64,000 bases of DNA from assembly GCF_009914755.1 (NCBI RefSeq), contig NC_060929.1. One strand, given 5' to 3'. The position numbers and the translations under genes are program-made. Shown here piece after piece: positions 1-64,000 of this stretch. The notes beneath the pieces are model-generated. The model was not told the origin of the DNA. It did no database searches and saw only the letters and a list, made by a program, of their open reading frames with translations. The stretch's first letter is position 1; each line of letters starts with the position of its first letter. The stretch is from the human T2T-CHM13v2.0 reference genome, Homo sapiens.

Positions 1-458
1 GTCAAGCTTTTTAAATTCTGAAAAGGGGACTCTTTCACTTAGAGTGCTGCAGTACAAGGAAAGCAATTGTTTGGAGAAAATAGGCTATGCATTCTGAAAA
101 AAAATATTTCTTTTTGGCAAGGGCTATGGATTCCTGTCAATCTAAAGGGATCTCTAAACTTAGGGAGAGGGTAGGAAGTAGCTCTGCCCTCTGAGAGGCT
201 CTATTTTATTCTGAAAGGCCGAATGTGACAAAAGCAGCTTTAATGATCAGACAGAGCTGAGGTATCCAAAGCTACATATAAAATAGAAGCTTAGGACACC
301 TGAAAAAACAGACAAGAATTAACACAATAGCAAACAAAATGGCAGACTCAATCACTGCACCTGGCCGAAATATTTCTATGAAGTCAGAGTTTAGCTGGGT
401 ACCAGAGCAATTTTCTCCCTAAAATTGGGTAATGAAAATTTGAACAGAAGAGGTGGTA

Positions 459-976
459 TGTGCTGATTAATTTTATGTGTTAACTTGACTGGGCTGAAGG
501 ATGCCCAGATAGCTGGTAAAACATTATTTCTGGATGTATCTGTGAAGATGTTTCCAGAAGAGGTTAGTATTTGAATTGGTAGGCTGAGTAAAGTAGATTA
601 CTCTCACCAATGTGGTGGTTAGAGAGTCCATCAACCAACCCAGTGAGGACTCGAATAGAAGAAAAAGGTGGAGGAAAGGCAAATTTGTTCTCTTTTCTTG
701 AGCTGGCACATCCATCTTCTCCCATCCTTGGATGACAGAATTTCTGGTTCTCTGATCTTCACACTTGGGCTAAATTACCCACTGGCTTTCCAAATTCTCC
801 AACTTGCAGATAGCAGGTTGCAGAGCTTCTCAGCCTCTGTAATCACATGAGCTAATTCCCATAATTAATCTCTGTCTCTGTCTCTCTCTTTTTCTTTCAC
901 TTAATAAATATGGAGATTTATTGAAGAACCAAGAGGATATACCACTGGTTCTGTTTCTCTGGTGAATCTTAATACA
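459..976 (+). mobile_element. MLT2-family (ERVL) solo LTR
   Basis: Begins TGTGCTGATTAATTTTATGTGTTAACTTGACTGGGC and ends GGTTCTGTTTCTCTGGTGAATCTTAATACA, matching recalled MLT2 termini (TG...CA). Confidence 0.8.
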
Positions 977-2949
977 TAAGGTTAAAATAGATTAACATTA
1001 GAAGCGAAAAGTGAAAATGCCTCAAAATATATTTTAAAACTTCTACTTCAAACTATAGAAAACACGATTTCTTGGTCATCAAATCATGGAAGAACATCTC
1101 ATTCTTGGAATATGTTGAGGTATATGAGAAATCTTCTCATTGCTTCTCAGAATTCTTAGCACCTGCAAAACCATTATTTTGTTTATATAATCTTACAGAA
1201 ATGTTACCCAACTACTAGATTCACGTGAAATAATTTTTTCTTTTGATAGAAAACCAGCGAGGTCAGTAATTTCTGTCGGGAGAAAGAGCAGGAGAAACAA
1301 TTCTCCTTACATGAATTCTTAGGTGTCCAGTTGAAAACATTCCAGAAGAGGGGGTGGACCATGGATGGTGGGAAGCACAAACTTCAGAGCCAGATCCCCA
1401 AAGTTTGGTGAAAAGGCCAGGAAAAGCACCAAATAAACACACAGCCATGCAGCCCTTAACAAGTCTACTTTGTAAAAGCAATTTTGTTAATCTCTTTCTT
1501 CAGGAAACACTTTTTCTTGTGGCGGTATTTACTTTGTTAAACGAAGAAAGTTCCCTGCCTTCTCTCTCTCCAGTTAGGGCTAAAACCTGGACACTGACAG
1601 AGCTAATGTATGTTTGATCTAATCAGTCAAGATCAAGTGGGGGAAAGCAATAAAAATAAATTTCAAAATGTTCTCTATCAAAAATTTTTCAAGAAAAATG
1701 TTCTAATTAAGAATCTCCCTCAAGTATGTTTCTGTACAATTGGACCAGTGAACTGGGACTGGAAGTGTCAAGAGGGTTGTAGAAATGAAAGTATTGCCTC
1801 ATTTTCTGATTTTTGTTCCCACCTACAGGAGCTCCCACAGTGTTCTACTCTTTCCATTTTAGGGAGAAGATGTAGAGCAGTACAACTTTTTTCCCTCTAT
1901 GACATGTCCCAGACCTTTCCGAACTCTTTAGTGCCTCTGATTATTAGTAAACAATTCAAGCTTACTGATGGAGACTGTAACTTTGATGTCATTTTTCTTC
2001 TCCTTGGTTTACAGCCAGGAATCATTGCATGTCTTCCAGGTATTGGCAGGAACACATACATTTCCCAAGCATATAGGTGGGATTAGTATAAAATAAACTT
2101 ATGAGGCCTTTCATATTTTATGTTGCCTCAGACCAGGTAAGTTTTGTCTTAATTTTCTGATTATCCTGAGATGTTTCTCCATTTACTCCATTGAATCTAC
2201 TTGACTCTGAGTTCTTTTTTTCTTTATTCTTCTCTATTCTTATTCTTTTTTTTTAAATTCTTGATGGTGATAATATCTCTTCGCTTCAAGTGATAATGTT
2301 CATTCCTTACCCTGTTAGATATTTTTAATATAATTCTTATAAACTTCTTAATTTTCTCAAAGGCCCATGCCTCTATGATAATGATCAGCACTTGTTTAAT
2401 TTGAAAATGTCAGGCATATGTAAGAGGTTCAATTGCCCAGGAGCTCATAACTCCTTACTCATTCATTAAAAACAAATCATCGGGATGCTCCTGCTCTAAT
2501 GTTTAGAGCCTTTCTTTTAACAAATGGCCTCTTAATTTTCATGGTAGAAAAGACTTTTTTTTCCTTCTGTGATACAGAACAGTTTTCAATTATTTAGTCG
2601 TCATGAGCTGAAGCAGGGTAGCCGTAGATATGCTAGACTATTTTTCTACAATAACCCCAGCATGTCCTTTATTTAGGAGAAATTTTGACTGATGGTGGAA
2701 AGAAATTTAAAGTACTCCTGCATTAAATGAAGTTATGATTCATACTAACAGTGAAAATGATTATTTGAATCTCAGAAGGCATACATTTCTAAAACAATGT
2801 TTGTTTTGATTATCTTCTAAGAGAATATCGAGATTTACAAAATTTATTCTTTCTTTCATTTCATTGTATCATCCTTTTCCTATGTGAACAATCTCACATG
2901 GCTTTTCCTTCTTTCAGAGTGGATTTGGTATTTTTTCTCTTTCATTTGT

Positions 2950-4940
2950 ATGCTTTCCATTTACTTTGTATTTAAAGACAATCTCAAACTTGTAAAAAGT
3001 TACAAGTACAGTAAAAGAACTTTCTTTTGAAATTTTTTGAGTGTAGTTGCTAACATGCTCATTCAACTTACCTGACTACTTCTATGTATTCCACTACAAA
3101 CAAGAATGTTTCCTACAAACATTCTTCTACATAACCATATTACCATCAAAGTCAGCAAATTAACAGTGATAGGTTACTACCATATAATCCTCAAATTCTT
3201 TCAAGTTTCCTCAATTTTCTCAATGATGTCCTTCATAGCAAAGGGATCCAGTTCAGCGTCATGTGTTTCATTTTGTTGTCATATCTGTTTGGTTTTCTTC
3301 AATGTGGAACAGTTCCCTAGTCTTTCTTGGCCTTTATGACCTTAACACTTTTGAAGATTACAGGCCAATTATTTTGTAGAATAGCTCTCAATTTGAGTTC
3401 ACCTAATGTTTTCTTATGAATAGATTTAGGTTTGCATCTTTGATAGGAATATCATAGCAATGGTGACAATTTTGATTCACCTCATTACTGGTGATGTTAA
3501 CTTTGGTCACTGATTGGTGTCTGCTAGACTTCTCCACTGTAAAGTTACTCTTTCTTCCCTTTGTAATTAATAAATATTTTGTAAGGTGGTACTTTGAGAC
3601 TATGCAAATATCCTGTTCCTCATCAGACTTTCAATTTGTCCATTCATTTATTTATTTCAGTGTGGACTCATGGGTTCCTATTTTATTCAGTAGGTTAAAA
3701 CCAGTTGCTTTCATTATTTAGTTTGATGCTCAGTGTGGGGGTTCAATAAGGCTGGTGGGAAAAATATTAAAGATAGTTATAGTAATAGCCACAAACTCTC
3801 TTGGAAGGCCTGAGAGTTTGTATAACATCAGTAATAGATCTGGCTGAAGGCGGCCTGGTCCCTTTACCTTTAGTTAAATAAGTTAAAGTAGTAACTAAGG
3901 AATGTGGGGAAGTTATCTAGCTAGCTTGTTTACTCATGTGGTCTTAAGACTAACCTTTGATGTACGGCAGGTGCTTAATTGCTTTCTACTTGGGAATTCC
4001 ACAGTGTCAATTACCCTCTAGTGGTGTTGACTCAAGCCTTTGTCAATTAATCTTCCCCAAATAAATGTGAGTCTCACTAGCTGGTCAGGGCCACAGTCAC
4101 AACTGTTTACAGTACTCTCCAGGGAGTCTGTAAGTGGCTTGGACACTCAGCTGGACTGGCAAAGCAGAATATCTGTGTGTCAGTGTACTTCATTCATCCA
4201 TGGCTGGCTCAGGGTCTGCGGGTCAGACCGCCCCAAGTGAGAACTCTTTCAAGAGTCTTTTTGATATGTTCTCATAAGTCTTTCAGTGCTTCTTTACTTC
4301 CTGGCAAAGATGTCCCAGGCTCATCTTATAGTTTCCCTGCCCTAGACTTGGGATCAGCCATTTCTCCAAGGAGACTTGGATCCTGTTTTGGAGTATGGTC
4401 TTCAGAAAAGATGTCAGAACCAGGTGTGCTCATTGTTACTGAGGGCTTGTTACTTCCTGTTTTCAATGGACAGAGCTAGTTAATATATATATATACTTAT
4501 ATACATACATAAGCACATTTTTACACCTATACTTCTATATCCCTATTGAAAACCATGGGTTCACTTTGATATCTCCAATTCCAATCTAACAGCACAGGGC
4601 TCATTCATGTTTTCTCTCCTTCTATATTTGAAACTTCCTTCTCCAATAGTGAGAAGTCTTGATATATTTTTGATCAAGCCTTCTGTATGTCACCAGTCTG
4701 TCATTGCTGCTGCATCCCACACTCCCTGTGCAATGCTTTCCCTACCTGCTTGGGCTTCAATATCCCACACCAGGCTTCTCCTCTCGTTGATGTTCTTCTT
4801 GCTCTACTTGAGCTCCATTACCCCTAACTAGTCCAGCATCCTCACCTTGCCTGGGCTTTAGCACTCTGATTTGGGTAACCACAGGATTCCCCCTATCCTT
4901 GCCATATTCATTTCTCTTGCCACTTAGTGGCCTTTGGATT
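2950..4940 (-). mobile_element. Old L1M 3'-end fragments interrupted by an LTR
   Basis: Degenerate T-rich L1-like sequence on both sides of the LTR at ~3734-4235; boundaries approximate. Confidence 0.5.
3734..4235 (+). mobile_element. LTR22-like solo LTR (HERV-K22/HML-5)
   Basis: TGTGGGGGTTCAATAAGGCTGGTGGGAAAAAT start, internal AATAAA, and GGGTCTGCGGGTCAGACCGCCCCA end resemble the recalled LTR22 consensus. Confidence 0.7.
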
Positions 4941-5357
4941 GATCTGAACAAGGAAAGGATAAAAGAGAAGTTATCATTTTATTTTCAAGTTAGTATTTGC
5001 TGAGTACTATTTATCAAGCTCTGTATTATCTCATTTTAGTGACATAATGAACTTGATTACATTTTACTAATTGAAGCAGTCAAGATGAAAGAAGTTGTCA
5101 CTTGCCAGACTCCACAGCCAGTAAGTGGCAGATCCAGGACTGGATGTTGTCTTGCTGACTATAAACCAATGTTCCACTTGGAAGCTGTGTATGTGTGATT
5201 CATAGAAAAAGTGGTTAATTTTCAAAGGCAATAATCATAGAATTGGTAGTGTATAAATTTTTTGGGGATATAATTGTCAGATGTCTCAATTACAAGCCCA
5301 AGATAGATGAGGCAGTATTAATTTGCTAATTACATATTTTGAAAAGATTGTACATAA

Positions 5358-5840
<483 letters not shown>

Positions 5841-6768
5841 TAAGCCTTTCCATAATTTAGAAAAAGACATATAAGAAGGAAGATTTCTTACGCTGTTTGC
5901 CTTTTGTTAAATAATGGTGACCCAGTTTCTAAAAGGAACCAGTTTCTAAAAGGAAAACCTGAGTAATTACTTAGAAGAGGCTGGCTTTCTAAACTTAGTT
6001 AACAGCTATTATTATTTAATTGTCAGTTTTACAGTAACTTGGTAAGTTTCCTGCTTAATCTAACTACTCTAAATTGTACTAAAAAACCTACCCTGTTCCC
6101 TGCATTGTATTTTTCATGTCTTTACAAGCTTGCACTGAGGCCTTACCTTCCTACATTATTGGCCAGCTTATGTAATGCCCATGCCAGGCAACCACCATTT
6201 GCTTTCTACAAGGTGTCTCATTTAAATTTCAGAACTACATTCTTATTCTGTAGTTCCATTGTTACTCCAATTTTATAGGTGAAAAAACTGAAACTCAGTG
6301 GGGTAAAGTAACTTGACCAAAATCACATTTCTAGGATAACAATGGCTTCTTCTGCAATACCTTCTGAAGGACCTACCTGAGGCTGTTTTACAGTTAACTT
6401 TTTTAAATAAGATAAATAGTTGGGACTTAATTAAACTAAAGGGCTTTTGCATGGCAAAAGGAACAGTCAGCAGGGTAAACAGACAACCCACAGAGTGGGA
6501 GAAAATCTTCACAATCTATACATCTGACAAAGGACTAATATCCGGAATCTACAACAAACTCAAACAAACCAGTAAGAAAAAAAAATCCCATCAAAAAGTG
6601 GGCAAAGGACATGAATAGACAATTCTCAAAAGAAGATATACAAATGGTCAATGAACATACATGAAAAAATGCTCAGCATCACTAATGATCAGGGAAATGC
6701 AAATCAAAACCACAATGTGATACCACCTTACTCCTGCAAGAATGGCCATAATCAAAATATTAAAAAAT

Positions 6769-7061
<293 letters not shown>

Positions 7062-7348
7062 TTAAAAAACAGTAGATGTTGGCATGGATGTGGTGATCAG
7101 GGAACACTTCCACACTGCTGGTGGGAATGTAAACTAGCACAGCCACTATGGAAAACACCGTGGAGATTCCTTAAAGAACTAAAAGTAGAACTACCATTTA
7201 ATCCAGCAATCACACTACTGGGTATCTATCCAGAGGAATTGAAGTCATTATATGAAAAAGATACTTGCACATGCATGTTTGTAACAGTACAATTTGCAAT
7301 TGTGAAATCATGGAACTAACCCAAATGCCCGTCAATGAGTGGAAAAAG

Positions 7349-7352
<4 letters not shown>

Positions 7353-7419
<67 letters not shown>
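7353..7419. repeat. Compound (TG)n(TA)n microsatellite
   Basis: Directly visible. Confidence 0.95.
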
Positions 7420-7424
<5 letters not shown>

Positions 7425-7593
7425 AATACTACTCAGCCATAAAAAGGAATGAATTAATGGCATTTGCAGTGACCTGGATGTGATTGGAGACTATTATTCT
7501 AAGTGATGTAACTCAGGAATGGAAAACCAAACATCATATGTTCTCACTGATATGTGAGAGCTAAGCTATGAAGACGCAAAGGCATAAGAATGA

Positions 7594-8071
<478 letters not shown>

Positions 8072-8089
8072 CAAAAAAATTTTTTAAAA

Positions 8090-10400
8090 AAAGATCAGTA
8101 AGATCTTATACAAAAATAGTGGACATGAAAACACTATAAATCAATTGAACATAAAAGATGTATACAGAACGCTCTACCCCAAAACAACATAATATACATT
8201 TTTATCAAAGCACATAGAACATTCCCCAGGACAGACCATATGTTAAGTCACAAAATAATTTTAATAAATTTTTAAAGGATTAAAATCATACAAAGTATTT
8301 TATCTGACCACAAGGAATGAAATTAGAAGTAAAAAATAGAAAGAAATTGGAAAATTTGCAAATACATAAAAATTAAACAGCACATTTTACAACAACCAAT
8401 ATGTTAAACAAGAAATCGCAAGATAAATTAGAAAATACTTAGAGATGAATGAAAATAAAAATACAAACTAATAAAACTTATAGGGTGCAGTTAATGCAGT
8501 ACTCAGAGGGAAATTATAGCTGTAAACCCATACATTAAAAAATGAAGATGGATCTCAAGTTAATAATATAACTTATAATGTAACTTAAAGAACTAAAAAA
8601 AGAACAAACTAAAGCAAACCTAACAGAAGGAAGGAAATAATTAAGATTAGATTAGTGATAAATAAAATAGAGAATAGAAAAGCAATTGAGGGAGTTAATG
8701 GAAACAAAAGTTGGCTCTTTGAAAAGATCAACAAAATTGACAAACTTTTAAAGCTGGACCAATTTTAAAAAGAGAGAAGACTCAAGTTACTAAAATAAGA
8801 AGTTAAATGAAGGCATTTTCCTGGACACACAAAAAGAAAATGGATTAAAAGAGAATACTATGGACAATTGTATACCAACACATTAGAAAACCTGGATGAA
8901 ATGGGCAAGAAACACACAAACCCTGAAATCTGACTCAAGAAGAAATGGAAAATCTGAACATATCTGTAAAAGTGGATATGTTTACACCTTCTAAACACTT
9001 TACTTCTTCTAAAAAGACAGAATCAGTAATCAGAAGCCTCCCGACAAAGAAAAGCCCAAGACCAGATGGTCTCATTGGTGATTTCTGCCTAACATTTGCA
9101 GAAGAATGAACACCAATCCCTTTCAAACTCTTCAAGAGATAGAAGGGGAGAAAACACTTTCTAACCGATTTTTTGAGGCCAACATTACCCTGATATGAAA
9201 GCCAGACAAAGACACCTCAAGACAAGAAAACCACAAACCAACATTCCCTATGAAAACATATGCAAAAATAGTCAATGTATACTAGTAAACCAAATCAAGT
9301 AACATACCAAAAAGGCTATACACTATGATTAAGTTGAATATATCACAGGAATACAAGGGTGGCTCACCTTATGGACATTATTCAATGTAATACACCACCG
9401 TAACAAGATGAAGGTGAAAATGAATGACCATCTTGATTTATGCAAAGTATTTGACAATCACAAGAATGACAAGAATACTCAACAAATTAGAAATAGAATG
9501 GAACTTACTTAACATGATGTAGAGACCTAATTAGAGAAAAGGAGTCAGGCTGGCAGGACCAAGGGAAAGCAAAAAGATAGAACAAATAAACTATAAATAT
9601 GGCTTTCTTCATAGTTATATAAACAAAAGAGGAATTAAATGAATTATAGGTCTGTTTTTCTTTATGGCCCAAGACATATAGCCCTCCTGAACAAATAAAA
9701 TACATAACTTACAAACTTCCTGCTTGCCATAAAATGCCTCAATTTATCAAACATCCTGGCTGACAGAAGAATGCAAGTTTCCAAGTTCCATCCTATAAAA
9801 TCTCCAGCAAGCCTTTGTTTCTTTGCAGTCAGCTCCTCTTCTGCTGGCTTGCACATTGCCTCCTCACAACATGTTTTCATACTTTCTTTAATAAATCTGC
9901 CTTTCTTTACCTACAATTGTCTTGGTAAATTCTTTTATCTCTACACCACCAACCCAGATAGTCATCACTCACCTACAACACATGATAAACGGCATTTAGG
10001 GAAAACACATAGCTACATCATACTCCATGAAGAATGAATAAAAGCTTTCCCCTAAGTATAGGAAAAATACACGATGCCTGCTTTTGTCCCTTCTATTCAG
10101 TACTGAAAGTTCTGGCTAGAACAATTATGCAAGAAAAAAACAAACGAATAAAACAGATCCAAATTATAAAGGAAGGAGTAAAACTATTTGCAGATCATAT
10201 GATCCTATAGATAGGAAATCTTAAAAGATATACACACACAAACTATTAGAGCTAATAAATTCAGGAAAGTATTGAGTATATAACTAGCACTTAAAACTTA
10301 GTTTTGTCAACATGCTGTTCGCTATGTTAAAAAAAAAGATTAGTTTTGTTTCTACTCATAGCAATGAATAATCCAAAACTAAATTAAGAAAATAATTTCA
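8090..10400 (+). mobile_element. Old L1M ORF2 fragments
   Basis: Degenerate ORF2 motifs ([16 protein letters not shown]-like); interrupted by an LTR at ~9531-9984. Confidence 0.75.
9531..9984 (+). mobile_element. MER61-like ERV1 solo LTR
   Basis: AGAGAAAAGGAGTCAGGCTGGCAGGACCAAGGGAAAGCAAAAAG resembles the recalled MER61 5' end; TATAAAA and AATAAA present. Confidence 0.6.
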
Positions 10401-10401
10401 G

Positions 10402-14175
<3,774 letters not shown>

Positions 14176-14178
14176 TGG

Positions 14179-16025
14179 TGTATTAGTCCGTTTTCATGTT
14201 GCTGATAAGGACATACCTGAGACTGGGAAGAAAAAGAGGTTTAATTGGATTTACAGTTCCACATGGCTAAGGAGCCCTCAGAATCATGGTGGGAGGTGAA
14301 AGACACTTCTTACATGGTGGCAGCAAGAGAAAAATGAGGAAGAAACAAAAGCAGAAACCCCTGATAAACCCATCAGATCTCATGAGACTTATCCATTATC
14401 ATGAGAATAGCATGGGAAAGACTGGCCCCCATGATTCAATTACCTCCCCCGGGTCTCTCCCACAACATGTGGGAATTCTGGGAGATACAATTCAAATTGA
14501 GATTTGGGTGGGGACACAGCCAAACCATATAATTCCACCCCTGGCCCCTCCAAATCTCACATCCTAACATTTCAAAACCAATCATACCTTCCCAACAGTC
14601 CCCTAAAGTCTTAACTCATTTCAGCATTAACCCAAAAGTCCACAGTCGGAAGACTCATCTGAGACATGGCAAGTCCCTTCCACCAATGAGCCTGTAAAAT
14701 CACAAGCAAGCTTTACTTCCTGGATACAATGGGGGTATTGGGTAAATACAGCCATTCCAAATGGGAGAAGTTGGCCAAAACAAAGGGGTTACGGGGCCCA
14801 TGAAGTCTGAAATCCAGAGAGGCAGTCAAATTGTAAAGCTCCAAAATGATCTCCTTTGACTCCAGGTCTCACATCCAGGTTACGCTGATGCAAGAGATGG
14901 GTTCCCATGGTCTTGGACAGCTCTGCCCCTGTGGCTTTGCAGGGTAGAGCCTTCCTTCAGGCTGCTTTCATGGGCTGGCATTGAGTGTCTGAGGCTTTTC
15001 CAGGTGCACGGTGCAAGCTGTCGGTTGATCTACCATTCTGGGTTCTGGAGAACAGTGGCCCTCTTCTTACACCTCCACTAGGCAGTGCCCCAGTAGAGAC
15101 TGTGTGTGGGGGCTCCAACCCCACATTTCCCTTCTGCACTGCCCTAGCAGAGGTTCTCCATGAGGGCCCTACCCCTGTAGCACACTTTTGCCTGTGCATC
15201 CAGGTGTTTCCATTCATCTTCTGAAATCTAGGTGGAGGTTCCCAAACCTCAATTCTTGACTTCTGTGCACCCACATGCTCAACACCATGTGGAAGCTGCC
15301 TAGGCTTGGGGCTTCCACCCTCTGAAGCCACAGCCCGAGCTGTATATTGGCCCCTTTAAGCCACAGCTAGAGCAGCTGGGACAAGTGGACCAAGTCCCTA
15401 GGCTGCACACAACCTGGAGACCCTGGGCCTGGCCCATGAAACCATTATTTCTTCCTGGGCCTCTGGGCCTGTGATGGGAGGGGCGCCATGAAGGTCTCTG
15501 ACATGGCCTGGAGACATTTTCCCCATGGTCTTGGGGATTAACATTAGACTCCCTGATACTTATGCAAATTTCTGCAGCCAGCTTGAATTTCTCCCCAGAA
15601 AAATGGGTTTTTCTTTTCTATCACTTAGTCAGGCTGCAAATTTTCCAAACATTAATGCTCTTCTTTCTTTATAAATCTGAATGTCTTTAACGGTACCCAA
15701 GTTACCGCTTGAAGGCTTTGCTGCTTAGAAATTTCTTCTACCAGTTACCCTAAATCATCCTTCTCAAGTTAAAGTTCCACAAATCTCTAGGGCAGAGGCA
15801 AAATGCTGCCAGTCTCTTTGCTAAAACATAACAAGAGTCACCTTTGCTCCAGTTCTCAAAAAGTTCCTCAGCTCCATATGAGACCACCTCAGCCTGGACC
15901 TCATAGTCCATATCATTATCAGCATTTTAGGCAAAGCCATTCAACAAGTCTCTAGGAAGTTTCAAACTTTCCCACATTCTCCTATCTTCTTTTGAGCCCT
16001 CCAAACTGTTCCAACCTCTGTCTGT
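14179..16025 (-). mobile_element. THE1 (MaLR) LTR (14179-14532) plus internal sequence; second LTR absent
   Basis: TGTATTAGTCCGTTTTCA...GGGGACACAGCCAAACCATAT LTR followed by ~1.5 kb of typical THE1 internal sequence. Confidence 0.9.
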
Positions 16026-16224
16026 AATCCCAGCACGGGCAAATTTCTTACTGTCTGTGAGACTCACTTAAAATTATAATAGGTGTACCCAACTAATAAA
16101 CGAAGTCATTTGATCTTATGAGTAAGCAATGATATGGGGAGAGCTCAACTTCTCTTTTGCTTCTTTTTCATAACCACTCTTTGTTGTCTATGCTGGACAT
16201 ATATTTAGCATGAAGAAGGATATC

Positions 16225-16936
16225 CAGTAGTCCTTTCTTATCCACAGGGAATATGTTGCAAAACCTCCAGTGGATGCTTCAAACTTTGGATAGTACTGAA
16301 CTCAATCGTTGTCAATTGGAACATTTTCTGTCGATGTCTTCCACCCGCAAATTTAATGCCTTTTCCATCTTAACTAAGCACTTATCACACACTGTGGATG
16401 TAACTTTTACAGTTTGAGATGTGAGCAAAACTAGCAAAATTTTTTTTCCTTCAGCGTTTAATGGATAGAAGATTCATTCTTACTGTAGATATTAGCAACC
16501 TAGTATATGACTTTTCCCCTTATTAAGTCAAGAATTTTCACCTTTTCACTTAAAGGAAGCACTTTACAACTTCTCTTTGGTGTATCTGAATTGCCAGCAT
16601 CACTCTTCTTGAACTTTGGGGCCATTATTAAGTAAAGTAAGAGTTACTTGAATATAAGCGTGTGGTATTATGATACATCTGATAATGAAGGCAGCTACTA
16701 AGTGACTAACAGGCAGGTACTGTCTATAGTGTGGATATCCTGAACAAAGGAATAATTTACGTCCTGAGTGGGATGAAGTGGTGCAAGATTTAATCACCCA
16801 ATTCAGAATGATGTGCAATTCAAAATTTATGAATTGTTTATTTCTGGAATTTTCCATTTATTATTTTCAGATTGCAGTTGGCTGTGGATAACCGAAACTG
16901 CAGAAAGTGAAGCTGTGGATAAGGGACGGACAACAG
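16225..16936. mobile_element. MER44/Tigger7-type DNA transposon
   Basis: Terminal inverted repeats CAGTAGTCCTTTCTTATCCACAG ... CTGTGGATAAGGGACGGACAACAG. Confidence 0.75.
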
Positions 16937-16939
16937 TGC

Positions 16940-19900
16940 ATCACATTAACAGAATGAAAAACAAAAACCATATAATCATCTTGGTACATGCAGAAAAAAC
17001 ATTTGATAAAATTCAACCTCCCTTTATGATTTAAAAAACCAACAAATTAAGTATACAAAGAATATAACTCAAGGAAATAAAGTCCATATATGAAAAACCT
17101 ACAGCTAACATCATATTCAATGTTGAAAAGCTGAAAGTTTTTTCTCAGTATCAGAAACAAGACAAAGATGCCCACTCTTAACTCTTCTATTCAACATATT
17201 CCTGCAAGTTCCTAGCCAGACCAATTAGGAAAAAAAAAGTCATGTAAATAACATTTGACCCAGCCATCCCCTTATTGGGTATATACCCAAAGGAATATAA
17301 ATCATGCTGCTGTAAAGACACCTGCACACATATGTTTATTGCGGCACTACTCACAATAGCAAAGACTTGGAACCAACCCAAATGTCCAACAATGATAGAC
17401 TGGATTAAGAAAATGTGGCACATATACACCATGGAATACTATGCAGCCATAAAAAATGATGAGTTCATGTCCTTTGTAGGGACATGGATGAAGCTGGAAA
17501 CCATCATTCTCAGCAAACTATCGCAAGGACAAAAAACCAAACACTGCATGTTCTCACTCATAGGTGGGAACTGAACAATGAGAACACTTGGACACAGGAA
17601 GGGGAACATCACACACTGGGGCCTGTTGTGGGGTGGGGGGAGGGGGGAGGGATAGCATTAGGAGATATACCCAATGTAAATGACAAGTTAATGGGTGCAG
17701 CACACCAACATGGCACATATGTACACATGTAACAAACCTGCATGTTGTGTACATGTACCCTAGAACTTAGAGTATAATTATATATATATATATATATATA
17801 AAGAAAAGTAAGAAGTGAAATTGTCTCTCTTTGCTGATGGCATGATCTTCTATATACAAAACCCTAAAGACTCCACCAAAAAACTGGTAGAATTAGTAAA
17901 CAAATTCAGTAAAGTTGTAGGATACAAAATCAACACAGAAAAATTAGGAGCATTTCTATATACTAACAGTGACCTATCTGAAAAGGAAATTTAAAAAAAT
18001 TCCATTTACAGTAGTATCAAAAGAATAAAAACAATTTTATTTAAAATTTAGAAGTAAATTTTTTAAAATTTAGGAATAAATTTAATAATTTAATAATAGA
18101 AGATAAAACTTAGAAATAAATCTAACTAAGAGGGTGAAATATCTGTACACTGGAAATTATGAAACATTGATGAAAGAAATTGAAAAGACACAAATAAATG
18201 GAAACATATACCAGTTCACGGGTTGGAAGAATTAATATTGTTAAAATGTCCATACTACCCAAAGTGATCTACAGATTCAATGCAATCTCTACAAAATTTC
18301 AATGTTATTTTTCACATTAGAGGTAGAAACAATCCAAAAATTTATATGAAACTACCAAAGACACTGCCTGAATAGCCAAAGCAATCTTGAACAGAAAGAA
18401 CAACATTTGAGGCATTATGCTACCTGACTTCAAAATATATTACAAAGCTATAGTAATTAAAACAGCATAGTATTGTCACACAGACAGACACACAAACCAA
18501 TGAGACAGAATAAATAATAGAATTAAACCCATGCATTTATGGTCACTTGATTTTTGACAAAGGTATCAAGAAAATACAATGGGGATAAGACACTCTTCAA
18601 TAAATGGTGTTGGAAAAACTGGATATCCACATGCAGAATAATGAAATTGGACATTTATCTCACACCCTGTATGCAAATCAACTGAAATTAGATTAAATAC
18701 TTAAATGTAAGACCCGAAACTGTAATAGTCCCAGAAGAAAACATAGGGGAAACGCTCCATGACTTTGTTCTGGGCAATGATTTTTTAGATATAACCCCTA
18801 AAGCACAGGCAACAGAAACAAAAATACACAAATGGGACTGTATCAAACTAAAAAGCTTCTGCACAGCATAGGAAGCAAGTAATAGAGTAAAGAGATAACC
18901 TACAGAATGGAAGAAAATATTTGCAACATACATCTGAAAAGGGGTTAATATCCAAAATATATAAAGTACTCAAAGTTCAATAATAAGAAAATAAGTAATC
19001 CAATTTTAAAAGGGCCCAAATAGATGTTTCTCAAAAGAAGACATATAATTGGGCAACAGGTATATGAAAAAATGTTCAACATCAATAATTATCAGCAAAA
19101 TGCAAAATAAAACCAAAATGAGACACCATCTCAAATCTGTTAGGATGGTTATTATAAAAAAGACAAGAGGTAACAAGTTTTGGTGAGGATGTGAACAAAA
19201 AACCCCTTGTATGCTGCTGGTGGGAATGTAAATTAGTACAGCCATTATGGAAGACACCATGGAGGTTCCTCAGAAAACTATATGATCCAGCAATCCCACT
19301 TCTGGGCATATCCAAAGGAACTGAAATCAGGATCAAAGAAACATCTGCACTCCCATGTTCATTTCAGCATTATTCACAATAGCCAAGCTATGGAAGCAAC
19401 CCAAGTGTCCATCAGTAGATGAATGTATAAAGAAACCATGGTATGCATACCCAATGGAATACTATTTGGCCAGAAGAAAGAATGAAATCAAGTCATCTGC
19501 AGCAACATGGATGGAACTGAAGGTTATCATGTTAAGTGAAATAAGCCAGACTCAGAAAGACAACTATTGCATGACCTCACCTATATATGGAATATAAAAA
19601 AATAAAACTCATGAAAGTAAAGAGTAGAATAGAAGTCACCAGAGGATGAGGGGAAATACGGAGTCGTTCATCAAAAGGTACAAAATTTCTGTTAGACAGG
19701 AAGAACAAGTTTTGAAGATCTATTGCACAGCACAATGACCATAGTTAATAATGTAATGTATATTTCAAAATTGCTAAGAGAGATTTTATGAGCTCATACC
19801 ACAAATGTTAAATATGTGATGAATATGTTAATTTTAGCTTGATTTAATTATTCCATAATGTATACACATATCAAAACATCACTTTGTATGTCATAAATAT

Positions 19901-19940
19901 ATACCATTGTTTTTTGTCAAGTATTTATAAAAAAACTTGT
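16940..19940 (+). mobile_element. L1MA ORF2 and 3' UTR with a nested younger L1PA 3' fragment (~17253-17800)
   Basis: Degenerate RT and C-terminal ORF2; the nested fragment translates to near-consensus [31 protein letters not shown] and ends in a (TA)n tail. Confidence 0.85.
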
Positions 19941-21204
19941 CATGTTAAAAAAGGCACATGCATACCTTCAAACTAGAAAAATTCTACTTATTGTTTCTGG
20001 CTTAGAAAAATAATCATAGATGTATGTAAAGATTCATATGTAATAATGTTCATCTTAATATTTTTATACACAATGAAAAGTTGAATATAAGCTAAATGTT
20101 TAATTGTAGCTACTAAAAATTAGGTTTTAGAAGAATATTCAATGATATACAAAATAAACATTACATTAAAAAGAAAAAAGAATTGAAAGTAAAGTGATGG
20201 AAACATTAACAATTAAAAATTAATCAAGTGAAAACTTTTATAGCTATAATAATACTAAATTGGTCTTTGAGGAAGCACTACTAGTAATGAATAAATTACT
20301 TTAATAAAATTATCAATTAAAAGTAATGGCCAGAAATTCTAATTTTATGTAAAATTAATTTCATGGCTTCAAATGTATATATAATGGGATAAGATGACAG
20401 AAGTATAATTAAAAAACAAATGAAATCCAGGTACATAGTTGGAAATCTTAACACAATTCTCTCAACAATAAATAGAAGATAGAAGAGTTAAAAACATTTA
20501 TATATTTATTCATGAACAACATGAATAATGGACTTAAGAAACTCATATGTAATGATAATTGAATTTAAGTAACATATATAACACTACACTCTCAGCCTAA
20601 AAAACACATATTTCTTTCAAGTTTACATGCAACAGATATCTGAAAAGACCATAAACTGGGCCATTATAATGATATTGGGAAAAAAGCTTCTAAGTTTGGA
20701 AATTATGCAATATACTGCAAAATAATGCCAAAGAAAATTACGATGAATATTTAAAAATAGTTCATATTTAATGATGATTAAAATATAATATGTTAAATTT
20801 GTGGAATGCAGCTAAAGGTGTGCTCAGTAGAAATGTGAAGCTCTAAATACATTTGAAAGGAAAAAAAATTACATAAAAAGTCAGAACCAAATTTATCAGA
20901 ACTCTGGAAAATGGTCAAAGTTGAGTAACAGCCAAGCAAATGCTGAATGGAGCAAAAGACAGCATAAAAGGTAGAAATTAGTAAGCATTCCTCAAAAACA
21001 TTGTAATACAACCAAACAATCCACATTCACTTGGTGCAAAATATCAGAACTGAATAAAGTAATAAATACTCAAAAGCATAAAAGGAAAAGCAGGGAACAG
21101 AGTTTCTTTAGAAAATTGGGGCACTCAAAAGCACCTATGTGTACTAGGAATTTAGAAAGTCAAGTGCATGCCCAGGGCAGGACATACATTTAGAAAAACA
21201 CTGA

Positions 21205-21965
21205 GGAAAAACAGTACAGAAGTTTCCCAAAAAATTAAAAAATAAAACGATTATGTAATCCAGCAATCCCACTACTTGGTATACATCCAAAGGAAATGAA
21301 ATCAGTATGTCAAAGAAATACATGTACTCTCATGTTTACTGCAGCATTATTTACAATAATTAAGACATGGAAGCAACCTAAGTGTCCATAAAGGGGTGAA
21401 TGGATATTTTTAAAAATGCGTCCTGTATATACAATGAAATACTATCCAGCCTTAATAAAGAAGGAAATCCTGTCATTTGTGACACCATGGATAAGCCTGG
21501 AGGGCATTATGTTAAGTGAAATAAGCCAGGCACAAAAAGACACATACCGCATGATCTTATTTATATGTAGAATCTAAAAAAGTTGATCTCGTGGAAGAAG
21601 AGAGCAGAATGGTGGTTTCCTGGGACTCAGTAGTGGGGTGAGAGTTGGGGAGATGTTGGTCAAAGGCTATAAAATTTCAGCTGGGTAAGAAGAATAAGTT
21701 CAAGATATCTGTTGTACAACATCATGACTATAGTTAATACCAATGCATTTTTTTCCTTGAAAATTCCTAACGGTAGATTTTGTGGTCTTACCACATACAA
21801 AAATGATAAATATGTGAGGTAATATGTATGTTGATTACATTACCATTCCACAGTGTATACATATCTAAAAACATGTTGTACAAAATAAATATATACAATT
21901 TTACTTGTCTATGTAAATAAATTAAATAAAGAAAGAAAATAAAATGTATATAATAAAAGAAAATA
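21205..21965 (+). mobile_element. L1MA 3' end
   Basis: ORF2 C-terminal and 3' UTR similarity with an A-rich tail. Confidence 0.75.
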
Positions 21966-22124
21966 AGAAGAAAGAACAAACCTGAGAAGACCCTCAACTT
22001 TCACCTCTGGCTAACAGCTGGGTCAGTGCAAGCTCTAAGAGAAGGCTAAGGCAGAATTATAAACAGCCTGTTAAGCATTGAAGGAGTGTTCCAGAACTAT
22101 GCTAATCTGCAATGATTGAGAGAG

Positions 22125-22155
<31 letters not shown>

Positions 22156-22220
22156 TGTGGTCTTTTATTTCTTCATTTATTTTTGGGAAGGGACTTGAAA
22201 TGGTACACTAAAAAAATAAA

Positions 22221-24785
<2,565 letters not shown>

Positions 24786-24789
24786 ATGG

Positions 24790-26010
24790 ACTAAACATAA
24801 AAAGAAGGTAGTAATGGAGGAAATGAGAGGGGTAAAGTATAATATAGAAAGAAAAAGTAAAATGGCAAAAATAAGTTCTTCCTTACCAATGATTACTAAA
24901 TGTAAGTGAATTTAACTCCCCAGTCAAAAAGCAGAGACTCCTATAGAGTCATTTCAGATCTAAAGATACACATAGGCTGAGAGTGAAAGAATGGAAAAAC
25001 ATATTTCATACAAATAATAATGAAAAGAGATCAAGGCAGAAATTTCCCCAATAATAGTTGGATAATTCAATATTCCACTTTCAATAATGGATAAAGCATT
25101 CATACAGGAGATCAGTAAGGACCCAGAGACATTGAGCAACACTAAAAACTAAATAGACCTAACAATATAGAACAATACACTCAACCAGAGCAGATTATAT
25201 ATATATTTTCTCAAGAGCACACGGCATATTCTCCAGGATGTTAGGCCACAAAATAGGTCTCAGTGAATTTAAAAATGTTGAAATCACGCAAAGCATCTTT
25301 TCTGACTACAAAAAAAAAAACCAAACTAAACAAAACTACAAATCAATAAGAGACGAGGAACTGGAAGATTTACAAATCTGTGGAATTCAACAGCACACTG
25401 TTACACATCCAGCAGGTCAAAGGAGAAATCACAATGGAAATTATAAAATACTTAGAGAGGAGTGAGAATAAAAGTACAACATACCAAAACTAATGTGATG
25501 TAGGGAAAGGAGTGCTCAAAGGGAAGTTTACAGGTGTGGACACCTACATTAAAAAGAGGAAAAATCTCAAATTAACATAACTTTACACCTTGAAGAACTA
25601 GGGGAAAAGGGCAAATGAAACTCAAAGCTAGTGGAAGGAAACAATAAAGATGAGAGTAGAGTTCAATGAAATTGAGATAGATAAACAATAGAGAGAATCA
25701 ATAAAAACATCAGTTGATTCTTTGAAAAGATTAACAAAATTGACAAACCTTTAGTTAGACCAGCAAAGAAAACCAGAGAAAACACAAATAACTAAATCCA
25801 GAAATGAAAGTGAGGACATTACTTACCAACCTTACAGAAATAAAAAAGATTATCAGAGAGAATAATGAAAAATTATTCACCAGAAAATTAAATAACCAAA
25901 GGCAATGGACAAATTACTACATACGCAAATGACCAAAACTGACTTAAGCAGAAAAATTGAACAAACCTATAAATGCTAAATGAATTGAATAAATAATCAT
26001 GAAACTCTCT
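24790..26010 (+). mobile_element. Old L1M ORF2 5' fragments
   Basis: Degenerate [25 protein letters not shown] region. Confidence 0.7.
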
Positions 26011-27269
26011 GTACAGGGTGACATCAGCAAGACTTTTCCAGCTGCTGCTTGAGGGTCTGACACCAGGGAGTTCTAATTTCTGGAGGGATCCAAAAAACAG
26101 GAGTAGGAATTTGCATTTTTTATTCTCTATGCCCTTTTGGGGCACCTCCCTTTATCTGCTTGGCTGGGAAACCATGGTTTTTCCCTTGCTGAGGAGACCC
26201 ACTCATAAGGCAAAGGGCTGTATGGGCCTCTTATCATGAACATATAAATGAACAAATTGTGTGTGTATGTGTGTATGTTGTGCATGTGTTTGAACAATTA
26301 TTAAATTCAGCACACAGTGTCTGCCCTGAACCAGCACATTACACCAGGGAGTAGATACTCCAGGGACTCCCAAAACACCCACACTTTGGAAGCAGAATGG
26401 TCCAAAGTTGTAACCAAAGTTGATCATCCCGTGTGGGATGATCAACACTATGTTTGAAATGCTTGTTTTTTGGTGCTGTAAAGAAATAGCACTTGAACAT
26501 AAATTTAATTTTCTCAGCAAGGCCATTTTTATACTTTCTGCAGAAAGGGTACACTCGCCAGCAGTTTTGCCACAAGAGTACACTGAACAAAGGAGACAGG
26601 GTCATTTATAACTTGATGCGTCCACCTTACTGCTGTGTCTGGTTTCTATTGGCTGGAACAGGACTTCACATTCTGTATTTGTCTTGATTGGCTAGGAACT
26701 TAGAACTTTTTAAAAGGGGCAAAGGCAGAGGAGAACAAAGGAAGGAGGTAGTAACTTGTGGAATGCTGAGAAAGGTAAAAACACCTTCAAATAAGGAAGA
26801 GGAACAGGCAATGACCTAATGCTTGCTTGGACCAGTATAAGCATGCCAGGGCAAATATTTAGGCTAAATTGTGGGAGCTAAGAACATAAAGTACATTGAT
26901 TTCTTTATTACGGCTAACAGATATTTAAGGATGTTAGCACAGGTCTTTGAATAAATTTTCCTTCTAAGAGAAGTTACTATTTATTCCTAATTAGATGAGG
27001 AGGAAAGTCTTTGAAGAGGAACCTCTACTTTACTTTTCACAATTCCTTCTCTTTTTATTTCATAATTCCTCTTCAAACTTGTTTAATATGTTTTGACTTA
27101 ATTGCTTTATTTGTCTTTCTAAGAGAAGTAATTTTTCTGAATAGGGTGGAGGAGAGTTAGGAGTTAACTCTGTAAGAGTGGCAGAGACAAATTTTTGTAT
27201 AAAACTTTGAAAGCAGGGAATAATAGCCTACAAGAATAAGCACACTAATAACAAAAGCTAACAAGGTGA

Positions 27270-27651
<382 letters not shown>

Positions 27652-27699
27652 GTTTTAATATTTTAGAAAAAGGATTATTTATTTTTGAATTTTTGGCAA

Positions 27700-28360
27700 G
27701 TTTATTGGATAGGGCTGTTAATCCTTGTAGCGCTTTTGTTATAGTTCCATCAGGGCAGTATTATTAGGAACAAAGGTACAATATTGAGTTTTAATTATGA
27801 CACAAACATCTCCTTTTTCTGCTAATATTATATTTAAAGCTATTTTATTTTTCTAGGCCATCTGGCTTAGCTTAGATATCTCTTTGATGTTTAGCAATCT
27901 CTTTGATGACGTCCTCAGTGTAATGTATGAATTGTTGCTGATTGTAGTAGATATAGTTTATTTAGTCTACATTTTTTTTTATTTAAAGTTACTTACCAGA
28001 AATACGTGGATTCAAATTGTGCAGCTGTTTGATTTTGTGCTTTAAACTTATTTGGCACTTCTCAAAGGACCTTAATAGCATTTATGTAAAACTGAGGATT
28101 AAAGGATTCATAAGGAGTTTCTCTTGGCCTGTGGTGCTTTGTTTTTACTTTTTTAGATTGATGAAATGCCAGGGTGAAGGGGATAGCCAATTGGATTAGA
28201 GCACAAGTACTGCTCCAATTATTTGGCAGAGTGTCCAGTAAAGGTGCTTCACAGTACCACCATACATTTGCTTGGGGATGGCTAAGCATGGACTGATGGG
28301 CAAGCTCTTGGAAAGGCTCGAGCTCCTCGCATCTTTGTGTGCTTCCAAAGAACACCAAAT
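27700..28360 (-). pseudogene. ERV env remnant (SU C-terminus and TM with immunosuppressive domain)
   Basis: Minus-strand translation WWYCEAPLLDTLPNNWSSTCALIQLAIPFTL ... INYIYYNQQQF ... QMA*KNKIALNIILAEKGDVCVIIKTQYCTFVPNNTA. Confidence 0.9.
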
Positions 28361-29339
28361 TTTCCTCTTGCCATGAGATGCATAAAGTAAACTTGGCATT
28401 TAGAGGTGGAAGCTGGATTGCCTTCAGGGGCTTACCAGCAGAGTGTTGAATTTCAGGAAATAGCAGAGAGAGCTTGGCATGATGGATTATCCTAAGTAAT
28501 TGGATTCTGAAAAAGAGCCACCATACAGTCCGTATCTGGTCGATGAGGAGACCATCTGAGTGGAAAGAGGATAATCTGGGCCTCTGGCCTACCGTGCATA
28601 CAAGTTTAATAATCGCTTTTATTTAAAGTGTGAACGGAATATTTAATCCACTCCAGCTACGCATTTGCATCTTGATATTTTGTCTTGATGGCTAAGTTCT
28701 GTCTGTCTTAGATCTCTTATTTTTACAATAGACACTCTAGTTTTATTAGATGTAGGAGCGACCAGTGTGGGATCTAGAACTGAGGCTACTGAAGAAGGGG
28801 AAGATGGGGGTAATAATGCCCGTTTTGTAGAGTTAGTTAAGGTGGAGGTAGTGACAGAGAGAAGGACAGGGTTACATTGATAAGGCTAGCAGTTAGAAGG
28901 GGTAGTCTTTTTAGTGAAATAGATGAAGGGTTTTAGATCTGCACAAACCTTTTTCGTGGAAGTCTAACTTTGCTCCTGAGTAGTTTAAAGGACGTAGTCC
29001 TATTTACTACAAGGTTACCAGGCTGTAGGAGCAGAAAATCAGTGTCTTGGCTGCAGGTGATCACAACGATGAGTGCTAGGGGTAACTGTGTCAATTAGAG
29101 GGCCAGGATATAAATATTTGTGTGAAAAGGCTAACTGTCGTTGATCTTTTACATTTCCACAAGGTATGATAGAGCAAGCATTAAAGGCAATGGTCTGAGG
29201 CAGACTTAGTTACATTAATAACAAAGGAGCTAGTAACAGAATAAGGAAAGAAAAGGAAGCAATATAGAATGTATATGAAAATTAAGCTTTCTTTAACTTA
29301 GTAGGGCTTGATCTTAGTACAGTAACCTAAGATGTTTTC

Positions 29340-29570
29340 TTGACTCGAGTATGGTGGGTCCATTCTTTCTTGGCTGTGCGGATGGCAGTCTCAGTGGTTA
29401 ACAGCATAAAATAGGGTCCTTCCTAGGCTGGCGTGAATTTTTTTTCTATCTTTTGATGAGGATGTGATTTTTAGGCTGGTGCTGGTGCACTGGAAATTCT
29501 AGGGGTGGCACCTGTGCTAAAAGACTTTTAGTTCTGAGGGAAGGGAAAGTGGAAGATAAATTAAGCATAT
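29340..29570 (-). pseudogene. ERV integrase C-terminal remnant (GPY/F motif)
   Basis: Minus-strand translation LLAQVPPLEFPVHQHQPKNHILIKR* ... PA*EGPYFMLLTTETAIRTAKKEWTHHTRVK. Confidence 0.85.
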
Positions 29571-31133
29571 CATTTCTATTGCATATCTTGGGGCTTGAGG
29601 CCTCATGGTGATGCCTCCCACTCCATTCCTTCTCAGCGCCGCCCAGGGTACGTGGCGGCCTTGATCCCTCTTAAGGTCTTGGCCATCTTGTGGCCTTCAC
29701 CGCCCCTGCGCGTTGTGGCCTTGGGGATGAGGGGCCTTGTGACTTACCTGGCCACCTTCAGGCCTTAAGAAAGCTAAACACCATTTTATATTTGACAATG
29801 CTTTTTGTATGATTTTATACGAGATAAGTTAAATTTTACCTTCATATTAATGTGCTATTAATGTTAAACTTAATTTTAATAAAATCTTGTAGACATTATT
29901 TATCCAATTTTAATGTCTGACTATAAGGTAAGATTTTTATAGACTCTTTTTAACCTTTTATAATTTTTGTTAAAGAGCAGGTTAGTGCTTTAAGAAAAAT
30001 CTATTGTGCTTTTATTTTAACGTTCAGTTCACAGAAAAACTGGATGATACCTCTTTAACTTTAGCCAATATGTTTACACACAGAATTTCCTTTACAATTA
30101 ACATTTTAAAACTTGCTTAAACCTTTAAAACAAGTTTTTTAACCTTTTAATATAGGTAAAAATCCATATTCTTATGCCTCCTTATAATCCTGTTATTAAA
30201 AGTATATTTTATTTTTCTTACATACTTTGTACATAAACTGTTTTTAAAATAGTTTTACATTCAGAAGGCCTAATTACTTTTAAATTATACAATATTTCTT
30301 GCATAAATTCCTTTTTATAACTTTCCTTATGACTTTCACAGACAATCTTCAACATGTCTTAACTTTCTGCCTTCCTTTTACACTATTTCTTTTCTTAGTT
30401 TCACCTTCTGGGTCTTTCTTTGATTTCTGTCTCTTCCAGTTTCTCTCTTACTCTTTTATTCTATTTCTCTCTCTCTCATTTGCACTCTTATTTTCCTCTC
30501 TCTCATTTGCATTCTATTTTTCTTTCTCTGTCTGTCATCCTCTGTTTCTTTTTTCCTTTCTGAGTTTTCCTGGTCTTGCAGCTGGTGGGGCTGGGCAAAG
30601 GCATGGGCCTCGCCCCCAAGTATGCGCTGCCATCTATTTCTCCTGTTTTTATTTTTTTCTGATTTCATTTTTTACTTTTTTTTTCCCTTTCTTCCTACAC
30701 TTAGTTTCTCAGGCTGGGTGGGATTTGCACGGCTGCAGTCCTGGCCCTGGGCCTTCACCGGCCTTGAGGCTTGGCAGATGCCTGCCGCAACTTGCAAGAA
30801 TTGTACCTTTTCACCTCTTCTGCTGTCCTCCTGGCACTGGTCCTCACCCTCTTTTTCACACAGAGCTGGGCTGGGGAGAGGGACTTAACTTTAGGTTAGT
30901 TAAGTTAAGGTGCCTGGCTGTCTGGCACCATGCTTGCTGTTTTTGCTCTCTTTCTCTCTGAATTTCCTCTCCTAATTTCTTTTTCCTCTCTGCTGGTCTT
31001 TCCTTTGCCTCTGCCAGCCACCTATGCTGCTGTTTTCCTCCCTCTCCTTCCTCTTCCTCTAGGGGAGCCACCGGGGAGAGGAGCTTAGCCTTTTTCTTTC
31101 CTCGGGAAGAGGGGGAAGGGGAGTTTTGAAAAA

Positions 31134-31177
<44 letters not shown>

Positions 31178-31198
31178 TTTTACTACCAGAGGTTTGTG

Positions 31199-31323
31199 TG
31201 AGGTTCAACCCCCTCTCAATGGGGATTTCTCACCTCTTTTTGAGGTTCAAGCCCCCCTCAATGGGGATTTCTCACCTCTTTTTGAGGTTCAACTTCTACA
31301 GTGGGGATTTCTCACCTCTTTTT
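31199..31323. repeat. Three 42-bp tandem repeats in the proviral leader
   Basis: Unit TGAGGTTCAA...TGGGGATTTCTCACCTCTTTT starting at 31199, 31241 and 31283. Confidence 0.9.
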
Positions 31324-34300
31324 TGACCTCCAAGACATCCTGACTAAGGAATACTTCACTGCCCCCTGTCGCTTTCTTTCCTTAGTCCTGCCCAAGGAAT
31401 GCTTTATCGCCCCTGCAGTTTCTCCCTCCTTGGTATGTCCTAACCAAGGAATGCTTTACCACCCTGCAGCTTTTTTTTTAGTCTTGACTACCAAGGAAAT
31501 AGTTTACTGGCTCTCCTGGTGTTTCTTTCCTTGGTCTGTGCACACAGTTTCCTGGTTTAGGTGATATATGAGGATCTTTTACTCCAGGTCACCGGCCAGT
31601 GTTTTTTCTTTTTTTGCATTGCTGAGAGTCCGGGTTTATTTGTCACAGTGGGTGGGTCTCGAGTCCTTATCCCTGAGGCCACTGCAATGAGGCAGAGGAG
31701 CATGCTCCTTCATGAGAGAGGACTGGAGACCATCCCCAGAGGAGAATGTATCCCTGTACCAGCCACCAAATTGTTTGAAATGCTTGTTCTTCGGTGCCAT
31801 AAAGAAATAGCACCTGAACATAAATTTAATTTTCTCGGCAAGGCCATTTTTATACTTTCTGCAGAAATGTTACACTCGCCAGCAGTTTTGCCACAGGAGT
31901 ACACCGAACAAAGAAGACAAGGTCATTTATAACTTGATGTGTCCACCTTACTACTGTGTCTAGTTTCTATTGGTTGGAACAGGGCTTCACATTCTGTATT
32001 TGTCTTGATTGGCTAGCAATCTAGAACATTTTTAAAAGAGGAAAAGGCAGAGGAGAACAAAAGAAGGAGAAAGTAACTTGTGGAATGCTGATAAAGGTAA
32101 AAACACCTTCAAATAACGAAGAACAGGCTGTGACCTAATGCTTGCTTGGACCAGTATAAACATGCCAGGGCAAATATTTAGGCTAAATTGTAGGAGCTAA
32201 GAACATAAAGTACATTGATTTCTTTATTATGTCTAGCAGATATTTAAGAACGTTAGCACAGGTCTTTGAATAAATTTTGCTTCTAAGAGAAGTTACTATT
32301 TATTCCTAATTAGATGGGGTGGAAAGTCTTCGAAGAGGAACTTCTACTTTACTTTTCACAACTGTATGAACCGGTTACAGAAAAGAGAAATGTTCTTTAG
32401 AAAGTGACAATCCTTATGGAGAAAGTGGAAAAATCCTGAAATTTACTGCCACACATGCATACTTTCAGAAATTTGCATAATTGTAGAACTCTTCTTCCCA
32501 TTTGATCACCCCACCCCATCTTTTTGTTCTTTATTTACTATTATTTCAGAGGGATTCAGGAAAACAAGAGAGATAAATGCATGAATTCCACTCTACACTG
32601 TGCTATGGTGCCAAATTAAGTCCACTTAGTTGGTGAATTTAAATGGTTTAAAACAACAGTAAAGGGGAGGAGATGTGCTGTAGAAGAAACTGCTTCAGTA
32701 TCATGAAGTGATTGATAGAAATAGTAGATTACCATTCCAGAGACTGAAGATAAATTTCATGAACACTTCTAATGGATGACTTGGGTCTGGACCTAACAGA
32801 ATCATTGGAGTCCTTCCTAGAGATGACAGCAATCTTTGTTTCCTACAATTCTTGGTTCTTCCAAGATCCAGCAATAGGGTGTTGATGGTTTAAGACATAA
32901 AGACAATATAATTCTTACTTTCATCTCATTTAATCTTAGAGGCATTTGGCCAAGCTATTTTAGTTTAGGTTCTACAAAAGCAATGCCCCCAAAACAAGGA
33001 CTTGGCTACAGATAGATTATCCTGTGGGTGATCCTGCCTTATTTAACTGGGGCTCAATCCAACACGCATATGCCCCCAAATTGTCCAACTGGGACAATGT
33101 GGGCAGCTTGGACCTGGCTCCCAACCCACATTGGTAAAGGTACCCCCCAAATATTTCCTCCTCTCTACTTCTAGGCTGAACATGCACACTGGGCAAATGG
33201 GCTCTCTTGGATCTGAAGACTGCTCTACAGCAGAAAAGCAGAGAGACATGTTGGGAGGACACCTAATTCAAGTTAATAGAGTTGGCTGGCCAGTTTACAG
33301 ACTCTCTCTCTTTCCCTCCCTTGTCAACTTAAGAATTTGGGCAATTGATTCAAAATTCTTGCAAAGGCAGATTTGGGTAACTAGGGTCTATTGCCAGGCT
33401 CTATTGATAACAGAGTACATCCTCACTGAGCTTCCTCCTCTGGGTACCAGCAAGCTTCTGGTGTCAATGGTGGGGAGGTCATTATGTGCTCAGGTCCACA
33501 TCTCTGATGGATAAATATATTGAATATTACCCATGGATACCCAGCTAAAGTCAGCAGCATGAAGAGATGAAGAGTTCAAAAGAGGCAACGACTGAGAAGA
33601 GCTAGGATGAAAGAGAACCAGCCTACAACAGATGGGAAGTAACCCTTGTTCCTGGTCATTCCGTCCTCTGTGTCCCTTCTGTCAGGGACCTAGATACACA
33701 GCAGGCATGCCCCTGTACCCCTGCCCACTACCCAGTCTCTACGTGAGTTGGATAAGGAGTACTTTATTCTATAGTCTTGGATGAACATCAGCTAGAACAA
33801 TGGAATAATAATGAGAATTTAAATAACTAAATTCTTCAGGATTTCTTGAATGCCTACACATACATTATCTACTTCAACTTCATAAAGCCTGAATGAAATG
33901 AAAATAACTTTAAGATAATGAATCTCAGACACAATGGAGGAAAAGCTCCAGACACTGGCTGAGGAGGACCTAGGACCTCAGCCCATTTGCAGGACACTTT
34001 CCTCTTCTATCAGACACCCATGCTCCCCTCCATCTGCAGCCTCCCACACCCAGGGACTAACCATCAGAAAAACGCCTAGTATCTCTTCCCTCACTTGCGA
34101 ATTCCGCACTAAATGCATCTCTTCTTGCCACCTTTTACTTAACTGGCTGCACTTGACTCAGCCCCCTCTGCTCCTACTGTCTTTCCAAGAAAGTCACATC
34201 TGATGGATGTACATTTTTGGGGTTTTGGAAACCGTTGACTGTTGCCACAACAAGGAGGTAAGATGCGCTGGCAAAATCCTTTGGCACCTGCCTTGCTGTG

Positions 34301-36061
34301 GCTGAGTGGGGCTGGGCTGTAATGGCAAGAGATAGAGGGGCTCTCGTTATGGGTGAAATCTGCATGGGGCTCTTTGCATACTAGGGCACCAGAAGTTTTC
34401 TTAGTGTGGCACCCACCGCCCTGAGGGGTATCACTGATGATCAACATCCAAAGAACCTGAGGCCCAAAGCAGAGATAGTAGCTCCAAATCTCTCATTAGA
34501 TGGAAGACTGAGATTCCCATCTGATTTTTTTTCAAACCAGCCAGAGTATTTGGAACAGAAATGCCTAACTTGCCTGTTAAAAAGTAAGAGAGTGTTGATA
34601 TTTAAGCTCTGGCTGGAATTTAAGACTCTGGCTTTTTCTTGAAGGCTCCATATATGAAAAAGAAAAGTGAAATCAGATTATGCTTTTTCCTCTTCCCAAC
34701 AAAGCCAGTATTTCCAAGAGTGAAAGGCTGTCTGTCCAGTACTCAGGCTGCCCGGTGTGGATGGCTCAGTGAGAGAGGGGAGGGTGAGAAGCCATTGGGG
34801 CCAAAACTAGGGATCTCAGTGACTGAGAGGAGTGGACAAGTCTTCAGTCAGCAGAGTTGGATTTGGGATGACAGACCAGGATTTCTGGGGTCAGTGCAAA
34901 GGCCGGTGAGAGCCTCCTCCTTCCCTTCTCTGCTCAGCCCCTGGGGTCTTCTTCCTCCACAATGAGTACTGGTGAATCTGAACTCTTTTCTCTGCCTATG
35001 CTCCACTGAGGGAGACCAGGCCTTTGGGTCCTGGGGACAGAGTGAGATAGAATTAAGGAATCTGCTCTGGAATCACTGAAAGCGACTTGATGTCTTCACA
35101 TCACTGCCCCCTGCATCACAGCTCCAAAAGGGACACATTATAGTCCCCAAGAATTGGCTGGAATACTACACAGGTTTGTTAATTCTCTGGCCATGCTCAG
35201 GGAATATACTGTCTCCCGGTCACGCTCAGGTAATCAGAAGTCCAGACATTCTAATAAACAAGCCCTAGACCCTTGTTGAACTTAAATCTCCCTCGCCCCA
35301 GCTCAGTCCTACCTTGGAGTGAGAAATCAGCAGGAGGGACAAGAAAAGAGTCAGCTTCTGGTCTTTTCTTTCCCCTACCTCCTCTGCTATGAGCATCTGA
35401 TGTTTGGGACCCTTACAAGGTGTCTGTGTGGGAGTGGGGAGGGTGGTAAAGGGTAGAGAAGTGGGGAGAGGAGAGGCAGTGGTGAAAATCAGGACAAGTC
35501 TCGCTTGTGATATGGTTGCAATCTGGCTGTAATGGCCTCTGGGGGGTGGTGAATGTTACTGACTATCCTCTAGTATGAGGGACCATGAGGGACCCTCTCT
35601 AATATTCCTTTTGGGATCTTTGAGATAGGCAAAGCCCTAATCCGCAGATTTCCTCTCACCTCCTCGGTCTCTGCAACAGGTGAGCCCAGTATCTTTCAAC
35701 TGAGGTCCTGTTGACTGTGTTCTGCACACTGGGCTCTTCCCTCTAGCCCTTACTGTTGGCCTTTGGTGAAGGCACATCCACGTGCCCTTTCTGCCTCCTC
35801 AATCTGACAGTTGTCCTGTTCTGACCTGGGCAAGGAGTTGAGGGGGCAAAGCCAATCTCATAGCTGCATAAGTGGTTTTGCAACTTCTTAGTTCTGTAAA
35901 TCTCCAGAAAGCAGACATACTATCATCTTACTAGCCTCATAGCCACCTTGTGCTGGGGCATCTCTTCTCTTACTTTAAACACCCTGGGGGCTTATGGTCC
36001 CCATTTAAAACAAGGAAATGAGATTCTCTGAGAGGTGAAGCAGATAACCAAGGTCACTGCT

Positions 36062-37140
<1,079 letters not shown>

Positions 37141-39259
37141 AATTATCACATTGATTTTTCCCGCAGCCTTTTCTGATAATGATCAAACAGAGGAAAAGCC
37201 TGGGATTTGATCCACATTGTTTTCCGGGCACATGGAGTTCTCTGATGCACCAGCCTCCACATCTGTGCTAAGGCCAGGTCTTACTTTGCTATAAGTACCT
37301 TTGTTTGGGGATCAAGATAATTGGCATGGAATTAACTATATATAACCTCACATGGGAAATCTATTAATCTGTGTTCTTCATTCTGCATGTTTTACTCATG
37401 AAATTAATTCATTGGATTATGACCAGCATTAAAAAACAAACAGATGAAAAACATTCATAGAATGGAATAGGAGTTATAGGGTGTATTTAAGGCAAATTGT
37501 TCTGTAATACCTCACATTCACCTGTGTGCAGGTATTTGTGTGCATGTGTACTTGGTTCCTATATGCTCACTTAGTAAATTTAGGAATATGCTCCTTCTAG
37601 GATCTGGTTCTTTTTTTTTTTGTATGGCTGCCACTCTGTAATTGAACCTGGTTCCACGACTCCCTTTAGAAGGGCCTCCTCCTCCTCTTCCAAAAGGACT
37701 CCTCTGCCCCTGTCTGGAGGAAGGTATCTGGCAATATATCTGGGCAAGATATTCAAAGAGCTGAGCTTGGAGCAATTGTAACCCAGGCTGAATTCTGATG
37801 ACCTCTTCTAAACTTCCAGGTCAGTGCTCCTGGAGGCTCACCCACACAAACACATAGGCACACTAACAACACCTGGAAGACACACCAACCTCATGCAGAG
37901 GAAACCATACCCTCACTGGCCTGGCAGTGACACAGGGGCCTGGGCAGGCATAGCACAGAAGAGTCCTGGTGTAACTGAGATAAAGTATCTCAATTGTACA
38001 AATAATTATTTTCGGCTCGGTTGTCTCTAGCGTGCAGCTGGTGAGCCTTCACCATGGGCCCAGGAGAAGCGGATCATATGAACAAGGCCTGGGGATGGGA
38101 CAGTTGAGCTGGGGCTGCAGGGGCTAAGGCTGTTTCCCATGGGGCTCAGCACTGGTGGACAGGTAAGCAGACAGGTTTGAAGATGCTGGCTCAGTTCACA
38201 GACATGGTCACAGAAAAAGCCTGGAAAACTATAGGGTTTTCTGCTGACCTCCCACACTCACCATGGACAGTCAGTACCCTGCACTGGCCCGTGTCGTACC
38301 CAAGCAGAGTGTGCTTGAAAATTGGATGTATATTAGTAGACCCCGTGCTCAGCGGGTACAGTTTAGAAAGGGAAGTTAACTTATCTGTCAATTAGTAAGT
38401 TAACAACACACAAAGTGTACTATGTTTTATTAATCAAACAAAAATATGTTTAACACCTGCTGGGCACAAGGAGTACAATGGTAAAGAGTTTAATGGAAAT
38501 GTTTAATGGTTAATGCCAAGACCTGTGTATGTATTAATATGATGCCAATCATTTAATACCTGATGAAGCAATAGTTTCTGGGACTACTTGGGTTAGAAAA
38601 TGGGCCTGCCACAGGCCCAAGCCCATCCCCTACCCTGCATGTGCTCCTGCTCCACTCCCTTGTGCATCTATCCGGTATAATGTTGTGGGGAAGGGGAGTG
38701 CTCGATTCCTCACCTTAACCAGCCTGCCAGCTATCCATGCAGAGACATGTGGGCAAAACTCCTAAGGCCAGACCTCCCCACTCCATTCTCCTGCTAGGCT
38801 GCTGAGGGACTCCATTCGAACCTGGTAATTACCCTGCCTCCTTCCCTCCAGATTCCATAGGTTACCTCTTCCTCTTTGCAGACTAACTAAAAGCCACCAT
38901 ATCTAAGTAGCATTTGATGAGAAGAAACTAGTTATTTATGTAAACCAAAATAATTAATGTTACAACGGAGAAACTTTATATAGCAGCCACAGATGAAGCC
39001 TGGCATGAGGAAGTCAATGATCAGTTGCTGCTCTCGCCATATGGTGGGTTATAAAATCTTCCCAAGACAAGTGAGGCACCGAGAAATTGAAGACTCATAT
39101 ACATTCCAGAGAACAGGGCCTCTCTCATCCATCTCCTCCATTAGGGCCTTTCTTCATATTTCATAGATAGACAGCTGGAGCCAGTTCTCTGCTTCCTGGG
39201 CCCTCTAAAAGGGCCAAAGACTTGGACAAATCCATTGTCCTGGGCACTCAGGAGGCAAG

Positions 39260-39756
39260 ATTCTGTGTGTGCATGAGTGTACGAACATGTGTCATGTGAG
39301 AGAGTGTGTGGGCACTGGGCACACGAAGCATGAGGGTAGGTGAGTGAACATGTGTCAGCCTACATGAGTGTATATATATGTGCACAGAGTGTGTGAGCAT
39401 GTGTGCATCAAACATAAGTTTGTGTGAACGTGGCACCACGAGTGAATTTGTGTGTTTGTGTGTGGGGTAAGTGAACATGTTGCAGCCTGAGTGAGCAAGT
39501 GTAGTGTGTGCAACAGGGATGTATGTATTCATGTTTACACATGTCAGCTTAAGTATGTTAGGGTGTGTGAACGTGTGTCAGTGTGAGTATGTGTGGGCCT
39601 GTGCACAGAATGCAAGTAAGTGTATGTGTGCATGCCGAGGGTGAGTGAGAGTGTGTGTGTGGGGGGGTAAGTAAACATGGCTGGGCATGGGTGAGTGTGC
39701 ACACCAGGTATGAGTGGCTGTGTGCAGTGTTGTGTGTGTTCACAATGAGTGTGTGA
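39260..39756. repeat. TG-rich degenerate simple repeat
   Basis: About 500 bp of imperfect (TG)n/(TGAG)n directly upstream of the LTR12. Confidence 0.9.
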
Positions 39757-39780
39757 AACAGACCTGCCAGGCCATGCTAG

Positions 39781-41431
39781 TGAGAGGTGACAGCATGCTG
39801 GCAGCCCTCGCAGCCCTCGCTGGCTCTCGGAGCCTCCTCAGCCTTGGCGCCCACTCTAGTGGCACTTGAGGAGCCCTTCAGCCCGCCGCTGCACTGTGGG
39901 AGCCCCTTTCTGGGCTGGCCAAGGCCGGAGCTGGCTCCCTCAGCTTGTGGGGAGGTGTGGAGGGAGAGGCACGGGCAGCAACTGGGGCTGCGGGCGTCGC
40001 TTGCGGGCCAGCACGAGTTCCGGGTGGGCGTGGGCTCAGCGGGCCCGCGCTCAGAGCAGCCATCCGGCCCCGATGGCCCCTGGCAGTGAGGGGCTTAGCA
40101 CCTGGGCCAGCAGCTGCTGTGCTGGATTTCTCCCCGGCCTTAGCTGCCTCCCCGCAGGGCAGGGCTTGGGACCTGCAGCCCGCCATGCCTGAGCCTCTCT
40201 CCCCTGCCCCACTCCGTGGGCTCCTGCACAGCCCGAGCCTCCCCTATGAGCGCCGCTCCCTGCTCCACGGCGCCCAGTCCCATCCACTGCCCAAGGGCTG
40301 AAGAGTGCAGGCGCATGGCCGGGGACTGCCAGGCAGCTTCACCTGCGGCCTGGTGCAGGATCCACTGGGTGAAGCCAGCTGGGCTCCTGAGTCTGGTGGG
40401 GACTTGGACAACATTTATGTCTAGCTAAGGGATTGTAAATACACCAATCAGCACTCTGTATCTAGCTCAAGGTTTGTAAACACACCAATCAGCACCCTGT
40501 GTCTAGCTCAGGGTTTGCGAACACACCAATCGACCCTCTGTATCTAGCTAATCTAGTGGGGACATGGAGAACTTTTGTGTCTAGCTCAGGAATTGTAAAT
40601 GCACCAATCAGCACCCTGTGTCTAGCTCAGGGTTTGTGGATGCACCAATCAGCACTCTGAGCCTAGCTAATCTGGTGGGGACTTGGAGAATCTTTATGTC
40701 TAGCTAAGGGATTGTGAATGCACCAATTGGCACTCTATATCTAGCTCAAGGTTTGTAAACACACCAATCAGCACCCTGTGTCTAGCTCAAGGTTTGCAAA
40801 TGCACCAATCTATACTCTGTATCTAGCTAATCTAGTGGGGAGGTGGAGAACTTTTGTGTCTAGCTCAGGGATTGTAAACACACCAATCAGCACCCTGTCA
40901 AAATGGACCAATCAGCTCTCTGTAAAACAGACCAATCGGCTCTCTGTAAAATGGACCAATCAGCAGGATGTGGGTGGGCCAGATAAGAGAATAAAAGCAG
41001 GCTGCCCGAACCAGCAGTGGTAACCTGCTCAGGTCCCCTTCCATGCTGTGGAAGCTTTGTTTTTTTGCACTTTGCAGTAAATCTTGCTGCTGCTCATTCT
41101 TTGGGTCCACACTGCCTTTATGAGCTGTAACACTCACCGTGAAGGTCTGCAGCATCACTCCTGAAACCTGTGAAACAACGAACCCCCCGGGGAGAAACGA
41201 ACAACTCCAGACTCGCCGCCTGAAGAGCTGTAACTCTCACTTCGAAGGTCTGCAGCTTCGCTCCTGAGTCAGTGAAACCACGAACCCACCGGAAGGAAGA
41301 AACTCTGAACACATCCAAACATCAGAAGGAACAAACTCCGGACACGCAGCCTTTAAGAATTGTAACACTCACCGCGAGGGTCCGTGGCTTCATTCTTGAA
41401 GTCAGTGAGACGAAGAACCCACCAATTCCGG
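39781..41431 (+). mobile_element. ERV9 solo LTR (LTR12C-like)
   Basis: Begins TGAGAGGTGACAGCATGCTGGCAG; CpG-rich U3; ~40-bp CCAAT tandem repeats; U5 ends AAGAACCCACCAATTCCGG. Confidence 0.97.
40420..41021 (+). promoter_or_regulatory. LTR12 enhancer/promoter driving IRGM
   Basis: Twelve CCAAT boxes between 40444 and 40960, GATA site AGATAA at 40981, TATA-like AATAAAA at 40990-40996; TSS expected near 41020. The ERV9-derived IRGM promoter is established in the literature. Confidence 0.85.
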
Positions 41432-41718
41432 TAGGAGTAGGAAATCACATCACCTTCTTTTAATCAGTCTCAAATACCTGGCCCCTTGTGGAACCTGCAA
41501 GAGCCAGGTTTGGCGAATGCAATGATAAGCAATTGTCTAATCACTGCCTTGAAAAAGAGCAGAGCATTTGAGTATGCTGTCTCCTCCTCTCCCTCACTTC
41601 AGTTGGGCCCAACATGACAGTCTTAATGGAAGCTCGGGGGTCAAAGGCTGGTGGCTTACTTCACGTATATTGCAGCATTTCAGTACTGCTCTGCACGTGT
41701 GCTCCCCCGCCTGATGAG
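41021..41718 (+). other. IRGM: IRGM exon 1 (5' UTR)
   Basis: Starts ~25-30 nt after the TATA-like box (exact TSS inferred); ends at a strong donor GAG|GTAAGT (GT at 41719). Confidence 0.75.
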
Positions 41719-42206
41719 GTAAGTGTTAAACAGGGATGATCACAGCTTCAAGTAAGCAATGGGAATTGGATGTTTTATGTCCTCTGGCGCCATCTTCAGC
41801 AGAGAAATATATAGGTCACTTTTACTTGTCTGGTTTTGGTCTTGAAATATGTACTGAAACTTGTGAAGGAGCAGACCTATATTAGGATAGAGTAAAAGAG
41901 GGAAAGACAAAAACCTCTTGGGCTTTTCAGGAGACTTGGTTCATTCTCTGCTTTTCAAGCCATCTCATGGCCACATGCCTGCTTTGGAGGCTGACTCGGA
42001 GGCACAACCGGCCTCAGGGCGTTCCTCAGGGACCCTACCTTTCTTGCTCCCTGAAGAAATGTGCACATTGCTTGAATAAAAACAATCAAAGAACACTCAG
42101 TCAAGATCGTCTGCTGCAGTCTTCGTTGAGGGCTGGGGATGCTAAAAGTCAGATGATTCATGTGTACCCTGTCCATCCTAACTCACCTGCTCTTCTACTT
42201 CCGCAG
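41719..42206 (+). other. IRGM: IRGM intron 1
   Basis: GTAAGT donor; branch-like CTAAC at 42178-42182; polypyrimidine tract and CAG acceptor ending at 42206. Confidence 0.8.
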
Positions 42207-42298
42207 CTTACTCCAGTGCCCACAGATACGACAGAGTGTCCCAAGTGCCCCTCACACTCTATTAGCTGCATCCTTAACCTCTTTTTGCCACACCATAA

Positions 42299-42598
<300 letters not shown>

Positions 42599-42621
42599 AG
42601 CATTGGGGTATTTTATTGAAG

Positions 42622-43167
42622 ATGGAAGCCATGAATGTTGAGAAAGCCTCAGCAGATGGGAACTTGCCAGAGGTGATCTCTAACATCAAGGAGACTCTGA
42701 AGATAGTGTCCAGGACACCAGTTAACATCACTATGGCAGGGGACTCTGGCAATGGGATGTCCACCTTCATCAGTGCCCTTCGAAACACAGGACATGAGGG
42801 TAAGGCCTCACCTCCTACTGAGCTGGTAAAAGCTACCCAAAGATGTGCCTCCTATTTCTCTTCCCACTTTTCAAATGTGGTGTTGTGGGACCTGCCTGGC
42901 ACAGGGTCTGCCACCACAACCCTGGAGAACTACCTGATGGAAATGCAGTTCAACCGGTATGACTTCATCATGGTTGCATCTGCACAATTCAGCATGAATC
43001 ATGTGATGCTTGCCAAAACCGCTGAGGACATGGGAAAGAAGTTCTACATTGTCTGGACCAAGCTAGACATGGACCTCAGCACAGGTGCCCTCCCAGAAGT
43101 GCAGCTACTGCAGATCAGAGAAAATGTCCTGGAAAATCTCCAGAAGGAGCGGGTATGTGAATACTAA
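42622..43167 (+). CDS. IRGM: Immunity-related GTPase family M protein (181 aa, GMS subfamily, N- and C-terminally truncated)
   Basis: [20 protein letters not shown]...QKERVCEY; G1 GDSGNGMS (42739-42762), G3 DLPG, G4 TKLD. The true ATG is at 42622; the ORF track starts at an upstream TTG. Confidence 0.98.
43153..43158 (+). other. IRGM: Internal splice donor CGG|GTATGT for alternative C-terminal IRGM isoforms
   Basis: Consensus-like donor after codon 177. 3'-spliced IRGM isoforms are known; partner exons were not identified in this window. Confidence 0.65.
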
Positions 43168-43178
43168 TTCCTGTCTTC

Positions 43179-43184
43179 ATTAAA
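43179..43184 (+). terminator. Candidate polyadenylation signal ATTAAA
   Basis: Starts 12 nt after the IRGM stop codon and is followed by T-rich sequence. Confidence 0.5.
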
Positions 43185-44087
43185 CATTTTCCATCTCCTC
43201 CTATTGATTCCTTTTCTCCTTTATTTCACTGGACTCATTGAAACACACCTGGTGCAGAAGGGTATCTTACAATTTTCGGGGGCATGTAGAGAGTGTGGTT
43301 GTGTTGTTCTTTGAGATCTTTTGAGTGTTGGGGCCAAGATTCCCAGGCAAGGCTGCTTGCTTCGAAGGTCCTTTCCCTTCACGGAACTCTCCACCAGGTG
43401 CTAAAAATGATCAGTGTCTTAAAATGGATGCAAGATTATATCATCAGGGTCCTAGCACTCTCAAACTGAGTCATAATGAGGGTATTTTCAAAGGTGTGGA
43501 CAGGGTGCAGGGAGACCACCAAGACAAAATGTTAACCCCACGGTATAACCTCAAGGCAAGTAATGGTCGGGAGGAGCCCTCTCCAGGTTCGAACAGGCAA
43601 GTAGAGAGGCAGGTTGCTTGAATCTCAAGATGGAGTTTATCAGTAATAATAAAGACTTCTGGGCTTAAAAACACACAACTGAGATCTACAACAAAACCTC
43701 TAAAACAGAAAAAATAGTAACCATGTTAAAGGGTTCTAAGTTCTTGTTTTATCCAGAGCATGAGTAAAAATGTTGATTAAGTTTAAACTATGGTTTGTAA
43801 GTAATGCCTAATATCTTATGGTTTATAAGGAATGCCTAATATCTTTAACTAACGAAGGAATATAAACTGTGCATATAACTTGCAAGTGACAAGAAAAACA
43901 ATAGTGTAACAAAAATACACTCAATCCAAAGGAAGGCATCAGAAAAAATATAGCACAAAATAAAATGTTACATATAAACTGAAAATATCAATAATTATAT
44001 TTAGTGTTATTGGACTAAATGTTTTAGTTAAAAGTAAAATGATCATCAGGCTGGATTTTAAAATTCTAACCATATATATGGGTGTAA

Positions 44088-44402
<315 letters not shown>

Positions 44403-45069
44403 ACCACATATATTTTATAAGTGACATGCTAGATAAGGATACAGAAACTATGCAAGAAAACCTACCCCTCAAGTCCCAAGTCAAATAAAGCAATTGTAAG
44501 CCAAATATATAGTAAATAATGTTTCAGAGAGATGCCTGTATAGATGGTAAAAGCATTCATTAAAAAACCAAAAATACACCCAGTAGCCAGGCTGGTTTTA
44601 AACTCTAGCTTTTGGAGGGGAACAAGAGAGTTTTCTGTGCTGCTGAAGGGTCCTATTTCTTTTCCTTTCTTTCATTCATTTTTTAAAAAATGTCTGCTTT
44701 ATTGAGATGCTAGTCACATACGTAATTTAAAAAAATATGTATGGCAGTAAAAGATGTGTGCTTATAATTTAAACAGTACATAATTATGCACTATTATGTA
44801 AGTTCTATTTCCTAATAATAAGAAATTGTTAAAAATTTCTTCAAAGGAGGTCTTCATATACTGATATAGAACAATTACCAACATGTTAAAGAAAAAATAG
44901 GTTGTTAGACATTATTTAAGAAATGCTTCCATGTCTGTAACATAGAGAAATAGCTTGTGCATACTTGCTCATGTATATATACAATAGTTCTGCAAGGATA
45001 TTATGGTCATTTCTAAGGGGTAAGGGGTGAATAAATATGGAGTGGGAAGACATATTATTATGTACCCCC

Positions 45070-45275
45070 CTTTTTTGAGACAGGGTCTTGCTATCTTGCC
45101 TAGGCTGGAGTGCAGTGGTGCCATTATTAGCTTACTTGAGCCTCGAACTCATGGTATCTTCCTGCCTCAGCCTCCTGAGTAGCTAGGACCACAAGCACAT
45201 ACTTATTATGCCTGGCTGATTTTTAAATTTTTTTGTAGAGACAAGGTCTCACTATGTTGCCAGACTGGTCTTGAT
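45070..45275 (-). mobile_element. Partial AluJ
   Basis: GAGACAGGGTCTTGC...; diverged and truncated. Confidence 0.8.
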
Positions 45276-47439
45276 TATTCTGGTTTCCACCCCCTGTAGT
45301 GAGAGCGAGCCATGAGTTTTCCCTGCCTGGCTGTGCCTGATGTCAGCTCCCAGGCCCAGGAGGACTGCGAGGCAAAGACGGATGAAGGATTCTTGTACAG
45401 AGATATCTGAGTATTACTCAGCTGGCACACATTAGCTTTCTATTTTAATGAGCATTTTCAAATTTGAAAAACAAAATTCATCTCTACTTTTAACTGAAAT
45501 GTGTTTGGAAATGTTAGTTTTGGTTTCAGTGAAGCCATGCAGGTAAGAAAAACCATCTTACTTGGACTGGAAAAGAAGGATAGATCAAATTTCAGGGCAA
45601 GAATTGACATGATAGTTGGGCAGGAACAAAGAGATAAAGGGAAGCCTGTGCTTTTGGTTGTACTCCCTACATATGGCCCTGGAACAGCAACCTGGTGATC
45701 TGATTACCATAAGCAGCACCCTCCTACCGTTGGTCTTGAAGGGAAGATGGAGCAGGTGAAGAGTCAGATAATGGCAGAGAATGCTGTAGGGTGTTGCATG
45801 CACTCCATCTTCCTCCCCCTTATCTGTCGTAGACATGATTGGTATGGCTGGTAAAGAATCATAGACCCAAGTGCATCAAATGTTCGCAATTTAGCATAAA
45901 TAAGAGCATCAGGGGGACCTCATCAGGACAGGGATTCTTTTGATCATCCATGGTCCCCTAATGCACGACGGCAGGCCAGGTGTGGGGCAAACATTCAACT
46001 TTATAATAGACAAAATTTTTGTATATGATTGAATTTTTTGTTTTGTTCCTTTGAGAAGATGATATATAAAACTCAAATTTGGAGATTTGAATATAAAGGG
46101 CCATTGAATCATTTGTATATTTCTGAATCTTGCTTGATTCAATCCCTTGCCACTCCCAGCACTGCACTTCATCCGTGTCTTCACAAAAGGGAAAGAACTA
46201 GCAACAGCTTCATTACTCTTCCCTCCTTGTAACCACTGATGGTATTTACAAGCAGGAAGATTACCCAAGAAGTTCTCATCTAACAATGTTTTTAGTAGGC
46301 TTTTTGCATTGCTTATTGTAGATGAATCTGGAATTTGTGAAGTACAGGGCACAACTTGGAGAGCTAAAGTTAGTCATGTAGGTTTCCTACCTGTGCAACT
46401 AATGGAATGTAAAAAGCTCTAAACTTAAATGGCCTCCTAGGGCTAACATGTATGGCATGTACATGATACATACAGTAACATTAATCTCCTACTCAGGCAC
46501 AAAGTACATTCCAGTGCAAAAATATATGTTTTTGGAAGTACATCTGATCTTTTGGGCCTTTTCAAAGATGGATATTGCTGTTTCTCTGCTTGCTTTTTGC
46601 TCATGTTCTTCATCAATTAGTAAAATTTGGTATTAAGTAAGCTGTATAATTTTCATAAATCTGCTTTGACAGTTTGACCTCCGTGGTAGCGTAATGACTA
46701 AATCAGAACTGTGCCATTCAATCAGCTTTTGGTGTACTTCTGACATTACTATAAATTCTTAGACTCAGCTTCTCATTATTATCTTATATTCTTATGTTTT
46801 AAAAACCTTAGTTCTTAAAGATTTCTTATTCTTATCTTTTCCTGCTACATTTGATTCCTTAGAGCAATCATTTGTTCTGATTAAACTATTAACGGAATTA
46901 TTTTTTCTACCTAAGTTGCACAGGGGATGGACATTATTTCCATCTGGCTCACCTTATTCAAAATACTAAAACTATAATCAAAGCCCATTTTAGATAATCA
47001 TCTCTTAATTGAGCTGTTTGTCCACTTCTTATTTCATGAAATTAGGAAATTGTTCACACATTCTCATTAAGAGCAGTGATGCCAGTGATGCAGTGTGGTA
47101 TAAGGATGAAAGCTGGTACCCAGAGCATGGGATAAGCTAGAGAGAACTCTAAGGACATAATTTAAAGCCATATTCTGCAGAGAATGGAAAAGGCCAATTC
47201 TCCATTGAGGCTTCAGTTCTGGAAACTAATCTCAACAAGAATGTACCCTTTTTCATTCTCAACTCTAGGAACAAGCAGAAGAATCAAACAACTATTTCTA
47301 TTTCGGGTTAGTTTGTCTATAATAATATCTCATTTCCTGGAGAAGTGTTTTAAGAGTGCATATTGTTGAATTTCTAATAGAAGAGAAAATAATATTGAGT
47401 TTCTTTACTGTATTTTTAGGCAACATTCTCAAATGAATT

Positions 47440-49420
47440 ATGGTAATCTTTGCTCATATCTTTTGTTATTTTATTTTTTCTGCTATCTTTGGGTTTAGAT
47501 CATTATTCTTCTAGTGCCTTAAAACATAAAGTTGTATTGTTGAACTGAAATCTTTTATCCTTTTAAAATGTAAGTATTTAAAGCTATAATTTTCCCTCTT
47601 CATACTGCTTTTACAGCGTCCCATTAGTTTTTGCAAATTGTGTTTTCATTTGTCCTAAGGTTTTTTCTAATTTTTCTTATTTAACCCATTGGTTGTTTAA
47701 AAGTGTGTTGTTTAATGTCCACATATTTGTGAATTTTCCAGTTTTTCTTCTGATATTTTCAGTTTTATTGCATAGTAATTGGGAAAGACACTGCATAATT
47801 TCAATCTTTTAAAATTTATTAACACTTGTTTTGTGGCCTAATGTATGGTCTCTCCTGAAGAATGTTACATATTCACTTAAGAAAAAAACCATATATTCTA
47901 ATGGAATCTTGTTGGGTGAAGTGTTCTGCATGTGTCCAATTGGTCTGCAGAATTGTTCAAGACTGGTGGTTCTATCCAGCATTGAGAGAGGGGTATTGAT
48001 ATTTCCTACTATTACTGTAGACCTGTCTATTTGTTCTCTCCAATTTTATCAATGCTTGGTTAATATATTTTGGAGATACGATGTTTGGTACATATGTTTA
48101 TAATTATTATATCTTAGAACTGATTCTTTTACTTACATGTAGTATCTTGCTTTGTCTCTTGTAACAGTTTTTAATTTAAATTTAACCTAGAGTCTATTTT
48201 GTCTGATATTAGTATAGCCACCCCTGCTCTCTTTCAGTTCCTGTTTGCATGGAATATCTCTTTCCACCCTTCCACTTTCACTTTCAAACTATGGTATCCT
48301 GAGATCTATAGTGAATCCGTAAAGTATCTATAAAAACAACATATAATTGTATCACATCTCCCCAACCCCATTCTACCAATATCTGCTTTTTGATTGGACA
48401 GAAACATCCATTTACATTTAAAGCAATTACTGATAAAGTGGAACTTCTGCCATTTTGATGTTTTCTCTTTGTCTTATAGCTTTTTTTCTCTCATTTCCTC
48501 AATTACTACTTTCCTTTGTTTTTAGTTCATTTTTTATAGTGACACATTTTGATTACCTTTTTATTTCCTTTTGTGTACATTTTGTGGATATTTTCTTTGT
48601 GGTTACCATGGAGGTTACATGTGACAGTACAAAGTTATAACAATCTATTTTGAATTAATACCAACTTGACTTCAATTGCACCCAACACTTTGCTTTTTTA
48701 CAACTTTCCCTTCCTGCTTTGTTATGTTATTTCTGTCAAAAATCAATCTTTATATATGTTGTGTACCTATTAACATGGATTTATAATTATTTTTGTGAAT
48801 TTGCCTTTTAAATTCTTTAAAAAATAAAGTGTAGTTACAAGCCAAAATTATATAAAACTATTAGTTTTTATAATGTCCATGTATTTGCCTTTACCGGAGA
48901 TCTTTATATTTTCCTATGTGTTCAAGTTACTGTCTATTGTCATTTTATTTCAACTTTGAAGGGCTGTCTTAACACTGATTATAGTGGAGGACTAGTAGTA
49001 ATGTAGCCTCTTAGCTTGTTTACCTGGGGGTGCATTTATTTTTGCCTAATTTTAACAGGACAGTTTTGCTAAATACAGAATTCTCAGTTGACAAGTATTT
49101 TTCTTTTTCTTTTAGCACCTTAAATATATCATCTCTGTGCCTTCTGGCCTGCAACCTTTCTGCTGAGAAACTTACTGAAAATCTTATTGAGAATAGCTTG
49201 TATATGATGAGTCTGTTTTCGCTTGCTGCTTTTAAGATTCTATTAGTCTTTTAACAGTTTGATTACAATTTGTCCACTATGGGTCTTTTTGGCTTTATCT
49301 TGTGGTTCATACAGCTTCTTTGTATGTCTTTCCTCAAACTTGGGAAGCTTTTGGCTATTACTTTTTCAAAAAAATTATCTGCCCCTTTCTTCTCTTTCTC
49401 AAAGTCCCATAATGTTTTAA
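47440..49420 (-). mobile_element. Old L1M fragment
   Basis: T-rich degenerate antisense L1 (ORF1/ORF2 junction region); boundaries approximate. Confidence 0.65.
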
Positions 49421-50648
49421 ATGAGTAAAAACACAATAATTTTGAATATGACTTTTTCTTAATGGGAATTTACTTGGTTGCTCTTTTTTTCTGACTCTTT
49501 TTCAGAGTTTCTATAAAGTTATTTAAACCATCCATAGTATTTTTTTCTATGAATGAACAAAGGTTTGGAGGTTCTTAGCTTACCATTTTGCTGATATCCC
49601 TCAGTACTATGAACACAAGTAGGACCAAGACTCATAGCCTGGCTGCTAGCCAGCATTGCTTTGAGTTACACTTTTCAAAATTCTCCTACTTGGTGTAGCT
49701 CCTAGTATATCTTTGTTGATGAGGTAAATGAAATTCAACATGCAGAGTAATTTTTCTCAAACTTAGATTTATTTTCTAATTAAAAATAAATGTAATAATT
49801 GGCAGCTTAAAAATAAATGGAAGCACAGTGAAATTTTCTCATTTTTTTCTTTATCCTTAAGGAAGAGTTTGTTTTATTCATTATAATTTTGTGATGACTT
49901 AGTAAGTAGTTGAATTTTATTAAAATCAATGAAATGATTAATTTTTCTGTTGGCCACCAGAGAAGTGACTGAAACGGTTTCTCTTGCTGACTTAGATATT
50001 TAGTAGGCATATGGGAAGTGATCAGATTAGGAAGAATGTAAACTTATCAAAAAAGTGACAAGGAGGAATGGTAAGGTAGCCTTGAGGTCAGCGTACTAGG
50101 TCTGATTTTCCAACATGGTAGATTCTTTAAGGCACCTTCATCTTTTCACCACCTGTAGTTTGAGTTCACTTAGGAATGACATAGGGGCTCTTTCTTCAGG
50201 TTTTATTGACCTGAGTAACCTGGTTACCAGAGTGGAGCAGATAAAATGAGAAACAGTGAAATATAAACCACTAGTATGTTCACTGCAGCAAAAGAAAAAT
50301 AAACTAGCCAAATGTGAAATAAGACTATTAGGAAGAAGGCAAAAACACAGAAACAATATGTTTTGTAAAAGGGGAAAATTTGATATCAATTAATTTAGAC
50401 TTTCTGAAGCATTCTCTTAAAGAACAGTTTCTCCAGATGTTAATTAGGAGACACTCAATTTTTAAAAGTTAAAACATGTTTTAACTTCAAAACTCAAGAG
50501 ATTTTAAAATTATAACAATAAATTATAAATCTCTAACAGCATTGACTATCATGGGGGAATATTTCAGAAAATAGTATTTTAAAAGTATGTATATATATGT
50601 CCAAATTTTATAAGTTAAATATGTGATTTAAAAAATAAAATGTATCAA

Positions 50649-50973
<325 letters not shown>

Positions 50974-51088
50974 TCAAAATTCTACTCTCTCTAAGGGTGA
51001 TTTTTAAACATTCTATTTATATTTGTGTATCCTCTATGTTAACTGTGATGTTGGTAATATTTTTTTCAATATCTACCAATTGGGGTAG

Positions 51089-51280
<192 letters not shown>

Positions 51281-51334
51281 TAATCCCTCTTCCTCATCCA
51301 TATACATACACCTGCTGTGGATCCATCCATTTTC

Positions 51335-54420
<3,086 letters not shown>

Positions 54421-54501
54421 CTAAGAAATGGGTGAGGTCATCTTAACAGTCACCTAGGGGAGGATAGCTTGACCCTGGCACCTCTCACTGGGAGAAGCTT
54501 T

Positions 54502-54583
54502 ATAGATTTCATTGCCCAATATGGCTAAATAATGCACTACTCCCTAAAATAGATTTCATTGCTCAATATAGCTAAATAATGCA
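54502..54583. repeat. 35-bp direct repeat, two copies, period 47
   Basis: ATAGATTTCATTGC(C/T)CAATAT(G/A)GCTAAATAATGCA at 54502-54536 and 54549-54583. Confidence 0.95.
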
Positions 54584-56389
54584 TGACTACCAAATATTTT
54601 GGAATACTAACAGGAGAAAATTGTGATGCAATGTCACAATTTAAACGTAAATTTATACAATGGCAATTTAACGTCTCCTATAACATTTTTGTACCTTATA
54701 AAGTTCATACAAGAAACACAAAGTGCCTTTATGATACAGTGTAAAACACCTGTTTATGCATTTCATTACTGGATCCTCCATTACAAGGAAAATTAATGCT
54801 CAAATTGTTTTATGAATAAGTGGTTTATCAAAAGCCTCATATAAAAATAGTCTGTTAAATTGGATAATCTTTGAGTTTCAGTTCTCTTTCTAAACCTGTG
54901 GGTGTTTTCTTGGCACTGATGCAACAGTGTTCAAAACTGGACATTCTGAACTTTTGGGGGAATCCTAAATCCTAATAACTCCAATATACTTGATTGCAAT
55001 GCCCATGTGTACGCTGTTATTTTGTAATAGTTTACTAAGAAACTTTACTTCCTGAGCAACCACAGTCCCTGTCCTGGAGCTCATGCCAAAGAGTTAATAA
55101 TTATGCAGGCACCACAGGAACAAGGTCCAAGATGGACAGACTGGCCAGCCTTCCACCCAGATCCCTGTGCTGCTCCCCAGGCTGTGGCCACTGTTTGCCA
55201 CCACTATTGCTTCTGCTGCTGCCTTGGGACCTCCCAACTTAGTGCCTCTGCATCACACAGACACAGCTACTAGGCTGATTGCTCGGGGTCTGTGCTACCT
55301 GCCTTGCTCACTGGACTTTTTATGTTAACTTAGTTCTCCCTCTCTGTATCTCCTGTGAACTAATTGTGAGATCTAGGAAACTGATTTTTTTTTCAGAGTA
55401 TATTACATGATGGTATTGTATAGTTTAAATTTTGTCTTATCATGTGCACTCTAATGTCTGTCAAGATTTTAAGATTGCTCAGTGGATGGTATCAGACACC
55501 CATAACTGAATGGCTTCAATCAGTAACAAGTATTTATTGCTGTTCATGAGTCTGTGATTTAGTTGGCCTCACCTAGGTAGTTCTCTATGTGGTGGGAGCT
55601 ATAACCTCAGTCACCTGAAGGCTCCAGTGGTTTGAAATATCCAAGATGGCTCACTGGAGGTTCAACTGATTTGGAATGTGTACGATGGTGGCAGTTGGTC
55701 CTTGCTATAGGCTGGGATTTTACATGGGGCTGTCATTTAGAGCCCTTTTGTACTCCCTCATGTAGCCTCTCCAAGTGGCTCTCTCAGAGTTCCTTCAAAG
55801 TATCGTAGTTTCAGGACAATCATACCTCTTCTTTGGGGGCTGGATCCTAGGAGTGCAAAATTAGAAGCTATCAGGTCTTTTTAAGGCTTAGGACAGGAAG
55901 TAGCACAAAATTACTTCACAGCATTCTACATTCAAACAAGTCACAGGGCAGGGTCAGATTCAAGAGGAGGGGACTAAATGAGGGGAACACCAGAGGGAGT
56001 TGTTCATTAGTATCATCAATGTAAGAGATTACCACCAGCTTTCACTTTTTTTCTCTTTCCAAATGGGCATGTTTGTTCTTGTTATCCTGTCTCTGTTCAT
56101 TGGATGTTGGGAGTGGAGGGAGATAACTTGCGATTTTTAGTCGCAGGTCTCTAGATTAAGTAATAGTCCATCTGAAACTTATGTACAAATAATGATGACA
56201 TTCAGGACTTTGAGTCTTAGGCCAAGATGATGGAAATTTTGGATGCATCCTTTAAGGAGGGGGTGAGGATGTTTTGCATGCTAAAGGAAAGAAATGAATA
56301 TTTGCAAATATCCAGAAAAGTGGACTGTGCAGATTGAATTATTTGAAAAAAATATTTCATATTATTTCCTACCAGAACCCTCAAATATG

Positions 56390-56940
56390 GATTATTAACT
56401 ATTGCTGCATAAAACTACCACAAACTAGAGACTTAATAAAATACATGTTTATTATCTTACAGATTATGTGGATGAGAAGCCCAGGTACAATTGGGCTGAG
56501 TCTTTTGATTCAATGTCTCTCATGGGCTATGATGAAGTTCCCAGCCAGGGGTGTGGTCTCATCTGAATGTTCAAGTGGAAAAGGATCTGCTTCCAAGCTC
56601 ACTCACATTATTGGCAGAATTCATTTTTTCAAGAGTTTTTTCCTTGTTGGTTGTGAGTTGAAGCCACCCTCAGTTCCTTGCCATGTGGCACTTATTTTCC
56701 ATAGTGTAGCTCTCAACATAACAGAATATGTCATCAAAATTAGCAAGGAAGAGGAAGTCCTAGTAAGACACAGGATATAATCTTACGTAATGTAGTCACA
56801 GAGTGACACCCCATCACCTTTGCTATAGTCTGTTGGTTAGAAGCAGGCCACAGTTCCTGTCCACATTCAAGGAGATTGTACAAGGGGTGAATATCAAAGG
56901 AGGGAATAATTGGGAACTGTTTTAGAGTCTGTCTGCCACA
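56390..56940 (-). mobile_element. MLT1F-like MaLR LTR
   Basis: Minus strand begins TGTGGCAGACAGACTCTAAAAC ... GCTTCTAACCAACAGACTATAGCAAAGGTGATGGGGTGTCACTC. Confidence 0.7.
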
Positions 56941-59900
56941 CCAGCCTCCTCATTGAGAGACAATTAAACTGTTTACATCATACATTTCAGACCTGACCAT
57001 ATGACTTATTTCAGCCAATGGATTGTGGGGGAAGTGATATGTGCTGCTTTTAAGAAGATTTAAGAATTGCCATCTGATCTGCCACCTTCTCTTTTATTCT
57101 CTCCCCAAGCAAGTTCTTAGATATTCATCAGCCTAAATTTTTGAGCTGACCTACTCTAGGTATGTAAAAGAGGTAATAAATTAAGTCTATTGACTGTCAC
57201 TGAGATTATAGGAAGGTTTTTAACTGCAGTATAATTTATCTAAAGTTGACTGGCCCTGCTAAACTAAGAGATACAAGAAGCATCCTGGGGCTAGCAACAT
57301 TGGAGAGCAATGACAGCCCTAGACCAGGAGGGACCTGGGAAGTTAGATCTTGCAAAGAGGGATGTAAGGAATGAACACACCAGCCTCACTTTCCGTCTGG
57401 CACTACTGCTGCCCATTGGCAGGGAGGAGAAGAAGGCTAAAAAAAAGACCTTAGAAAATGCTAACCTTTCAGGGGCAGAAGAAGAAAGAAAGAAGAATTT
57501 ATGGGGGAGTTGAGAAGAAATAACAGGAAAAGAAAAACAAAACAGTAGAGACATGGAATGGAATGATAATAAAATGAAGAAGTGGCCACACTGAGAGATT
57601 CTTCTTAGGGTTGCACTAATTTAGGGTTTGTGTCTGTCAAATTTAGAAAACAGAATTTCATATGTGCTTTAGAAAGAGAGACATCTGTGAAACTGGCGCA
57701 GAACAGAGCACAGGAATATAATGGTATGACTAGTGAATATGAAGTAAAGCTGCAGAAAAAAGTTTTAGACCACTGTTTAAAGAAGCTTGCTTCTGAAGAA
57801 GAGTAAAAAGGAAATATCTAAAAGAAGGGAGCTCAAAAAGGTGCTTGTTTTAATGAATAACAGTGTTGAAATTTTTGCAAGTTCAGTGGAAATGTTCTAT
57901 TCGAGGCTGATGATATTGGAGAAAAAATAGATTTGTATATAAAATAAGTCCATAACAATATGGGATAAAATATAATGATTACCTCTGGATAATTTTGGGA
58001 CAGTAAATCCCAATTTCAAGGCTCCTGATAGATGTAAATATATGAGGTTATAATTTTTTAACATCTGTATAACTAAGAATTTTAAATGAACAATTATAAT
58101 TCTTCATAATACATAAATGCATCAGTTTGGAATTTACAAAGACATTCTCATTCATATTTAATATTCCCAACAGGGTATGGGGTTAGTGTTCTGGTCCCCA
58201 TTTTGCAATGCAAGAAATAAGATCCAGAAACTTCATAACTGCAGAAGCTACACCTGAACCGATAATTTCATTCCCAAGTATAGTGCTATATAGCCTAACC
58301 TTTTATCATTTTCTAAATGTTCTTGACATGTAATCAGTAAGCAGGCACTGCTTTGGGGAAGCTAGTTTTGAAAGGGTCTTCCTGTTTAAGAGAAATAGGA
58401 TTTGAGGGAGAGATCTGGAGGCACTTACCAAGCAGCCTGTCAAAGGCCTCATGATCCTCAGGTTGTAACTTCACCATTATCTTGAGCCATAGGTAAAGCC
58501 ATAGGTAACAGCCAGGACCTGGTTTTTCTTAGCCCCTGGCTGTACTTCCTGCACAAATACTACTATGCAATTTCTCTTGGAGCCCTAAATTTCAGGCACA
58601 GAGCTGGAATCTATCCAGGGTCCCAAGAAAACAAAAGGGCTACAGGACAAAATCTTACCTGGGAGGAACTAGTTGTTGATCACTCTAGCCCTGCCAAACC
58701 AGTCCCTTCTGCTCTGGCCAGCCAGACGCTTGACCTTCTTTTCCATCTTTTACCTTTGTTTATGCATTTTTTCACTATTTGCTTTGCTATTACTATATTT
58801 CTCATGATTCATTTCCTTATTAAAATTAATTTTTCCCATCGTAGAAAAAGGAATCCTTACTTCCCAAGTTTTTCTTCTATGTAGATTTCCTTCTCCCCAG
58901 CTCTTGTTCCTCTTGTTCCCAAAGCCCTGGATTTCACATTGCTCCTCTCTTCCACATTAAACATTACTTCCTAACAGCTGTATGTCTTCGTCATTACTAG
59001 TCAACCCTTTCAAATCTCTTTACAATTCAATCCTCTCACCTGCAGGTCCTGTGCTTTCTTCCTTCACTATCATGTCTGAGGCACACCCTGGAATGGTAGG
59101 CTGTGGGCTCTGCTTTACAGAATGGCAAATGGCAGACAATGAGCCATGATGTCCTGTCAGCCTATTTTTCTCCTATCACAAGGTTGGGTCTGCCCACAGA
59201 TTTTCCCCCGTCTGTCCAAACTCCTATTCTGTACATTGGCTTTGACCAATCCTGGCAAGAATGTAAGCCACTATTGTAAATGCAATTTCAATGGGTGTTT
59301 GTTGGAGGCAGCACGTTAGTGCTGTGCAATGGCCATAAAGACCATGGGACAGGGAAACAGAGTCAGGGAGATAAAAATGTAGCTGGATGACTGATTATTG
59401 CTCTTGACGATGGGCGTGTCCTGATGCTTCATGAAAACCCCAGGACCAGAGTTATAAGGAGAAGGTGAAATAAAACTTCACAGACCATTTCCCATCTCTC
59501 CCATCTCTCTGTTTGTCTCTTTCTCTTCTTGCTGGTGAGAGGATGTGTGATGCATACCATCTACCACATACCCATGTAGAGTAACATTAGAACATAAATT
59601 AGAAAGGGAATAAATGGAGTTAAATTTTTCTAAATATTTACTTCTGACCAGTAAGCGTTAACATTATTGACATATATTAGAATACAAACACATATACAAG
59701 CACAAAAGGATTAGTGGAGGAGGAATGCATAACTCACAAGCTAAGAGAAAGGAAAAGGAAAAATAGAATATTAAAGAATATTCAGCCAATTCAAAAGTAT
59801 ATTAGAAAAAGAACTAAAACAGGCAGGAGAAATGGACAATAATTTGGAAGATGTTACATATAAACTCAAATATATCAAAATTTCATTAAATGTTAATAGA

Positions 59901-60227
59901 CTAAATATTATGTAAAAGGCAAAGATTAGTAGAGTGAGTTTTTAAAAACTATATGCTTATAGCAGATATAGATTTTAAATATTAGGTTACAGAAATCTTG
60001 AAACAGAAAGGATGAAAATACATATACATTATTCAAACACTATTCAAAAGAAAGATGTTATTGCCCTACTTACACTGGCTAAAATAGACTTCATTGGGGA
60101 AAACTTACTAGCAATGAAGAGGAAAAATTCACCAGGACTGTATAATATCAGCAACCAACAAATATTAACAGGCTTGTTCTTTATGGGAAAACACGCCTCT
60201 CCACATTTCTAAACTAAGGGTGTATAA

Positions 60228-60567
<340 letters not shown>

Positions 60568-61519
60568 TAACTTCAAGAAATTACATTGTTAACTCCCTGT
60601 ACAGTCTGCTCCCAGGTTCTATTGTTCCGTGATTCTGAGTTTCCACGGTTTTGTGAGCCATTGATTCCAATCTAAGGCAGCCCAGATTCTGATAAGTCAT
60701 TTCCAGTATCCTGGCTAGGAATTCCTGTGGCAGGTATTTTGGCTGTACTGACATGAGCCATGGCAAAGGAAAGAATGATGCCTGCCAACGGCAAGTAGCT
60801 CACCTGAGGGTGTGGGAGTGACCACATTTAGGGAGAAGAGAAAGAAGAAAAACTGCTTCCTCCATGGCACTGGCATACTCTAATTCCAGATGGAATTAAA
60901 ACAGCCTTTGGGACATTTTTTTGAGAAGGCTGGAAAGTTCACCCACTGCTTGACTTGGAAACCAATGCAGTGACAGATGCCATTATGGACAGATGAGATG
61001 ATCTGAAATTTTGAAGATGGTACAACCCATTGTCTTTTTGGTAATGTTACATAAAGAAACTTCTGACAAAAATCAATAAAAAGGAGAGTATAAGTTTGAA
61101 GATGTGAAAATTCTGCAGGAGGAAAAAAAGTGAAAATATCCCATGTACAGATATTAAAACAAGATATTGTAACCCCACCAGCTCTTATTCCCAAATAATT
61201 CCATTGCTTTATAACTGTAACTGATAATATGAATAACCTTTAGCACATTCATTTACCGTTTTCCAAGAGATGAGTATCTTAGGGGGAACACTGAAATAGT
61301 CTTCAAAAATGTGAAGTAGATTGAACCTTTCATATTCTGATTACCCACTAAAATAATTTTCATTTCTGATGACAACATTTTTACTTTTTGATCTATTTGC
61401 AAGTGATTTTTTTTGCTTATTTGTTTTATTGACATAACACATAGTGAAGTGCAGAAACTTCAGTGTACTCATTTCAGTCACTAATATTTCACTTTGAAAT
61501 AACACATCTTTTTCTCTCT

Positions 61520-64000
61520 TTTTTAAATTTCAGTAGGTTTTTGGGGAACAGGTGGTGTTTGGTTACATGGATAAATTCCTTAGTGGTGATTTCTGAAATT
61601 TTGTGCACTCATCACCCGCACAGTGTACACTGTACCCAATGTGTAGTCATCTTCCCCCTGAGTCACCAAGTCCATTTTATCATCTTTATGCCTTTGTGTC
61701 CTCATAGCTTCACTGCCACTTATAAGTGAGAACATACGATATTTGGTTTTCCATTCCTGAGTTACTTCACTTAGAATAATGGTCTCCAACTCCATCCAGG
61801 TTGTGGCAAATACTGTTATTTCATTCCTTTTTATGGCTGAGTAGTATTCCATGGTATATATATACACCACCCATTGATTGATGGGCATTTGGGCTGGTTC
61901 TATATTTTTGAGATTGTGAATTTTGCTGCTATAAACATGCATCTGCAAGTGTCTTTTTTGTATAATGACTCCTTTTCCACTGGGGACATATTCAGTAGTA
62001 GGTTTATTGGATCAAATGGTAGATCTACTTTTAGTTCTTTAAGAAATATCCATACTGTTTTCCATAGTGGTTGTACTAGTTTACATTCTTACCAGCAGTG
62101 TGAAAGTGTTCTGTTTTCACAACATCCATGCCAACATCTATTTTTTTTTTAATTTTTAAATTATAGTCATCCTTGCAGGAGTAAGATAGTATTGCATTGT
62201 GGTTTTGATTTGCATTTCCCGATAATTAGTGATGTTGAGCATTTTTTAATGTTTCTTGGCCATTTGTATATCTTCTTTTGAGAATTGTCTGTTCACGTCC
62301 TTAGCCCACGTATTGATGGGATTATTTGTTTTTTTTTTTTCTTGCTGATTTCTTTTAGTTCCTTGTAGATTCTGGACATTAGTCCTCTGTTGAATGCATA
62401 GTTTGCAAAAGATTTTCTTCCACTCTGTGGGTTGTCTGTATACTCTGCTGATTATTTCTTTTGCTGTGCAGAAAGTTTTTAGTTTAATTATTTATCTTGG
62501 CTTTTGTTGCATTTGCTTTTGGGTTCTTGGTCATGAAGTCTTTGCCTAAGCCAATGTTTAGAAAGGTTTTTCTAATATCTTCTAGAATTTTTATGTTTTC
62601 AGGTCTTAGACTTAAGTCTTTGATCCATCTTGAGTTGATTTTTATATAAGATGAGAGATAAGTATCCAGTTTCATTCTTCTACATGTGACTTGCCAATTA
62701 TCCCAGCATCATTTGTTGAATACAGTGTCATTTCCCTATTTTATGTTTTTGTTTGCTTTGTTGAAGATCAGTTTGCTGTAAGTATTTGGGTTTATTTCTG
62801 GGTTCTCTATTCTATTTCATTGGTCTATGTGCCTATTTTTATACCAGTGCCATGCTGTTTTAATGACTGTAGCCTTATAGTATAATTAGAAGTCAGGTAA
62901 TGTGATGCCTCCAAATTTGTTCTTTTTGCTTAGTATTGCTTTGGCTGTGCAGGCTCTTGTTTTGTTCCATGTAAATTTTAGGATTGTTTTTTCTAGTTCT
63001 GTGAAGAATGATGATGGTATTTTGATGGGAATTGCATTTAATTTGCAGATTGCTTTTGGCAGTAAGGTCATTTTCACAATATTGATTCCAGCCATTCATG
63101 AGTATGCAAAGTGTTTCCATTTGTTTGTGTCACCTATGATTTCTTTCACCAGTGTTTTGAAGTTTTTCTTGTAGAGGTATTTCACCTCCTTGGTTAGGTA
63201 TATTCCTAAGTGGGTTTTGTTGTTGTTTTTGTTTTGCAGCTATTATAAAAGCAGTTACATTCTTGATTTGATTATCAGCTTGGTCACTGTTGGTGTGTAG
63301 CTGTGCTACTGATTTGTGTACATTAATTTTACATTAAATTCTGAAACTTCACTGAATTCATTTATCAGATCTAGGAGCTTTTTGGATAAGTCTTTATGGT
63401 TCTCTGGGTATACAATTCACCAGTAAACAGTGACAGTTTGACTTTCTCTTTACCGATTTGGATGCCCTTTGTTCCCTTCTCTTTTCTGATTGCTCTGGCC
63501 AGGACTTCCAGTACTATGTTTAATAGAAGTGGTGATAGTGGGCATTCTTGTCTTGTTCCAGTTCTCAGGGGGAATTCTTTCAACTTTTCCCCATTCAATA
63601 TAATGTTGGCTGTGGGTTTCTCATAGATGGCTTTTATTACCTTAAGGTATGTCCTTTCTATGCTGATTTTGTTAAGGGTTTTATTCATAAAGGGATGCTG
63701 GATTTTGTCAAATGTTTTTTCTCTGTTGAGATGATCGTGTGAATTTGTTTTTAATTCTGTTTATGTGGTGTATCACATTTATTGACTTGCATATATTAAA
63801 CTATCCCTGTGTCCCTGGTATGAAACCCATTTGATCATGGTGGATTATCTTTTTGATATGCTGTTGGATTCAGTTAGCTAGTATTTTGTTGAGGATTTTT
63901 GTATCTATGTTCATCGGGGATATTGATCTGTAGTTTTCCTTTTTGATATTGTCCTTTCCTGGCTTTGGTATTAGGGTGATACTAACTTCATAGAATGATT
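61520..64000 (-). mobile_element. L1PB/L1MA 3' UTR and degenerate ORF2, running off the window
   Basis: Antisense ORF2 peptides ([28 protein letters not shown]). Confidence 0.9.

What the first reader, a model, noticed from the sequence alone, without database searches (positions are those of the whole stretch)
27720..29570. APOBEC3-type G-to-A hypermutation of the HERV-I provirus
Seen: on the proviral sense (minus) strand, five positions expected to be Trp are stops reachable by G-to-A. TAG occurs at 27853-55, 29423-25 (the W of WEGPY) and 29446-48; TAA occurs at 27962-64 and 27993-95. The TM immunosuppressive domain reads *KNKIALNIILAEKGDVCVIIKTQYC against a recalled family consensus WENRIALDMILAEKGGVCVMIGTQCC, and every difference is explained by G-to-A (E>K, R>K, D>N, M>I, G>D, G>K, C>Y). 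The same bias appears in SU and integrase. Most changes are in GA or GG context rather than CpG. Established: APOBEC3 enzymes deaminate minus-strand cDNA, leaving GG>AG (A3G) or GA>AA (A3D/F/H-type) marks. Inference: this is a fossil record of ancient antiviral editing, either in this copy or in its progenitor.
Basis: partly seen in the sequence, partly recalled or inferred. Interest (0 to 1): 0.7.

Follow-up and report, generated by a model that had tools for sequence, protein, structure and literature searches.

The report
APOBEC3-edited HERV-I provirus, mostly inherited edits
This broken ancient retrovirus upstream of IRGM carries the strand-specific G-to-A scars of host antiviral DNA editing; most were inherited from an already edited parent that still made at least a dozen copies, a known kind of fossil with an instructive family history.

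Summary
All five stop codons sit where stated.

In 29570-27720, compared with three less-altered relatives, the window has G>A at 56 of 238 G sites and C>T at 26 of 341 C sites, CpG excluded (p=1e-7).

Two layers of editing are visible.
- **Inherited layer.** 40 of the 56 G>A changes are shared with at least 80% of 12 sibling copies on other chromosomes. All 13 siblings share the window's odd internal structure, so an already edited progenitor multiplied. Between the groups there are 38 G>A against 2 A>G. By context: GA 15/36, GG 9/30, GT 5/36, GC 0/47.
- **Window's own layer.** GG>AG at 24 of 130 sites, against 13 of 267 for the mirror class. All six changes shared by both LTRs but absent from siblings are G>A, so they predate integration.

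APOBEC3-type editing is supported. The kind is already known: genome-wide catalogues list edited HERVIP10FH and LTR10 elements. The family has a tRNA-Ile primer site. Whether Repbase would call it HERVI or HERVIP could not be tested.

The parts
31772..32361 (-). 5' LTR of the provirus
   Evidence: Direct repeat of 26451-27042. 41 differences in 589 aligned bases, 7.0%. Followed by the primer binding site.
31751..31768 (-). Primer binding site of tRNA-Ile type, decayed
   Evidence: 15 of 18 bases agree with sibling L037. 15 nt of the L037 site match the genome exactly at 14 places. Of two places fetched, one is the 3' end of a tRNA-Ile(AAT) gene and one gave no gene.
31199..31322 (-). Three 40-42-nt tandem units in the leader
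   Evidence: The same unit gives many staggered, overlapping matches over about 750-850 nt in siblings L031 and L034.
29767..30373 (-). About 607-nt dispersed repeat embedded in the provirus, probably an LTR of a related element
   Evidence: At least 30 dispersed matches at 88-90% identity. Present upstream of the integrase tail in relatives L057, L062, L064 and L065.
29336..29577 (-). Remnant of the integrase C-terminal tail, with stops at 29446-48 and 29423-25
   Evidence: Conserved in distant relatives. In L039 it lies just downstream of weak integrase-core matches (E 2.8e-4, below Pfam's cut-off) and of an RNase H match (E 3.8e-16). Codon comparison.
28100..29335 (-). env surface-unit remnant, including a 186-codon open stretch at 28062-28622
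   Evidence: Between the window's clade and the less-altered siblings, G>A at 16 of 114 G sites against A>G at 0 of 239.
28820..28827 (-). Site of a private deletion of about 67 nt
   Evidence: Siblings aligned across this point mostly hold about 75 nt between window 28828 and 28819; the window holds 8.
27661..28099 (-). env transmembrane-unit remnant with the immunosuppressive domain (27855-27778) and stops at 27993-95, 27962-64 and 27853-55
   Evidence: Relatives L052 and L039 match Pfam TLV_coat over this domain (E 2.5e-6 and 4.1e-5). The window's own translation matches nothing at E<=1. G>A at 15 of 40 G sites on the stem.
27323..27650 (-). Alu inserted into the transmembrane-unit region, private to this copy
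   Evidence: Sibling alignments skip it, with a 14-nt overlap at the edges. Alu-like sequence with an A-rich tail.
26451..27042 (-). 3' LTR
   Evidence: The flanks give a possible 4-nt target duplication with 3 of 4 bases identical.

Best explanation
The element at 26451-32361 (minus strand) is a defective, mosaic gamma-like provirus of the HERV-I/HERVIP kind. It keeps two LTRs, a tRNA-Ile primer site, a leader, foreign filler, the tail of integrase and a dead env.

Its sense strand records cytidine deamination of minus-strand cDNA by APOBEC3 enzymes during reverse transcription. The record was laid down in at least two episodes.

1. An ancestor that already had this mosaic structure was edited heavily. 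About one G in five changed, and nearly two in five in the transmembrane part, in GA and GG contexts. That killed env.
2. The edited genome was still packaged and copied, presumably by proteins of a helper virus. It gave at least 13 dispersed copies, of which the window is one.
3. In the replication cycle or cycles leading to the window's own integration, a second, milder episode hit almost only GG sites, as APOBEC3G does.

After integration, roughly 17-37 million years ago by LTR divergence, ordinary symmetric decay, an Alu insertion and a small deletion followed.

Shown: the strand asymmetry, direction, contexts, sharing among copies and pre-integration timing.
Inferred: the enzymes involved, the helper virus and the date.
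For: **Asymmetry and direction**
- Window's clade (A1) against the three less-altered siblings (A2): 38 G>A, 2 A>G, 12 C>T, 9 T>C and 2 transversions in 1325 columns.
- With distant relatives as a second outgroup, 15 of 18 env changes and 4 of 6 integrase-tail changes are G>A.

**Context**
- GA 15/36, GG 9/30, GT 5/36, GC 0/47. GR against GY gives p=5e-6.

**Pairwise tests between natural copies**
- Against L039: GRD 66/143 versus control 29/183, p=2e-9. Raw G>A 106 against A>G 30, and C>T 42 against T>C 38.

**The bias is present in every part**
- TM 15/40, SU 16/114, integrase tail 7/24, 3' end 5/18, LTRs 9/56 and 11/59.
- It is highest just upstream of the 3' LTR, as expected for the stretch of minus strand that stays single-stranded longest.

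**Sharing**
- 40 of 56 G>A in 29570-27720 are shared with at least 80% of siblings.
- All 13 A1 siblings align across the junction at 29577 into the same upstream filler. The 3 A2 copies do not, and the one tested, L039, carries RNase H and a weak integrase-core match there.

**Window's own layer**
- G>A 45/697 against C>T 32/948.
- GG 24/130, GA 4/142, GC 2/174, GT 2/156; mirror class CC>CT 13/267, p=3e-5.
- The GA:GG balance differs from the stem, p=5e-4.

**Timing**
- All 6 changes shared by both window LTRs and absent from siblings are G>A, 5 of them before G. The 41 differences between the LTRs are of mixed types.

**Controls**
- Of the 13 A1 siblings, 9 show no G>A excess on their own branch.
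- L032, L043 and L045 show independent excesses, and L041 shows one by context only.
Against: - With every column holding a G/A difference removed (467 of 1078), the env tree no longer separates the window's clade from the less-altered siblings. In env, common descent of the edits therefore rests on the edits themselves plus the shared structure outside env.
- Even the distant relatives are G-poor and A-rich: 16% G and 33% A at their shared sites. Part of the A-richness is family-wide and is not explained by the two episodes measured here.
- Within the stated range, the window's private G>A count (10) equals C>T (12) in raw numbers. The excess appears only per available site and in GG context, 5/26 against 6/114.
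- Only the best 40 of 442 first-look candidates were scored when siblings were collected, so the family is sampled, not complete.
- No enzyme can be named from sequence alone.
Confidence: 0.85

Rival explanations
1. Each copy was edited independently, and the shared A's are repeated hits at the same APOBEC3 hot spots. No edited progenitor ever multiplied.
For: Without G/A columns, the env tree does not recover the window's clade. Recurrent hits do occur: 19 of the window's 45 lineage-specific G>A sites are also A in the separately hypermutated sibling L045, and 8 in L032.
Against: 34 G sites read A in 80-100% of the clade's copies. That includes 9 of 13 siblings that show no G>A excess of their own. 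All 13 copies with the mosaic structure carry the set, and none of the 3 copies with the other structure does. About 25 fixed differences that are not G>A also separate the two groups.
Confidence: 0.07
2. The G>A changes are reverse-transcriptase errors caused by unbalanced nucleotide pools (low dCTP), not enzyme-driven deamination.
For: Such errors would also be strand-specific and pre-integration. G-to-A hypermutation in GA context was once ascribed to this cause (recalled, no call).
Against: Two episodes with different and sharp neighbour rules (GA plus GG with GC spared, then GG only) fit the known preferences of APOBEC3 enzymes. Human ERVs as a class show GG and GA strand bias that is ascribed to APOBEC3 (PMC6955324, passages).
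Confidence: 0.04
3. Ordinary decay after integration (CpG deamination or transcription-linked asymmetry), or A-to-G editing by ADAR in the relatives, produces the apparent bias.
For: The element is old: its LTRs are 7% apart. CpG sites have decayed so far that only a single pair appears among the sites scored in the provirus.
Against: CpG sites were excluded. The changes are shared by copies on different chromosomes and by both LTRs. LTR-specific changes are of mixed types. A second outgroup fixes the direction as G to A. The mirror strand shows no effect in 20 of 23 pairwise tests.
Confidence: 0.02

Closest known systems
Edited ERV1 elements in genome-wide catalogues of APOBEC editing (Knisbacher and Levanon 2016, PMC4866542; Ito et al. 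2020, PMC6955324)
   Same: Clusters of sense-strand G>A in human ERVs read as APOBEC editing. The first paper's supplement shows an edited HERVIP10FH-int element and an edited LTR10D solo LTR. The second reports GG and GA strand bias in human ERV subfamilies (passages).
   Different: Those scans compare copies pairwise or against a consensus, and by their own account tend to find recently hyperedited single elements (section 15). Here most edits sit on the stem of a clade, so a subfamily consensus would already contain them. I did not find this locus named. One supplementary file could not be searched and the other was cut when stored.
Hypermutated HERV-K(HML2) proviruses (Esnault et al. 2008, PMC2531183, seen as a search listing; Lee et al. 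2008, recalled)
   Same: Single human proviruses with G>A traces of APOBEC3 editing acquired before integration.
   Different: A different ERV class. As far as I recall, those are isolated dead-end copies. Here the edited genome multiplied.
Endogenous murine leukaemia viruses edited by mouse APOBEC3 (Jern et al. 2007, PMC2041998)
   Same: Gamma-type proviruses with a G>A to C>T ratio of 3:1 to 9:1, ascribed to deamination of single-stranded DNA.
   Different: There the mutations are ascribed to the last cycle before each integration (one passage seen). Here that applies only to the smaller GG layer.
A-rich base composition of the HERVIP group (Vargiu et al. 2016, PMC4724089)
   Same: The paper notes an A frequency above 31% in HERVIP and suggests APOBEC influence. 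It also notes frequent mosaic forms that reintegrated (passages).
   Different: Only composition is given there. No strand, direction, context or lineage analysis appears in the passages I saw.

Membership tests
APOBEC3-edited (G-to-A hypermutated) endogenous retrovirus | Excess of G>A over C>T on the sense strand outside CpG | tested here: met
   56/238 against 26/341 in the stated range. 38 against 12 on the stem. Pairwise GRD tests significant for 23 of 23 outgroup copies; mirror strand for 3 of 23.
APOBEC3-edited (G-to-A hypermutated) endogenous retrovirus | Direction is G to A, not A to G in the relatives | tested here: met
   Where less-altered siblings and distant relatives agree, 15 of 18 env changes and 4 of 6 integrase-tail changes are G>A.
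APOBEC3-edited (G-to-A hypermutated) endogenous retrovirus | Neighbour preference GG and/or GA, with GC avoided | tested here: met
   Stem: GA 15/36, GG 9/30, GT 5/36, GC 0/47. Window lineage: GG 24/130, GA 4/142, GC 2/174, GT 2/156.
APOBEC3-edited (G-to-A hypermutated) endogenous retrovirus | Changes arose before integration | tested here: met
   Shared by dispersed copies. All 6 changes common to both LTRs but absent from siblings are G>A.
APOBEC3-edited (G-to-A hypermutated) endogenous retrovirus | An APOBEC3 enzyme did it | not testable with these tools
   Needs biochemical assays. Sequence gives only the context signature.
HERV-I / HERVIP (class I, gamma-like) | Primer binding site complementary to tRNA-Ile | tested here: met
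   15 nt of sibling L037's site are the complement of the 3' end of a tRNA-Ile(AAT) gene. That held for 1 of 2 fetched places. My cut would have truncated a tRNA at the other. The window's own site keeps 15 of 18 bases.
HERV-I / HERVIP (class I, gamma-like) | Gamma-type Env with an immunosuppressive domain | tested here: inconclusive
   Pfam TLV_coat is above its cut-off in relatives L052 and L039. The window's own translation gives no match at E<=1. By DNA homology the stretch is the same.
HERV-I / HERVIP (class I, gamma-like) | Match to the curated HERVI or HERVIP10F/FH internal model and an LTR10-type LTR | not testable with these tools
No Dfam or Repbase library was on hand.
HERV-I / HERVIP (class I, gamma-like) | Placement by pol (reverse transcriptase) phylogeny | not testable with these tools
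   Pfam finds no pol domain in the window copy. L039 keeps RNase H and a weak integrase-core match.

The most novel reading that the evidence does not exclude
Editing did not end this lineage. A heavily edited, env-dead mosaic without gag or most of pol founded a subfamily of at least 13 copies mobilised by a helper virus. The lineage was then edited again at least once, with a switch from GA-plus-GG to GG-only targets. One provirus would thus hold a dated, layered record of changing APOBEC3 activity in catarrhine ancestors. It would also show editing acting as a source of a new non-autonomous ERV subfamily that consensus-based scans cannot see.
Probability: 0.55. Interest if true: 0.55.

Novelty: new member of a known kind. 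Interest (0 to 1): 0.4.

Why it matters
APOBEC3 footprints in human ERVs are well documented, so the locus itself adds one more case. Three points are worth keeping.

- **Method.** Most edits are on the stem of a clade. A comparison with a subfamily consensus would miss them and would overstate the subfamily's age and distinctness.
- **Biology.** A genome that editing had inactivated went on multiplying, which bears on how effective editing is against elements that rely on a helper virus.
- **Layering.** The two layers have different neighbour rules. With orthologues from other primates they could be dated.

The provirus also appears to lie inside the common 20-kb deletion upstream of IRGM, so its presence would vary among people. 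My mapping of that deletion rests partly on recalled coordinates.

Tried and rejected
- **Pfam on the window.** Three whole-length frames with X at stops and four shorter pieces gave no family. The env identity rests on relatives and DNA homology.
- **Raw private counts in the stated range.** G>A 10 against C>T 12 at first looked like a refutation. Per-site rates, context and comparison of groups showed that the bias sits mainly on the shared stem.
- **Whole sibling group against distant relatives.** The asymmetry was only mild, 18 against 8. The sibling group mixes edited and unedited copies, and splitting it resolved this.
- **Window and L032 sharing a private edited ancestor.** The overlap is 8 of 45 sites. 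My rough estimate (not computed in a call) is that this is about what hot-spot recurrence would give. Not pursued.
- **Tree without G/A columns.** It did not recover the clade. This is reported as evidence against my reading.
- **The purine-rich filler at 31480-29600 as hypermutated gag or pol.** Rejected. It is G-rich as well as A-rich, has no counterpart in L039, L040 or L046, and holds a dispersed 607-nt repeat.
- **McCarroll et al. 2008** is not held.
- **Literature searches** found no paper describing this locus or an edited HERV-I sublineage that multiplied.

Full report
**What is there**

On the minus strand the window holds a provirus bounded by two 590-nt LTRs, at 32361-31772 and 27042-26451. 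They differ at 41 of 589 aligned bases. A possible 4-nt target duplication has 3 of 4 bases identical.

Three bases after the 5' LTR lies an 18-nt primer binding site. In sibling L037, 15 nt of that site are the exact complement of the 3' end of a tRNA-Ile(AAT) gene. That was shown for one of two places fetched; my cut of the other would have truncated a tRNA. The window's own site keeps 15 of 18 bases.

The 4.7-kb interior is not a normal retroviral genome. In order it holds:
- a leader with three 40-42-nt tandem units;
- about 1.6 kb of purine-rich filler that includes a discrete 607-nt dispersed repeat;
- the last 240 nt or so of integrase;
- a dead env;
- a private Alu at 27650-27323 and a private deletion of about 67 nt at 28820-28827.

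Pfam finds nothing in the window's own translation. Two less-altered relatives match the gamma-type Env family TLV_coat over the immunosuppressive domain. One of them, L039, has RNase H and a weak integrase-core match just upstream of the point where it starts to resemble the window.

**The observation**

I fetched 16 siblings from the same genome (74-90% identical over the stated range) and 20 distant relatives (about 72%). At four of the five stops the distant relatives mostly read TGG, in 10 to 16 of 20 copies. At 29446-48 they are mixed.

One claimed difference (G>K) is not a difference, because K is common in relatives.

**The test**

No family consensus was used. I compared natural copies pairwise and counted columns where groups of copies agree among themselves.

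In 29570-27720, at non-CpG sites where the three least-altered siblings agree, the window shows:

| Change | Hits / sites |
|---|---|
| G>A | 56 / 238 |
| C>T | 26 / 341 |
| A>G | 12 / 411 |
| T>C | 13 / 425 |
| Transversions | 18 |

G>A against C>T gives p=1e-7.

A Hypermut-style pairwise test asked whether G followed by R then D is hit more often than other G. It is significant on the sense strand against all 23 outgroup copies. For example, against L039 the counts are 66/143 versus 29/183, p=2e-9. On the mirror strand it is significant against 3 of 23.

**Who carries the edits**

Of the window's 56 G>A changes in the stated range:
- 40 are shared with at least 80% of 12 siblings;
- 8 with 25-79%;
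- 3 with fewer than 25%;
- 4 are in the window only;
- 1 could not be classed.

Four of the five stops are shared with siblings (5 to 10 of 16 aligned copies at each). The one at 29423-25 is shared with only 1 of 16.

An env tree puts the window and 11 siblings in one clade (A1). L039, L040 and L046 (A2) branch just outside it. L042 and L044 were left out of that tree for short coverage.

Between A1 and A2 there are 38 G>A, 2 A>G, 12 C>T, 9 T>C and 2 transversions in 1325 columns. Where A2 and the distant relatives agree, 15 of 18 env changes and 4 of 6 integrase-tail changes are G>A. By context: GA 15/36, GG 9/30, GT 5/36, GC 0/47.

The bias is present in every part of the element:

| Part | G>A hits / G sites |
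|---|---|
| Transmembrane unit | 15 / 40 |
| Surface unit | 16 / 114 |
| Integrase tail | 7 / 24 |
| 3' end | 5 / 18 |
| 3' LTR | 9 / 56 |
| 5' LTR | 11 / 59 |

It is strongest just upstream of the 3' LTR (TM against SU, p=0.003). Established knowledge of reverse transcription predicts this, since that stretch of minus strand stays single-stranded longest.

**Is the clade real?**

With every column holding a G/A difference removed, the env tree no longer separates A1 from A2. Within env, the clade is therefore defined by the edits themselves.

Independent support comes from structure. All 13 A1 siblings align across the junction at 29577 into the same filler. None of the 3 A2 copies does.

In addition, 9 of the 13 A1 siblings have no G>A excess on their own branch, yet carry the shared set. 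I therefore read the shared edits as inherited from one edited progenitor. I give the rival, repeated independent hits at hot spots, a probability of 0.07.

Sites shared by 25-79% of the clade are also enriched for G>A (20, against 7 C>T). The codon at 27993-95 reads TGG, TAG or TAA in different siblings. Together these suggest more than one round of editing along the way.

**The window's own layer**

I counted sites where the window differs from a base shared by at least 80% of the other 16 copies:
- G>A 45/697 against C>T 32/948 (p=0.004).
- GG 24/130, GA 4/142, GC 2/174, GT 2/156.
- Mirror class CC>CT 13/267 (p=3e-5).

The GA:GG balance differs from that of the stem (p=5e-4).

All six changes that both window LTRs share but siblings lack are G>A, five of them before G. 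The 41 differences between the two LTRs are of mixed types. This layer therefore arose before integration. The decay that followed is symmetric.

**Siblings as controls**

Independent excesses appear in three siblings, with a fourth showing one by context only:
- L032: GG 23/115.
- L043: GA 22/136.
- L041: GA 16/172, significant only in the context test.
- L045: 196 of 556 G sites changed, in all contexts.

The family was thus hit repeatedly and with different signatures.

**Age**

A1 copies with two LTRs are 6.0-7.3% diverged. With neutral rates of 1.0-2.2e-9 per site per year (recalled values), the window's K2P distance of 0.074 gives 17-37 million years.

**Known or new**

Strand-biased G>A in human ERVs, with GG and GA contexts, is established (PMC6955324, passages). 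A genome-wide catalogue shows an edited HERVIP10FH-int element and an edited LTR10D solo LTR (PMC4866542, supplement hits). The A-richness of HERVIP and its frequent reintegrating mosaics are in print (PMC4724089, passages).

Four searches found no description of this locus or of an edited HERV-I sublineage that multiplied. One supplementary file of PMC4866542 could not be searched and the other was cut when stored, so the locus may be listed there.

I rate this a new member of a known kind. Its one less ordinary feature is that the edited genome went on to found a subfamily.

**Limits**

- Siblings are a sample: 40 of 442 candidates were scored.
- HERVI versus HERVIP10F/FH could not be decided without curated models.
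- No enzyme can be named from sequence.
- Even the distant relatives are G-poor (16% G at their shared sites). This background is left unexplained.

Noticed in passing
window 29767-30373 (minus strand): A discrete repeat of about 607 nt sits inside the provirus, with at least 30 dispersed copies at 88-90% identity. It also lies upstream of the integrase tail in distant relatives L057, L062, L064 and L065. In L041 a sibling provirus is inserted into such a repeat. It is probably an LTR of a related element, which would make this provirus a mosaic.
   Followed up: partly
window about 18100-38200: The common 20.1-kb deletion upstream of IRGM linked to Crohn's disease is given as hg19 chr5:150,203,163-150,223,264 (PMC5023681, passage). 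Using hg19 positions of IRGM that I recall, it maps to about this range and would remove the whole provirus. The provirus would then be present or absent among people. The mapping was not verified by a tool.
   Followed up: partly
L045 (G000:C15:29298600-29306700): This sibling is massively G>A mutated on its own branch: 196 of 556 G sites against 22 of 777 C>T. All four contexts are hit (GA 59/104, GT 51/131, GG 39/116, GC 29/139).
   Followed up: partly
L039 1240-3560: This less-altered sibling keeps an RNase H domain (PF00075, E 3.8e-16) and a weak integrase-core match where the window's clade has unrelated purine-rich filler. Its two LTRs differ by only 2.3%, against 6-7% in the window's clade.
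   Followed up: partly
window 31199-31322; L031 and L034: The leader holds 40-42-nt tandem units, three in the window. In siblings L031 and L034 the unit gives many staggered matches over about 750-850 nt, so the array varies in copy number.
   Followed up: no
window 29743-29751 and about 29533-29560 (minus strand): By eye there is a good splice-donor-like motif (CAG followed by GTAAGT) shortly after the 607-nt repeat. A pyrimidine tract ending in CAG lies just before the integrase tail. The layout (repeat, short leader, integrase tail, env) recalls a copy of a spliced env transcript. Not tested.
   Followed up: no
G000:C17:47928724-47930156 and G000:C20:62975554-62977285: Two further loci match the window's clade-specific filler, and one lies next to an exact tRNA-Ile-type primer site. 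They are likely further members of the edited clade but were not analysed.
   Followed up: no
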